Origin: an uncultured Lentisphaeria bacterium | GTDB taxonomy: Bacteria; Verrucomicrobiota; Lentisphaeria; JABSQK01; JAJFLO01 | Direction of reading: 5' to 3' | NCBI GenBank assembly: GCA_951812855.1 | Contig: OX638337.1 | Coordinates: 960,108 to 1,024,107 of the forward strand | DNA: 64,000 nucleotides | In this document: positions 1-64,000 of the stretch, one piece after another | Numbering within the stretch: position 1 is the first letter of the stretch | Layout of the letters: each line of letters opens with the position of its first letter | Program-made: the position numbers and the translations under genes | The notes under the pieces: generated by a model | Seen by the model: the letters and a program-made list of their open reading frames with translations, nothing else | What the model was told of the DNA's origin: nothing | Database searches by the model: none

Positions 1-179
1 AACTGATCAATAAACTCAAAGCAGGCGATAAAGTAGTGACGAGCGGCGGAATTCATGGTGCTATCACTGCAGTAAAAGATGAAACTGTTCTACTGAAAGT
101 AGCTGACAATGTAAAAATTGAAGTCAATCGACTTAATGTACTCGATACTATATCAGGAGAGAAAAAGGAAACTGGTTAA
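1..179 (+). CDS. yajC: Preprotein translocase subunit YajC, C-terminal portion (gene begins upstream of window)
   Basis: Open frame from position 3 to TAA at 177-179 translating ...KAGDKVVTSGGIHGAITAVKDETVLLKVADNVKIEVNRLNVLDTIS..., typical YajC C-terminus; immediately precedes secDF as in conserved yajC-secD-secF arrangement. Confidence 0.55.
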   Translation, partial: LINKLKAGDKVVTSGGIHGAITAVKDETVLLKVADNVKIEVNRLNVLDTISGEKKETG

Positions 180-181
180 TT

Positions 182-2737
182 ATGAAAAACTCTGTACCTG
201 GAAGACTGTTTGTAATTTTTATTATACTGCTGGGATGGTGGTATTCGTTATATCCAATTAACGATCGCCCTTTTTATGATGTTCTTCGGGAAGAAATTAA
301 CCGGGACACAGACGTCAACGAAATTGAAAATATCATTAAAAAGGCACAGGAAATTGAAAAAATCAAGGCTGCAGAAGGTTTAGCGATGAGTCCGGCGAAA
401 GCTGTAAAATTAGCTGCGTCAGATTTAAAAGTAAATCTTCGTGATTTTATCAGCATCTACAACCAGCCAAAGGCATCAAATGATGTTGTAATAAATTTTG
501 TTCGCCGTAAAGCCGCAGGAAAAATTCGACTGGGATTAGATCTTAAAGGTGGAACCGAATTTATTATTGCGTTTGATGAAGAGGAATTTAAGAAAAATGA
601 ACCTGAAAAGGAAATTACCGAAGCTCAGCAAGAAATTATTGAAATATTACGAAACCGTGTTGATCAGAGTGGAATAGTCGAAGCCGAAATAAAACCAATT
701 GGGCCATCCACAATATCCTTGAAAATTCCAAGTATTGATACTGATGATATCCAAAAGAACAGAGAGCTGATTCAAAGAACAGCAAAATTGGATTTTAGAC
801 TCGTGCATGAAGACAGTGCAACATTAGTGAGTAACGAAAAAAACGAAGACTTTGTTCCTCCCGCTGCCTATGAACGTATGGAAATGGCAAACTCGTCAGA
901 CGCAGAGACACCAACGCAGATTTTGTATATTAAACGAATTCCTGAAAGCGTTGGAGGCAAGCATATTCTCCGTGCTTTTCCGAATGTAAACCAATTTGGA
1001 AGTTACTCCGTCAGTCTGGAATTTAATACTGAAGGTGCCAGGCTGTTTCATGATGTCACCAGTGCAAATACCGGCCGAAGATTGGCTGTTGTTCTGGATG
1101 GCACGGTATATAGTGCACCGAATATCAACGAACCGATTGCCGGCGGACGTGCAGAAATTTCAGGCAGTTTCAGCTCAGAAGAAGCGACAGATTTAGGTGT
1201 CGTTTTAAGATGCGGTAATTTACCCGTTGATATTAGTATCGAAGGTGAATTCAGTACGGATCCAACATTGGGAAGGGATTCCGTAGAAAGCGGCAAAAAC
1301 GCTTCGATTTGTGGATTGGTCGCTGTAATAATATTTATGGTTATTTATTATCGGACCGCAGGGATTGTTGCAACTATTGCACTGACTGCAAATATACTGC
1401 TTGTACTGGGGACTCTGACAATTGCCGGTGCAACCATAACGCTGCCGGGAATCGCAGGTATTGTCCTGACAATTGGTATGGCTGTTGATGCAAATGTTCT
1501 CATATTTGAACGGATTCGGGAAGAATTGGATAATAAAAAATCGACTCCAAATGCAATACATACTGGCTATAATCGTGCGTTTATCACAATTCTTGATGCA
1601 AACTTAACCACGTTATTCACCGCATTGATACTCTATAAATTCGGATCCGGTCCTATCCGGGGGTTTGCAGTTACATTAAGCATTGGTATACTCGCGAGTT
1701 TATTTACATCCTTATTTATGACACGGGCAATTTTTGATCTGTTTATATGGATGGATAAACTAAAAAATCTAAATCTTTCCCCATGGTTCACGGTCAAGAA
1801 TGTAAAGTTTTTGAATTTCAGAAAACTCACATCACTTGCGTCTGTTATACTGATTGTTATTTTAGCGGCACTAATGACAGGTCGCGGCAAATCGGCTCTC
1901 AGTGTAGATTTTACCGGGGGATCAGCAATAACATTTAATTATAGTAACGAAATCTCGCCTTCCAAAATTAAAGAAGTTTTGAATAAAAATGACTACAAAG
2001 ATACACGGGTTGCTTATAAGGCATCTGCTCAGCAGGAAACCCGACTATTAGAAATCGTTTTAGGTGGAGTTGTCCAAAAGGATAAAGACGTAAAAACCGA
2101 TATCCGTGATTTACTGAATAAAGACTTCCCGGCTGCAGAACTTTCAGGGGGCTCAGAAAAACGAATTGGTGCACTGGTTGGCAATCAATTTATGAAGCAG
2201 GCAATTTATGCTGCCATATGGGCTTTAGTAACAATTATTATGTATATTACCATTCGATTTGAATTCAGTTATGCTTTGGGTGCTGTTGCTGCATTGGCCC
2301 ATGATGTTGTTATCTGTACCGGTCTATTCCTCATTGCAAATCTCGGCGAACGCCAAATTTCATTACCCGTCATTGCAGCATTGTTAACGATTATGGGATA
2401 TTCACTTAATGATACTATTGTTGTGTTTGATCGTATACGAGAGAATTTTGGTCTTGTTAAAAACATGTCTGTTAAAGAACTCGTCAACCTCAGTCTCAAT
2501 CAAACATTCAGTCGTACTGTTCTTACGTCATTTACCACGTTGCTCGTGATTATTATTCTATATGTATTTGGCGGTGGTGCGATTAATGATTTTGCATTGG
2601 TTATGCTTATTGGTGTTATAATTGGTACTTATTCATCGATTTTTATCGCGACGCCTGTTATGATGTTTTTTCGTGATAGAAAAGAAAAAGGAAGTGCTGT
2701 GACATCGACAGCAAATTTAAAAAAATCAACAGCATAA
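182..2737 (+). CDS. secDF: Fused SecD-SecF protein-export membrane protein
   Basis: 851-aa ORF; periplasmic SecD-like region followed by two multi-TM export domains (…GLDLKGGTEF…, …IAGIVLTIGMAVDANVLIFERIRE…, …MLIGVIIGTYSSIFIATPV…); follows yajC. Confidence 0.9.
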   Translation: MKNSVPGRLFVIFIILLGWWYSLYPINDRPFYDVLREEINRDTDVNEIENIIKKAQEIEKIKAAEGLAMSPAKAVKLAASDLKVNLRDFISIYNQPKASNDVVINFVRRKAAGKIRLGLDLKGGTEFIIAFDEEEFKKNEPEKEITEAQQEIIEILRNRVDQSGIVEAEIKPIGPSTISLKIPSIDTDDIQKNRELIQRTAKLDFRLVHEDSATLVSNEKNEDFVPPAAYERMEMANSSDAETPTQILYIKRIPESVGGKHILRAFPNVNQFGSYSVSLEFNTEGARLFHDVTSANTGRRLAVVLDGTVYSAPNINEPIAGGRAEISGSFSSEEATDLGVVLRCGNLPVDISIEGEFSTDPTLGRDSVESGKNASICGLVAVIIFMVIYYRTAGIVATIALTANILLVLGTLTIAGATITLPGIAGIVLTIGMAVDANVLIFERIREELDNKKSTPNAIHTGYNRAFITILDANLTTLFTALILYKFGSGPIRGFAVTLSIGILASLFTSLFMTRAIFDLFIWMDKLKNLNLSPWFTVKNVKFLNFRKLTSLASVILIVILAALMTGRGKSALSVDFTGGSAITFNYSNEISPSKIKEVLNKNDYKDTRVAYKASAQQETRLLEIVLGGVVQKDKDVKTDIRDLLNKDFPAAELSGGSEKRIGALVGNQFMKQAIYAAIWALVTIIMYITIRFEFSYALGAVAALAHDVVICTGLFLIANLGERQISLPVIAALLTIMGYSLNDTIVVFDRIRENFGLVKNMSVKELVNLSLNQTFSRTVLTSFTTLLVIIILYVFGGGAINDFALVMLIGVIIGTYSSIFIATPVMMFFRDRKEKGSAVTSTANLKKSTA

Positions 2738-2934
2738 TTGTTGGTGTGATTACAGGTGTGTTCTTTTTGTGTAACGTTAAAAAGCGATTGATAATGCTTT
2801 ACGTGTAACGAGAATGCAGCCGAAACATTATAAATTATTCAGCTGACTGCCGTTTACCATCTCCAAATTGACCACCGTTTGATTTATGAACTAATCAACG
2901 GATCCCACGCTGAGTTTGCATACTGTTCTTAACA

Positions 2935-3687
2935 TTGAGACAAACCAAATTAACTATGAAATCCAGAAACGATACACCGGCGGAGAATGAACAGTCAAGA
3001 AAAAATATCTGGTCCATGTTTGATCAAATCGCCCACCGATACGATTTTTTAAATCATTCACTCTCATTAGGCCAAGATATTATTTGGCGGTCACAGGTGA
3101 GTAAATGTATCTCAGGAAAAGGTTTTTCAACGTTTCTGGACATTGCCACGGGAACCGGTGACCAACTCATTCGAATTGTTAATAAAGTGAATACAATTCA
3201 ACATGCAATTGGTCTGGACATGTCGATAAATATGTTGAATATCGGAATGAAAAAAATTGCAAATCAGAATATTCAAAACCGGACTGCACTTATCCATGGA
3301 GACGCATTGAATTTGCCTATTGATTCTGATTCAGTAGAACTTGTCACCATTTCTTTCGGTATTCGAAACGTTATTGATGTGTCAGAGGCACTGAAAGAAA
3401 TGTTCAGGGTCATGAAAACAGGTGGAATGGTAATTATATTAGAATTTTCTATCCCGAAAAATAGATTATTTAGAATTTTTTATTTATTTTATCTAAGGAA
3501 TATACTTCCCGTTATAGGATCATTAATTTCAGGTAACAAAAAAGCGTACACCTATCTTAATAAAACGATAGAGACCTTTCCCTGTGGGAATGAGTTTTGT
3601 GACATTATGAAAAAATCAGGTTTTACAAATATATCCGCCAAACCATTAACATTCGGGATCGCAACACTATATCGTGCCGGTAAATAA
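2935..3687 (+). CDS. ubiE: Demethylmenaquinone/ubiquinone C-methyltransferase (UbiE/MenG family, class I SAM-dependent)
   Basis: 250-aa ORF (track start is TTG at 2935; ATG at 2956 is an alternative start); SAM-binding motif LDIATGTGD and UbiE-like N-terminus MFDQIAHRYDFLNHSLSLG; heads men gene block. Confidence 0.8.
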   Translation: MRQTKLTMKSRNDTPAENEQSRKNIWSMFDQIAHRYDFLNHSLSLGQDIIWRSQVSKCISGKGFSTFLDIATGTGDQLIRIVNKVNTIQHAIGLDMSINMLNIGMKKIANQNIQNRTALIHGDALNLPIDSDSVELVTISFGIRNVIDVSEALKEMFRVMKTGGMVIILEFSIPKNRLFRIFYLFYLRNILPVIGSLISGNKKAYTYLNKTIETFPCGNEFCDIMKKSGFTNISAKPLTFGIATLYRAGK

Positions 3688-5105
3688 TGAATATGACAAC
3701 GTGTCCTGGTGAAGAACTCAAATCAGCGGCTGACGCTATCGACAAAGAATTTGATTCTGTTCGTAATATCAACGATTCAGAACAGGATAGTTCACGCATC
3801 ATAATCCGGCGAATAAACGTCTCTATTCCGAAAACCAATTTACTTTCCTGGCTGGACAAACAAATAATCTATCCAAAAATTTACTGGTACAGTCGGAATA
3901 TCAATCACGAAATTGTATGTACGGGCAGTATTCACACTATTATTGGCGATCACCTGAAAAACTTAAAAGATGAATTCAATGACTCAGCATTATTATCGGA
4001 TGCGGATTGTCGATATTTTGGAGGATTATCCTTTCAATCACAAATCACATCACCCGATTGGAATTCTTTTTCAGCGTATCAATTTATTTTACCTCAGTTT
4101 GAATTAGTCAATAAAAATGATGATGAAACACGCTTTATCTGTAATTTAAAAATTGATCCGACGAAAAATCTAATTAAACAAAAATCAAAAATACTTGACG
4201 ATTTATCACGGCTGGATTTTGATGAGACCTCTCCTGATTCAAAACCGTTACATATTGAATCTCGCAGTAATCTCCCGGATCAAAAAAATTGGAATATTAA
4301 AATTGACAAAATTTTAAATGAAATAAGGACCGGAATATTCAAAAAACTGGTTTTAGCACGAGAATCGATCCTTAGGTGTCGGACGAACGTAAATGCCCTT
4401 TCACTACTGGCTAACGTTGGGGATCGTACTATGAATTCTTATCGATTTTATTTTCAACCCACCCCCGAATCCGAATTTTTTGGAATAAGCCCCGAACGAT
4501 TATTTTTTAGAGACAAAAATAAAATCAGTGTTGAAGCTGTTGCGGGAACAAGTCATCGGGGAAAAACAAAACATCAGGAGATTCAAACAGGAAGAGATCT
4601 ATTAAAATCAGAAAAGGCAAATCGGGAACACCGCTATGTTGTAAAAAATTTGAGACAGGTCCTTAACACACTTAATGCTAAAATCGAACACGAGACTCAA
4701 CCTGGAATCATGAAATTACATCAGCTTCAACATTTATTTCAGGAAATCACTGCATCTCTGCGGAATAACACTGACGATATCGATATTTTGACTGCATTGC
4801 ACCCAACCCCTGCGGTGGGTGGTTATCCAGGTGAAAACGCTTTATCCTATATTGAAAATATTGAAGGATTCGATCGCGGATGGTATGCAGGCCCAATTGG
4901 ATGGATTGGTAAAGAGCAAACTGAATTTGCAGTTGCCATTCGATCCGGATTATCAACGGGTAAAACATTGCATATTTACAATGGTGCCGGCATTGTTAAA
5001 GGATCTTCAGCACATGAGGAATGGGCAGAAATTGAAATGAAATTTTCGTCAGTAATAGGTTTATTGAACATTTTCATGCCAGAATTCACTGAAGAAAATC
5101 CATGA
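3687..5105 (+). CDS. menF: Isochorismate synthase (menaquinone-specific, MenF-like)
   Basis: 472-aa ORF; chorismate-binding C-terminal domain (…EAVAGTSHRGKT…, …ALHPTPAVGGYPG…, …GWYAGPIGW…); start codon overlaps ubiE stop (ATGA). Confidence 0.8.
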   Translation: MNMTTCPGEELKSAADAIDKEFDSVRNINDSEQDSSRIIIRRINVSIPKTNLLSWLDKQIIYPKIYWYSRNINHEIVCTGSIHTIIGDHLKNLKDEFNDSALLSDADCRYFGGLSFQSQITSPDWNSFSAYQFILPQFELVNKNDDETRFICNLKIDPTKNLIKQKSKILDDLSRLDFDETSPDSKPLHIESRSNLPDQKNWNIKIDKILNEIRTGIFKKLVLARESILRCRTNVNALSLLANVGDRTMNSYRFYFQPTPESEFFGISPERLFFRDKNKISVEAVAGTSHRGKTKHQEIQTGRDLLKSEKANREHRYVVKNLRQVLNTLNAKIEHETQPGIMKLHQLQHLFQEITASLRNNTDDIDILTALHPTPAVGGYPGENALSYIENIEGFDRGWYAGPIGWIGKEQTEFAVAIRSGLSTGKTLHIYNGAGIVKGSSAHEEWAEIEMKFSSVIGLLNIFMPEFTEENP

Positions 5106-5134
5106 GCAGAATTCTAATCTGATTAATTGCACTT

Positions 5135-7021
5135 ATGAATACCTCTGTTACACCCTACTTAAACAGTTTATGGGCCACCCTGATCGTTGAAGAGTCTGTA
5201 CGATTGGGTAATTGTAACGTGTGTATCTCACCCGGATCAAGAATCACTCCGCTGGCAGCAGCTGCAGCCTTACATCCTAAAATAGAGAGTACCGTTCATT
5301 ATGATGAGCGTGGCACAGCGTTTTTTGCCTTAGGACAGGCAAAAGGATCAGGAAAAGCCAGTATCCTGTTATCAACATCAGGCTCGGCCGTTGCTAATTT
5401 TATGCCTGCGGTTGTTGAGGCAGCTATGGATAGAGTTCCATTGATAATTCTTACCGCTGATCGCCCGCCGGAACTAAGAGACACCGGAGCAAACCAAACG
5501 ATTGATCAAGTTAAATTTTTCTCTAATTACGCCGTATGGCAATTCGACCTCCCCTGTCCGACACTCGATATCCCGCCGGATACACTGTTGAGTATCATTG
5601 ATCATGCCGTGTTTAAGAGCGAAAACATCAGAAAAGGTGTAGTGCATTTAAACTGTCTGTTTCGGGAACCATTTCTACCTGACAACCAGGACCTTACAGA
5701 AAATAAAAAATCATTCTCGTTTGACCAATTTTTGCATAAATCAAATTCTATGTTGAATAAGGAATTAGAAAACACGTCTTTTTCGGAAATCAACTCTCCT
5801 ATAGGAAAAGACTTGCTGTTACGATATACAGCATCAATCAATTCGTGGATAAAAACTGCTGCACCGAAAACAGATTATCGGAGGGCGGCAGGCTACTCAC
5901 CAAAATCCACGACCCAATCCGAGTCAATACTTGCATCTATCAGCAAATCAAAAAAAGGCTTGATAATATTGGGCAATATTTCATCAAAGATTAAATCTGA
6001 TATTTTAATGGAATTTTTGAAAAAACTAAACTGGCCGGTATTTGCAGATATCAATTCTGGAATTCGTCCAGGGTTTGATTCTGACATTGTAATACACTAT
6101 TATGATCAGCTGCTATACGATTCGTGCCAATTAGATTCATTTTCACCGGATTCAATTATTCAAATCGGACATCAAATCGTATCTAAAAGATTATTGAATT
6201 TTCTTCGTAATTGTCACCCCGAAGAATATGTACTCCTGACAGATTCTAATGACCGCATTGACCCTAACCACCGTATAACGCACCAAATCGTTACTGACAT
6301 TTCCGGATATTTGGATTTGATTTCAGCTGAAATAAAGCGTTCCCCAAAATCACCCGTTCTTAAATCAATGAGTAAAAAATCAGTCCTGATTGATCAATTT
6401 TTGATTGACGAATTTGATTTAAACAAACCGTTGACAGAGCCGGGAATCGCCAGACATCTATCAGAGTGTATACCCGCAGATACAGGTATGTTTATTGGAT
6501 CAAGCATGCCTATTCGCTATATGGATATGTTTGCTGCACGGGATGGCAATACCCCTGTTATAACATCTAATCGTGGAGCCAGCGGCATAGATGGTGCAAT
6601 CGCAACCGCTGCCGGATTTGCTAAGAATATTAATAAGCCCATGACTGTTTTAATCGGTGATTTAACCTTACTTCACGACATGAACTCTCTGCCCTTGATA
6701 AAATCACAATTACATCCATTTGTGATTATAGTTCTCAACAATGATGGTGGCGGTATATTTTCCCTGCTTCCTATTTCCCGGCATTTCAAAAACAAAAACC
6801 TGGAGCAGCATTTCTCAAGTACTCATGGACTGAAATTTGACAAAACAGCATCCATGTTTGGGTTTAATTATAGCTCGCCGCCATCACTGAAATCATTTAT
6901 TTCTGAATATTCTCTGGCAATAGAAAACACAACTCCGACTATTATTGAAATATCCAGTAACCGATCTAAAAATGCTGAATGTTTGGAGAACATAAAAATT
7001 CAGATTTTGAAGATTACTTGA
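5135..7021 (+). CDS. menD: 2-succinyl-5-enolpyruvyl-6-hydroxy-3-cyclohexene-1-carboxylate synthase (TPP-dependent)
   Basis: 628-aa ORF with TPP-enzyme N- and C-terminal domains (…ILLSTSGSAVANFMPAVVEAAMDRVPLIILTADRPPELR…, …NRGASGIDGAIATAAGFA…); 30 bp downstream of menF. Confidence 0.85.
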   Translation: MNTSVTPYLNSLWATLIVEESVRLGNCNVCISPGSRITPLAAAAALHPKIESTVHYDERGTAFFALGQAKGSGKASILLSTSGSAVANFMPAVVEAAMDRVPLIILTADRPPELRDTGANQTIDQVKFFSNYAVWQFDLPCPTLDIPPDTLLSIIDHAVFKSENIRKGVVHLNCLFREPFLPDNQDLTENKKSFSFDQFLHKSNSMLNKELENTSFSEINSPIGKDLLLRYTASINSWIKTAAPKTDYRRAAGYSPKSTTQSESILASISKSKKGLIILGNISSKIKSDILMEFLKKLNWPVFADINSGIRPGFDSDIVIHYYDQLLYDSCQLDSFSPDSIIQIGHQIVSKRLLNFLRNCHPEEYVLLTDSNDRIDPNHRITHQIVTDISGYLDLISAEIKRSPKSPVLKSMSKKSVLIDQFLIDEFDLNKPLTEPGIARHLSECIPADTGMFIGSSMPIRYMDMFAARDGNTPVITSNRGASGIDGAIATAAGFAKNINKPMTVLIGDLTLLHDMNSLPLIKSQLHPFVIIVLNNDGGGIFSLLPISRHFKNKNLEQHFSSTHGLKFDKTASMFGFNYSSPPSLKSFISEYSLAIENTTPTIIEISSNRSKNAECLENIKIQILKIT

Positions 7022-7543
7022 CCTTTCTTCTTAAAACCAGCCCGTTTTGAAAGAGAGTCCTCACTGTTAAATTATAGTAATAAAGGAGAACATATAGTGA
7101 AACGGAAATCCGCCCTTTGGTAATATGATCTTTTTGATTCGTTCTCCTTTAATAACATTCACGTAAAAAAACCGCGGTAATTCTGAGATTCATTCAAGCG
7201 TACAGCAGCAAATGGATTGCTTATTTTGGCACTTTTAAAAAAGTTCCTGAGCAAAGAGATGACCTGCTGATTTACCCGTGCCTGTACTGAAATAAACGAA
7301 AGATCGCCTTTGGACAGTTTTTTTTCAGCGAATCCAGAACAATAATTGTAAAAGCATCATTAACGGTTTCAGTTTCATGACAGGCTCATTACATTTGATA
7401 AATAAAAAGAGGCGTAACTTGAAGATTTTTTGAGTTATTATATTTTCATGATGAGTTTAACCGGCTTCCTGTTCTTCAAGGAAGGCAAAGGGAAAATAAG
7501 GCTTCTATGCAAAATGAAGAGAAGTCCAAACGGAAATGACTAA

Positions 7544-10500
7544 ATGCATGACGATTCCACAATAAACGATGGGATAATTCCCCTTACCAATCCTGATCAG
7601 GCAGAGCTTGATAAACATGCGATTATCGAAGCATCGGCGGGAACGGGGAAGACCTATACGATCGAACAGCTGGTTGTTCGACTGCTCATTGGAAACCCTG
7701 ATGTAAATCCTCCGGTTTTACCTATTCCTATTGACCGGATTCTGGTTGTCACATTTACCGAAAAAGCGACCGGCGAAATGAAAGACCGGATACGTAATAC
7801 TATCGAAGCAAAACTGAACAACGCAGCACGTTCTGATACCGAATGGTTCTATCTGCATGACGCACTGGAAAATTTTGATAATGCCCAGATATCAACGATA
7901 CATGGGTTCTGTCACCGAACATTGCGGGAACATGCCTTTGAAAATGGTCGCCAGTTTGAATATGATGTCGTTGATGATCGGGATATTTACCATACACTGT
8001 TACTCCGGCAAATGCGGGAAGATTGGCCAAAACACTATGGCCGCAATCTATGCACATACCTTCTATTGGCAGATTTTCCGCATCGAGTCCAAAATGAGAG
8101 TCAGTGGATAGACACAACGATTAAACTTGCACAAAACTTCAGACCCAATGCCGGAGATCAACTCTATCCTGAACCTGATGCAACCGTTTCACCAATGAAA
8201 ACTGTGTCGGAACTGAAACAATACCTGTCTGAATTAGTAATGGTGATTGGAGGATTTCCAATTAACTCTGTTACCGATCATCCATTTTATGGTGCGTATT
8301 CCAGATTGAACTTTAATGCCGGCAGCAAAAACCTCCGCCTTAAGAACGTTATTACACCATTATTAGAACTGTTAGACCATTTCAGGGAAAAGAAGAATGA
8401 CATTCTGGATTCCGGTACAGTCGCAGCAATGATCAGATTAATCCGGGATAATAAAAAAACATCAGCGTTTGCTGAGTCCGGTTTTGCCTGCCTTATGCCG
8501 AAAAAATGGAATAAGGACAAGAACAACCTGGATACAGAATGCCCGCATTTACAATCTATAATCAACCCTCTTGAACAGATCCGGGAATTGACAACATCCT
8601 TTGCCCCTCAATTCAGGAGTCAGGTTGTTAAACAACTGCAAACCGATGTCCGCCTGTATAAGGAACAGAAAGGTTTACTGACTTACAACGATATGATCTC
8701 CATGGTTGCAGCCGCGTTATCCGGAAACCATGGCACTGAAACCCCGCCTCCATTATTATCTGCGTTACGTGATCGCTACAAGATTGCATTAATCGATGAA
8801 TTTCAAGATACGGATATCTTACAATGGTCAATTCTGAAAACCGTTTTCGTGGATAAACATGATGACAGCCCACACCGTTTAATTGTTGTTGGAGATCCCA
8901 AACAGGCAATATATGGTTTTCGCGGTGCCGATTTGAATGCCTATTATTTAGCCCGAAATCAACTTGGTAAACTCGGAAAAACGAAAACCGGATGTTACTC
9001 ACTGGATACCAATTGGCGTTCAATTCCACAGTTAATAGATGCATTCAACGCTCTATTCAAACACGATAACTGGTTTCAACGTAATGACATCCGACATCAA
9101 CCGGCCAATACTCCGACACCCGGATCAGGACGGAATCGATTATATCGTGACAACACAGGTTCTTCAGTATTAATAACGCATAGCATTAACAGTGATAAAT
9201 CAGCGAAGGCGGCTCAGGCAGAGTGGTTTAAATTTATTGCAGCAGAAATTGATCGTTTACTGAATTCATCAACTGAAATGATGATGTTTGGTGATAAAAC
9301 CTCACCGCCTCGACCGCTTCGTGCAGATGATATTTGTATCCTTTGCCAAAATAAAACAGAAGCCGGACGAATAGAGAAAGAATTAAATAACACTCACATC
9401 CCCTATTCATTTTACAAAAAACCGGGGCTATATGAATCCGATGAAGCCTTGCAGCTGCTTTACTTATTAGAGGCAATTGCGTCGCCAAATGATACGGCTG
9501 CGTTTAAGAAACTGCTGATGACATGCTTTTTTGCAATTCCGGTATTAGATGTCAAAAATTATGAAAATCTGCCTTCGGATCATTGTATTAAACGGCTTTT
9601 CCTGAAGTGGGTCAGACATGCAGCAAATCGACAGTGGGCGATTATGTTTCATTCAATCAGAAACGAAACCCGCATTCTGCTAAACACAGGAAACGACCCC
9701 GATCATGAACGGCGATTAACAAATATTGAACAGATTATCCAAGAACTCCATAATCGTGCATTGACCGAAAATATGGATATTATTGACCTTGCCAATCTTC
9801 TTGGCAACCTTTATTATAATCATATCTCAATCTCTGAGGAAGACAATTTACATCGTCGAGACACAGAACATCCCGGGGTACAAATGACCACCATCCATAA
9901 GAGTAAAGGACTTGAGTTTCCTGTTGTTTTCATTGCCGGGGGAATGACAGCACCTCCGAATACAAATCAACCCTATTACAAGATTCATAATGGGGAACAT
10001 GTCATTTATGACCTGACATCCAAATCAAAATCACAATGGGAAAATGAACAGCATGAAGAACTGCAGCGGTTATACTATGTTGCATTAACCCGGGCAATAT
10101 ATAAGCTTTATATTCCTCATTATCGAAACGAAAAACAGCTGAATGCGTCAGGAGCAGTCGCCAAAATACTATATCCCGCCATTAATGCTGCTGCAGGCGA
10201 ACTTCCCGCCGCTCCTGTTATAACTGATCGAATTGATATATCAAACTCTGAGTGGAACGAGTCGAGGATGAAGGTAATACAACTCGATCCGGCAATAGAG
10301 TTACCGCGTAACGATTTCAATCTCAGAGACCGAAACAGGTCACAGAGTATCGATTCATATTCCGGGTTAAAAAACAAAATGCTGCCACATGCTCCAGCCA
10401 AATTCCAGAATATCTCAAATCAATTCGGATATGACCAGGCGGAAGAACCTGCAGCCGATGAAAGCAGTCAAACGACGCAAACCCGGACAATGAACATTGA

Positions 10501-11218
10501 AGCTGCCGATCCAATTCAAAAAACAGGTCTGCCGCCCGGTCGACTCACCGGGAATCTATTGCATAATGTATTCGAATCATTAGACTTTCAACTTGCCGGA
10601 TCCACGGCAGGTCCAAAGGAACTCTTACAAACCGGCACAGCTGAAGTCATTAAAAAATCGATGAATCACTATCAACTGCCGGCAGAACATGATGATCAAC
10701 TCAAAACAATCTATCACCATGAAATTTCGAAAATTATCTGGACAACATTAAATGTCGAACTTCCAGGCGGAATCAAACTTCGGGATATTTCAGAATGTGA
10801 CCGCAAACACGAACTGGAGTTTTTTTTTCCGTATCCTCAGTTAAGTAATACTGACATTCCCAATATCAATCGATGTGACGGCTTTGTAAAAGGTTATATC
10901 GATTTGATATTCCGCTGCCGGAATAAGTATTATATTCTTGATTGGAAATCGGATAGTCTCGATGATTATTCACCGGATCAACTGGAGCATCATATGTGCA
11001 GTAATTACTATGATCTGCAATATAAACTCTATACGATCGCAACAGATCGCTGGCTGCAGCAATATCATCAGACAAATCAATTAGCGGGCGTATTTTATCT
11101 ATTCCTCCGTGGCTTGAAAACAGGGACACATAGCGGGATTTTCCCGGTAATATTTAAAGATCAGGTTCCCCCGACTCAGGAATATGAAAACGAACTTGAT
11201 AAATTGATACAAACGTAA
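7544..11218 (+). CDS. recB: RecB-family helicase-nuclease (exodeoxyribonuclease V beta-like)
   Basis: 1224-aa ORF; N-terminal UvrD/Rep-type Walker A (IIEASAGTGKTYTIEQL), helicase motifs (…VVGDPKQAIYGFRGAD…), C-terminal PD-(D/E)xK nuclease motif (GYIDLIFRCRNKYYILDWKSD). Confidence 0.8.
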   Translation: MHDDSTINDGIIPLTNPDQAELDKHAIIEASAGTGKTYTIEQLVVRLLIGNPDVNPPVLPIPIDRILVVTFTEKATGEMKDRIRNTIEAKLNNAARSDTEWFYLHDALENFDNAQISTIHGFCHRTLREHAFENGRQFEYDVVDDRDIYHTLLLRQMREDWPKHYGRNLCTYLLLADFPHRVQNESQWIDTTIKLAQNFRPNAGDQLYPEPDATVSPMKTVSELKQYLSELVMVIGGFPINSVTDHPFYGAYSRLNFNAGSKNLRLKNVITPLLELLDHFREKKNDILDSGTVAAMIRLIRDNKKTSAFAESGFACLMPKKWNKDKNNLDTECPHLQSIINPLEQIRELTTSFAPQFRSQVVKQLQTDVRLYKEQKGLLTYNDMISMVAAALSGNHGTETPPPLLSALRDRYKIALIDEFQDTDILQWSILKTVFVDKHDDSPHRLIVVGDPKQAIYGFRGADLNAYYLARNQLGKLGKTKTGCYSLDTNWRSIPQLIDAFNALFKHDNWFQRNDIRHQPANTPTPGSGRNRLYRDNTGSSVLITHSINSDKSAKAAQAEWFKFIAAEIDRLLNSSTEMMMFGDKTSPPRPLRADDICILCQNKTEAGRIEKELNNTHIPYSFYKKPGLYESDEALQLLYLLEAIASPNDTAAFKKLLMTCFFAIPVLDVKNYENLPSDHCIKRLFLKWVRHAANRQWAIMFHSIRNETRILLNTGNDPDHERRLTNIEQIIQELHNRALTENMDIIDLANLLGNLYYNHISISEEDNLHRRDTEHPGVQMTTIHKSKGLEFPVVFIAGGMTAPPNTNQPYYKIHNGEHVIYDLTSKSKSQWENEQHEELQRLYYVALTRAIYKLYIPHYRNEKQLNASGAVAKILYPAINAAAGELPAAPVITDRIDISNSEWNESRMKVIQLDPAIELPRNDFNLRDRNRSQSIDSYSGLKNKMLPHAPAKFQNISNQFGYDQAEEPAADESSQTTQTRTMNIEAADPIQKTGLPPGRLTGNLLHNVFESLDFQLAGSTAGPKELLQTGTAEVIKKSMNHYQLPAEHDDQLKTIYHHEISKIIWTTLNVELPGGIKLRDISECDRKHELEFFFPYPQLSNTDIPNINRCDGFVKGYIDLIFRCRNKYYILDWKSDSLDDYSPDQLEHHMCSNYYDLQYKLYTIATDRWLQQYHQTNQLAGVFYLFLRGLKTGTHSGIFPVIFKDQVPPTQEYENELDKLIQT

Positions 11219-11258
11219 TTAAAATTAACTGACCCAACATAGTCTCAACGCGAATTAA

Positions 11259-13385
11259 ATGATGAGTTTACCACTAACGATCGAAACCCTGAAACATCAC
11301 AATGTTATATCTCCGGGGAACATTGATATTGAAACGCTTTATACCAATGCACTGGACCATTTAAATCTAACCGGTGCAGACTATCTGACGATTCGGGATT
11401 TGCTGCAATTCATCAATCAACCGGAAATAGACGTTCATGCACTTTTGCTCTGCATGTTTGCATCGCTTAATGATGGAAGTGTCTGTATTCATATTAACCC
11501 GTCAAATCTTAACAGACACTTATGTCGGTTTCTAAAGAATGAAACAGTCATTGACCGACTGGTTCAGGATATAATTTCCTGCCTGAAGAATAAAAAAACA
11601 GCCCCTGTCATTGGTCAGTCAGTTAAGGAATTTAAACCCTTAATTCAGGCAAATGACAGCCTGTTATACTTTCAAAAATACTACTCTGCAGAATATAGAT
11701 TAGGCCAGTTACTCTCATCAATTATAGATAGCGACAGCACAATTACCCCGATTACAGATGGTAATCTAAATGAGATACTGATTGATAGTTTTGAGACTCA
11801 ACCAATTGGATCAGGCCACGGGCAAATTCGTTATAATGATGACCAGATTTTGGCTCTGATTGCTGTACTTTTAAAACGATTTGTCATCATTTCCGGAGGT
11901 CCGGGAACAGGGAAAACGTCTCTGATTATCGCCATTGTCCGGATGTTTATCCGAACCGGTATATTCGCTGACCGTATCAAGCTTGCTGCACCAACCGGGC
12001 GTGCCGCCCAACGATTGACAGAATCTATTCATGCTTTAAATTTCAGTCAGGGCAGCAAAAATGAGATTGATGACAGTTTGAAAAGTATGGACGCTACGAC
12101 AATCCATCATCTTCTTGGTTATAAAAAATCACGTAATTCATTCACCTGCAATGACCATAACCTCCTGCCTGCAGATGTGGTTATTGTCGATGAAGTGTCC
12201 ATGGTTGACATCGTCTTAATGACAAAACTTTTACAGGCAATCCCAAAGGAGTGTCACATTATTTTTCTTGGTGATCGCAATCAATTACCCTCAGTTGAAG
12301 TCGGCAGTGTTCTGGCAAATCTTATCCCCGTATCGTTACCGGGATATTCTATTGAATTCCGGGAAACCGTAAAATCAATCAGACCCGAAATTAATCTGCC
12401 GGCACTATCGGCACAAGACAATAATCAATTGTGTGACAAGGTCGTATTTTTGTCGAAAAATTACCGTTCTGAACCAAATATAATACAGATTACCGATACA
12501 ATAAACTCACTTTCAAATGAAAACCCGGGCATAGACACAGCATCCAGGGCGGCCGAAATAATCCATGACCTTCCACAATTGAATATAAAGCAAATGACCC
12601 ATTCCTCACAATTCCCTAAAACTGGATGTTGGCAGTTTATACCCGGCACAACTTCCGATAAATTGATATGGATAGAAATCATACAAACCTGGGGAAAATC
12701 TCAATACCTGATGCGCAGAGACAACCATGGAAACACCTATAAAGACTGTATTCAAAAAGTTCAGGGAAGAGAGATTCAGTCTGAGGTTCACAGTGATGAT
12801 AAAAACGAAACATTTGATGCGATATTTAAATTTATCAGTCAGGCACGAATACTGACACTCATCCATGCCGGATTATTGGGTACCCAGGGTATTAATGAAA
12901 TTTTAATCAATCAGCTTCACCCCGAATTCGATACCCCGGGAAGCAATGCAATATTTCACGGATCACCTATCCTGATTACCCGCAACGATAAAATAAGTGG
13001 TCTGTTTAATGGCGATATAGGCGTTATACTAACTGATGCAGAGCGTGGATTTAACGGCGTGTTCCAACGGTCAGGAAACTACATTTCAATTCCTGTCAAT
13101 GAACTCCCGCCATACGAATCATCTTTCGCCATGACTGTTCATAAAAGTCAAGGATCTGAATATGATGACGTTCTTCTTGTACTCCCCGATAATCCCAATC
13201 ACCGATTATTGACGCGTGAAATCATTTACACCGGCCTCACCCGTGCAAAAAATCTGGCTGTTATATATGGTTCAAAAGAAACACTGCAAACCGCTATAAC
13301 AATACAGATACATCGGGAATCAGGATTGGATATTTGGAATTTTCATGAAATACAGGGGGAATCTTTACACAGACAAAATGTATAG
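11259..13385 (+). CDS. recD: RecD-family SF1 5'-3' helicase (exodeoxyribonuclease V alpha-like)
   Basis: 708-aa ORF; Walker A ISGGPGTGKTS, Walker B …VIVDEVSMVD…, C-terminal …TVHKSQGSEYDDVLLVLP…; 40 bp downstream of recB. Confidence 0.8.
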   Translation: MMSLPLTIETLKHHNVISPGNIDIETLYTNALDHLNLTGADYLTIRDLLQFINQPEIDVHALLLCMFASLNDGSVCIHINPSNLNRHLCRFLKNETVIDRLVQDIISCLKNKKTAPVIGQSVKEFKPLIQANDSLLYFQKYYSAEYRLGQLLSSIIDSDSTITPITDGNLNEILIDSFETQPIGSGHGQIRYNDDQILALIAVLLKRFVIISGGPGTGKTSLIIAIVRMFIRTGIFADRIKLAAPTGRAAQRLTESIHALNFSQGSKNEIDDSLKSMDATTIHHLLGYKKSRNSFTCNDHNLLPADVVIVDEVSMVDIVLMTKLLQAIPKECHIIFLGDRNQLPSVEVGSVLANLIPVSLPGYSIEFRETVKSIRPEINLPALSAQDNNQLCDKVVFLSKNYRSEPNIIQITDTINSLSNENPGIDTASRAAEIIHDLPQLNIKQMTHSSQFPKTGCWQFIPGTTSDKLIWIEIIQTWGKSQYLMRRDNHGNTYKDCIQKVQGREIQSEVHSDDKNETFDAIFKFISQARILTLIHAGLLGTQGINEILINQLHPEFDTPGSNAIFHGSPILITRNDKISGLFNGDIGVILTDAERGFNGVFQRSGNYISIPVNELPPYESSFAMTVHKSQGSEYDDVLLVLPDNPNHRLLTREIIYTGLTRAKNLAVIYGSKETLQTAITIQIHRESGLDIWNFHEIQGESLHRQNV

Positions 13386-13470
13386 GTACATCAGCACTGA
13401 TTTAAAATTTACGGCCATGGTAACTAATAATAATCAATCTTATATTGCGTTATAAATAAATAAAAATATT

Positions 13471-14046
13471 TTGAAAGAGATACCAATTCTTATGGAATCA
13501 GACGTATATAAAACACCGGGAACAGACTTACAGAATAACAATCAGCTCAATCCTGATTACTATGTGGTCTCACCGAAAAAGTTTGTTGTCCTCTTCACCG
13601 TTACTGTTGGCGTGTATTCGGTCTATTGGTTTTATAGAAACTGGCTGCACTACAAAAAGCGCAGCGGCGAAAAAATATGGCCGGTGATGCGTGCGATTTT
13701 TTCGATATTTTATGTCCATTCATTGTTTGAAATCATTGATACCAGACTTAAAAAAATGAATAGTTATTTTATATGGTCACACCGTTCCGCGGCAACGTCT
13801 TACGTTCTGTTCACGATTATTCAGAGCGTTTGCGATCATTTATCTTCAAAAAACATTGGATATCCCATTACAGATATAGTGAGTATCGCCATACTCCCTG
13901 TAATTGGTTATTCGCTCTATATTGGACAAAAAGCAATCAATGAAGCTTGCAAGGACCCGAATGGAGAATCAAATTCCAGGTACACCGCAGCCAATATTTT
14001 CTGGATCGTCATGGGCTGCATATTATGGCTGTTTGTAATTAATTGA
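13471..14046 (+). CDS. Hypothetical multi-pass membrane protein (DUF4234-like signature VGVYSVYWFYRNW)
   Basis: 191-aa ORF with 3-4 hydrophobic segments; no catalytic motif recognised; assignment to DUF4234 is from memory of the motif only. Confidence 0.45.
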   Translation: MKEIPILMESDVYKTPGTDLQNNNQLNPDYYVVSPKKFVVLFTVTVGVYSVYWFYRNWLHYKKRSGEKIWPVMRAIFSIFYVHSLFEIIDTRLKKMNSYFIWSHRSAATSYVLFTIIQSVCDHLSSKNIGYPITDIVSIAILPVIGYSLYIGQKAINEACKDPNGESNSRYTAANIFWIVMGCILWLFVIN

Positions 14047-14212
14047 TATTATTTTGGGCATTCCCGACCCGGAATAAATCCTGGAATTAAATAACGCAGA
14101 AATTTGGCAATGTATCATTCCCGATATCGTGAATAACTGTGATTTACTTTAGTTTTAGAATCAGCATATCCTTTCTACTGACACATCGAATAGAAACAGC
14201 CAATATGCAATT

Positions 14213-14701
14213 ATGAGTACAACACATAATTTTCATTTTTCAGATTCACGTGATATTGGCACTGTTGACAATGATTCAATCGACCTGGCTGTTACCTCAC
14301 CACCCGACCCTGTGATGGAAATGTGGGATGACCTTTTTGTTACTCTTAATCCAGATATTAGCGATGTACTTTCAGATTTAAACGGCCGGTTAGCCTTTAG
14401 TAAAATGCATCATGAATTAGATAAAGTCTGGAGAGAATTGGATCGGGTCGTGAAACCAGGCGGATTTGTATGCATAAATATCGGTGACGCAACCTGAACA
14501 ATCGGTAATAATTTCAGCCTGTATTCCAACCATTCCAGCATCCTTATGTCAATGACATCACTCTCATTTTCGTTACTGCCGTTAATATTATGGAGAAAAT
14601 CGACAAATTCACCAACGAAATTTATGGGCTCGGGGCTGCTCCCGCCAGGGGCCTGTATAACACTTGAACATGGATACATATTAATCTTCAGAAAAAATTA
14701 A
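14213..14701 (+). pseudogene. DNA (N4/N6-adenine/cytosine) methyltransferase remnant with in-frame TGA and missing C-terminal SAM-binding region
   Basis: Frame continues through TGA at 14495-14497: …SIDLAVTSPPDP…VVKPGGFVCINIGDAT(TGA)TIGNNFSLYSNHSS…FMGSGLLPPGACITLEHGYILIFRKN(TAA); resembles N-terminal half of PF01555-type MTases (DPPY-like motif degraded to SPPD); no downstream FxGSG motif found. Confidence 0.5.
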
Positions 14702-15364
14702 AATATAATAGCCGGCACCATTGTTTTCCTGTTATGACACGACAGGGGCAGGAGATACTCATTAAGTACATTGAAACGATTCAGATCAGTGATAACGGCA
14801 GAATTAATGTGGACTACACACCATTTGAATTAAATAATAAGTATGCGGAAACAGAAGAATCAGTTAAACACAAATCACAAATTTTAGAGAACCGGCAATT
14901 ATCATTATTCCAGATCTATTCTCGGAGAATCTCAATAATTATTAATAAGCAGGTGTCGTCATATGTTCTGGGTCGTCGTTGCAGTATTTGGATGTATCTT
15001 TTTTATCGTAATTAATGCGTTCGTGTTTAATCCGCCGGAATCATTGCTCAAGTCTATACTTGAATGGAAAGAAAAATCAGTAGATGATGATCCTGGAACT
15101 GAAGACAGTAAAGAATAAAGTAAACAATACGTGATCTAAGAATCAAAACTTAAAACGGTAACACAGATTGATATGCCTCATGAACTCATTTTCAATCAAT
15201 CACATAAAAACCGAAATCAATGGTCGATATTTTATGAAACGATCTCTTCGGTGGACTTAAAAATTGATAATCGTAACAGGACAGTGTAAAATTAAATCTG
15301 ATAACTATTGAAAATCCGCTTTTTCAGAACAGGCTCCCGTTAAATCCTAATAATATAAAAAATT

Positions 15365-15868
15365 ATGTTTTTTAACTTATTATTACTATTTATTGTTGTA
15401 CCCATCATTGAATTATTGATTTTATTCAGAATTGGAGGACTGCTGGGTGCAATCAATACATTTACGGTGATAATTATTACCGGTGTTATTGGTGCATATC
15501 TGGCTAAACGACAGGGATTAATAATTCTTAAAAAAATTCAGACATCCATTGGAGAGGGCAAAATTCCTGCTGCCGAAGTTGTTGATGGTCTAATCATTCT
15601 CGTTGCCGGTGCAGTATTGTTAACGCCTGGATTTTTAACTGATATCACCGGCTTTTTACTCTTACTTCCTTTTGGGCGAAATCTGGTAACACTCTGGTTA
15701 ATAAAAAAGTTTACAACTATGATAAAATCGGGTAAAATTTCAGGGTCTGATTCCGGACACTTCGCGTTTAACATGACATCACATTCAGAGAAGGAAACGA
15801 TTCAGACTCACAAGAGCGATGTCATTGATGTAGAAAGCAGGCAGATTAATGACAACCTGATTGAATAA
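15365..15868 (+). CDS. fxsA: FxsA family cytoplasmic membrane protein
   Basis: 167-aa ORF; N-terminus …VPIIELLILFRIGGLLGAINTFTVIIITGVIGAYLAKRQG… matches FxsA family signature. Confidence 0.7.
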   Translation: MFFNLLLLFIVVPIIELLILFRIGGLLGAINTFTVIIITGVIGAYLAKRQGLIILKKIQTSIGEGKIPAAEVVDGLIILVAGAVLLTPGFLTDITGFLLLLPFGRNLVTLWLIKKFTTMIKSGKISGSDSGHFAFNMTSHSEKETIQTHKSDVIDVESRQINDNLIE

Positions 15869-15968
15869 TCCAAATCAGGTTTCAGGGATTCATTAACAAA
15901 GCTGCCGGATATGGTTTTCTTGCCCGGTTAGAATAATTCCAATAACGTCTTATACATGATCGTTGTGA

Positions 15969-16868
15969 TTGGTATTAAAGCACCTATTAATTTTAGTTTA
16001 TATGGCAAAGATACTTATAGCAGGATGTGGTAAAATCGGGATTAAATTGGGTTTAAAATTAGCCGAAGAAAACCATGACGTTTTTGGAGCAAGACGAAAT
16101 ATATCCGAAATTCCTGCTCCAATAATTCCTTTAACCGTTGATTTTTCAATACCGGATACACTGCCGGCCATTCCCGGGGCAATTGAATTTGTATATATTA
16201 TTTTAACCCCGGAAAAGTTTGATGATGACAGCTATAAACGAAGCTATGTTGAAGCGACGCAGAATATTTTGAAATATTTCGAAAAAAAGAAAGAGAAACC
16301 ACTTCACATCTTTTTTATATCAAGTACCAGTGTTTATGGACAGAAAAACGGCGAATGGGTTGATGAAAATTCAGAGACTGTTCCATTAGGTTTTTCAGGA
16401 ACGAGGATGCTCGAGGCAGAACAACTCATCACTCAGTCATCGATTGCGGGTGCCTCCTGTATTCGGTTTGGTGGTATTTATAGTAGTAAAAGAACAAGAC
16501 AAATCGATCGAATACAAAAAGGCATTTCAAAAAATTATCATGATTTAATAAATTATAAAAATTTAATTAATGAGGAAGATGCAGTAGGAATATTGCACCA
16601 TTTATTGGCAGAACCGAATAAGGAGACTCATTATCTGGCAGTTGATAATGAACCCGTTCAGGAATGCGATTTGTTAGAGTGGCTTCTGACAGAATTAAAG
16701 CTGTCTACAGCTCACGAATGCTCTGACCAATCTTTGTCCAGAAAGAGGAATTTAACTAATAAACGCTGTAATAATCAGAGAATTAGAAGATCAGGTTATA
16801 AATTTTCTTTCCCGACATACAAAGAAGGTTACAGGTCCATTATTGAAAAATTAGCTGCTTCAGCCTAG
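15969..16868 (+). CDS. NAD(P)-binding Rossmann-fold protein (SDR/epimerase-dehydratase family)
   Basis: 299-aa ORF; glycine-rich dinucleotide-binding motif MAKILIAGCGKIG near N-terminus (likely true start around 16002); …ISSTSVYG… typical of NAD-dependent epimerase family. Confidence 0.65.
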   Translation: MVLKHLLILVYMAKILIAGCGKIGIKLGLKLAEENHDVFGARRNISEIPAPIIPLTVDFSIPDTLPAIPGAIEFVYIILTPEKFDDDSYKRSYVEATQNILKYFEKKKEKPLHIFFISSTSVYGQKNGEWVDENSETVPLGFSGTRMLEAEQLITQSSIAGASCIRFGGIYSSKRTRQIDRIQKGISKNYHDLINYKNLINEEDAVGILHHLLAEPNKETHYLAVDNEPVQECDLLEWLLTELKLSTAHECSDQSLSRKRNLTNKRCNNQRIRRSGYKFSFPTYKEGYRSIIEKLAASA

Positions 16869-16986
16869 TTGACCGAAATGGTATTCTATTTGAAATGTTT
16901 GGTTTAATACAGCTGAGAGAGAATTAGATCTAATATTAAAAAAATAAAACGTATTAATTTTTGACTCTCAAACCAGAGAGTTGTTT

Positions 16987-17006
16987 AAAATAGCACAAAA
17001 CACTGT
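16987..17006. repeat. Copy 1 of 20-bp direct repeat AAAATAGCACAAAACACTGT in wza upstream spacer
   Basis: Seen directly; second copy at 17501-17520 differs at 2 adjacent positions (CA vs TG). Confidence 0.5.
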
Positions 17007-17105
17007 TTATATTTGGACTACTTTTGCTTTTGTTGATTTCTTAAAAAAATTCGCTTCCTGTTGATTTTATAATACGTTACAATTATTCAGGAATGTATTG
17101 GAATT

Positions 17106-17135
17106 TTAATTGCTGTAGTTTTAATTGCTGTAGTT
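17106..17135. repeat. Perfect tandem duplication of 15-mer TTAATTGCTGTAGTT
   Basis: Seen directly in sequence (two adjacent identical copies). Confidence 0.7.
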
Positions 17136-17500
17136 AGAAAAAAGCGTGCATGTCGATTGCAGCGTCTGACAGTGAGGGATATCTGGTGGTACGCATAGTC
17201 AGAACACAGGTCGGAGAGGTTTCTGAGTAACTTCCATCACCGCTGAAGGCATGGTCTGAAGAACAATAGACTGTCCTGGCGTCTCTGGGCAATGCTTCTA
17301 TTAATGAATGGCTCAATACTGTCAACATTAATTTTATGTGTATGAATGTACTTGCTCCCATTTACAAGACTAAAATTAAATCATTGGTTAGGTCATGGTA
17401 TACAAACAATAATCAGCAATTATTAAAATATAGAAAACGGGTAATAAATTCTATAACCCAAGACTGCTGACGGTGGTTAAAAATGCAGGATATTATTTTA

Positions 17501-17520
17501 AAAATAGTGCAAAACACTGT
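17501..17520. repeat. Copy 2 of 20-bp direct repeat AAAATAGTGCAAAACACTGT, ~90 bp upstream of wza start
   Basis: Seen directly; 514 bp downstream of copy 1, same orientation. Confidence 0.5.
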
Positions 17521-17607
17521 AAATTTAAATTAATCATTTGCTTTCCCTTAAATTTGATATACAGTTGTTCCTTTATTTTAATCTCCAACATGTCATCATA
17601 AATTTGT

Positions 17608-18516
17608 TTGAACAATGCAGTTCAAACGTCAACTGACCCAATATCAAAATGGGATTTTCGATTAAATATGTTACCTGTTAAATCTAAAAATTTACTTTTT
17701 ACTTTATTCACTCTATTCTCTCTATTCACTCTTCATCATTCACTTTTTGCTGAAGAGGATGATTATCAAATCGGCGGAAAAGATGTTCTCGAAGTTATAG
17801 TGTATGACGAACCGGATTTATCAAAAGAAGCGATTAGGGTATCTCTGGACGGTTATGTAAATTTCCCATTAATTGGAAAAGTTAATGTAAAAGGGTTGAC
17901 GTCCAGCCAAATTGAGGAAAAACTACAAAACCTGCTTGCTGACGGTTACATTCTTAGTCCACAAGTCTCTGTACTGGTAATGGAATACGGTAGCAGAAAG
18001 GTATTTGTTTTAGGTGCTGCAAAAAATACCGGAAGTTATGAACTTAGAGGAAAGACAACGTTATTAGAAATGATTTCAAAGGCAGGGGGCGTCGGTAAAA
18101 AAGCGGGAGATCACTTTCTTGTCCTTCGTGAAACTGAGCGTGGACCTGAGTCCATCCCGATTAACCGCAAAAAATTAATTGATGAAGGTGATTTATCACT
18201 AAATGTTATCTTAAAGAATAATGATACCGTTTATATACCCATTGCCGATGCAATTTACGTACTGGGCGAAGTTAAACGTCCTGGGACTTATGAACTTAGC
18301 GGCAATAATCGGACGGTGCTCTCTGCTATTACCCACGCTAGTGGCTTTACAAAAATAGCAGCTCCCGAAAAAACAAAAATAATTCGCGTCAACAATAAGG
18401 GTGTACAAGAAACGATCATTGTCGATCTTGAAGATGTTATGAAACGAGGTCAAAAATCCAAAGATATCAAACTCAAACCTGAAGATGTCATCATCGTTCC
18501 TCAAGGAATTTTTTAA
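17608..18516 (+). CDS. Polysaccharide export outer-membrane protein (Wza-like, short form)
   Basis: 302-aa ORF with hydrophobic N-terminus (likely start MLPVK at ~17668); polysaccharide-export/SLBB motifs (…YQIGGKDVLEVIVYDEPDLS…, …YVLGEVKRPGTYEL…). Confidence 0.8.
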   Translation: MNNAVQTSTDPISKWDFRLNMLPVKSKNLLFTLFTLFSLFTLHHSLFAEEDDYQIGGKDVLEVIVYDEPDLSKEAIRVSLDGYVNFPLIGKVNVKGLTSSQIEEKLQNLLADGYILSPQVSVLVMEYGSRKVFVLGAAKNTGSYELRGKTTLLEMISKAGGVGKKAGDHFLVLRETERGPESIPINRKKLIDEGDLSLNVILKNNDTVYIPIADAIYVLGEVKRPGTYELSGNNRTVLSAITHASGFTKIAAPEKTKIIRVNNKGVQETIIVDLEDVMKRGQKSKDIKLKPEDVIIVPQGIF

Positions 18517-18859
18517 TTTAAGCTATAAACTGTTTTAAAGTAAAATTTACGATTAAAACCCTGATAAGACTTATAACATTTATAAAATATCAGGTTTGAC
18601 TCAGTATCTCAATTATTCAATCATATATATATAGTGTATCAAATGTAGTAGGAATCATGTAAGCCAAAAGAGAATTTAATAAACTATTAAGCCATTTGTA
18701 CTGTTTACAAATGATTGCCTGATGCTCAAGTACACTTTTGTTAGTGCCAATCGATTTTAAAGTCCAAAGTCATACGTCCTACTTGCCGTATCGAAAACAT
18801 TTTTTTTTATGATTTTTCAATAAAATAAATTTAATATATAAAAAAATAAAATTCTTAAA

Positions 18860-21142
18860 ATGAGTGTAATACATCAAGAAAATTTAGAGACCTTTGAACA
18901 GAAAAAAGATATTGATCTTAAAGAATACCTCTCTGTTATCCGCAAACGCAGATGGGTTGTTTTTTTTATATCCCTGATTATAATAGTCAGTATTACGACA
19001 CACACTTTCAAAGTTCGCCCTGAATATCGGGCAGTAGTTCGCCTTCTTATAGACAAAGAGAATCCAAATATTGTTTCATTTGATGAAGTGTTGTCACTGG
19101 ACGGCAGAAGTGCTGAATATTATCAGACTCAGTTCAAGATTATTACAAGCCGAGGTGTTATTGAAAAAGTTATAACGCAATTAGATCTTGAAAAGGAATT
19201 TGATGAATTACAGGAAAGAGAGAAAGAAACTAAATCTCTCTCCAATATCCTGTCTGCACTTTCTGAGTCAGTAATTCAATTATTAACATCTATATTCAAA
19301 AAAGACCAAGACCAGTCAATTGTAGTTGACAAAACTGTTCCTTCTAGAATTGATAACCCTGCCCTTAGAAAGGAAGAATTACTCTTTCGCGAAATTATCG
19401 AACCATTAACAGTAACCCCCATAATGAACAGTCGCTTAGTTGATTTAGAATATACCGGGTACGATCCTCAAAGAATTACTGAAATTGTTAATGCAATTGC
19501 ACGGGTGTATATAGAGCAAAATTTAGAAAACAGGCTGTATGCCTCTGAAGACGCAGCTGTTTGGCTTGATGAACGATTAACTTCAATGCAGGGAAGAGTT
19601 GAAAATTCAGAACGAGCTCTACAAATTTATAGCAAAAATGCGGGAGTAACATCAATTGAAGATAAGCAGAAAACTCTGGATCAGGAATTATCAGAATTCA
19701 ATGCCGAGTTGATCAAGACTACGAAAAAAAGGGTCAAACTGGAGCAAAAATACAAAAACTCTCAGAATCCGGACCTGTCCAATTCTATTTTAGAAATTAT
19801 TAATAATGCCCTTATCCAAAATCTCAACAAGGACTTGTCTGTTTTAAGAGCCAAACAATCTGAACTGGAGGGAAAATACGGAACAAAGCATCCCAAAATG
19901 ATTCAGGTTGTTTTGAAAATAAATCAGATTAAAGAAATCATTGCCATTGAAGTAAAAAAAATACATGACAGCATTCAGAATAGATACCAGCTGGCTTTAA
20001 TCGAAGAACAATCATTAAAAGACAGATTACAAAAATTACGGGATGAATCTGAATTTCTTAATGAAAAATCAATTCGTTATGGAGTTCTCAAAAGAGAAGC
20101 GGTCAGCAACCGGCAAATGTATGAATTGTTACTAAAACGCTTAAAAGAAACGGATTTGTCCCAAGGATTACGTACAAATAATATCCGTATTATTGACAAA
20201 GCAAAACCCCCTTTAGAGCCGTTTAAACCAAATAAAAAACAAAATATACTGATCGGTATCATCTTTGGATTAATAAGTGGGCTCGGTTTGGCATTCTTGA
20301 TTGAATATTTAGACAATACCGTTAAGGAACCTGATGAAATAGCAATCAGATTCAACATTCCGTTTTTAGGATTGGTCGGCAATGACATAAACTCTGACAA
20401 GAAAACCTCAGTGGCAAATCCAGGTCTAACCTCAAAAATTAAACTAATTGCTTATAGAGATCCCGAATCAAATATTTCTGAAAGTCTGCGAACCATACGC
20501 ACTAATGTGATTTTTTCAGCTGATGGTGATAAGGATAAAGTATTTATGGTTACATCATCATTGCCTAAAGAAGGAAAAACAACAGTCGCGTCAAATCTTG
20601 CCGTTGTTATGGCATCACTTGGAGAAAGAGTACTGATTATTGATGCCGACCTTAGACGACCTTCCATTCATAAAGAATTAAATTGTATGAAATCACCCGG
20701 GCTATCATCCTATCTGATTCGTCAAAAAGAAATTGATGAAATTATAATAGATACTCAAATAAATAATTTATCAGTTGTTCCCAGCGGGCTTACACCTCCA
20801 AATCCTTCCGAATTGCTCAGTCATCCCCAAATGAAAGCACTATTAGACTATGCAAGGGAACATTACGATCGAGTTATTCTCGACACACCACCAGTTGCAT
20901 CTGTAACTGATCCTATTGTTATTAGTAGACAGGCTCACGCGGTTCTCTTTGTTATTCGTTTTGGTTTAGCACCCAGAGATGCAATATCTAAATCTATTCA
21001 ACAACTAAAACTGGTCAAAGCAAATATTATGGGTGCAGTGTTGAATGGTGTCGATTTCAGCAAGGATTCTTATTATTATCAGTATTATTATAAGCATTAC
21101 TACCATAAAGAAACTGATGGTGAAAAAGCAACCCCTTCCTGA
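18860..21142 (+). CDS. Wzc-like polysaccharide co-polymerase / BY-kinase (tyrosine autokinase)
   Basis: 760-aa ORF; N-terminal Wzz-type chain-length domain with TM segments, C-terminal P-loop ATPase (…VTSSLPKEGKTTVASNLA…, …LIIDADLRRP…), C-terminal tyrosine cluster DSYYYQYYYKHYYH. Confidence 0.85.
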   Translation: MSVIHQENLETFEQKKDIDLKEYLSVIRKRRWVVFFISLIIIVSITTHTFKVRPEYRAVVRLLIDKENPNIVSFDEVLSLDGRSAEYYQTQFKIITSRGVIEKVITQLDLEKEFDELQEREKETKSLSNILSALSESVIQLLTSIFKKDQDQSIVVDKTVPSRIDNPALRKEELLFREIIEPLTVTPIMNSRLVDLEYTGYDPQRITEIVNAIARVYIEQNLENRLYASEDAAVWLDERLTSMQGRVENSERALQIYSKNAGVTSIEDKQKTLDQELSEFNAELIKTTKKRVKLEQKYKNSQNPDLSNSILEIINNALIQNLNKDLSVLRAKQSELEGKYGTKHPKMIQVVLKINQIKEIIAIEVKKIHDSIQNRYQLALIEEQSLKDRLQKLRDESEFLNEKSIRYGVLKREAVSNRQMYELLLKRLKETDLSQGLRTNNIRIIDKAKPPLEPFKPNKKQNILIGIIFGLISGLGLAFLIEYLDNTVKEPDEIAIRFNIPFLGLVGNDINSDKKTSVANPGLTSKIKLIAYRDPESNISESLRTIRTNVIFSADGDKDKVFMVTSSLPKEGKTTVASNLAVVMASLGERVLIIDADLRRPSIHKELNCMKSPGLSSYLIRQKEIDEIIIDTQINNLSVVPSGLTPPNPSELLSHPQMKALLDYAREHYDRVILDTPPVASVTDPIVISRQAHAVLFVIRFGLAPRDAISKSIQQLKLVKANIMGAVLNGVDFSKDSYYYQYYYKHYYHKETDGEKATPS

Positions 21143-21500
21143 CTTTGACCTGCCGGGACTGCAGCTCAAGTGCTGTCCATTAAATAACTGATCTGTCATA
21201 AAATCCATCACCGAGACTTTGGCTTTGTAACTTTGTTACCCAATCCCTCAGTACAGTATAGTTGATAAATGTCCTTGTGATTGACCGCCCATGTCCGACA
21301 AATGCTTACTTGAAATATTACTCGAAGAAAATAAACCAAATCACACCTCTATTTCAGCCGCTATCCGCGATGGGATCCAGCCGAGATTAAAGCCGCACGC
21401 CCATCTCTCGATACATTCACCCCGCCCTCCTGGCAAACTGAAAAGGCAATCCTTCTGAACATTTATTCTCAACTGACGGGTGTTGTGCCGATGACAGGCA

Positions 21501-21674
21501 AGTTATAAAAACGATCTGGATTATCAACCAATATGCAGCGCTGCCCAAAGAAGGCATCCTTGGCGGTCGCACGCATCACTTGGCACACGAGTTCACTAAA
21601 ACAGGGCACCAAGTCTATGTCGTCGGTGCAAGGTGGCATCATCATCTGACAGACCGCAGCCATGCCGAGACTTA
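21501..21674 (+). pseudogene. 5' fragment of a GT4-type glycosyltransferase gene (no start codon, stop after ~57 codons) within GC-rich island
   Basis: Frame translates …VIKTIWIINQYAALPKEGILGGRTHHLAHEFTKTGHQVYVVGARWHHHLTDRSHAET(TAA); resembles conserved N-termini of GT4 glycosyltransferases (MKIxxINQYxxxPxxG…GHxVxVV…SHL); ATA where ATG expected. Confidence 0.4.
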
Positions 21675-21919
21675 ATTCTTTGTACTTGGCATTAGCGGCC
21701 GTTTGTGCTTCGTCGGCATCGGTATATTAATGTCGGAGGCTAAATACCCCCTCGGCAGTGCCCGCCCCGTCGGCCCAGTCGATTTTTGCCGCAACCGCTC
21801 GGGTCCCCCTCCAGGTCCGACACCAGGAGAAGTGAAATTACAGAAAGAAAGTTACACTCCCTGGAAAGAAGTCATTTATTTGTAAAGAATATTAAATGAA
21901 ACTGTGTACGTTTTAATTA

Positions 21920-23548
21920 TTAGCATAATGCCTTATCAACAATGTCCTGTGCTTCGTTTAACAATTGTTTTAAGTGATCATCACCAATAAAACTTTCTGC
22001 ATAAATCTTGTAAACATCCTCGGTACCGGAAGGTCGTGCCGCAAACCAGCCGTTTTCAGTGGCGACTTTAACTCCGCCGATCGGCACAGCATTGCCGGGA
22101 GCATTACTTAGTTTTTGGAGAATTTTTTCACCTGCTAATGTGTTTGCTGTTATTTGGTTCGGGGAAAGATTTTTTAGCCTGTTTTTCTGTTCAGAATTAG
22201 CTGCTGCGTCGATCCGCCGATAGACCGGATCACCAAATTTCTCTGTAAGTTCTTTATAATGTTCACCGGGGTCCTTTCCTGTTTTGGCCATAATTTCGGC
22301 TGCGAGTAAATCGAGAATAATTCCATCCTTGTCTGTTGTCCATGCGGTACCGTCAAATCGGAGGAACGATGCCCCGGCGCTTTCCTCCCCGCCAAATCCA
22401 TAGGTCCCTGTCCGGAGACCCTGGACAAACCATTTAAAGCCGACGGGTACCTCTAATAACCTCTGACCGAATGAATCGGCGACCCGGTCAATCATGCTGC
22501 TGCTGACCAGGGTCTTTCCGATTGCTGCATCAGGCTTCCATCCCGGACGATTTGTGAAAAGGTAATGAATGGCTGCTGCGAGATAGTGATTCGGATTCAT
22601 CAAACCGACACTCTTAGTCACGATTCCATGGCGATCGCTGTCAGGATCGTTGCCAAAGGCAATATCATAATTTTCTTTCATAGCAATCAGCCCGGCCATA
22701 GCGTAGGGAGAGGAACAGTCCATCCGAATTTTTCCGTCTTTGTCAACCGTCATAAATTTGAATGTTGGATCGATATCTTTGTTGACGATATCAATATTAA
22801 GACCATATCGGTCTGCGATAGGCTGCCAATACTGCAGTGATGCACCCCCCATGGGATCAACCCCTATATTTAATCCTGCGGATTTAATTGCATCCATGTC
22901 GATGACATTCTCGAGGTCGTTTACAAACGGTTTAATATAGTCGTGGGCATGGGTAGAATCCGCAGTTAAGGCCTGTTCTAAAGATAATTTACGGACATCA
23001 TGATTTGAATTATTCATCAACGAGTTTGCCCGATCTTCAATCCATCCGGTGATTGTGGTATTTGCCGGGCCGCCATCGGGTGGGTTGTATTTAAATCCAC
23101 CATCTTCAGGAGGATTATGAGATGGTGTAATAACGATACCATCCGCATCTGCTTTCTTCGCTGATTTATTATGTGTTAAAATCGCATGTGAAACAACTGG
23201 AGTTGGTGTATACCCATTATCCTTTTGTATATACACATCGACGGTGTTGGCAGCCAGCACCTCTATTGCTGTATTGAATGCCGGGGTTGAAAGTGCGTGT
23301 GTATCTTTTCCGATGTACAGCGGACCTTTAATTGCATTGGTATCGCGGTAGTCACAAATTGCCTGAGTGATCGCCTGAATATGACGTTCATTAAAACTGC
23401 CTGCATTCGACGATCCGCGATGACCCGAGGTACCAAAGGCAACAGGTTGAAGACGATCCACCTTTTCATAATAAGTATCTACTAAATGTGCGATGTCAGC
23501 GATCAATTCAGTGGGAACCGGTTTTCCGGCTAAAGGATGTAATGACAT
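21920..23548 (-). CDS. pgm: Phosphoglucomutase (alpha-D-glucose phosphate-specific)
   Basis: 542-aa ORF; phosphoserine-loop motif …[10 protein letters not shown]…, metal-binding …GVDPMGGAS…, sugar-binding …[10 protein letters not shown]…. Confidence 0.9.
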
Positions 23549-24121
23549 GGATTTTGTCTCCTGTAACGTTATTCAATGATGACTACAGTCAGGTATTGTA
23601 ATACTTGAAACAGATCTTCAGGTTCCGGGATGAGAAAATCAAACATGAATGTATACCGATTATTATTTAAATCCATTGTGTCTGTATCACAATGTTTTTA
23701 CGTACTTTCCGAGTAAAAAACCAGCATAAAATTCAGGTTAAAATGCTATAAAGTAAAATTAATGGTACCATATTTTATGAGGTGTAAAGGATACGGTGCG
23801 GGATATCCGAAATAAATCTGTATTGATAATAAGGCGTTACTGTCATGATACGGAGCTATCCCTCAAATGGCGATTTTACGTTTTTCATAATTGACAAGAA
23901 GTTGCGGTCTAAATTTCGTTTCATTTTCGAGATAATGCAGTTCCGTAATCACTCTTGTAGAACGGAATTCTTCTGGTTTACTTAAACATTCGAGAAAATG
24001 AACAGCACTGCCCCATTGTGCAACATGTTGAGGCTCTGCTGAAAGTGACACATTTTCATCCCATTTTATATCCAGCGAATAGCTGACACAGGTTGATTTC
24101 GAAATTGTTATAAGTTCTGCT

Positions 24122-24487
24122 AATACTGGTATATATAAACGAATCCCTGCCCTGGCCAACGCTGCCGGGTTCACCTTCAGCACAATGCCACGGCTTAAAT
24201 ACCTAAAAAAGAAATGCACAGTGAGGTCGCCCAGGCATTACCATAGACGATGACGTACCACTAATATGGCAGAAAACATCAATAAACAATTAAAGGAACG
24301 AACACGCATCGCATCACTTTTCCCAAACGAAGCATCACTGCTCAGATTGGCAAGTGCCATTTTGATCAAAATCAGCGACCGGCGGACGCTGGAAAACGTA
24401 CCTGAAAATGGATCATCAATGACCTGCGATTATCAAACTGCAGAAAAAAATTTGCATTACCGCCATTTTTTAATAATTGTGTACTAA
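24122..24487 (+). mobile_element. IS256 (Mutator)-family transposase 3' remnant with in-frame TGA
   Basis: Frame translates …SPRHYHRR(TGA)RTTNMAENINKQLKERTRIASLFPNEASLLRLASAILIKISD…, matching the conserved C-terminal block of IS256-family transposases (…TTNxIExxNxxLRxxxKxxxxFPNExSxxRLxxAxL…); N-terminal/catalytic part not found; 5' boundary approximate. Confidence 0.5.
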
Positions 24488-24603
24488 TTTTGCTGTTTAT
24501 AAGTGATTTACTCATGTTTGTGTGTAGTGTAAAAGCTTTCGTTTTATACACAATAAATATTTGATAATGAACAATGCGTGAGTTATATGAGGAGAACGAC
24601 TAA

Positions 24604-26079
<1,476 letters not shown>

Positions 26080-26143
26080 GCATACTTTTACACACTGATT
26101 ACAGTTGCAATTGTACTGAATAACATTTAATCACCGAGAAAAA

Positions 26144-27922
26144 ATGCATCCATTCAGAACACATACATGCGGGGAACTATGCAAAGACCATGTCGGCGAG
26201 TCCGTTCGTCTTTCCGGCTGGGTTCATCGCGTCAGAGATCATGGAGGCGTCATCTTTGTTGATCTTCGTGACCACTATGGAATTACCCAGATTGTCATTG
26301 ATCCGGAAAAGGAAATATATCAGGATTTACATCATTGGCGTGTCGAGTCAGTGGTAACGTTTACGGGTAAAATCGTCCTTCGTGATGAGAAAACGGTCAA
26401 TTCTAAAATACCAACCGGCCACATCGAGCTTGCCGCAGATGAAATGGATATGCAAAGTAAAGCCGATTTATTACCGTTTCCCGTGGCAGATGAAGCACCG
26501 TGTCCGGAGTCAACCCGATTATCCTACCGTTTTCTGGATTTACGCAGAGAAGATCTTCATCAAAATATTATTCTCCGCTCACAAATTATTGACAGTATTC
26601 GTAAACGTATGGTTAAGTCAGGCTACAATGAATTGCAAACACCGATTCTGACATCGAGTTCACCAGAAGGTGCACGTGATTTTCTTGTTCCCAGTCGGTT
26701 ACATCCCGGAAAATTTTATGCATTGCCCCAGGCACCGCAGCAGTTTAAACAGTTGCTTATGGTTTCTGGTTTCGATAAATATTTTCAAATTGCACCCTGC
26801 TTCCGAGATGAAGATTCAAGAGCCGATCGGTCTCCGGGTGAATTTTATCAACTTGATTTGGAAAGGTCATTTGCAACTCAGGATGACATTTTTGCAGATG
26901 TTGAGTCTGTGTTATCCGGCCTTTTTAACGAATTTTCAGATGACAGTATTGATGATGCACCATTTATACGTATTCCCTACAAACAGGCAATTTTAGAGTT
27001 TGGCAACGATAAGCCGGACTTAACGAACCCTTTACGACTGATTGACGTAACAGATGAATTTAGAGATTCTGAATTTAATGCATTTGCCAACGTCGTTAAA
27101 AAAGGCGGGGCGGTGCGTGCAATTAGTGTTAAAGGTATTGTTGATCAATCACGAAAATTCTTCGATGATATGATCGAATTTGCTCAGTCCGTTGGAGCAA
27201 AAGGACTTGCCTACATAGGTTGGAAAGATGGAAATGAGCGTAGTCCAATTGCCAAATTTTTAACTGAAGAAGCATTGGAAACATTAAAAGTTAAAGGAAA
27301 AATTGATGATACTGATGTCATGTTTTTTATATGTGATAAGATAGAGAAGGTATCCGATATCGGTGCTGCTGTTATAAAGGAACTGGCTGACCGTTTGGAT
27401 TTACGTGAAAAGAATGCGTATCGATTTTGCTGGATTGTTGATTATCCAATGTTTGAGCTCAATGAACAAACTCGGAAAATAGAATTCTCGCATAATCCAT
27501 TTTCAATGCCGCAAGGAGAAATGGATTCATTAAAAAACAACGATCCTCTTGATGTGTCAGCCTATCAATATGACCTCGTTTGCAATGGAGTTGAGCTATC
27601 CAGTGGTGCGATTCGAAATCACAAACCGGATATCATGTATAAAGCATTCGGTATTGCCGGATATACACGAGATGAAGTCAATGACAAATTCTCAGGTCTG
27701 ATTCGGGCATTTAAATTGGGTGCACCCCCACATGGCGGTATTGCACCGGGTATTGACCGCATTATTATGCTTCTTACAAAATCACCCAATATTCGTGAAG
27801 TTATTGCATTTCCAATGAATCAACAGGCTCAAGATCTCATGATGAATGCACCTTCATCAGTAAAACCGCGGCAACTTAAAGAACTTCACCTTGAAGTAAA
27901 ACTTCCGAAAAAGAAACAATAA
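26144..27922 (+). CDS. aspS: Aspartate--tRNA ligase
   Basis: 592-aa ORF; N-terminal OB anticodon-binding domain (…VRLSGWVHRVRDHGGVIFVDLRD…), class II motifs (…FYALPQAPQQFKQLLMVSGFDKYFQIAPCFRDED…, …GGIAPGIDRIIMLL…). Confidence 0.9.
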   Translation: MHPFRTHTCGELCKDHVGESVRLSGWVHRVRDHGGVIFVDLRDHYGITQIVIDPEKEIYQDLHHWRVESVVTFTGKIVLRDEKTVNSKIPTGHIELAADEMDMQSKADLLPFPVADEAPCPESTRLSYRFLDLRREDLHQNIILRSQIIDSIRKRMVKSGYNELQTPILTSSSPEGARDFLVPSRLHPGKFYALPQAPQQFKQLLMVSGFDKYFQIAPCFRDEDSRADRSPGEFYQLDLERSFATQDDIFADVESVLSGLFNEFSDDSIDDAPFIRIPYKQAILEFGNDKPDLTNPLRLIDVTDEFRDSEFNAFANVVKKGGAVRAISVKGIVDQSRKFFDDMIEFAQSVGAKGLAYIGWKDGNERSPIAKFLTEEALETLKVKGKIDDTDVMFFICDKIEKVSDIGAAVIKELADRLDLREKNAYRFCWIVDYPMFELNEQTRKIEFSHNPFSMPQGEMDSLKNNDPLDVSAYQYDLVCNGVELSSGAIRNHKPDIMYKAFGIAGYTRDEVNDKFSGLIRAFKLGAPPHGGIAPGIDRIIMLLTKSPNIREVIAFPMNQQAQDLMMNAPSSVKPRQLKELHLEVKLPKKKQ

Positions 27923-28014
27923 GGTTATTTGTTTTCTGGAGGTGAAATATTTTCGTTATTATTCTTAATACCCGCCTAATATGGTATATAAGAACGAATC
28001 TTTATTAATCGATT

Positions 28015-28218
28015 TTATTTATACTCGAGAATGGTTGCACCATCGGTAAATCCCCCGCCAAAACTGCAGAGACCGATATCATTGTAACCGTCCATATCTG
28101 CCATAATATCATTAAGGGCAAGTGGTATGGTATTGGATGAGGTATTTCCAGGATGCTCAATATTACAAAAAACTTTCTCATTATCAATATTTAATCCTGT
28201 TTGGGTTCCAATTGTCAT
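28015..28218 (-). pseudogene. C-terminal fragment of a FabH-like 3-oxoacyl-ACP synthase III / thiolase-fold condensing enzyme
   Basis: 67-codon frame …GLNIDNEKVFCNIEHPGNTSSNTIPLALNDIMADMDGYNDIGLCSFGGGFTDGATILEYK matches FabH C-terminus pattern (GNTSxxSIPLAL … FGGGxTWGA); in-frame TGA two codons upstream of first Met; no upstream body of gene found. Confidence 0.35.
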
Positions 28219-28697
28219 GGATTGTCACACAATTGTACACGGATTTATTAAATTAGTTTAAATATAAGGGAGTCAATATGAATACACCTCTCATCTTTGA
28301 ATGATCGCAAGAAGACTCGAATATGCTTTTTATGTTTATCAGCCAAGTTTTATTTTCCATGGTATTTGTTAGTGGGGTAAGCTTTGGTTTTCGTATCGGT
28401 TTGTTATTAAGCACATTGTATTGTCAGATTCATGGCAGCTGTTTGAATTACCGGTGTTCACAGGGCAGGTTACAGCCTTGACGTATCTGTTCACCTTAAT
28501 ATACAGGATGCACTTTCAGGAAATAGCCGGGGCAGTTTCTTTTAACTAAATGGCAGCCTTGTATTTTACCTCACTTTAATTATTTATGGTAAACTGACGG
28601 GCTGTAACACCGGGCTTAATGGCCTTGTATTCCTCTGAAAAATCAGGCGGGCGGCATATTTTTTGACATCATTTTAAAATTTATAAAGATTAACGCC

Positions 28698-30908
28698 ATG
28701 GATATTACACATTTACGTTTGGGAACTTTAGTCATCTCTGTATTTGTCGGGGTATGGCTTTTTATTGTTTCACACTATATCCGAATTCCTGCAATTGTTC
28801 TTTTACTGATTGGAGGCGTAATACTGGGGCCGGAGGGGTTGGCCATAATCGACCCTGAATCTCTTGGACAGAGTCTTCGGTTAATCATATCTCTGTGTGT
28901 TGCCATTATACTTTTTGAAGGAGGTTTATCCTTAAAGCCCGAGGGATTTAAGAAGGCACCAAGAGTTATTTGGAAGCTTTTAACAATCGGTGTCGGAATC
29001 ACCTGGCTTGGAACTGCTGCGTTAATTCATTTTCTTCTGAATTTTCCTATACCAGTCTCATTATTATGCGGCAGTCTGGTTATTGTTACGGGTCCAACAG
29101 TTATCGCGCCATTGCTTAATCGAATCAGTGTTAAGGATAAATTATATCACATCTTGCATTGGGAAGGTGTTTTAATTGATCCAATTGGTGTTTTTATTGC
29201 AATTTTGTGTTTCGAATGGTTAAGCATTGAGGGAAGTTTTATAACGCATATTGGACATTTAAGCTATCGCTTGTTAGTTGGCATTGTGATAGGTATCATT
29301 GGCGGTCTAATTTTAACGTTTTTACTGGTTAAAAAAATAATACCGGAACAACAAGTGAATATTTTGGTATTTGCCACAGCGTTATTTTTATTTGGTATCT
29401 CTGAATCAGTTGTTCACGAGGCCGGTATTCTTACCGTGGTTATAGCAGGACTTGTTATGGGCTGGACGTCTCCTCCGCAGCTTAAACATATCAAAAAATT
29501 TAAATCTGAGTTAACCGAAATTTCGATTGCACTGGTTTTCATACTTCTTGCCGCCAATCTTGAACTGCATCAATTTTCAAAATTCGGCTGGAGAGTTGTA
29601 TTGGTTATTTGTGGTGTGCTGTTTATTATTCGTCCACTTAGCATCATGCTGTGTACAAAAGGCTCTCAACTTAGGATGAATGAAAAATTGTTTCTGTCCT
29701 GGATTGCCCCAAGGGGGGTTGTCGCAGGGTCGATGGCGTCCCTCTTCGGGTTAAGGTTATCAATGCAAGGTCATCCAAACGCAATATTTTTGGAAACATT
29801 TACATTCAGTATCATCGCAACTACAATTGTTTTTCAAGGATTAACTGCTGGTATTGTGGCACACTGGTTAAAGGTTGAAGAACCCGAAAAGAAGGGATGG
29901 CTTATCATCGGTGCTCACCTTTTCTCAAGAAAAATTGCGTCGTTCATCATGGAAACGACCAATGGCGTATGTATTTTGATTGATACCAATGAAGATGCGG
30001 TCAGAGAGGCACAAAATGAGGGATTTATCGTGATCCAGGGCAATGCGTTGTCGACGGATATTCTTCCTCTTGATCAGATGTCTTCAATCGGCAATCTCCT
30101 CGCACTGACTGATAACCGGGATTTAAACCAGTTGATTTGCGAGAAATGGTCAGAGATGATTGACCGTAATCATTTATACAGGTGGTCGTCACGATCCATT
30201 CAGGATGAAAACGAAATTGGTGGAATGGGAAAGCCGTTATGGCCGATGATCCCAAAACCCTCTCAACTGTCATATGATTTAAAAAACATGAATGTCAATT
30301 GTCGGCAATTAAATGAAAACGAATCGTTTGTAAAGTCATCCGGAAATGAGAGGATGATAACCTTTACTGACAGCACACTTCATTTTTCAGACAGTGTTCC
30401 TGAAGGAGTTGAAGCACCTGATGTTTTTGTGTTGGAACGACTGTCGCTGAATTTACTTGGATTAATTAAACGTAATCAAATCTTTTTTCTTGACTATGAC
30501 GATTATGAAGAATTGTTAAATGTAATACTTAATGAAATTGAACAGATTTATCCGGATATTGTTAATGATGCACTCAAATCAAGTTTGGTGCATCGCGAAG
30601 TCAAATTTCCCTCAATACTGGCAAATAGAATTGCAGTACCGCACACCCGATCTTCCTCATTAAATGAGTCAATTTGTGTAGTTGTACAGTTAAAACAGGA
30701 GATAAATTTACCGCCGCCTAACGCCGGGACTGTCAGACTGTTATTTCTATTATTGACACCCGAAGATAAACCGGAACAACATTTAAGACTTCTTGCAGAA
30801 ATTGCCAAAATTGCATCGTCCCCGGACTTGGTTGATTCACTTATAAATGTGAATTCGATTGATGATTTAATACAAAATTTTAAGGGTATTAATGCAAAAA
30901 TCGAGTGA
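28698..30908 (+). CDS. NhaP/CPA1-type cation:proton antiporter with central RCK-like and C-terminal PTS EIIA (type 2, PtsN-like) domains
   Basis: 736-aa ORF; ~12 TM segments in first 400 aa, Rossmann-like middle region (…WLIIGAHLFSRKIASFIMETTNGVCILIDTNEDAV…), C-terminal EIIA-2 domain with AVPH active-site motif (…ILANRIAVPHTRSSSL…LLFLLLTPED…). Confidence 0.8.
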   Translation: MDITHLRLGTLVISVFVGVWLFIVSHYIRIPAIVLLLIGGVILGPEGLAIIDPESLGQSLRLIISLCVAIILFEGGLSLKPEGFKKAPRVIWKLLTIGVGITWLGTAALIHFLLNFPIPVSLLCGSLVIVTGPTVIAPLLNRISVKDKLYHILHWEGVLIDPIGVFIAILCFEWLSIEGSFITHIGHLSYRLLVGIVIGIIGGLILTFLLVKKIIPEQQVNILVFATALFLFGISESVVHEAGILTVVIAGLVMGWTSPPQLKHIKKFKSELTEISIALVFILLAANLELHQFSKFGWRVVLVICGVLFIIRPLSIMLCTKGSQLRMNEKLFLSWIAPRGVVAGSMASLFGLRLSMQGHPNAIFLETFTFSIIATTIVFQGLTAGIVAHWLKVEEPEKKGWLIIGAHLFSRKIASFIMETTNGVCILIDTNEDAVREAQNEGFIVIQGNALSTDILPLDQMSSIGNLLALTDNRDLNQLICEKWSEMIDRNHLYRWSSRSIQDENEIGGMGKPLWPMIPKPSQLSYDLKNMNVNCRQLNENESFVKSSGNERMITFTDSTLHFSDSVPEGVEAPDVFVLERLSLNLLGLIKRNQIFFLDYDDYEELLNVILNEIEQIYPDIVNDALKSSLVHREVKFPSILANRIAVPHTRSSSLNESICVVVQLKQEINLPPPNAGTVRLLFLLLTPEDKPEQHLRLLAEIAKIASSPDLVDSLINVNSIDDLIQNFKGINAKIE

Positions 30909-31151
30909 TGAATTAAAAAAAGCACATAAGGAAGAGAAATGAAGTTTGCTGCTAATGCTGCAGCGAAGCGGGCAGGTGTCAGGAGTTGTTATTGCTGTTT
31001 TTACCATACATATGAAGATTCGATTGATAAGATGGATTTTAAAAAATCAGCACGGGTGGTCGCCGGTTTAGAACATGTTATTAAGAATTTAGTCGGCATA
31101 AGGAAATGAGAAATAACGGATAATAATAAGAAAGTAAATATAGAAAATTGT

Positions 31152-32715
31152 TTAGCTTCGATTAAGCACAATTGCAGTTCGGGCTGGAAGATATACGGTG
31201 AAGAAATGCTTTTGATTTTTACCGTTATTTTTACATTCTCGGGTATGGTAACGCTGATTTTCATCCAGTCTGCCCTGGCCGTTAAAGGTTTTTGCATCAC
31301 TGTCTAATAGAAGTTTGTAAGTCCCGGGATCAGTATAAACCGGTAAATGATTAACGGGGATTAAAGTTAAAGATAAAAATAAGTTGAGCTCGTTGGAAAC
31401 AAATTAATTTATCCAGGATGTGGTTGCAGATTAAATCTCCCCTGTCATCAGGATCTAGAAGATTAAACGTGTCGGCTATTTTTATCATTTCCTTGTCAAA
31501 TTCTGCTAAATGATAATAAATCAGATTGGGATCATCACGCAGGCTCCACTGGCGTCTTGCATATTGGAACGACCAATCATTTCCTTCTCTCGGGAAATCA
31601 ATCCACTCAGGATGACCAAACTCATTTCCCATAAAATTCAAATACCCTTCACCACCGATGGCCAACGTAATCAGACGGATCATTTTATGTAAGGCGACAC
31701 CTCTTTCAACAGAGATATTGTTATGGTCAAGATGCATATTGTGGTACATATCTTCGGCAATGGTCAGGGCATCGGGTTTGAGTTTGTGAATCAGTTTATT
31801 TGCCAATGTCAGGCAGGTCAGGGCATCGTTATCCACCTGATCATTGAAATAATCATCATAAGTTGTAAATGTTTTATCAAGACCATGGTCGGTGTACAGC
31901 ATGCTGGTGACGCCATCAAAACGAAATCCATCTAAATGAAATTCATCCCGCCAATATCGACAGTTTGATAGCAGAAAATGTATCACTTCACCTTTTTGAC
32001 AGTCAAAACATCGTGAGTCCCAGGCGTCATAATAGCCGCGGCTGCCGGTATGAAAATAAAGATGATCAGTACCGTCAAAAAAGCTTAATTATTCTACTTC
32101 ATTGCGAACGACATGGGAATGAACCAGATCCATGATGACAGCAACGCCTTGACCGTGTGCGGCATCGATAAGTGCTTTTAATTCATCCGGCGTCCCGAAT
32201 CTGGAAGATGCTGTAGAAAAATTAGACACATGATAACCAAATGATCCGTAGTAAGGATGTTCCTGTATTGCCATCAATTGGATGGTATTGTAGCCGCAAT
32301 CAACGATTCTCGGGAGAATATTATTTTTGAATTCGGTGTATGATCCGACACGGGTATTCTCCAATGCCATACCAATATGTGTCTCGTAAATGATTGGTGG
32401 TTTCGTTGATCGTTTAAATCAGGTATCTGCCGGATCAATTTTAATCCTTATAGTTTCGCCTTCCGACCATATTGGGTTTTCTGAATTTTCTGGCAGGGAA
32501 AACATTTTCACCTGGAAATAGCCAACCTCCAACATTGGCAATGAAATTTTGTAATAATTTTTACGAACTGGTTTCATCGGGAAATCAAACCAGTCGTCAT
32601 TCTTTTTGGCTTCTCCGAATTCCACCTGATTAATAATATCCTGCCGGTTGTTCCTGCCGTGGCTCAGTGTACTTCTGATCCGGGCGGTCTCTTGACAGGG
32701 TTGATTTAATGTCAA
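31152..32715 (-). pseudogene. glgB: Eukaryote-type (GH13) 1,4-alpha-glucan branching enzyme gene, decayed: four in-frame stops, one frameshift, internal deletion, truncated N-terminus
   Basis: Three track ORFs (32419..32715, 32089..32370, 31351..31986) lie in the same frame, separated by in-frame TGA (32419-21) and TAA (32089-91); conserved GBE motifs present (…IYETHIGMA…, …[23 protein letters not shown]…, …LDGFRFDGVTSMLY…, …HKMIRLIT…GGEGYLNFMGNEFGHPEW…) but ~95 aa including the catalytic ESHDQ region absent between TIAED and MYHNM; C-terminal domain (…VYTDPGTYKLLLDSDAKTFNGQGRLDE…FFTVYLPARTAIVL) continues in another frame after TAA 31351-53/TGA 31330-32. Confidence 0.65.
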
Positions 32716-32818
32716 TAAAAACAGAATAATATCACCACTACAGGATATTACTTCTGATCCGGGCTTTGGTGTTGTGTCAGCATTTTCTTTAGTATCGTTA
32801 ATACGAAATGTTATAAAA

Positions 32819-33721
32819 TTATATAACCGATCCTATTGAGAAAAGAATACTGTAAAGGATCAACAATTTACCGGTGTTCGCCAGTGATTCGTTCAGTGCA
32901 GATCCGTCTGTGTGGGTAAATATCGTCTTCACTACAGGTATAGCCGGTAATAAAATCAAACTGCTCATGATACTGTATTTGCAGGGTTTGCAGGCAATAA
33001 AAATGTAGACAGGAATCAAACAGGCCAATACGATGCATACTAAAAATTCCCATTTTGCAAATGTTTTTCCAAATATCACGGCAAGGGTTCTCTTCCCAGA
33101 TAATCGATCCTCATCAACATCACGAAGGTTATTGACGGCTAACATCGCCATTGATATTAACCCCGGGCCAAAACCGATGATGATAATATTGATGTCCAAC
33201 GTTAATGTCTGGACGTAGTATGTCCCGGCCAGAGCGACAGGTCCGAAAAAAATAAGTACAAAGATATCTCCCAATCCATTGTAACCCAAAGGATACGGGC
33301 CGCCGGTATACAGTATGCCTGATGTAATTGAAATAACTGTTATGATTAATATTACCCACCCGGCACGCTTAAATAGCAGCAGACCGAGTAATCCCGTGAT
33401 TATCATTAGTAAAATATAAGAAATTTTCATTGTCTGTGGTTTAATGAGACCAGCCTGAGTAACCCGGGTCGGGCCGGTTCGTTTATCCGAGTCCGAACCA
33501 TTTATAAAATCATAATAGTCATTCGCAAAATTTGTGGCAATCTGAATTGAAATAGCAATGAACAGGCAAATCGCTGCTGATAGCCAATGATATAATCCTG
33601 TCTTGTATGCTATTGCGGTTCCGATTAACACGGGTGCAATTCCTGCAAACAATGTTTTGGGTCTGATGGCCATAAGCCATATTTCAAATTTAGATAAATT
33701 CTGGTTCTGACACTTTAACAA
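32819..33721 (-). CDS. menA: 1,4-dihydroxy-2-naphthoate polyprenyltransferase (UbiA superfamily)
   Basis: 300-aa ORF; 8-9 TM helices; UbiA-family Asp-rich motifs (…NFANDYYDFINGSDSDKRTGP…, …NLRDVDEDRLSGKRTLA…). Confidence 0.85.
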   Translation of the reverse strand: MLKCQNQNLSKFEIWLMAIRPKTLFAGIAPVLIGTAIAYKTGLYHWLSAAICLFIAISIQIATNFANDYYDFINGSDSDKRTGPTRVTQAGLIKPQTMKISYILLMIITGLLGLLLFKRAGWVILIITVISITSGILYTGGPYPLGYNGLGDIFVLIFFGPVALAGTYYVQTLTLDINIIIIGFGPGLISMAMLAVNNLRDVDEDRLSGKRTLAVIFGKTFAKWEFLVCIVLACLIPVYIFIACKPCKYSIMSSLILLPAIPVVKTIFTHTDGSALNESLANTGKLLILYSILFSIGSVI

Positions 33722-34329
33722 AATCTTAACTCCCTAATTTTTTAAAAATCCAGATACGTCTTGCAAAATTCTGTAACGATCCTTCTAAAAATCTGTCTGA
33801 CAAGATATTATAATCTATGTTGAGTTTTAAGTATAATGAGATCGATGAAAAAGTATTTTGGGTCGAACATCATACCATTTTGAAGGAATCAAATAGACTC
33901 TTTAATGATGGTGTAACGAGCAGAAAATTTAACTATGGCAGATACTCATTACAGGGGGATATGGGAAATTGGGATTTGAACTGGCAAAGGCATTTTCTAA
34001 CTCGTAAATCTTGCTTAGCGTTTAACATGAAACCCGGGTTTCAGTGCGGAGCACGGGATAGAAGTATCGATGGGATTAAGATGAATCAGCTCACACGTCC
34101 TGTATTTAAACTCTGATAACGAAATATTTTCCCGGTGACAGTCATATCACATTTTTTTAAGATACACAGATTTTAATCGATATTAGTTATTGCCAGCTAT
34201 ATTGATGACAAACAGTCTTAATTCAGCCGATAATGCTGCGGCACTGTCATAGCGTTCATCCGGATCTTTTTTTAATAATTTCTCGAGAATTAATTCTAAA
34301 TCATCTGGAAAATCAAAGTCTGATTCTGA

Positions 34330-35409
34330 TTAAAAATCGAGTAGTTCAACATCGAAGATTAACGTTGCTTTTGGGGGAATACGTGGCGGGGCTCCCCGTT
34401 CACCATAGGCAAGGCGGTGGGGAATTATTAATATGCGTTGTTCTCCCTTTTTCATATCTAAAAATGCTTCGTCCCATCCTTTGATGACACGACCAGCTCC
34501 AACATTGAATTCAAATGGTAAATTTCGATCTCGTGAACTGTCAAATGTTTTTCCATTGGCAAGAGTGCCGGTGTAGTGGGCTTTTACTTTTGTTCCTCTT
34601 TTGGGTTTATTACCTGAGCCTTCTTTTAATATAACATATCGTAATCCGGATGCAGTTTTGATTTGGTTCGGCCATTTTTTATTGATAATTGCATTGTCCT
34701 TTTCCTGTACCGCTTTTTCTTTCTCCGCCTGTTGATTTTTAGCCTTCTTCAGTCGGTTCTTAAAAGTATCATTGTCTGATTTAAACTTGTTTGCATCGTC
34801 ACCTACTCTGACAATGGTAATCGAATTTATCTTATCTTTATTCTGAATTTTATTAACGATATCCTGACCGTTTATTACTTCCCCAAAGACTGAATGTTTG
34901 TTGTCTAACCAGGGAGTTGCCTTGTGAGTGATAAAAAATTGACTGCCATTTGTATCCTGTCCGGAATTTGCCATAGACAGTATTCCCGGGCCGCTATGTC
35001 TAAGAGTTGGGTCAAACTCGTCAGAAAATTTATAACCGGGACCTCCAGTACCTCTGCTGAGTGGACAACCGCCCTGAATCATAAAATCGGGAATGACCCG
35101 ATGAAAGACTAATCCGTCATAAAACTTGGTTCCCTTTGGTTTATTCGATTCAATCGTACCCTCAGCTAATCCGATAAAATTCATGACTGTCAGTGGAACT
35201 TTGTCATAGTGTAACTTCAGCAGGATTGTTCCTTTTGAAGTATTGATCTTTGCATAGATTCCGTCACTGAGTTTTTTTGAAGACGATTCTCCAGCATAAG
35301 AAAGGAAGTTTATGGTTATTATTAGAATTAAGAGCTGAATAATATTTCTTAAATTATAACGGCATAGGATCATCTTTATTCCATCCTGTTTTGTCTGTTG
35401 CTTTTTCAA
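34330..35409 (-). CDS. Secreted dual-family peptidyl-prolyl cis-trans isomerase (cyclophilin domain fused to FKBP domain)
   Basis: 359-aa ORF; N-terminal signal/TM segment; cyclophilin motifs (…[15 protein letters not shown]…, …[18 protein letters not shown]…), C-terminal FKBP domain (…[14 protein letters not shown]…[29 protein letters not shown]…[10 protein letters not shown]). Confidence 0.8.
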
Positions 35410-35767
35410 TGCTCAAAGTTGGTGCTGATACGGTAAAAGTTTTATACGTAAAAAAACAAGGTAACTGTTATGTCTTCCTGTGGCAATGCAATGTCTAAAA
35501 TTTTGCTTTGAATTTGAATTGCTCCTTGATTTGGTGTAAGATGTTAAGTAATAAGATACGTGTGATTTGTGGATTTTTAGATTGGCGTTTTTCAATAACA
35601 TTTTGTTCCATAAATCCGAACATTTATTATTTTCTGATGTCCTGACAAATATCCGTGTGATATATCTAAACTGTTGTCTAAGCAGATGCTGTGTCGCCTA
35701 AAATTGAAATCGTTATTTGTTGGTATATGAATTTGAGCCATAACTATGAAAAAGGAGCAATGATAAT

Positions 35768-36106
35768 ATGGAGAACACAAGCTCAAGTACGGAGAAGTTA
35801 TCTGAAGCCTTAAAAATGCTTGATGATGCAGCGAAAAGCAAAAAAGCTGAGATTCAGGATTTACTGTCTTCCAAATATAAGAATATAAAAGAAACATTTA
35901 CTGGTTTCGATTCTAAAGACTCAGTTGAAGCGTTAAAGAAAAATGCAACTGAAAAGGCATCAAGAGTAGCTGAAATCAGTGAAGATAGAGTTAAAGAGAT
36001 TGCAACTGAAATCGATCAAAATGTCCATAATAATCCCTGGCCGTATATTGGTGGAGCAGCCATATGTTCATTACTCCTCGGCTATATTATGGGGCGCAAA
36101 GATTAA
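35768..36106 (+). CDS. DUF883 (YqjD/ElaB-like) C-tail-anchored membrane protein
   Basis: 112-aa ORF; coiled/charged N-terminal region and single C-terminal TM helix (…WPYIGGAAICSLLLGYIMGRKD), the ElaB/YqjD architecture. Confidence 0.65.
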   Translation: MENTSSSTEKLSEALKMLDDAAKSKKAEIQDLLSSKYKNIKETFTGFDSKDSVEALKKNATEKASRVAEISEDRVKEIATEIDQNVHNNPWPYIGGAAICSLLLGYIMGRKD

Positions 36107-36160
36107 TTTTGCATTACATTCAATCCGGAAGAGTATCAAGACAGATAGTCATAACAAACA

Positions 36161-36550
36161 ATGAATAACATATTCAGTTCGATATTTAGTCGAGTTATAA
36201 GTCCAGTTTTCAAAGCAAGTCGGCAGACGTCTCTTAAATTATTAAAAATTGAAGTGGCCCGATGTCGTATTAATATTGTAAAAAAAGTGCGTCTGGCGTT
36301 TCTTGGCGGTGCAGGAGTCCTTTTCTTATACAGTTTTTTTACAAGTGGTTTTCTAATGTTGGCGGCGACTTGCTTTATCATATTAATGGTAAAATTTGGA
36401 GTGAAAACTGCCGTAATTTTTCTATTTATATCAGGTGCTTTATGTTGTCTAATCCCAATCACCATACTGTCGATAGTCAGCTCAGAAAAAGCCTGGCTAA
36501 AACATACCGATTGTGATTCTATCCTGGACGATGTTTTTTCAGGAAAATAA
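36161..36550 (+). CDS. Small inner-membrane protein (possibly YqjE-like partner of the preceding gene)
   Basis: 129-aa ORF with two hydrophobic segments; 55 bp downstream of DUF883 gene; family assignment tentative. Confidence 0.4.
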   Translation: MNNIFSSIFSRVISPVFKASRQTSLKLLKIEVARCRINIVKKVRLAFLGGAGVLFLYSFFTSGFLMLAATCFIILMVKFGVKTAVIFLFISGALCCLIPITILSIVSSEKAWLKHTDCDSILDDVFSGK

Positions 36551-36690
36551 TATCCTGTCTTTCACGCAGTGAAAAACCAGATCCTGATGTCTTGCCCGTA
36601 TCCCTGACTCCACTAAAACATGGATATATGAAAAGCTGATATGTGGATACAGACCAGTGTTCTGTCCTCAGTATTTTATTAAAAGGATGA

Positions 36691-37449
36691 TTGAATCTGA
36701 ATCGTATGAAAAATTGGTACAAAGACGCCTTTACTGAAGATTATATTCATATTTATCAACACCGCAACCAAACAGAAGCGACAATTCTAATCGACCGGTT
36801 ATTGAAATTTTTGAATTTACCAGGCGATTCATTGTGTTTAGATTTATGCTGTGGATTTGGTCGTCATTTATCATATTTATTAGATCAGGGGATAAATACA
36901 TATGGATTAGATTTATCACAGCCACTACTGGAAAATGCGGTTGAAATAAGGCAATTATCCGGTCGTGTCATTCTTGGAGATATGAGACACATTCCCTTTA
37001 GTAAGTCATTTGATTTTGTTTTCTCCTTTTTCTCCAGTTTTGGTTATTTTCACAGGGATTCAGAAAATATACAAGTTTTACAGGAGATTAATCGAGTGTT
37101 AAAACCAAAGGGAAGATTCTTAATCGATTATCTTAATGCTGAGCATGTTAAAGATAATTTGAGAGAACATGACCTTCGTTGCTATGATAATTTTACTGTA
37201 AAGCAGAAGCGCTGGATAAATTCAGATTTAAATACGGTAGAAAAAGAGTTAATCATTGAAGATGTCAAGGGTGAACGATCTTATTTTGAGAGTGTTAAAC
37301 TCTATGATCTGGTAGATTTCAGGCAACTTTGTTCAGCCTCGAATTTGAAAATCACCCATGAATTTGGAGATGCCATTGGAAAACCGTTTGACATCGGATC
37401 AAGTCGTTTGATCATGGTGGGGGGAAAAATTGACAGTCACCTTTCATAA
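36691..37449 (+). CDS. Class I SAM-dependent methyltransferase (translationally coupled to bshC)
   Basis: 252-aa ORF; SAM-binding motif …LDLCCGFGRHLSYLL…GLDLS…; stop overlaps bshC start by 20 nt. Confidence 0.75.
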   Translation: MNLNRMKNWYKDAFTEDYIHIYQHRNQTEATILIDRLLKFLNLPGDSLCLDLCCGFGRHLSYLLDQGINTYGLDLSQPLLENAVEIRQLSGRVILGDMRHIPFSKSFDFVFSFFSSFGYFHRDSENIQVLQEINRVLKPKGRFLIDYLNAEHVKDNLREHDLRCYDNFTVKQKRWINSDLNTVEKELIIEDVKGERSYFESVKLYDLVDFRQLCSASNLKITHEFGDAIGKPFDIGSSRLIMVGGKIDSHLS

Positions 37450-38995
37450 TTTCAATTTGGTAGATGATAACCTTTATAATGCCAAAATAACGTCCGCTTT
37501 TCTGGAAACAGATCCTTATTCATCAGATTCATTGTCCAGGAATCATCAATACGCGTCATCACGGTCTGACATCGACCGCGAATTTTTGTCGGAGACTTTT
37601 TCTGAATATAATAATGTCATCGGTAATGACTCCACGGCACTTTATAATTGCAGTCGAATAAGAAATGCAGGTTCAATGGCAGTGGTTACAGGCCAGCAGG
37701 CCGGGATGCTGACCGGTCCATTATACACGATATATAAGATTATTACGGCTGTTAATTTTGCAAAGCATTGTGAACATAAGTTTAAGACACCTGTCATCCC
37801 GGTTTTTTGGAACGCAACCGAAGATCATGATTTAAGTGAAGTCGAATCATTTCATTATCCTGGCAAGAAGTGGTCTGCCACTTTTTCACAAAACGGAGTT
37901 GCAGCACAATTTTTAAACGTAAATCCGGCATGTTCGAATCTTGTTTACAATTTCCTGGATTCAATCTCAGAAATAAATCATAAAGATGAAATTACATCTA
38001 TACTGACAAATGAGTTTGAAAAATACGGAGAATTTTCATCGTCAGTGACAGCCCGGTTATTTAAGGGGACGGGTCTGGTCATTATTGAACCAAAATTATT
38101 GCGTAAAAAGTCAACTCCATTTTTTCAAAAGTGCATCAGCCATTGTCATGATATCAGAAATGGATTGGAGCAGGCCGGTGTTCTCTTACAGCAAAATAAA
38201 ATTAAGCCTGCATTTCAGGTGTCCGGGGATTCAACAGGACTTTTTTATATAACAGATGACGGGATTCGATATCAAATAAAAAATAGGAAAAATGACTTTT
38301 TTATTAATAACAAATGGGTTTCGGAATCTTCAGCGTTACAACTTATTGCCGAGTCTTCTTCAAATTTTTCTACCGGTGCATACCTGAGACCCGTTTTGCA
38401 GTCAAAAATTATTCCTGCTCTGGCATATATAGCAGGTCCAGCGGAATATAGGTATCATTTACAACTGAAAAATATATTTCACATGTTTGATGTTAAAATG
38501 CCTGTAATTCTACCCAGAAATCATGCAACCATTTTGACAAAAAAAGAATTGAAAGTTGCGAATAAACTGGGTTTGAAAATTCATGATTATTTTGAAGGTC
38601 CTCAAAAATTTTATCATCAGCACAAGTTATATAAAAAAGGAAGAGACAGTTTTAAGAATGCTGAACAGGCCTTGATAGACATCGCTGAGAATTTGGCTCA
38701 GGACATACCGGATTTAGTCAATGAGAATGTATTAAATCAGTTTAAATCAAACTTGGGTATTCAATTAGACAAACTTGAAAAACGCGTTGCGAAAGAAGTC
38801 TTGAGACGCGAGGGAATTGACAATGCCAGAATTGATCGGTTTTATAATTGTATTTTCCCGAAAAAATCTATGCAGGAACGATGGATTAATATCTTTTATT
38901 TTATTGAACAAAATGGTTTATCCATTATCAGTGATTTGTTGAAAATTATCGATCCTTTAGAACGGCGACATTATGTTGTTTATACAGACCATTAG
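37430..38995 (+). CDS. bshC: Bacillithiol biosynthesis cysteine-adding enzyme BshC
   Basis: 521-aa ORF; conserved BshC block …AVVTGQQAGMLTGPLYTIYKIITAVNFAK…PVIPVFWNATEDHDL… and …AYIAGPAEYRY…; followed by bshB and bshA. Confidence 0.8.
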   Translation: MTVTFHNFNLVDDNLYNAKITSAFLETDPYSSDSLSRNHQYASSRSDIDREFLSETFSEYNNVIGNDSTALYNCSRIRNAGSMAVVTGQQAGMLTGPLYTIYKIITAVNFAKHCEHKFKTPVIPVFWNATEDHDLSEVESFHYPGKKWSATFSQNGVAAQFLNVNPACSNLVYNFLDSISEINHKDEITSILTNEFEKYGEFSSSVTARLFKGTGLVIIEPKLLRKKSTPFFQKCISHCHDIRNGLEQAGVLLQQNKIKPAFQVSGDSTGLFYITDDGIRYQIKNRKNDFFINNKWVSESSALQLIAESSSNFSTGAYLRPVLQSKIIPALAYIAGPAEYRYHLQLKNIFHMFDVKMPVILPRNHATILTKKELKVANKLGLKIHDYFEGPQKFYHQHKLYKKGRDSFKNAEQALIDIAENLAQDIPDLVNENVLNQFKSNLGIQLDKLEKRVAKEVLRREGIDNARIDRFYNCIFPKKSMQERWINIFYFIEQNGLSIISDLLKIIDPLERRHYVVYTDH

Positions 38996-39080
38996 GTCCA
39001 TATCAGCAAATCATAGATTTAACGTTGTGAAGTCTGACTGAAATGAAGAATGTAATACAACCAGAAAGAGTTGATACATT

Positions 39081-39791
39081 ATGGAATTGGATTATTTATT
39101 CTTGGCGGCCCACCCTGATGACGCAGAGCTATATTGTGGGGGATCAATTATTAAATTCAGGGAGAATGGTTATAGAGTGGGTATCCTGGATTTTACCAGA
39201 GGTGAAGCGGCAACTTCGGGTACAGTGGAAGACCGTGATCGCGAAACATTAACATCAAATGCAGTCCTCCAGCCAGATGTCAGGCACAACCTTGGACTTG
39301 TTGACAGTGGGTTGAGGGATGACGGGAATACGAGAATTCTGGTTGTTAATTATATTCGCAAGTATAGAGTTAAAGTATTGATTGCACCTCATGGACCATG
39401 CAGACATCCTGACCATACTGCTGTATCGACGCTGGCGAAAAATGTTTTTTTCTTTTCAGGTGCGGGCAAGTTCCCGTCTGATCATGAACGCTGGCAACCG
39501 CTGCAGCTTATTTACCATATGGAATTCCAGGATGTAAGACCGTCGTTTGTCGTTGATATTTCAGAACAGTTTGAACGAAAGATAAAGACAATTGAAGCAT
39601 ATAGTACCCAGTTCTATACGGATAGTAATCAAAATGAAAAGACACTGATCGGTTCCCATCGTTTTCGAGAGTTGATGATATCTCGGTTTAAGTATTATGG
39701 AAATCTTATAAATTGTGATTATGGAGAACCCTATATTCTTGACGAAACTCTAAGAATAGATGATCCTTTAAAGAACAAATTGGAAGGATAG
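39081..39791 (+). CDS. bshB: N-acetylglucosaminyl-malate deacetylase BshB (LmbE/PIG-L family)
   Basis: 236-aa ORF; LmbE-type metal-binding motif …LFLAAHPDDAELYCGGSI… and …HPDHTAV…. Confidence 0.8.
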   Translation: MELDYLFLAAHPDDAELYCGGSIIKFRENGYRVGILDFTRGEAATSGTVEDRDRETLTSNAVLQPDVRHNLGLVDSGLRDDGNTRILVVNYIRKYRVKVLIAPHGPCRHPDHTAVSTLAKNVFFFSGAGKFPSDHERWQPLQLIYHMEFQDVRPSFVVDISEQFERKIKTIEAYSTQFYTDSNQNEKTLIGSHRFRELMISRFKYYGNLINCDYGEPYILDETLRIDDPLKNKLEG

Positions 39792-39800
39792 GGTGAACGC

Positions 39801-40916
39801 ATGAATATCGGTATTGTTTGTTATCCATCAATTGGCGGGTCGGGCCTGATTGCAACTGAACTTGGAGTTAACCTCGCGAAACTGGACCATCAAATACATT
39901 TTATTTCATACTCAGTACCGTTCAAACTGTCAGTTTTCGACCGGAATGTCAACTTTCACTCTGTTGATCCCATTAACTATCCCTTATTTAATCAAACGTT
40001 ATACACATTTTCACTGACCGCAAAAATTATTGATGTCGTCAGAGAATATAAACTCGATCTTGTCCATGCACATTATTCGATACCCCATTCGCTATGTGCA
40101 CATTTAGCCAGGGAAGTCAGCGGGTGTGATTTTAAAATTATTACAACATTGCATGGTACAGACGTAACAATTGTCGGCCAAAATAAACCCTTATTTTCTT
40201 TGAATAAATATGGGATAGAGCAAAGTGATATGGTGACAACTGTATCACAATTCCAGAAAGAACATACGAATCGGTATATTGGTATTGCCAATGAAATAGA
40301 GGTGATTTATAATTTTGTTGATGCGGATATCTTCAGACCTGTTCCAAAAGGAAAATGCAGGGAATCACTGGCCTCGCCCGATGAAAAAATAATCATGCAC
40401 ATTTCAAATTTTCGGTCGCCGAAAGATCCCGAAGGAGTCATTAATATATTTCATGAAGTTTTGAAAAAAATCGAAGCGAAACTTGTCTTGATTGGTGACG
40501 GTCCGGGAATCGGAGAAATTAAAACATTATGTAAAGAGTTTAAAATCTGTGATAATGTTTGTTTCCTGGGAAAAATCGACAATGTCGAAAATCTGATACC
40601 TATGGCTGATTGTATATTACAACCCAGTTTAAGAGAATCATTCGGAATGGGTTTATTAGAGGCAATGTCCTGTGAAGTTCCTACGGTCAGCAGTAATGTC
40701 GATGGAATTCCTGAAGTAGTCGTTGATGGAGAAACTGGACTCATGGCTAATCCGGGAGATTATAAGACATTATCTGAGCATGTTATTAAAATTTGTTCGT
40801 CGGTGGATTGGGCAAAAAAGATGGGGAAAAACGGACGTCGGGTTGCTATTGAAAGATTCAACAAAGACAAAATCATCAGTGAATACCTAAAGTGTTATGA
40901 AAATGTGTTGAGCTGA
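39801..40916 (+). CDS. bshA: N-acetyl-alpha-D-glucosaminyl L-malate synthase BshA (GT4 glycosyltransferase)
   Basis: 371-aa ORF; BshA-type N-terminus MNIGIVCYPSIGGSGLIATELGVNLAKLDHQIHFISYSVPFKL and GT4 C-terminal motif …ESFGMGLLEAMSCEVPTVSSNVDGIPEVV…. Confidence 0.85.
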   Translation: MNIGIVCYPSIGGSGLIATELGVNLAKLDHQIHFISYSVPFKLSVFDRNVNFHSVDPINYPLFNQTLYTFSLTAKIIDVVREYKLDLVHAHYSIPHSLCAHLAREVSGCDFKIITTLHGTDVTIVGQNKPLFSLNKYGIEQSDMVTTVSQFQKEHTNRYIGIANEIEVIYNFVDADIFRPVPKGKCRESLASPDEKIIMHISNFRSPKDPEGVINIFHEVLKKIEAKLVLIGDGPGIGEIKTLCKEFKICDNVCFLGKIDNVENLIPMADCILQPSLRESFGMGLLEAMSCEVPTVSSNVDGIPEVVVDGETGLMANPGDYKTLSEHVIKICSSVDWAKKMGKNGRRVAIERFNKDKIISEYLKCYENVLS

Positions 40917-41025
40917 ATATTATTTTTGATAAATTACTTGCGATTTGAATCACACAGTTCATGAATTTACTTAAACCATAATCACGAAATCGGTAACCTG
41001 AAATCAGGTTGATCCACTCGATTTT

Positions 41026-41343
41026 TCAGTTATGCCTGAACGTGAACATCGTATTATTTAGCACCTCTTTAATCGCAGATGCCGGTTTAGATAAATCAAT
41101 TGGTTTCATGACGCAGTCATATACACCCGCTTCCTTCGCTTTTTCAGGGCTGGTACTGCCACTGAAACCCGAAGCAAGTATAACGGGGATATTCGGATTA
41201 ATTTCCAGAATATGTTTGACCAGATCAGTTCCAGTCATTCCGGGCATTGTCTGGTCGGTAAAGATTAGATCAAATCGTTCTGAATTCGATTTAATTTTCC
41301 GAGAAGCAGAGATTATATTTTTATGTATTTGAGGGAATTTCCA
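41026..41343 (-). pseudogene. Response-regulator receiver domain remnant (C-terminal two-thirds only)
   Basis: Minus-strand frame reads (stop)…KIKSNSERFDLIFTDQTMPGMTGTDLVKHILEINPNIPVILASGF…AKEAGVYDCVMKPIDL…; contains phospho-acceptor Asp region and K of receiver fold but lacks the N-terminal acidic pocket and any start codon upstream. Confidence 0.5.
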
Positions 41344-41543
41344 TTATTTTTCGTCTATCAGTTCATATCTCAATCTAAATTGACAAAAAAAATTGGCTGT
41401 TGCTAATTTGAATTTAAGTATTAAAATTGGGTTATAATCAGGAGACAAATCAAAATGAGAGTTCCTGATGTCATAGTGAAACGATATAATCGGCTAAATT
41501 TTTTGCATTTTTCTGAAAAACACACAATCGATTAGGGAATATA

Positions 41544-42368
41544 ATGCCAAAACCATACATGTTAACAAATGATCAGAAAATGCAGTTTGCCGCAATTTAT
41601 GTCTTGGAATATATGATCAATAAACCGCATGAATTTCCATTATTTCTGGACAGGAATGATCAGGATCTTGAATCCATTCTTGAATGGCTTCTGATTAAAG
41701 AGATGGTCCAAATCAAAAAAAATGAATCCTATTCTCCAACTGACAAAGGGCGGGAGAGTTTGACAAAATTTATGAATCGGTACACAGAATTTTTAAATGT
41801 ATTTGATATATATTGTGCGGTTGATCTTAGCACCGGAGAATTTGCATTTGAGTCGTATTTCGATTTTGAAGACAAAGCATCCTGGGGAAAATATCTCCAT
41901 GAAGATCGATGGGAGGACCTGCGGGTTGCTGTAGCTGACTATAAGAAATTGAACCCGGTTGAAATTGTTTTTATGAGTTTTATAAGTGAAAATCGATTCG
42001 GCAGGGATAAAACCGGATGGCAATTTGATTTATTATTGGGAAGTGTATGGGATGAGATATTGGAAATTTGCAATACTGCAGTCCAATGGGATGAATTAGG
42101 GTTCGAAGATGAAGAAGGCGACGTTCCCGCTGAAGCGGTTATTGAAGATGTCATTGTCCAGGGAGCAGAACATATCCTTGCTCTCCAAAAGGAAGAGTTG
42201 AACTGTAATCCAAAATATTTTAGTGATTATGATGAAAATTTTACAACGTCATCGAATGGTGAACTGAATAAGGGTCGGGTTGTAATAAACGAATATTCCG
42301 TAGATTACTATGATCCTTATCTTGATCCGGGTTATGTCTCGCCAATATGGTTTGGATTTTGGTTTTAA
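41544..42368 (+). CDS. Hypothetical protein (possible N-terminal winged-helix region, acidic C-terminal half)
   Basis: 274-aa ORF, no recognised catalytic motif; first of three co-directional genes ending with pspA. Confidence 0.45.
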   Translation: MPKPYMLTNDQKMQFAAIYVLEYMINKPHEFPLFLDRNDQDLESILEWLLIKEMVQIKKNESYSPTDKGRESLTKFMNRYTEFLNVFDIYCAVDLSTGEFAFESYFDFEDKASWGKYLHEDRWEDLRVAVADYKKLNPVEIVFMSFISENRFGRDKTGWQFDLLLGSVWDEILEICNTAVQWDELGFEDEEGDVPAEAVIEDVIVQGAEHILALQKEELNCNPKYFSDYDENFTTSSNGELNKGRVVINEYSVDYYDPYLDPGYVSPIWFGFWF

Positions 42369-42547
42369 TCCCGCCTTGCGGGCTGTCCTGCTACACTCGG
42401 CTGCGGCGTTGATTGTAAAGACGAAGTTTCAAACAGCAGGATAATCAGTGACTGTTTTTTGTAATTTCGTTAAGAATTTCTATTTTGTTTAGATGAGACT
42501 ATATTTTTTGATCTTTTTCAAAAAATAACACTATATAAGGAGCTCTT

Positions 42548-42961
42548 ATGAGTATTAACGTTCAAATCAGGAAAGAGGAAGAACTCAGTCGATTCCTGGA
42601 GATTCATAATTTTCAGGTGGATGATTTAGACAATGGTGTCTATCGGGTTGTCAGAGAAACTGAGCTGCCGGTTTTTATAAAGGTATCGGAAGTGGCTGTT
42701 TATTTTGAGCTTGATCTGGGTAATATCACAGAACTGGCTGGTGAAGAGTTATACTTCAAATTATTAGATCTCAATACTGAAATATTGCCTGTCAGTTTTG
42801 GTATTAATAATTCAAATCCAGATGATCCCAGGCTTGTTCTCGTTGAAACTCGGGAACCATGTCACTTGAGTGACAATCAGTTACTCAGTGTATTTGATGC
42901 AATTGAATTAGCTGCAGATAAGGCTGAAAAGCTTCTCACTTCATGTATTAGTGAAGGTTAA
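42548..42961 (+). CDS. Hypothetical protein, YbjN-like (tentative)
   Basis: 137-aa ORF; size and alternating hydrophobic pattern compatible with YbjN/T3SS-chaperone-like fold; 33 bp upstream of pspA. Confidence 0.4.
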   Translation: MSINVQIRKEEELSRFLEIHNFQVDDLDNGVYRVVRETELPVFIKVSEVAVYFELDLGNITELAGEELYFKLLDLNTEILPVSFGINNSNPDDPRLVLVETREPCHLSDNQLLSVFDAIELAADKAEKLLTSCISEG

Positions 42962-42994
42962 AGTTCAATTAATTTTTAATAGAGGAGTCTGATT

Positions 42995-43684
42995 ATGAGT
43001 ATTTTTTCTCGCATTTTTAAGGTGGGACAAGCAACATTGAATAAATTGATTGATGGTCTGGAGGATCCAGAGAAAATGTTAGAACAGGCTGTCAGAGATA
43101 AAGCCCGGCAGATTCGTGAAGCAAAGAAAGCAATTCAGGAATGTATTGCAACAGAGCGACAGACCAGGGCTCAAATGGAAAAGGAAAAAACAGAAAAGTT
43201 TTCCTGGGAACAAAAAGCTGAGGCCGCATTGAAAGCAGGTCAGGAAGAACTCGCTGTAAAGGCATTGTCACGAGCCACTGAGCATGAACAAAAAGCTAAA
43301 TTGTTGGAATCCAACTGGCAGCAGCAAAAAAGCAGTGTTGACTCTCTTAAAAAAGATATCATGAAACTGGAAGATGAACTTGCTGAATTCAAGCGGAATA
43401 AAGATTTTATTGTCGCTCAAAGCAAAGCCGGGGATGTTAAAAAACAAATTTATGAAGCCAAAGCAAAAATCAGCAGTAAAGATACATCGGATGATCTTAT
43501 GGCTCGATTAAAGGCAAAGGCAGAGAGAACAACCCATGAAGCTGATGCTGCAGAGGAACTCGCTGAAACACTTGACGGCGGAGACAGTTTGGAGAAAGAG
43601 TTCAAAGATATTGGTGCTGCCGGTGTTGATGTTGACGTTCAGAATAAACTCAATGCTATGAAAGCAAAATTAGGGAATGCGTAA
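42995..43684 (+). CDS. pspA: PspA/IM30 (phage-shock protein A / Vipp1) family protein
   Basis: 229-aa ORF; PspA N-terminal signature MSIFSRIFKV…LIDGLEDPEKMLEQAVRD… and long coiled-coil. Confidence 0.85.
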   Translation: MSIFSRIFKVGQATLNKLIDGLEDPEKMLEQAVRDKARQIREAKKAIQECIATERQTRAQMEKEKTEKFSWEQKAEAALKAGQEELAVKALSRATEHEQKAKLLESNWQQQKSSVDSLKKDIMKLEDELAEFKRNKDFIVAQSKAGDVKKQIYEAKAKISSKDTSDDLMARLKAKAERTTHEADAAEELAETLDGGDSLEKEFKDIGAAGVDVDVQNKLNAMKAKLGNA

Positions 43685-43923
43685 CGGGCAGGAAGCTCAG
43701 TATTTTCACCGATTATATATACTCAAAGCCTTGCCGGCATAAAATAGGGTTACTTCATTATATAATGTGTGCAAAAATGGGACTGGAGCGATGAGTTCCA
43801 ATAAAACACTTTAATTTTGAGCAGTATTTAATGTGACTCCGCTGACCCCTGAACCCAAAGAACCCAGACGCTGTGAAGGGGGACACTCATTGATAATCGC
43901 AGCGTATTTGTTATCTAATTGGT

Positions 43924-44322
43924 ATGAATGATTCTATAGACTTAACTTCTCAAAATCCAACTTGCCCTTTAGGAAGACAGATACTGGTAGATTTATATGA
44001 TTGTGATACAGACTGTCTTAATCATGTCGAGGTAATAAAAACAATACTGATTGAGGTTGCTGATTCAATAAATACAAATGTTATTGATTCATCATTTCAT
44101 GAATTTTCACCCTGTGGTGTAAGTGGCGTACTTATTATTTCTGAAAGCCATATTGCTATTCATACATGGCCGGAACTCGGCTTTGCAGCGGTTGATGTAT
44201 TTACATGTGGAGATAGACTCAACCCTGATTTAATTCAATCTGAATTCGGTCGTCGGTTTGGAGCGAAGCGTTCCGAAAAGCAGATAATTTATCGTGGAAA
44301 TGAACGAATGAAACAGTCATAA
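43924..44322 (+). CDS. speH: S-adenosylmethionine decarboxylase proenzyme (small pyruvoyl-dependent class)
   Basis: 132-aa ORF; self-cleavage/pyruvoyl site motif …LIISESHIAIHTWPE…. Confidence 0.8.
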   Translation: MNDSIDLTSQNPTCPLGRQILVDLYDCDTDCLNHVEVIKTILIEVADSINTNVIDSSFHEFSPCGVSGVLIISESHIAIHTWPELGFAAVDVFTCGDRLNPDLIQSEFGRRFGAKRSEKQIIYRGNERMKQS

Positions 44323-44370
44323 ACTCTTCCCTGTGTTGTAGTGTGAATTTAATAATTTTCTGATATTACA

Positions 44371-45726
44371 ATGGTTAACGTCGATAAAATAACTAAATAT
44401 TGTTTAGGAAATTTCAGTAATTTAAAAAATCAGATGATTTCTCAGGATCATGCATCAGATTTTGAAATTGATTTTGAAATTACGTACATATTATTCCTGG
44501 CATCACATATTGATGGAGATCTTACGTATAGGGAAAATCAGTTTTCCGAAAGCGTTGGGGACTGTCTTGGCTGGTCTGAATTCTATGCGTCACTGCTGAC
44601 TTCCAGGGTACTTAAACAGCCATCATACCAAATAGAGCATTTAAAAATTGCTCATAAGCATAAGAAATTTGGTTATACGCTGTTTCATCTCGCCTATTGC
44701 ATGGTGCTTATTGACGGTGATTTAAATGTAGACGAGCGGGCGTTTATCGGCAACTTAAGAGATTCTCTTTTTGGAGATTCCAAAGAAATCTGTGAAGAAA
44801 TAGAACTGAATATCAATGATGTATTTGAGGGGAAAATGAACAGAGTTCCAACCGAATTTGATCTAAATGATTTCAGTGGTATTACAAACAGTGTTGATGA
44901 TGAAACGGTCAGTTTGAAAGAATGTATGGAGGAACTTGACAGTCTGGTTGGATTAGATCATGTCAAAGATGAAATAAAAAAATTAATCAGCTATTTGAAT
45001 ATTCAAAAAAAACGGCGTGAATTGGACTTGTCATGTACAAATTTATCGTTACACATGGTATTTACCGGAAACCCGGGCACAGGAAAAACAACCGTCGCAC
45101 GATTAATCGCTAAAATTTATAATGCATTGGGTTTTTTAGATAAAGGGCATTTAGTAGAAACTGATCGGAGCGGGCTTGTTGGGCAGTATGTTGGCCATAC
45201 TGAAATTAAGACATCTGAAGTGATAAACAAAGCACTTGACGGGATCCTGTTCATTGATGAAGCATACAGTTTGCATAAAGATTCAGAAAGTGATTTTGGT
45301 GAAGAGGCAATAGACACTCTGGTTAAAAGGTTGGAAGATCATCGTGACCGTTTAGTTGTCATTGCAGCTGGATATGAGGGGGAAATGCATGAGTTTATTG
45401 ACTCTAATCCAGGTATGCGGTCACGCTTTAACACCTATATAAATTTTTCAAATTATTCCTCAAAAGAATTGTTTGAGATATTCGAATTAATGAGTAAAGA
45501 AAATGATTATCTTCTTGATAAGAGTGCTGCCTCAAAGTTGTTACAAGTCTTTGAATCCAAAGTTGAAAATGCTGGAACAGGATTTGGTAATGGTCGATTC
45601 GCACGCAATTTATTTGAACAAATTCTGCGAAATCAGGCCCTTCGGCTGAGCGAAGTCAATAACCTTGCCAAAGAGGACTTGATTACAATTAAAGCCCAGG
45701 ATATACAATCTGCAGTTTTAGATTAA
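44371..45726 (+). CDS. AAA+ ATPase (CbbX/SpoVK-like) with N-terminal TerB-like tandem motifs
   Basis: 451-aa ORF; Walker A FTGNPGTGKTTVARLIA, Walker B ILFIDEAYSL; N-terminal repeats …HIDGDLTYRENQF… and …LIDGDLNVDERAFI… resembling TerB/DjlA-N type motifs. Confidence 0.75.
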   Translation: MVNVDKITKYCLGNFSNLKNQMISQDHASDFEIDFEITYILFLASHIDGDLTYRENQFSESVGDCLGWSEFYASLLTSRVLKQPSYQIEHLKIAHKHKKFGYTLFHLAYCMVLIDGDLNVDERAFIGNLRDSLFGDSKEICEEIELNINDVFEGKMNRVPTEFDLNDFSGITNSVDDETVSLKECMEELDSLVGLDHVKDEIKKLISYLNIQKKRRELDLSCTNLSLHMVFTGNPGTGKTTVARLIAKIYNALGFLDKGHLVETDRSGLVGQYVGHTEIKTSEVINKALDGILFIDEAYSLHKDSESDFGEEAIDTLVKRLEDHRDRLVVIAAGYEGEMHEFIDSNPGMRSRFNTYINFSNYSSKELFEIFELMSKENDYLLDKSAASKLLQVFESKVENAGTGFGNGRFARNLFEQILRNQALRLSEVNNLAKEDLITIKAQDIQSAVLD

Positions 45727-45815
45727 AAAGTACTTCCTTTAAACCCGTTGTGAGTCGTGATTTAGATAATACCATTCGTAACGGGTTAGATAAAGATTGA
45801 CAGTTTGAGGTTGAG

Positions 45816-47078
45816 TCAGAAAAAGCCTCTGACAGCATTGGCAAACCCTTCAATTTCCTGTTTCGTATGAACTGCTGATACAAAACATACTTCGAATTGC
45901 GAGGGTGGAATGTAATACCCTGCTGACAGCATGTAATGAAAGAATCTTGAATATTTCTCTGTATCACATTGTTTTGCGTCCTCTAAATCGGAAATTGAAT
46001 TTTCGTTGAAAAATAGTGTAAAGACACCATCTAAATGGGCCAGTGTACATAATCCATTTTTAAATTGTTCGGTACCCTCCAACCCCTCAAGGATTTGTGC
46101 ATTTTGTTTTATTCTGTCATATACGTTATGAGATTTGAGAATCTTTAATGTTGTTATACCGGCAGTAACAGCGATTGGATTGCCGCTCAGGGTTCCGGCT
46201 TGATAGACATTTCCTAACGGCGATAATTTGTCCATTATCTTACGTTGCCCACCCAATGCTCCTATTGGCAGCCCCCCGCCGATAATCTTGCCAAGACAGG
46301 TAATGTCTGGAGTTACATTACAAATCGTTCCGTATGTTGTTGGTCCAAATCGAAAACCTGTAATCACTTCATCAAAAATTAAAAGTGCACCATACTCTTC
46401 TGTTATTCGTCGTAATCCGGCTAAAAAGCCGTCTTCTGGTTTTACCAGTCCCATATTGCCGGCTACCGGCTCAATGATGATTGCGGCGATCTCGGAACCC
46501 CGGTTCTTAAAAATAGATTCAATGGCTTCGAGGTTATTGTAAGGTGCAGCAAAAGTATCTTTTATAATATTTTCAGAAATTCCCTCAGATAAATGGATTG
46601 CTCCGGTTAGTAAACCGCTTCCTCCTGATACAAGCAGTGAATCTGAATGGCCGTGGTAACATCCATCAAATTTAACTATTTTTGATCGATTTGTATATCC
46701 TTTAGCTAAGCGCAGTGCTGTCATTGTTGCTTCTGTCCCCGAATTTACTAAACGAACTTTTTCAAAATAAGGAATTTGCCGGCAAAGGAATTCGGCTAAT
46801 TCTATTTCTAATTCAGTGGTGGCTCCAAACGTCAGCCCGTTGTCGGCGGCAACTTTAACTGCATTGATTACTTCAGGGTGGGCATGTCCCAGAATCAGCG
46901 GGCCCCAGGATCCGCAGTAATCTGTTAACGTTTGGCCATCTGCAGTAATTAATTTGCTGCCGGACCCGCGTTCGATGTGAATGGGGATACCGCCGACTGC
47001 ATTCCACGCACGTACTGGACTGTTTACCCCTCCGGGAATTACTCTATTTGCCCGAATTGAAAGATTTTTTGATGTCAT
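45816..47078 (-). CDS. hemL: Glutamate-1-semialdehyde 2,1-aminomutase
   Basis: 420-aa ORF; class III aminotransferase motifs (…RVIPGGVNSPVRAW…, …LIFDEVITGFR…) and HemL-specific N-terminus. Confidence 0.9.
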   Translation of the reverse strand: MTSKNLSIRANRVIPGGVNSPVRAWNAVGGIPIHIERGSGSKLITADGQTLTDYCGSWGPLILGHAHPEVINAVKVAADNGLTFGATTELEIELAEFLCRQIPYFEKVRLVNSGTEATMTALRLAKGYTNRSKIVKFDGCYHGHSDSLLVSGGSGLLTGAIHLSEGISENIIKDTFAAPYNNLEAIESIFKNRGSEIAAIIIEPVAGNMGLVKPEDGFLAGLRRITEEYGALLIFDEVITGFRFGPTTYGTICNVTPDITCLGKIIGGGLPIGALGGQRKIMDKLSPLGNVYQAGTLSGNPIAVTAGITTLKILKSHNVYDRIKQNAQILEGLEGTEQFKNGLCTLAHLDGVFTLFFNENSISDLEDAKQCDTEKYSRFFHYMLSAGYYIPPSQFEVCFVSAVHTKQEIEGFANAVRGFF

Positions 47079-47204
47079 TAAGTTATTATATCGAGTTTAC
47101 TATTCTGTAAACTGGTATTCTGATTGATTGATTAAACAAGTTTTTTGCAAATGATAAATAATGCGGACATCAAGTGTCATGCTTCCAGTAAACCTGTAAG
47201 CACA

Positions 47205-47801
47205 TTATTTCCATTTCCGGGTATCAAATAAATTTTTTGAACATGCATTATGGATTGCACAAGTCCGATGACTAATCGAATTTTTTATAGATTTATCCAA
47301 TTCGCCGAATGTTTTTTGATAACCGTCCGGAATAAATATTGGATCATATCCGAATCCATTTTTCCCTGCGGGTTCACGTGCAATACTTCCCCTGACTTCC
47401 CCCTCGGTTGTGTCAATAATACCATGGGGTGTTGCGAATGCCAAAACACAAACATATCGAGCACTGCGGTTAGGATTTTTACCCAGTTTTTTGAGGATTA
47501 AGTCATTTTTGTCAACATCACTTAAATTTTCTCCGCCATATCGTGCGGAATAAATTCCAGGCTCTGCATTGAGTGAAAACACTTCTAAACCAGAATCTTC
47601 TGCAAAAATATTCCGGCCAGTGTAAGCAGCAATCTCTAAAGCCTTTTTTTGGGCGTTATCTTCGAATGTCTTTCCATCTTCTATAACTTCAGGGAGCTTC
47701 CAAATATGGCTCGCATTTTCTACAGACAAACCAAGTTCTGATAAAACATCATTGAACTCTTTAATCTTATTATTATTGGATGTGGCTGCATACAGGGTCA
47801 T
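47205..47801 (-). CDS. rdgB: Non-canonical purine NTP pyrophosphatase (RdgB/Ham1 family)
   Basis: 198-aa ORF; Ham1 motifs …ATSNNNKIKEF… and …GFGYDPIFIPDGY…SHR…. Confidence 0.85.
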   Translation of the reverse strand: MTLYAATSNNNKIKEFNDVLSELGLSVENASHIWKLPEVIEDGKTFEDNAQKKALEIAAYTGRNIFAEDSGLEVFSLNAEPGIYSARYGGENLSDVDKNDLILKKLGKNPNRSARYVCVLAFATPHGIIDTTEGEVRGSIAREPAGKNGFGYDPIFIPDGYQKTFGELDKSIKNSISHRTCAIHNACSKNLFDTRKWK

Positions 47802-47823
47802 CTTTTTTCAATCTTAACCCATT

Positions 47824-48153
47824 TTAATCTTTGACAAGTTCTTTCGATTTTTCTTTTCTGCGTATGTGTTTATCTCTTAATTTACTGAGGAATTTTCCCA
47901 ATTGTTTATCCGCCTTTTCAAGGGCATTATCGATTGATTGGCGTTGGGTAAGTTCTTTTGATTTTGCCTCGATGGAAATATTCTTGCCATGGAGAATAAC
48001 TTCCGTATAAAACAAGTTCTTCTGATGATCCAGTACAACCCTGGCAGAGGTGAGTTTGTTATACTCAGCTTCGATTTTGTCCAGTGCATTGTAGATATAC
48101 CGTTTTAAGTTTTCATCTAAATTCTGATGTCTTCCAGCAATAATTTTTTCCAT
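47824..48153 (-). CDS. hpf: Ribosome hibernation promoting factor (short HPF/RaiA family)
   Basis: 109-aa ORF; HPF-like pattern …IIAGRHQNLDENLKRYI…VVLDHQKN…; 13 bp downstream of lptB. Confidence 0.7.
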   Translation of the reverse strand: MEKIIAGRHQNLDENLKRYIYNALDKIEAEYNKLTSARVVLDHQKNLFYTEVILHGKNISIEAKSKELTQRQSIDNALEKADKQLGKFLSKLRDKHIRRKEKSKELVKD

Positions 48154-48166
48154 AATGTAATCCGTT

Positions 48167-48895
48167 CTATTCTGAAAATTGTGGGCCTAAGTAAACGTCT
48201 TTTGCTTTTTCATCATTTATTAAATATTCCCGATCTCCTTCACATATTATTTTCCCTTCATAAATCAAGTATGCACGATCAACTATGGCTAATGTCTCTC
48301 TCACATTATGATCTGTAATGAGGATTCCTAATCCACGATCTTTTAAGTTTTCAATTAGTTTTTGAACATCATGAACTGCCAATGGATCCACCCCGCTAAA
48401 TGGCTCATCCAACATGATAAAACTTGGATTTGTTACGAGTGCACGGGTTATTTCTAATCGTCTTCGCTCACCTCCACTCAATGTATACGCTTTCTGTTTT
48501 GCTAAAACGGTTAGTCCTAATCCATCGAGGAGATGGTTTAACCGTTCCTGTCTTTTTTCCTTAGAGATATCCAGGGTTTCCAGGATGCTCATAATATTAT
48601 CTTCTACTGTCATTTTTCTGAAGACAGACGGTTCCTGTGATAAATAACCAAGCCCTAATCGTGCTCGTTTGTACATGGGAAGATTTGAAACGTCCCTGTC
48701 ATTAAATATGATGCTCCCTGAGTCTGGTTTGACGAGACCGACGATCAGATAGAAGCTGGTTGTTTTACCTGCACCATTGGGGCCTAAAAGCCCAACGATT
48801 TCACCATGACCTATCGTAACATTTATACCGTTGATAATCTGTTTGCTGCGATAGGACTTTTTCAATCCGTTTACGGATAAAAGATGCTCACTCAC
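48167..48895 (-). CDS. lptB: LPS export ABC transporter ATP-binding protein LptB
   Basis: ABC ATPase motifs (…GLLGPNGAGKTTSFY…, …LSGGERRRLEITRAL…, …FIMLDEPFSGVDP…); track ORF extends to 48949 but overlaps lptA, so a GTG start at 48895 adjoining the lptA stop is more likely. Confidence 0.85.
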   Translation of the reverse strand: MSEHLLSVNGLKKSYRSKQIINGINVTIGHGEIVGLLGPNGAGKTTSFYLIVGLVKPDSGSIIFNDRDVSNLPMYKRARLGLGYLSQEPSVFRKMTVEDNIMSILETLDISKEKRQERLNHLLDGLGLTVLAKQKAYTLSGGERRRLEITRALVTNPSFIMLDEPFSGVDPLAVHDVQKLIENLKDRGLGILITDHNVRETLAIVDRAYLIYEGKIICEGDREYLINDEKAKDVYLGPQFSE

Positions 48896-49460
48896 GTTTA
48901 CCGTCTTTTGATTTAGGGTTTGTAAACAAATTGTTGAGGGGATGATCATCGCTTTCAGATTTTTTGATGACTAAATGTACTTTCCCTCCCTCTGTTTTGA
49001 ATTTCCCTTTATCTCTTGAGTAAATAATTTTTTCTGCACCCTCAATCTGATTATAGCCTTTGATCAAAACAGGTTTATTTGAAAGAATAACATTACCTTT
49101 GGCAAAATCATAAACCGCGTTGCCGCCAACAGCCTCATTATTGTCAGAAATGATTTTTACATTACCGTCTGCTTCTATTTTTCTTAAATCATCATTCTCA
49201 TCAAATTCTACAGTTAATTTATCGGCATTCATTGTCAGTTTTTCATCCTCAATTGTAACATTCCCGACAAAAACAGCCTGTTTTTTATTAATGTCGAAAT
49301 CAAGGGTATCCGATGTAATATCTGTAAATAATGATACAATTTCCTTTATAACCTCGGTTGTTGTGTCTTTTTCATTTTCAGCTGTTGAAAGCTGGGAAAT
49401 AAAAAGAAAACCTGAGAAAATTGAAATAATAAGATATAAAATGTGTCTGGTACAATTCAT
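48888..49460 (-). CDS. lptA: Periplasmic LPS transport protein LptA (OstA-like N-terminal domain)
   Basis: 190-aa ORF with signal peptide; OstA-like beta-jellyroll repeats (…AVFVGNVTIEDEKLTMNADKLTV…ADGNVKIISDNNEAVGGNAVYD…). Confidence 0.7.
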   Translation of the reverse strand: MNCTRHILYLIISIFSGFLFISQLSTAENEKDTTTEVIKEIVSLFTDITSDTLDFDINKKQAVFVGNVTIEDEKLTMNADKLTVEFDENDDLRKIEADGNVKIISDNNEAVGGNAVYDFAKGNVILSNKPVLIKGYNQIEGAEKIIYSRDKGKFKTEGGKVHLVIKKSESDDHPLNNLFTNPKSKDGKRE

Positions 49461-49465
49461 TTCAA

Positions 49466-49882
49466 TTATTGACCAAGCAGATTAACATTTTTATTAAAAA
49501 TCCTCATTTTCACGTTATGCCTGATGAAAAGATGTTGCTTTTCAAACAATAAGTCAAAACCAATTCCATCAACGGTGAATGACTGACTGCGGAAGTGAAC
49601 CCGGCGATCACTGCTGCATACCTTTTCGATTTGGTTTAAGGTACACTCCGGACTAAATAAGCGCATATCCCCAGCACTTTTATTGAACAGTACGTGGACA
49701 TTACTCAACTTACCGATATTGCCTGAGAATACTGCTTTTTTTCCGCTGATAATATAACTAAGGCCACCAAGCTTAAAATTATCTATTGCGACTCTCTCAT
49801 TAAAAAAGTCACCCTCAGCAAGCGATGGCAGAATGATCAGGAATACTGTGCTGATAATTAATGATGCTCTATAATTTTTCAT
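49466..49882 (-). CDS. LptC-like membrane-anchored periplasmic protein (tentative)
   Basis: 138-aa ORF; N-terminal TM anchor then beta-rich region; position between kdsC and lptA matches the conserved kdsC-lptC-lptA-lptB order. Confidence 0.45.
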   Translation of the reverse strand: MKNYRASLIISTVFLIILPSLAEGDFFNERVAIDNFKLGGLSYIISGKKAVFSGNIGKLSNVHVLFNKSAGDMRLFSPECTLNQIEKVCSSDRRVHFRSQSFTVDGIGFDLLFEKQHLFIRHNVKMRIFNKNVNLLGQ

Positions 49883-50408
49883 TTTCTTCTTCAGTCAAAT
49901 AGGGCTGCATAGCATTTTCCCATTGACCCTTTTCATTTAAGAGTCTAACAATTATTTCTCTGACGGCTCCCTTGCCTCCGGCTAACGTTGACTGCCAATC
50001 GGAACATTTTTTAACCTCATCTACAGCATCGGCAACACATGCGCCAATCCCGGCTTTTCTTAAAACCGGTATGTCGATGACATCGTCACCGATATATAAG
50101 CATTCTTTAGCAGTTAAATTGTTGTCTGTTAATATTTGTTCAAATGCAATTGCTTTATTAATTTTTCCTTCATATAAGAAGCTTAAATTAAGTTCTTCAG
50201 CCCGCTTTCGGGTTGCGTTATCTGATCTCCCCGTTAGAATCCCAACCTTATATCCGGCATTCAGTGCTGTTTTTATTGCATGACCATCTTTGGTATTAAA
50301 GAATTTAATCACCTCATTGCCATTATATCCCAAAATGCCGTCGGTCAGGACTCCGTCAACATCAAGTATTATAGTATTTACAGAGTTAATTTTTTCGGAA
50401 TAGGTCAT
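49869..50408 (-). CDS. kdsC: 3-deoxy-D-manno-octulosonate 8-phosphate phosphatase (HAD family)
   Basis: 179-aa ORF; HAD motif I …IILDVDGVLTDG… and KdsC-like C-terminus. Confidence 0.8.
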   Translation of the reverse strand: MTYSEKINSVNTIILDVDGVLTDGILGYNGNEVIKFFNTKDGHAIKTALNAGYKVGILTGRSDNATRKRAEELNLSFLYEGKINKAIAFEQILTDNNLTAKECLYIGDDVIDIPVLRKAGIGACVADAVDEVKKCSDWQSTLAGGKGAVREIIVRLLNEKGQWENAMQPYLTEEENEKL

Positions 50409-51216
50409 GGATTTTTACTGCTTGAAGCAGGGATTGTTTAATTTTAGACAGTGGAATTGAATTGGGTCCATCTGATTTTGCTTCCTCTGGATTCGGATGT
50501 GTTTCAAGAAAAAGACCATCTATACCCACGGCTGCTGCTGCACGCACTAAAGGAAGAATAAATTCTCGTTGACCGCCACTGGATTTTCCCTGTCCTCCAG
50601 GTAACTGGACAGAATGGGTCGCATCAAATATAACCGGAACATTTAAGGACCGCATGATAACCAATGAGCGCATATCTACAACAAGATTTTTATAACCAAA
50701 GGTAGTTCCTCTTTCTGTTACCAACACATTTTTATTTCCGGTAGATAGAACCTTTTCAACTGCAGATTGCATATCCCGGGGTGCCATGAATTGTCCTTTT
50801 TTGATATTAATGGTGCGTTTGCTATTTCCAGCTTCTATTAATAAATCTGTTTGCCGACATAAAAATGCAGGTATTTGCAGGATATCCGCGACGTGGCTGA
50901 CGGGTTCAATTTGACTGATTTCATGGATATCAGTCACGATGGGAATAGAGAGTGAGTCTTTTATGTGTTTAAGTATTTCTAATCCTTTTTCAAGTCCCGG
51001 ACCACGAAAAGAATCAATACTCGTGCGATTTGCTTTATCAAATGAGGCCTTGAAAATATAGGATATACCCAATTCATGACATACATTTTTGAGTGTTGTG
51101 GCTATTTCAATGCACATAGTTTCGTTTTCAATAACACATGGACCGGAAATAACCAAAAGCGGATGTGCCGTCCCGATAATCATCGAATCTGTAATTTTTA
51201 CTTCCATATTATTCAT
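50386..51216 (-). CDS. kdsA: 2-dehydro-3-deoxyphosphooctonate aldolase (Kdo8P synthase)
   Basis: 276-aa ORF; conserved KdsA blocks (…VIFDATHSVQLPGGQGKSSGGQREF…, …GLFLETHPNPEEAKSDGPN…). Confidence 0.9.
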   Translation of the reverse strand: MNNMEVKITDSMIIGTAHPLLVISGPCVIENETMCIEIATTLKNVCHELGISYIFKASFDKANRTSIDSFRGPGLEKGLEILKHIKDSLSIPIVTDIHEISQIEPVSHVADILQIPAFLCRQTDLLIEAGNSKRTINIKKGQFMAPRDMQSAVEKVLSTGNKNVLVTERGTTFGYKNLVVDMRSLVIMRSLNVPVIFDATHSVQLPGGQGKSSGGQREFILPLVRAAAAVGIDGLFLETHPNPEEAKSDGPNSIPLSKIKQSLLQAVKIHDLFRKN

Positions 51217-51231
51217 TTGGCCGAATAAATT

Positions 51232-51984
51232 TTATATTTTAGAAAGGCGTAATTTTTGTTCTACTCTTTTGATATCCTCAGGGACATCCACACCTATGGT
51301 ATCGTTATCTGTTATAATGACTGAAATTTTAACTCCATGTTCGAGTGCACGAAGTTGTTCCAGTTTTTCAGCACGTTCTAAATTACTCCGGGGCCATTTT
51401 ACAAATTGTTTTAAGAAACGTGTTTTATACGCATAAATCCCCCAATGTTTTAACGGTTGTGCTGCATTATCAGTATTATCCCTGAAATAAGGTATTGCTG
51501 CTCTGCTGAAATATAGTGCAAACTTATCTTTGTCTATGACAACTTTAACGGTATTCGGATCATGGCAGTCATTATTGTCTGGACAGAATGGAACCGCAAT
51601 TGTTCCCATTTCAACGTGTTCCTGCTGTTTCATTACAGTAATTAATTCATTAATCACTGATATTGACACTAATGGTTCATCTGCCTGTACATTTACAATA
51701 ATATCAGTATCTATATCTTCGATAACCTCAGCGATCCTGTCACTTCCTGTAGTGTGGTCAGGTGATGTCATTACAGCGGTTCCGCCGAATGATTTGACAC
51801 ATTGTAAAATTCGATCGTCATCGGTTGCAACAATTGTCTGGAGAACATCTGCAGAGGATGTTTGTTCATAAACCCGCTGAATCATGGGTTTGCCCGCGAT
51901 TTCAGCTAATGGCTTTCCTGGAAATCGTTCACTGGCGTAGCGGGCAGGTATAATTGCAATGACACGTTTATTTTTACGATCCAT
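51232..51984 (-). CDS. kdsB: 3-deoxy-manno-octulosonate cytidylyltransferase (CMP-Kdo synthetase)
   Basis: 250-aa ORF; N-terminus …VIAIIPARYASERFPGKPLAEIAGKPMIQRVYE… diagnostic for KdsB. Confidence 0.9.
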   Translation of the reverse strand: MDRKNKRVIAIIPARYASERFPGKPLAEIAGKPMIQRVYEQTSSADVLQTIVATDDDRILQCVKSFGGTAVMTSPDHTTGSDRIAEVIEDIDTDIIVNVQADEPLVSISVINELITVMKQQEHVEMGTIAVPFCPDNNDCHDPNTVKVVIDKDKFALYFSRAAIPYFRDNTDNAAQPLKHWGIYAYKTRFLKQFVKWPRSNLERAEKLEQLRALEHGVKISVIITDNDTIGVDVPEDIKRVEQKLRLSKI

Positions 51985-52010
51985 CTATACAACGGGTTAG
52001 GGTTATATTA

Positions 52011-53096
52011 TTAAAATTCAATAGAGTATGGAGCCGGATCTATAATTGGTAAACGATTTAGAATTATATCGGCTAATAATCTTGCAGATGCGGGAGCTAA
52101 CAGAATTCCATTGCGGTAGTGCCCTGTATTGACGTATAGATTCTGAATATTAGGTATTTTTCCTATTAATGGCAATCCAGATTCTGAAAACGGTCGTAAT
52201 CCGGACCAATGTCGAATCGTTTTACAGTTAGACAACTCAGGGACTAATTCTATTGCGAACTTTTTTAGTGCTTTCAAACCATCCTCAGTAATATTTTTAT
52301 TAAATCCTGCATTTTCTACAGTGCTGCCGGATAAAACCAAGCCATCCGTTCTGGGAATCAAATATAGCTCATTTTTTAATATAATCTGCGAAAATAGATT
52401 CTTATTACATTTAAATGAAATCATTTGGCCGCGAACCGGAGAAATTTTTAGATTGCAACGATTTGATTTCACCAAGTTTCCACTCCAGGCACCACTCGCA
52501 ATAATGATGTTGTCAGAAAGATAATTGCTGTTGTTTAGTTTAAATCCTAAACACCTTTGATTTTCAATTAGCAGGTTTTCAATACAGGATTGTTCTAAAA
52601 TAGAAACTCCCTGTTGTAATAAATAGACTTTTAGTGCTTCCAATAATAATGGATTTCGAATCTGGTATATGTCAGGTAAAAATAATGCAGAATGATATTT
52701 CTTATTCAAATTAGGAGCCAATCTGGCTAATTCATTTTTACTCAACCTATCTGTATTGATATCTTGTTTTTCTGCCCATGAAAAACATTGATCCATATCA
52801 TGCGAGCCGATGATCATCATTCCACTCTTTGTGAGTTCTGGATTGATTTGTGTTGAATTTATCAACTCTTCAACTAAGCTTTGGTAATTGTTTTGTGACC
52901 ACTGTGCCAGATCAGATATAGCCCGGGGTACTTTCCAGGGAGAGAGGGCTGAAAGGATACCGCCTCCTGCCCATGATGATTCATTTCCAGTAGTGCCTGA
53001 ATCTACTAACAGAACGGACATTTCAGATTTAATAAGTTCTTTTGCGGTCAATAGCCCGATAATGCCGCCACCGATTATGATGCTGTCATATTTCAT
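52011..53096 (-). CDS. FAD-dependent oxidoreductase (glycine/D-amino-acid oxidase family)
   Basis: 361-aa ORF; N-terminal FAD-binding fingerprint …YDSIIIGGGIIGLLTAKEL…; substrate not assignable from sequence alone. Confidence 0.7.
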   Translation of the reverse strand: MKYDSIIIGGGIIGLLTAKELIKSEMSVLLVDSGTTGNESSWAGGGILSALSPWKVPRAISDLAQWSQNNYQSLVEELINSTQINPELTKSGMMIIGSHDMDQCFSWAEKQDINTDRLSKNELARLAPNLNKKYHSALFLPDIYQIRNPLLLEALKVYLLQQGVSILEQSCIENLLIENQRCLGFKLNNSNYLSDNIIIASGAWSGNLVKSNRCNLKISPVRGQMISFKCNKNLFSQIILKNELYLIPRTDGLVLSGSTVENAGFNKNITEDGLKALKKFAIELVPELSNCKTIRHWSGLRPFSESGLPLIGKIPNIQNLYVNTGHYRNGILLAPASARLLADIILNRLPIIDPAPYSIEF

Positions 53097-53121
53097 AGAT
53101 TCTGAATTCAGATGATTTAAT

Positions 53122-53862
53122 TTGATAAATAAACAATTTTATGAGGGTCATTATATTACTATGATTTATTACGGTATAAATCCGGTCTTTGAATCTTTGA
53201 ATTCAAACAATTTGCCGGACACAATTTACACTGCTGCATCAAAGGACAGTTCAACGATTAATTCCATAATTCGTATAGCAGAAAAGAAAAATATACCTGT
53301 CATTCGAAAACTGGATCTGAAAAAACTCTGTCAGTCGGATAATCATCAGGGAGTGTGTGCACATATTGCAAGCTTAAATGAGCATAATTTATTTCAAACT
53401 GAAATTTCAACAAATAGATTTATTATGTTTGATGGTATACAGGATCCGCATAATTTTGGTGCTGCATTGAGAGTGTGTGAGGTATTTGGTTTCAAGCATG
53501 TAATTTTTCATAAAGGCAATTCCAGTGGACTTACTTCGACCGCAATCAAGGTATCTTCTGGTGCCGCATTTCACCTTAATCTGTATCAGACAAACCTGAA
53601 TTCAGCGATAAAGAGACTAAAACATCTTAATTTCCAAATTTGTATTTTAGACAACAACAGTGAGCAAAGCATATATGAAATAACGTTTCCGAAAAAGATT
53701 TGTTTTGTAATTGGCTCAGAAAATAAAGGAGTTCGTTTTTCGATTAAACGAAAATCAGATATTACAATGAAAATTCCGCTTTTGGGTAAGGTTGATTCAC
53801 TGAATGTTTCGTGTGCACTGTCAGCTGTATTGTCAGTATATACAGGCTTTGCGTCAGAGTGA
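53122..53862 (+). CDS. SpoU/TrmH-family RNA 2'-O-methyltransferase (RlmB-like, with N-terminal substrate-binding domain)
   Basis: 246-aa ORF; SPOUT motifs (…FDGIQDPHNFGAALRVCEVFG…, …IGSENKGV…, …LNVSCALSAVLS…). Confidence 0.75.
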   Translation: MINKQFYEGHYITMIYYGINPVFESLNSNNLPDTIYTAASKDSSTINSIIRIAEKKNIPVIRKLDLKKLCQSDNHQGVCAHIASLNEHNLFQTEISTNRFIMFDGIQDPHNFGAALRVCEVFGFKHVIFHKGNSSGLTSTAIKVSSGAAFHLNLYQTNLNSAIKRLKHLNFQICILDNNSEQSIYEITFPKKICFVIGSENKGVRFSIKRKSDITMKIPLLGKVDSLNVSCALSAVLSVYTGFASE

Positions 53863-53966
53863 AGATGAGATATCTTCTCAGAAATATGAATTGCCGGTCT
53901 TTTTATGAAAACATCAGACCTAATCGAATACAACAAATTGAACGAGAATCACAAAGTTTGGAAAAA

Positions 53967-54380
53967 TCACTTCAAACTTAAAGAATAATCACCCTTCCTT
54001 TTTTCCCATACAAATTTAGGATCGATAACAGGATCATAATTTCCCGGTGCAGAAGAAATAAAAAACGCAGTATCATAAACGCCTGCACCTGTGCGTGCTG
54101 CGACCATAACAAGCCCATTAAAAAGTCCAACAGTGGGTGTTGCCAGGAGTCCATCGTTTTTAAACGTTAACCAAAGCTGCCTGGGTAATTCTATCCAACC
54201 CGTTGCAATGTTAACGATACCTCGAAAGAATTTTTTATTCATTGGATCAAAAACTGATTCAAATGGAATCCCGTCAAAATTTTTAGATGGAGAGTCTGTC
54301 TCCTGTGCTCTTAGATGTGAAACATTTACCAGCGACAAAATAATAACGAAAATATACAAAGTACTTAGATAATTTTTCAT
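53967..54380 (-). CDS. Small secreted protein with signal peptide (possibly exosortase-system-associated family; tentative)
   Basis: 137-aa ORF; N-terminal signal peptide (…IFVIILSLVNVSHLRAQ); motif …RGIVNIATGWIELPRQ…AARTGAGVYD… recalled as typical of a small exosortase-associated protein family; not verified. Confidence 0.45.
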   Translation of the reverse strand: MKNYLSTLYIFVIILSLVNVSHLRAQETDSPSKNFDGIPFESVFDPMNKKFFRGIVNIATGWIELPRQLWLTFKNDGLLATPTVGLFNGLVMVAARTGAGVYDTAFFISSAPGNYDPVIDPKFVWEKRKGDYSLSLK

Positions 54381-54681
54381 GCGTTTATTCCTGTCGGTAA
54401 TTACGTTTTGGATTTAGATATAGAACTGTTTAGTGGCTGTCATAAATATTATCATCAATTAAATGATTGCAAATCACTTTGACATAGATGCCCTGCTTCT
54501 TCAATGAGAGACAATCCTGTTTTATATAAATTCATCCATAAAATGATCAATTTTAGTGTTTTTTACACTTCACTAAATTCAATTAAGCATACGGTGTCCC
54601 AGGTGAATTATTCGCAGGTAAAATTTATACGTGAACAGGGGTTCTGGAAGTTTGAGCAGGAAGTTGCCGGTACAGGAATTA

Positions 54682-54822
54682 ATATTTTTTCTCTTCCTTG
54701 AATTCAACTTCACTCTGTTGTATGCCAAAGTGTTTGCAAGTGTATTGAATAAATTCCTGTTCATCTGAATTTAACTCACCGTCAATCATAGATACTTCAA
54801 TAATGTTTACCAATTTGTTTTG
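54682..54822 (-). pseudogene. TerB-like domain fragment (paralog-like remnant of the N-terminus of the 44371..45726 ATPase)
   Basis: Stop-to-stop minus-strand frame QNKLVNIIEVSMIDGELNSDEQEFIQYTCKHFGIQQSEVEFKEEKKY; the …MIDGELNSDEQEFI… block parallels …VLIDGDLNVDERAFI… in the TerB-AAA protein; only ~45 codons. Confidence 0.3.
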
Positions 54823-55165
54823 TTACGAAAATTATTTAGGATAGAAACGGGAATGTCCATGGTTGTTTATATTCCGGATGTCGTTTTTGTTTTCTTTATA
54901 AATTTATAAAGTTTGTACAAGTAAGCCGTCGTTCTGTTTATTTTATTTTCATTTGACTTACCTTAATTTAATAGAGATAAATGGGTAATAAGAATAATTT
55001 GAAATCTTTACAAGAATTAGCAGAGTACTTAATATTAATTTTCTTAAAATCTATTCGACAGCTCATGATTTCGTATGAGAGCTGACGGTGTTGAACACGA
55101 TTAATGACTGAATACTCCATGACATATTTGGGCATGTATTTTTATTTACACAGCAGCTTTTTTAC

Positions 55166-55912
55166 TTGATTGATCTGACTGCAGAAATTTTAACCTTAAA
55201 GGAAACTCAAATGTATTGTGTCAGTGACTGGTATTTATCTTTAGGGCTTTATACATTTCCAACTCTATTTATTCAGTTGAATAATGATGAGATTGAATTA
55301 ATCAGAAATGTTGAAGATTGTTCTAATTCTTCCAGAAATATTATCAGAAAAATTGACAGTGCCGTAACCAGTTTCCCCGGAAGCAGTTTTATACATGTAG
55401 ACTATTGTGCCCCAACCGATTCTTCGTTATTTCAGAAGGGAAAAGGAGCGATTAATTCTGGTAAAACCGGCTGGAATATCCTGTCTCAAAGTGAAAAAGT
55501 AAAAAAGGCATTCGCCGAAGATAAAACAAAAAGGATTTGTGTTCATCCGTACAGAAGAATAGATCATGCCCGCGAATTCAGAGTTTTCACTAAAGCAGGT
55601 ACGGTTGTGGGAGTGTCTCAAAAAGATGTCGCTAAACATCATCCTAAACTTCATAAACGTCGGGACTTTATCCAAAGGAAAATTTACAAGTTTATGAAAC
55701 ATATCAATAGTCAATTGGAAACCGAAGACATCATTGTAGACGTTTATCTTACTTCTCAGGATGAATTAATGATTCTGGATACCCACTCATGGGGCGGGGC
55801 AACAAATCCGTTATTATTTCGCGACTGGGATCGTGACTGGAGTAAAAATTCTGGATTAGTTTTAGTTGAAAAACCCGAAAAGTTAGGGGGGAACGTCTCT
55901 GTTTCGTTTTAG
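55166..55912 (+). CDS. Cdc123/D123-family ATP-grasp protein (eukaryote-type)
   Basis: 248-aa ORF; three blocks closely parallel eukaryotic CDC123 as recalled: …GSSFIHVDYCAPTDSS… (cf. SVFPKLNWSAPRDA), …REFRVFTKAGTVVGVSQKD… (cf. AEFRCFVKENKLIGISQRD), …IIVDVYLTSQDELMILDTHSWGGATNPLLFRDWD… (cf. FVFDIYRDSRGKVWLIDFNPFGEVTDSLLFTWEE). Confidence 0.7.
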   Translation: MIDLTAEILTLKETQMYCVSDWYLSLGLYTFPTLFIQLNNDEIELIRNVEDCSNSSRNIIRKIDSAVTSFPGSSFIHVDYCAPTDSSLFQKGKGAINSGKTGWNILSQSEKVKKAFAEDKTKRICVHPYRRIDHAREFRVFTKAGTVVGVSQKDVAKHHPKLHKRRDFIQRKIYKFMKHINSQLETEDIIVDVYLTSQDELMILDTHSWGGATNPLLFRDWDRDWSKNSGLVLVEKPEKLGGNVSVSF

Positions 55913-55950
55913 TTAGAAGTAATCTGATACAGCAAACCAGAAACTGAACT

Positions 55951-57138
55951 TTATTCAAGACTGGTGTTGTGGGAGAAGCAGATTCGTGAAATACATTCAT
56001 TAAAGTTTTCATGCCCACTTAAAATATCGATTTCTACACGCATATGGACAATTTGTAAATCTCTTCTATCCATCATTGGAAATCGAACAGAATCCTTTTC
56101 AGTTGTGACTATAAGGTCAGCATTACGTTTCAATGCAGCATTAATAAAATTAATGATTTCTTGCTGTGTATATCGATGATGGTCGGCAAATCGTTCCTTA
56201 TAAACGAGGTCGCCGCCAAAACTGGAAAGAAATTTTTCAAAGCCTGCCGGAGCTGCAATGCCTGAAATAGATGCGATTTTCTTTCCATTTAAATAGTCCG
56301 GATCAAATTTCTGTTTTGAGTATATGTCTTCCAGATATTGAGGCTTATGGGTACATTCAATAATTTCCGCACGGTGATTATGCTTTTTCAGGAAACGCTT
56401 GAAGTGATGCAGGTGTTTTCCGCCTGAAGATTTGGTCAGGAATATATAATCGGCTCTTTGAATATTTTTAATTGGTTCTCTGAGTAATCCTCTGGGGAGT
56501 AAATGGTGATTATCAAAAGGGTTAGTCGAATCGATTAACAAGATGTTCAATTTGGGTTTTAAAGGGAGGTATTGAAAACCATCATCAAGTATCAGAGTAT
56601 CTGAATTGAATTCATTTATAGCATAACGTCCACTTTTGACACGATCTTTATCAACCAATATAACAACATCTTTTAAATTGGTTGCCAACATATACGGTTC
56701 ATCACCGGCCATTTCTGAATTTAACAATAAACTCTTTCCATCAGATACAATTCTCGGGGGAATATCCTGGTTGCGTTTGAAGATGAAGTCCGCAATTTTT
56801 TCGAAAAATGGTTTTCCTTTATTTCGGTAGCCCCGGCTAAGAATTGCAACTTTTCTTCCTTTCGCTGCAAGCGTTTTTGAAAAAACTTCGACAACGGGTG
56901 TTTTTCCGGTTCCACCGACGGTAAGATTTCCTATGCTGACAACCAGACAGCCGAGAGTATGGTCGCGAAAAATACGATCTCGGTATATAGTCAGACGAAG
57001 CTGTACTAAAGAGCGAAACATTCTGGACAACACAAAAAGCAATGATTTGGCACAGATATCAACTGGAGAATGCCGTTTTTCCTTGATAATATCAGTTACA
57101 TAGGTTTCGGCCTTCTCGATTATGATTTGGAAATTCAT
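55951..57138 (-). CDS. lpxK: Tetraacyldisaccharide 4'-kinase
   Basis: 395-aa ORF; P-loop …VSIGNLTVGGTGKTPVV… and …AILSRGYRNKG… characteristic of LpxK. Confidence 0.9.
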   Translation of the reverse strand: MNFQIIIEKAETYVTDIIKEKRHSPVDICAKSLLFVLSRMFRSLVQLRLTIYRDRIFRDHTLGCLVVSIGNLTVGGTGKTPVVEVFSKTLAAKGRKVAILSRGYRNKGKPFFEKIADFIFKRNQDIPPRIVSDGKSLLLNSEMAGDEPYMLATNLKDVVILVDKDRVKSGRYAINEFNSDTLILDDGFQYLPLKPKLNILLIDSTNPFDNHHLLPRGLLREPIKNIQRADYIFLTKSSGGKHLHHFKRFLKKHNHRAEIIECTHKPQYLEDIYSKQKFDPDYLNGKKIASISGIAAPAGFEKFLSSFGGDLVYKERFADHHRYTQQEIINFINAALKRNADLIVTTEKDSVRFPMMDRRDLQIVHMRVEIDILSGHENFNECISRICFSHNTSLE

Positions 57139-57623
57139 AAACCATGAAATGCATCATCTGCCATAGAATAATCACTGATTTCATTTGGTGAAAACCAAAT
57201 ATTGATTTCATTTTCTGCTTCTTCAATGGTAGCAGATGCATGGATTAAATTCATTAGCGGCGGCGGCATTTCATCCCCGGGAGTTTCAGTTCTTTGCTGA
57301 TGTGCAAAATCACCTCGAATGGTTCCAGGCAATGCTTTTCCCGGCATTGTATCTCCGGCCATTAACCTTATTTTGTCGATTGCGTAACATCCACCAAGTA
57401 TAAAAATGATGACTGAATTTGATGTTACATATTTTTCCAATGATTTATAGAAAGGTTTATCGATATGTTCTGCATAATGCTGTCTGAATTTTTTGGTTGA
57501 CATAATTCCAAACTTCATTGCATGGATTTTCAATCCGGCGTTCTCAAATCGCCCGATTATTTTGCCAACGAACCGGCGTTGTATCGCATCAGGTTTTAAT
57601 ATAATCAATGATTTTTGATACAT
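57135..57623 (-). CDS. ndk: Nucleoside diphosphate kinase
   Basis: 162-aa ORF; …LIILKPDAIQRRFVGKIIGRFENAGLKIHAMKF… and active-site His region …NLIHAS…; stop overlaps lpxK start. Confidence 0.85.
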   Translation of the reverse strand: MYQKSLIILKPDAIQRRFVGKIIGRFENAGLKIHAMKFGIMSTKKFRQHYAEHIDKPFYKSLEKYVTSNSVIIFILGGCYAIDKIRLMAGDTMPGKALPGTIRGDFAHQQRTETPGDEMPPPLMNLIHASATIEEAENEINIWFSPNEISDYSMADDAFHGL

Positions 57624-57696
57624 TTTTAATATTTTCTTTCTCTTTTATTAAGAATACGTGCCGGATAATAGATTACGGGAAACTACAAATAATATT

Positions 57697-59415
57697 CTAA
57701 ATCGTGGAAACAGGGAACTGATCCGTCAAGGATTTTACCTGGTCACGGACCTGTGTAAATATTGATTCATCATCAATATTTTTTACAACCTTATATATCC
57801 AATCTGCAATTAATTTCATTTCAGGTTCTTTCATACCCCGTGTCGTTACTGCTGGAGTACCTATTCTTAGTCCACTTGTCATAAACGGTTTTTCAGGATC
57901 AAACGGAATTAAATTCTTATTCACGGTAATTCCGGCTTTATCCAGGGCTGATGCCGCGATTTTCCCTGTTGTATTTAAAGGACGTAAATCGACCAGCATC
58001 AAATGATTGTCTGTTCCTCCAGATACAATACGGAACCCATGTTTGGATAATTCCTCAGCCATAACCTTTGCATTTTTTACAATTTGCATCTGATAATGTC
58101 TAAATTCATCGGTCAGAGCTTCTTTAAAACAAATTGCTTTTGCTGCGATGACATGCATTAACGGACCTCCTTGAATTCCCGGGAAAATTTGAGAATTTAT
58201 TTTCTTCAAATATTGCTCTCTGCAAAGGATGAAACCTCCTCTGGGGCCACGTAATGTCTTGTGTGTGGTAGATGTGACGACATCGGCATAGGGTACCGGG
58301 CCGGGGTGAATCCCTGCCGCCACCAGGCCGGCAAAATGTGCCATATCGACCATAAAAAGAGCATTTACTTTGTCCGCAATTTCTTTCAATCTCGGGAAAT
58401 TAATAATTCTGGGATATGCACTCGCACCGGCAAGGATCATCCTGGGCCTATTTTCTAATGCCAATGATTCGATGTTGTCATAATCTAAGTGTTCCGTTTC
58501 TTTATTAACTCCATAGCCAATAAAATCATAATATCTGCCGCTGAAATTAATCTTATGTCCATGTGTAAGATGTCCTCCGTGTGCAAGATCCATTGCAAGG
58601 ACCTTATCTCCAGGATCAAGTAAGGCAAAATAAACCGCCATATTTGCCTGGCTGCCAGAATGGGGTTGGACATTTGCACATTCTGCACCAAAGATTTTTT
58701 TTACGCGTTCAATTGCTGTATGTTCAACGTCATCGACGAAATCACATCCATCATAATAGCGCTTGCCTGGATACCCTTCTGCATACTTATTTGTCAGACT
58801 TGATCCCTGTGCAGCCCGGACTGCGGGAGAAACGATATTTTCAGAAGCGATAAGTTCTAATATTTCACTCTGCCTCCGGGTTTCCTTTTTTATATATCCC
58901 GCTATTTCAGGATCAACATCTTCAATTGCAGTTATATTATTATTCGGGCCTGTTTCAATTTTGTTAATGCGTCGTTTATGCCTGGCTTCGTTACTGAATG
59001 GGGTGTTTAACCACAATTCAATTAAGTCCAGTATTTCTTTGTCGGATTTGTTGCTGCTTCCAATAACAAGCACATTTGAATTATTATGTTCCCTGCTCAT
59101 TGCTGCAGACAGCTCTGATGTGACAAGTGCAGCCCGGACGTATCGATATCGATTTGCATTTATACACATACCGATACCTGATTTACAAATCAGTATACCA
59201 CAATCAGCCTTGCCAGTCGATATTTTAGCAGCGAGTATATTTGCGTAATCTGGATAATCATCTTTTTCATCGAAATCTGATGGACCTACATCTTCTACAT
59301 TCAACTTTTTGTCGTTAAAGTGTGCATATATTCTATTTTTTAACTCCCAGCCCCCATGGTCTGATCCAATAAGTATTTTGCATGGGGTTTTGGTAAAGTC
59401 GATTATGTCTCTCAT
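57697..59415 (-). CDS. glyA: Fusion protein: RpiB/LacAB-family sugar-phosphate isomerase domain + serine hydroxymethyltransferase
   Basis: 572-aa ORF; residues ~10-150 are RpiB-like (…[14 protein letters not shown]…[17 protein letters not shown]…NVLVIGS…); remainder is full SHMT (…[36 protein letters not shown]…, PLP-lysine region …[16 protein letters not shown]…); no internal start codon at the junction. Confidence 0.85.
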
Positions 59416-59418
59416 TAA

Positions 59419-59901
59419 TTAAGATTCCTTAAACTTGTCAATTATTTTCTGCAAGAACGCATCCAGTGCGGGTTGCATTTTATTAAAACATTCCTCATAA
59501 TCAGCCAGACCGCCACCGTAGGGGTCTTCTATATCTTCTTGTAAACCGACATGGCTCATTAGAGTTGACGTTTTTCTGCTTGAATTAACGAACAACAGTT
59601 TTATTTGTTCGTAATGTATCCTTGACATCGCGATAATGAAATCAGCAGATTTAACTGTATCTGCGGTTAAAGGTGAACTTGTTTGTCCGTCCCACAAAAT
59701 ATTTTTTTTGTTTAAGACTTCCTGTGCAAATACACTGGGTGGATGCCCGTGGGTTGCATATATACCTGCTGATGTAATTTCAAAATTTGTTAAACCGTCT
59801 ATTTCGCACCGATGTTTAATATAAGCCTCGGCCATTGGGCTTCTACATATATTACCGGTGCAGACAAATACAATTTTAATTTTGGTGTCAATTGATTTCA
59901 T
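59419..59901 (-). CDS. Low-molecular-weight protein-tyrosine phosphatase
   Basis: 160-aa ORF; CX5R P-loop …VFVCTGNICRSPMAEA… and DPYGG loop; 3 bp upstream of the rpiB-glyA fusion gene. Confidence 0.85.
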   Translation of the reverse strand: MKSIDTKIKIVFVCTGNICRSPMAEAYIKHRCEIDGLTNFEITSAGIYATHGHPPSVFAQEVLNKKNILWDGQTSSPLTADTVKSADFIIAMSRIHYEQIKLLFVNSSRKTSTLMSHVGLQEDIEDPYGGGLADYEECFNKMQPALDAFLQKIIDKFKES

Positions 59902-60124
59902 AAAATAAGTCTACGATCATCTGCAGGTTCTTATTGTCAGACTCACAAACAATGAAAAATATGCAAAAAATAATTTTTGTCTTACCGGTTTCCCCAGGCG
60001 ATATGGTTTATTGCATCGTGAAACATACACTCTTGTGGGCAGGTTGAGAAAAAATACATAATAATGGTGGAGAGAATAAAAAAATCAATGGTAAATTGGC
60101 GATAAATAATAGAATCAATTTAGT

Positions 60125-60148
60125 AAATTACAGCCTGGGCTGTAATTT
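60125..60148. promoter_or_regulatory. Perfect palindrome AAATTACAGC-CTGG-GCTGTAATTT in divergent promoter region (candidate operator or RNA hairpin)
   Basis: Seen directly: 10-bp arms with 4-nt spacer, ~150 bp upstream of aroB and ~225 bp upstream of the divergent LMW-PTP gene. Confidence 0.3.
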
Positions 60149-60297
60149 CGAGTGATTTCACCTTTTTAGAAGGTAAACTAAGCCATACTGTAGATAACGA
60201 ATGCAAACAAATAATACTGCATCACCAATATCAGTGAATTACAATTTAGCAGTAAAAGATCCGAATGTGTTGTTAATGATAATAAAAACAAACATGT

Positions 60298-61404
60298 ATG
60301 AGTATTTATAGTTTAAACGTTCCATTAGATGATCGATCATATGAAATTGTAATTGGCAAAGATTTTTTTAGCCAATGGCAGGATGTTCCTTCGATTCAAC
60401 CGGTGTTGGAAAACCGTACCTGTTTTGTAATAACAGATGAAAACGTTCAAAAATTATATCTAAAATCGGTTGAACAATGTTTGACAAATCTCGGTGTGCG
60501 TTACCTGGGAGACTACGCATTTTTACCAGGAGAAAAATCAAAGAGTCTCAGTACAGTCAAATCATTATATGAGAAAATGATTTCAGCTGGATTAGATCGA
60601 AAATCAATCATCGTGGCCCTGGGGGGCGGGGTTGTCGGCGATACCGCCGGATTTGCTGCTGCGACCTATATGCGAGGCATAGACTATGTACAAATCCCAA
60701 CATCATTGGTGGCACAGGTTGACAGTAGCGTTGGCGGTAAAACCGGTATAGATTTGGATCAGGGAAAGAATTTAATCGGAGCATTCTGTCAACCAAAATT
60801 AGTTGTCGTTGACACAATGGTATTACAGACCCTGCCGATTCGGGAGTTAGTATGCGGGTTGGCTGAAGTTGTTAAATACGGGGTTATTCTGGATGAAGTT
60901 TTTTTTTCATTTTTAGAAGATAATGTCTCTTCTATTTTAAATATTGATCAAACTGTGTTCCAGACAATCGTTCGAAAATGCTGCTCTTTAAAGGCAGATG
61001 TTGTTACAGGTGATGAATTAGATCAGGGAGGCAGAGCAATATTAAATTATGGACACACATTTGGTCATGCTCTGGAGAAATTAACATCATATACAGGCCT
61101 TACACATGGTGAAGCCATTGCAATCGGTATGGGGATGGCTGCAGACCTGGCTGTAATGAGGTATGGCGGATCAGAATTACTAAATTTAGTTAAACGACAG
61201 GATGATTTGTTTCAGGCATTTGGACTTCCTGTAAAATTTAATAAATTTTCCCCGGAAGAAATCCTTTTAGCTATGGCCGCGGATAAGAAATGTATTGATG
61301 GAAATATAAATTTTGTTTTGCCTGAGAAAATTGGTAAAGTTGTGATTGATTCAGGAATTGAAGAAGATTTGATTAAGCAAGCTATCGGAGCACGTATTGA
61401 CTAG
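60298..61404 (+). CDS. aroB: 3-dehydroquinate synthase
   Basis: 368-aa ORF; …VALGGGVVGDTAGFAAATYMRGIDYVQIPTSLVAQVDSSVGGKTGI… and metal-binding His region …NYGHTFGHALE…. Confidence 0.9.
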   Translation: MSIYSLNVPLDDRSYEIVIGKDFFSQWQDVPSIQPVLENRTCFVITDENVQKLYLKSVEQCLTNLGVRYLGDYAFLPGEKSKSLSTVKSLYEKMISAGLDRKSIIVALGGGVVGDTAGFAAATYMRGIDYVQIPTSLVAQVDSSVGGKTGIDLDQGKNLIGAFCQPKLVVVDTMVLQTLPIRELVCGLAEVVKYGVILDEVFFSFLEDNVSSILNIDQTVFQTIVRKCCSLKADVVTGDELDQGGRAILNYGHTFGHALEKLTSYTGLTHGEAIAIGMGMAADLAVMRYGGSELLNLVKRQDDLFQAFGLPVKFNKFSPEEILLAMAADKKCIDGNINFVLPEKIGKVVIDSGIEEDLIKQAIGARID

Positions 61405-62515
61405 TCGTGAAGCCTACATAATTTTAAATTTACTTTCAGGTGTTGGTCCAGTTAGAGTTAAGCATTTGCTTGCTAATTTTTCATGTCCTGAGCAATTACT
61501 CTCCGAGACAACATCGTCATTAGCAAAAATTAAAGGTATCGGTCCTAAAACAGCCGGTATTATTGGTGACTGGAAAAAAACTGCCGATCTGGATACTGAA
61601 CTCAGTCAAACAGAAAAAGCCGGTGTATCAATTATTACCCTGGCCGATCCCGATTATCCTGATATTTTAAGGGAAATATATGACCCTCCGTTATGTTTGT
61701 ATGCCCGTGGCCAATTATCTTCTTTATGCAGGCAGCAGTCTCTTGCAGTTGTTGGATCCCGGAGAAATTCGAATTATGGAATTTCAATCTCAGAGAAACT
61801 GGTCTGTTCTTTGGTCAGCTCTGGTTGGAGTATTGTTTCAGGGCTTGCACGGGGTATTGATACTGCAGCTCATAATTCTGTTCTGAAATCTAATGGTTGT
61901 ACAATCGCAGTATTGGGTGGAGGACTTGGATCGATATATCCTCCGGAAAACATATCTTTAGCAAATAAAATTTGTGAAAATGGACTTTTATTAAGTGAAC
62001 AACCAATGCAGCTCAGACCTGATCGTCGATCGTTTCCTATGAGAAATAGAATTATTTCCGGATTGTCTCTGGGAACAGTAGTGATTGAAGCCGGTGCTAA
62101 AAGTGGTGCGTTAATTACTGCTCAGGTTGGTTTGGATCAGGGGCGGCTGGTTTTTGCTGTTCCCGGTCGAATAGACAATCCTCTGTCCAAAGGGTGTCAT
62201 AATTTAATAAAACAAGGTGCAAAACTTGTTGATTCTATTGTTGATATAAATGAAGAATTTGAATTTTTCAGAGGGATTCTGAGTTCAGAGAACGATATCT
62301 ACAAAACAGATATCCTGCCACAAAATAATTTAAAGCTTACCGAGGCAGAGACAGGATTGTTGCAACTATTAAGATATGGTGAATGTTCAATTGATGAATT
62401 AAATAAGGATCTTGAAATTCCAATGCATATTTTGTTATCTTCATTAATGAAACTGGAAATGAAACATATAATCAAACAGTTACCGGGCAAGAGATTCACT
62501 TTGACCCAGATTTGA
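61397..62515 (+). CDS. dprA: DNA-processing protein DprA (Smf)
   Basis: 372-aa ORF; Rossmann-like DprA core …LAVVGSRRNSNYG…GLARGIDTAAH…GGGLGSIYPPEN…; start overlaps aroB stop. Confidence 0.85.
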   Translation: MTSREAYIILNLLSGVGPVRVKHLLANFSCPEQLLSETTSSLAKIKGIGPKTAGIIGDWKKTADLDTELSQTEKAGVSIITLADPDYPDILREIYDPPLCLYARGQLSSLCRQQSLAVVGSRRNSNYGISISEKLVCSLVSSGWSIVSGLARGIDTAAHNSVLKSNGCTIAVLGGGLGSIYPPENISLANKICENGLLLSEQPMQLRPDRRSFPMRNRIISGLSLGTVVIEAGAKSGALITAQVGLDQGRLVFAVPGRIDNPLSKGCHNLIKQGAKLVDSIVDINEEFEFFRGILSSENDIYKTDILPQNNLKLTEAETGLLQLLRYGECSIDELNKDLEIPMHILLSSLMKLEMKHIIKQLPGKRFTLTQI

Positions 62516-62678
62516 GATTGATTCCCTTGTGAGAATCATTATCAGTAGAAACTTTTTTTATTTTTTTCGCATTTTAAATGTCTGAAGTTATTTCCGATAT
62601 TTTTTTAAGATTATTAAGTTTTATATGAAATTGCATAGAACACATTATATAAAATTGACATGATTACAGAGGTAAAAC

Positions 62679-64000
62679 ATGAGTGACGGATTAGTAATAG
62701 TGGAATCACCGGCAAAGGCCAGGACGATTAATCGAATTTTGGACAGCTCTTTTTCTGTTCAATCTTCAATGGGACATATTCGTGATCTTCCAGAGAAGAG
62801 TTTTGGAGTTGATTTGGAGAATGAATTCACTCCTGCTTACCGGGTTAACACCAGTAGAAAGAACGTAATCAGTTCTTTGAATAAGGCTGTTAAGAAGGCA
62901 AAAAATGTGTATCTGGCTACTGACCCGGATCGGGAAGGTGAAGCTATTGCATGGCATTTATTTGAATTACTCAAAAAGAAAAGTAGATCTGCAGAATTTC
63001 ACAGGGTAACATTTCATGAAATAACTAAACAGGCAGTTTTGAGTGCATTTAAGCATCCAGAAAAATTGGATATGGATCGGGTAAATGCCCAGCAGGCAAG
63101 ACGAATTCTTGATCGTATTGTGGGATATCAGGTAAGTCCTCTGCTTTGGAAGCGAATTGACAGGAGTGCAAGAAGTGCTGGTCGTGTCCAGTCTGTAGCG
63201 TTACGTTTAATTTGTGAACGTGAAGTAAAAATTCGGGGTTTTGTGCCTGTTGAGTATTGGGTTTTTACGGCTTTATTTTACAAATCAGAACATAAGAACG
63301 ATACTTTTTCTGCAAAACTGCAGGCTGTCGATGGCTCTAAAGTCGAAATAAACAACGAAAAAGATGCTTTGTTTATTTATAATGATGCATTAAAAGGAGA
63401 GTATCAGGTTGCCGGAGCAGCTCAAAAACCAAAAACAAAACGGCCCGGCCCTCCCTTTATCACGAGTACCCTTCAACAGGCAGCAGGGTCGAATTTACGA
63501 TTCGGTGCAAATCGTACCATGGTTATTGCTCAGCAGTTATATGAAGGTATTGATATCGGTAATGGTCCTGTTGGACTCATAACGTATATGAGGACTGATT
63601 CAGTCAACATTGCTGAAGAGGCAAAGAAAAATGCCGGAGAGTTTATAATAAACGCATTCGGGAAAAAATTTGTTCCGGCAAAACCGAACGTTTACAAGTC
63701 AAAACAATCAGCACAGGAAGCACATGAGGCGATTCGACCAACAGACGTCTCTTTAACTCCCGATCTGGCAGCTAAATTTTTAGATCACCACCAGCTCAGG
63801 CTCTATCGGTTAATTTGGAATCGATTTATTGCAAGTCAAATGTCGCCTGCAAAGCTGATTCAGCATACAATAGATATCGAAAATAAACCGGGTTCATGTT
63901 CGAAAAAATATTTATTTAGAGCTGCCGCAATCATTACAACATTCCCCGGTTTTATGTGCGTTTACAATCTTGAAGATATTAGAGTTGAAAAAGAAGAATC
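62679..64000 (+). CDS. topA: DNA topoisomerase I, N-terminal part (gene continues beyond window end)
   Basis: ATG at 62679; frame open to window end; TOPRIM N-terminus MSDGLVIVESPAKARTINRIL…ATDPDREGEAIAWHL… and …IVGYQVSPLLW…; not in ORF track because no stop within window. Confidence 0.9.
   Translation, partial: MSDGLVIVESPAKARTINRILDSSFSVQSSMGHIRDLPEKSFGVDLENEFTPAYRVNTSRKNVISSLNKAVKKAKNVYLATDPDREGEAIAWHLFELLKKKSRSAEFHRVTFHEITKQAVLSAFKHPEKLDMDRVNAQQARRILDRIVGYQVSPLLWKRIDRSARSAGRVQSVALRLICEREVKIRGFVPVEYWVFTALFYKSEHKNDTFSAKLQAVDGSKVEINNEKDALFIYNDALKGEYQVAGAAQKPKTKRPGPPFITSTLQQAAGSNLRFGANRTMVIAQQLYEGIDIGNGPVGLITYMRTDSVNIAEEAKKNAGEFIINAFGKKFVPAKPNVYKSKQSAQEAHEAIRPTDVSLTPDLAAKFLDHHQLRLYRLIWNRFIASQMSPAKLIQHTIDIENKPGSCSKKYLFRAAAIITTFPGFMCVYNLEDIRVEKEE

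Follow-up and report, generated by a model that had tools for sequence, protein, structure and literature searches.

The locus and its gene cluster

The window, by which we mean the whole 64-kb stretch of Lentisphaeria DNA that was analysed, contains a same-strand gene run that begins with an LMW tyrosine phosphatase (LMW-PTP) gene and ends with lpxK, and whose second gene encodes an RpiB domain and a serine hydroxymethyltransferase (SHMT) domain in one reading frame. No second copy of RpiB or of SHMT is present within the window. The features are as follows.

55951..57138, minus strand: lpxK (tetraacyldisaccharide 4'-kinase; PF02606), last gene of the run
57135..57623, minus strand: ndk (nucleoside-diphosphate kinase; PF00334)
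57697..59415, minus strand: fused rpiB-glyA gene, 572 codons plus stop
57709..58926, minus strand: SHMT domain, aa 164-569 (matches to PF00464, NF000586 and solved SHMTs)
58927..58956, minus strand: inter-domain linker, aa 154-163
58957..59376, minus strand: RpiB/LacAB domain, aa 14-153 (match to PF02502 and alignment to solved RpiBs)
59419..59901, minus strand: LMW-PTP gene, 160 aa, an ORF and the first gene of the cluster
59902..60297: divergent intergenic region of 396 bp between the PTP gene and aroB, the presumed promoter region

A preliminary description of this DNA had put the fused gene 3 bp downstream of the LMW-PTP gene and upstream of ndk-lpxK, and the ORF coordinates agree. The phosphatase stop codon (TAA, 59419-59421) and the start codon of the fused gene (ATG, at 59415) are spaced as TAA-tta-ATG, and a Shine-Dalgarno-like AAGGAA is found 9 nt 5' of that ATG, within the end of the PTP gene. 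On the 3' side ndk follows after 73 bp, and the end of ndk shares 4 bp with lpxK. The fused gene probably shares a transcript with the PTP gene on its 5' side and with ndk on its 3' side, a view that comes from the 3-bp gap and from the adjacency or fusion of these genes that is kept elsewhere.

Are there recognizable signals around the run? A scan for sigma-70 promoters gave 12 matches, versus 16 expected from shuffled sequence, and a scan for intrinsic terminators gave 3, versus 3.5 in shuffled sequence. Since neither count is above the shuffles, the scans neither support nor exclude an operon. Rfam found no known riboswitch in the region 59902..60297, and a search of 55000-61000 for regulatory RNAs (ZTP, THF or glycine riboswitch, or T-box) produced no Rfam match save a chance snoRNA at E=0.57.

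The rpiB-glyA fusion is a real single gene

The preliminary description also held that a complete RpiB/LacAB domain is joined in frame to a full GlyA, with neither a stop nor an internal start between them. That is what we find: Pfam and NCBIfam models of both enzymes are matched over their full length within a single ORF of 572 aa that starts with ATG and has no internal stop. Such a structure nevertheless invites suspicion. In many other phyla rpiB and glyA are in frame and one stop apart, so that one miscalled base could be enough to make them look fused, and the window might then really hold two genes with a missed stop or frameshift between them. Several observations speak against an error of this kind. 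Over 10,393 bp, the whole gene included, the DNA matches an independent ENA contig (L001) at 100% identity, and the exact protein (P0001) is already present in NCBI and ENA, on 3 contigs, with a near-identical 572-aa variant on another contig, of 1.94 Mb. The best 120 database homologues, at 60-100% identity and 97-100% coverage, are fused without exception (120/120); the named ones among them are from Lentisphaeria, Victivallales and Oligosphaeraceae. Their conserved linker is of fixed length, with a 1-aa insertion in just one of the 120 sequences. The junction (codons 148-174) is free of homopolymer runs, and between codons 135 and 258 no in-frame ATG, GTG or TTG occurs from which a separate SHMT could begin at its natural N-terminus. 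The domain matches and the match to the independent contig are far beyond chance. The identical contig and the fixed-length linker exclude a stop or frameshift at the junction, we regard a two-gene artefact as vanishingly improbable, and the rpiB-glyA fusion is a real single gene.

Domains, active sites and the neighbouring phosphatase

What does the N-terminal domain do? PF02502 (LacAB_rpiB) is matched over its whole profile (1-138/138, E=7.7e-46, 155.9 bits, cut-off 24.7), and two RpiB subfamily models are passed, TIGR00689 (165.1 versus a cut-off of 88.3) and NF004051, 'ribose-5-phosphate isomerase B' (163.9 versus 135). The strict rpiB equivalog TIGR01120 is narrowly missed, at 130.3 bits versus a cut-off of 138.65. 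The domain aligns end to end with the solved RpiBs 6mu0, 1o1x, 6fxs and 3ph3, and its catalytic residues D19, H20, C77, S79, H110, N111, R145 and R149 match the motifs of those proteins. In the RpiB structures of E. coli, T. maritima and C. thermocellum, the corresponding residues are the Cys base followed two positions later by Thr or Ser, the His-Asn pair, an Asp-His at the N-terminal end and the phosphate-binding arginines of a C-terminal RHxxR. Conservation of the catalytic residues, which the preliminary description had proposed as a check, is borne out by this alignment and by the 120 homologues, in which the same residues are invariant, except that position 79 has Ser in 100 sequences and Thr in 16. 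The active-site loop reads C-K/R-S-G in the window protein and its homologues, versus C-G-T/S-G in the solved RpiBs. The loop variant and the equivalog miss mean that the substrate specificity of the domain is not proven; ribose-5-phosphate specificity, though not certified by TIGR01120, is likely.

The RpiB/LacAB family includes other specificities, represented by the LacA, LacB and DerI models, and one could imagine that the domain has a different sugar phosphate as its substrate (allose-6-P, galactose-6-P or erythrulose-4-P), or that it has lost catalysis and serves the SHMT as a regulatory or oligomerisation module. The score slightly under the rpiB equivalog cut-off and the lineage-specific C-(R/K)-S-G loop would both fit. 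A pseudoenzyme, however, is hard to reconcile with catalytic and phosphate-binding residues that are kept throughout the 120 sequences, and a different substrate is hard to reconcile with LacA, LacB and DerI scores that are far under their cut-offs. Moreover, the proteins of solved structure that match best are genuine RpiBs, among them trypanosomatid enzymes that likewise have Ser at the Thr position, and in many phyla a standalone rpiB holds the same place upstream of glyA. We therefore consider a non-RpiB role quite improbable, and favor a catalytically competent ribose-5-phosphate isomerase B, predicted to interconvert ribulose-5-P and ribose-5-P.

The C-terminal domain is simpler to assign. 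PF00464 is matched at aa 164-540 over the entire profile (1-399/399, E=9e-166, 551.8 bits), NF000586 scores 650.6 bits versus a cut-off of 335, and the solved bacterial SHMTs 3pgy and 1kkj are matched at about 1e-166. The PLP lysine, K386, sits in a TTHK motif, and is invariant among the 120 fused homologues together with Tyr 211, E213, Y221, H282, H285, D357, H360, R392 and R517. This domain would thus be a catalytically competent PLP-dependent SHMT, converting serine and tetrahydrofolate to glycine and 5,10-methylene-THF and the reverse.

Both halves match standalone enzymes over their full length with the catalytic residues kept, the RpiB part the proteins of E. coli (1nn4/2vvr), T. maritima (1o1x), C. 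thermocellum (3ph3) and M. genitalium (6mu0), and the SHMT part those of E. coli (1dfo), G. stearothermophilus (1kkj) and B. cenocepacia (4n0w). Apart from the RpiB loop, the difference is that in the window protein the two are covalently joined. The joint is about 10-14 aa long, as linker-like sequence runs on to about aa 167. In a confident AF2 model of the fused protein (pLDDT 87, pTM 0.85) the linker region has pLDDT 74-84 and includes a short helix at aa 159-167, so the model suggests a short structured connection between RpiB and SHMT. By Foldseek the modelled SHMT part matches 4n0w and 1kkj with a TM-score of 0.95 at about 60% identity. No PDB chain with both an RpiB and an SHMT domain was found, by sequence or fold search.

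The phosphatase upstream belongs to the LMW-PTP family: it matches PF01451 over the full profile (1-144/144, 2.2e-31) and has the P-loop CTGNICRS, of the form CX5R(S/T), and the general-acid loop DPYGG. Among proteins of solved structure, the one that matches it best is B. subtilis YwlE (1.2e-22), a phosphoarginine-specific enzyme with Thr at P-loop position 5, a residue that is critical for that specificity (PMC7772506, citing Fuhrmann et al. 2013). The window protein instead has Ile there, as in phosphotyrosine-type LMW-PTPs, and so lacks the Thr that marks a YwlE-type protein arginine phosphatase.

Distribution, origin and possible role of the fusion

Is the fusion a novelty of this organism? 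The preliminary description left open whether it was novel or typical of the lineage, and the uniformly fused best homologues settle the matter in favor of the latter. Lentisphaerota proteins of about 572 aa called 'serine hydroxymethyltransferase', such as MEI6054921.1 and a protein of Lentisphaerota bacterium ZTH (P0043), have the same architecture, length, linker and catalytic residues as the window protein, at 60-85% identity over the full length. In public annotation they are named for the SHMT part alone, with the RpiB domain left unmentioned. Nor is the fusion a new kind of system, as it was already reported in 2008: Minf_1669 of Methylacidiphilum infernorum V4 consists of LMW phosphatase, RpiB and SHMT (Hou et al. 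2008, PMC2474590). The searchable literature holds no enzymatic, expression or structural data on any fused member, only that remark in a genome paper.

We examined the taxonomic spread in a sample of GTDB species-representative genomes classified by domain HMMs. This turned up fused ORFs in Victivallales, Pontiella, Akkermansia and other Verrucomicrobiota, and in one Acidobacteria MAG and one Coriobacteriales MAG, so that the fusion extends across Lentisphaerota, Kiritimatiellota and Verrucomicrobiota with isolated cases in Acidobacteria and Coriobacteriales. It is the normal form of glyA in Lentisphaerota and is common in related PVC bacteria. (Searching exhaustively with the RpiB domain among representatives clustered at 50% gave no useful count of the fused proteins, as their family collapses to a few representatives.) Split but adjacent rpiB and glyA, in that order, were found at 21 loci in about a dozen phyla, and at 10 of these the two genes are parted by one in-frame stop. 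Other fusion partners of RpiB are Rpe, class II aldolase and RpiB itself.

The phosphatase is a recurrent companion. It is directly upstream or fused at seven of the loci compared (L003, L004, L005, L008, L009, L011, L013) and for five of the proteins (P0015, P0019, P0021, P0109, P0132). Akkermansia muciniphila (L005) has a triple PTP-RpiB-SHMT protein; this protein, Minf_1669 and the same five proteins share with the window the RpiB-then-SHMT order, the LMW-PTP link and membership of the PVC superphylum, and for P0015, P0019 and P0021 the identity to the window protein is 64-66% across 99% of the latter's length. With RpiB followed by SHMT in one uninterrupted ORF and with full-length homology, the window protein qualifies as a PVC-type fused RpiB-SHMT. 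In the Minf_1669-type triple proteins the PTP is covalently attached at the N-terminus, whereas the window has a separate PTP gene, and so represents the two-gene version. Linkers vary in length and sequence between clades, and those of Lentisphaerota and Verrucomicrobiota differ in sequence.

A similar gene order extends well beyond the PVC bacteria. In S. aureus ptpB adjoins glyA, and in B. subtilis glyA (BSU36900) adjoins ywlG (BSU36910), which is driven by the ywlF promoter; the full B. subtilis order is ywlE (PTP/arginine phosphatase), ywlF (rpiB), ywlG, glyA. The Bacillota cluster has PTP, rpiB and glyA in the order seen in the window and on one strand, but as separate genes, and in B. 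subtilis with ywlG between the rpiB and glyA that are fused in the window. The rpiB-glyA pair is also found in Mycoplasma, and in JCVI-syn2.0, where rpiB is directly upstream of glyA, read-through into glyA is needed (PMC6755753).

What evolutionary steps might account for the fused gene? We put at about 80% the probability that it encodes a bifunctional RpiB-SHMT that arose by fusion of neighbours within an old conserved cluster, with a benefit in co-expression. The cluster would be (sua5)-ptp-rpiB-glyA, old and widely conserved, in which the stop codon and the intergenic spacer between rpiB and glyA were lost, and the fused form would then have been inherited as the normal glyA of Lentisphaerota. 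The other PVC fusions, whose linkers differ in length and sequence, may or may not share this event. The two domains probably function independently of each other, and what the fusion likely offers is an obligatory 1:1 co-expression of RpiB and SHMT, and perhaps also their co-assembly, as both parent enzymes are oligomers. From what is known of the pathways, ribose-5-phosphate (for PRPP), glycine and one-carbon units would all feed purine and thymidylate synthesis.

Might RpiB, SHMT and LMW-PTP instead form a functionally coupled unit that goes beyond co-expression, through allosteric cross-regulation of pentose-phosphate and one-carbon metabolism or phosphatase control of the enzyme? Conservation of the linker in length, and in part in sequence, would fit, as would a pTM of 0.85, high for two domains joined by a helical linker, and the PTP's repeated adjacency or covalent fusion in different phyla. 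On the other side, the two reactions have no shared metabolite, linkers vary between clades, and many lineages keep the genes separate. RpiB's fusion to unrelated partners, too, fits an opportunistic fusion of neighbouring genes. We think such coupling unlikely. It is similarly doubtful that the recurrent PTP/RpiB/SHMT adjacency or fusion, sometimes with Sua5/TsaC and seen from Bacillota to PVC, reflects a direct, uncharacterised functional link rather than the joint expression of housekeeping genes, for example a phosphatase that regulates an RpiB-SHMT complex or acts within it. A bifunctional enzyme born of neighbouring genes remains our preferred reading.

To our knowledge, the conserved clustering of rpiB, glyA and the LMW phosphatase has never been explained by experiment, and the fusion is a clean 'Rosetta stone' case that supports a functional link among the three. 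Its practical value is mainly one of annotation: in Lentisphaerota and other PVC genomes, the gene labelled only 'serine hydroxymethyltransferase' encodes an RpiB domain as well, which may be the ribose-5-phosphate isomerase of the organism. With the RpiB hidden in an SHMT-labelled gene, searches for a standalone rpiB or rpiA may wrongly call a gap in the pentose phosphate pathway.

The fused gene and its assembly

Is the joining of an RpiB-type isomerase domain to serine hydroxymethyltransferase (SHMT) a real gene structure, and is it novel or typical of the lineage? The genes at issue are as follows.

57697-59415, minus strand: fused RpiB-SHMT gene, a single uninterrupted ORF of 572 codons
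59419-59901, minus strand: LMW-PTP gene, 160 aa (PF01451), its TAA 3 bp before the ATG of the fused gene
57135-57623, minus strand: ndk, 73 bp downstream of the fused gene (ORF call, Pfam)

The preliminary description had the two domains in one frame without a stop or internal start, 3 bp downstream of the phosphatase gene and upstream of ndk-lpxK, and the Pfam and NCBIfam matches, a codon scan and the gene spacings bear this out. Residues 14-153 match the whole LacAB_rpiB profile (positions 1-138 of 138, E=7.7e-46) and residues 164-540 the whole SHMT profile (1-399 of 399, E=9e-166), and the SHMT model NF000586 reaches 650.6 bits (cut-off 335). For the RpiB domain, both subfamily models, TIGR00689 and NF004051, exceed their cut-offs, and the strict rpiB equivalog TIGR01120 falls narrowly below its own (130.3 vs 138.65). 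Since codons 135-258 hold no in-frame ATG, GTG or TTG, a separate SHMT start near the natural N-terminus is impossible.

One might think of an assembly artefact. A hidden stop or frameshift at the junction was looked for and none was found, nor does the junction hold a homopolymer run. L001, an ENA contig from an independent assembly, matches the window with 100% identity over 10,393 bp that take in the whole cluster, and three contigs in NCBI and ENA encode the exact protein, so that an artefact is effectively excluded as the source of the fusion. A near-identical 572-aa variant lies on another 1.94-Mb contig.

Conservation of the two domains

The fusion is real and lineage-typical, which answers the question that the preliminary description left open. 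In a collection of 5.8 billion proteins, the best 120 matches (60-100% identical at 97-100% coverage) all carry both Pfam domains; 115 are 565-592 aa long, to which is added P0060, a 592-aa member of the same group with a longer N-terminus, and four have a further N-terminal LMW-PTP domain (711-740 aa). Those with a named source are all from Lentisphaeria, Victivallales, Victivallaceae, Oligosphaeraceae or Lentisphaerota, and the named fused matches are annotated plainly as 'serine hydroxymethyltransferase'.

Might the RpiB domain be a pseudoenzyme, or an enzyme of altered specificity? This is unlikely, as the catalytic residues, whose conservation remained to be checked, are D19, H20, C77, H110, N111, R145 and R149, invariant in the 120-sequence alignment, and S79, which is Ser in 100 sequences and Thr in 16. 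Invariant too are the SHMT PLP lysine K386 (TTHK) and Y211, E213, Y221, H282, H285, D357, H360, R392 and R517, and the inter-domain linker is constant in length save for a lone 1-aa insertion in one sequence. The invariant active-site residues and fixed linker length point to a single old fusion with both active sites under purifying selection. Most likely the product is a bifunctional RpiB-SHMT enzyme. In the window protein, codons 76-79 (59180-59191) give the RpiB active-site loop C-K-S-G, and 112 of the 120 family members have C-R-S-G; since solved RpiBs have C-G-T-G or C-G-S-G, the basic residue beside the catalytic Cys is specific to the Lentisphaerota fused clade.

A confident AlphaFold2 model of the fused protein, built with 115 family sequences (mean pLDDT 87.2, pTM 0.85), has three helices in succession around the junction: one closes the RpiB domain (aa 144-155), a short one lies in the linker (aa 159-167) and one opens the SHMT domain (aa 169-184). 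Its SHMT part matches solved bacterial SHMTs (TM 0.95, ~60% identity), and the RpiB domain can be aligned over its full length to the solved RpiBs of M. genitalium, T. maritima, trypanosomatids and C. thermocellum; no PDB chain has both domains.

The phosphatase and the rest of the cluster

The closest solved relative of the window phosphatase is the protein arginine phosphatase YwlE of B. subtilis. P-loop position 5 is Ile in the window protein and Thr in YwlE, and Ile instead of Thr at this position shifts specificity from phosphoarginine to phosphotyrosine (PMC7772506). Among the phosphatase genes and domains of the cluster in the window and in sampled loci L003-L013, position 5 is T, I, V, L, S or R. 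Is the phosphatase genuinely functionally coupled to RpiB-SHMT? Such coupling is conceivable but unlikely, and nothing here supports it. PDB entry 4egs, titled 'Ribose 5-phosphate isomerase RpiB', matches the phosphatase (E=1.2e-21, residues 8-152) and not the RpiB domain; the deposit was probably misnamed because ptp and rpiB are neighbouring genes.

The case for co-transcription of ptp and the fused gene rests on the 3-bp spacing and on adjacency or fusion conserved in other lineages; it is limited to these because the cluster and its surroundings gave no Rfam match, and consensus promoter and terminator scans of the cluster give background levels. The lpxK start overlaps the ndk stop by 4 bp (57135-57138), which suggests that these functionally unrelated genes at the cluster end are translationally coupled. 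Convergent with lpxK is a 248-aa ORF (55166-55912, plus strand) that matches the CDC123-like, mainly eukaryotic family D123 (PF07065; E=3.6e-22), with a 233-aa version at the same position in L001.

Origin of the fusion

In S. aureus, ptpB adjoins glyA, and in B. subtilis ywlG (BSU36910), driven by the ywlF (rpiB) promoter, precedes glyA (BSU36900). There ywlE lies upstream of ywlF. In JCVI-syn2.0, glyA is directly downstream of rpiB, and read-through into glyA is required (PMC6755753). The fusion architecture is itself already known: the exact window protein is in public databases, and Minf_1669 of Methylacidiphilum infernorum was noted in 2008 as an 'unusual protein' that combines SHMT, LMW-phosphatase and RpiB domains (Hou et al. 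2008, PMC2474590). Literature searches turned up no biochemical or structural work on any fused member.

We scanned one genome per GTDB species by junction-spanning alignment (tblastn), classifying stop-to-stop ORFs at sampled loci by domain HMMs and confirming selected cases with Pfam; counts are among the matches listed, a sample. Fused ORFs among these occur in Victivallales, Pontiella (Kiritimatiellota), several Verrucomicrobiota, an Akkermansia sp., one Acidobacteria MAG and one Coriobacteriales MAG, and in an Akkermansia muciniphila MAG PTP, RpiB and SHMT form one triple protein (stop-to-stop ORF, up to 764 aa). Separate, directly adjoining rpiB and glyA are found in at least 21 sampled loci, from Marinimicrobia, Planctomycetales, SAR11, Rhodospirillales, Bacillota, Acidobacteriota, Nitrospiria, Gemmatimonadota, Ignavibacteria, Actinomycetota, Myxococcota, Geomonas and Sphingomonas, with LMW-PTP just upstream in Planctomycetales and Bacillota loci. 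The two genes share a frame in 16 of the 21 split loci among the matches listed, and in 10 a single stop codon alone divides them, shares that the tblastn ranking probably inflates.

Near locus position 4190: single-stop rpiB/glyA junctions in L007, L012, L013, L015, L016, L021, L030, L032, L033 and L038

These ten loci show that a single point mutation suffices to join the two genes. Between clades, linkers vary in length and sequence, as would be expected from several independent fusions or from rapid linker drift.

A Sua5/TsaC-LMW-PTP fusion gene (PF01300, PF01451) directly precedes rpiB(-glyA) in a Verrucomicrobiota MAG (L004, 2664-3755) and a Planctomycetales MAG (L008, 2667-3749), extending the conserved cluster to sua5-ptp-rpiB-glyA. 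The fused gene would have arisen by fusion of neighbours within this (sua5)-ptp-rpiB-glyA cluster. RpiB is also joined to LMW-PTP alone (303 aa), to ribulose-phosphate 3-epimerase (369 aa), to class II aldolase (376 aa) and to a second RpiB (308 aa), in proteins from the database set P0222, P0162/P0230, P0177, P0121 and P0219; this speaks for opportunistic joining of metabolic neighbours more than for any special mechanism. In one protein of 4856 aa, residues 890-1016 resemble RpiB.

What might such a fusion offer? From pathway knowledge, a plausible selective value would be co-expression, at a fixed ratio, of the enzyme that supplies ribose-5-phosphate and the one that supplies glycine and one-carbon units; both supplies feed purine and thymidylate synthesis, and ndk lies downstream. 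For annotation, a Lentisphaerota gene named 'serine hydroxymethyltransferase' also carries an RpiB domain, and the fusion is a Rosetta-stone link among rpiB, glyA and the LMW phosphatase.
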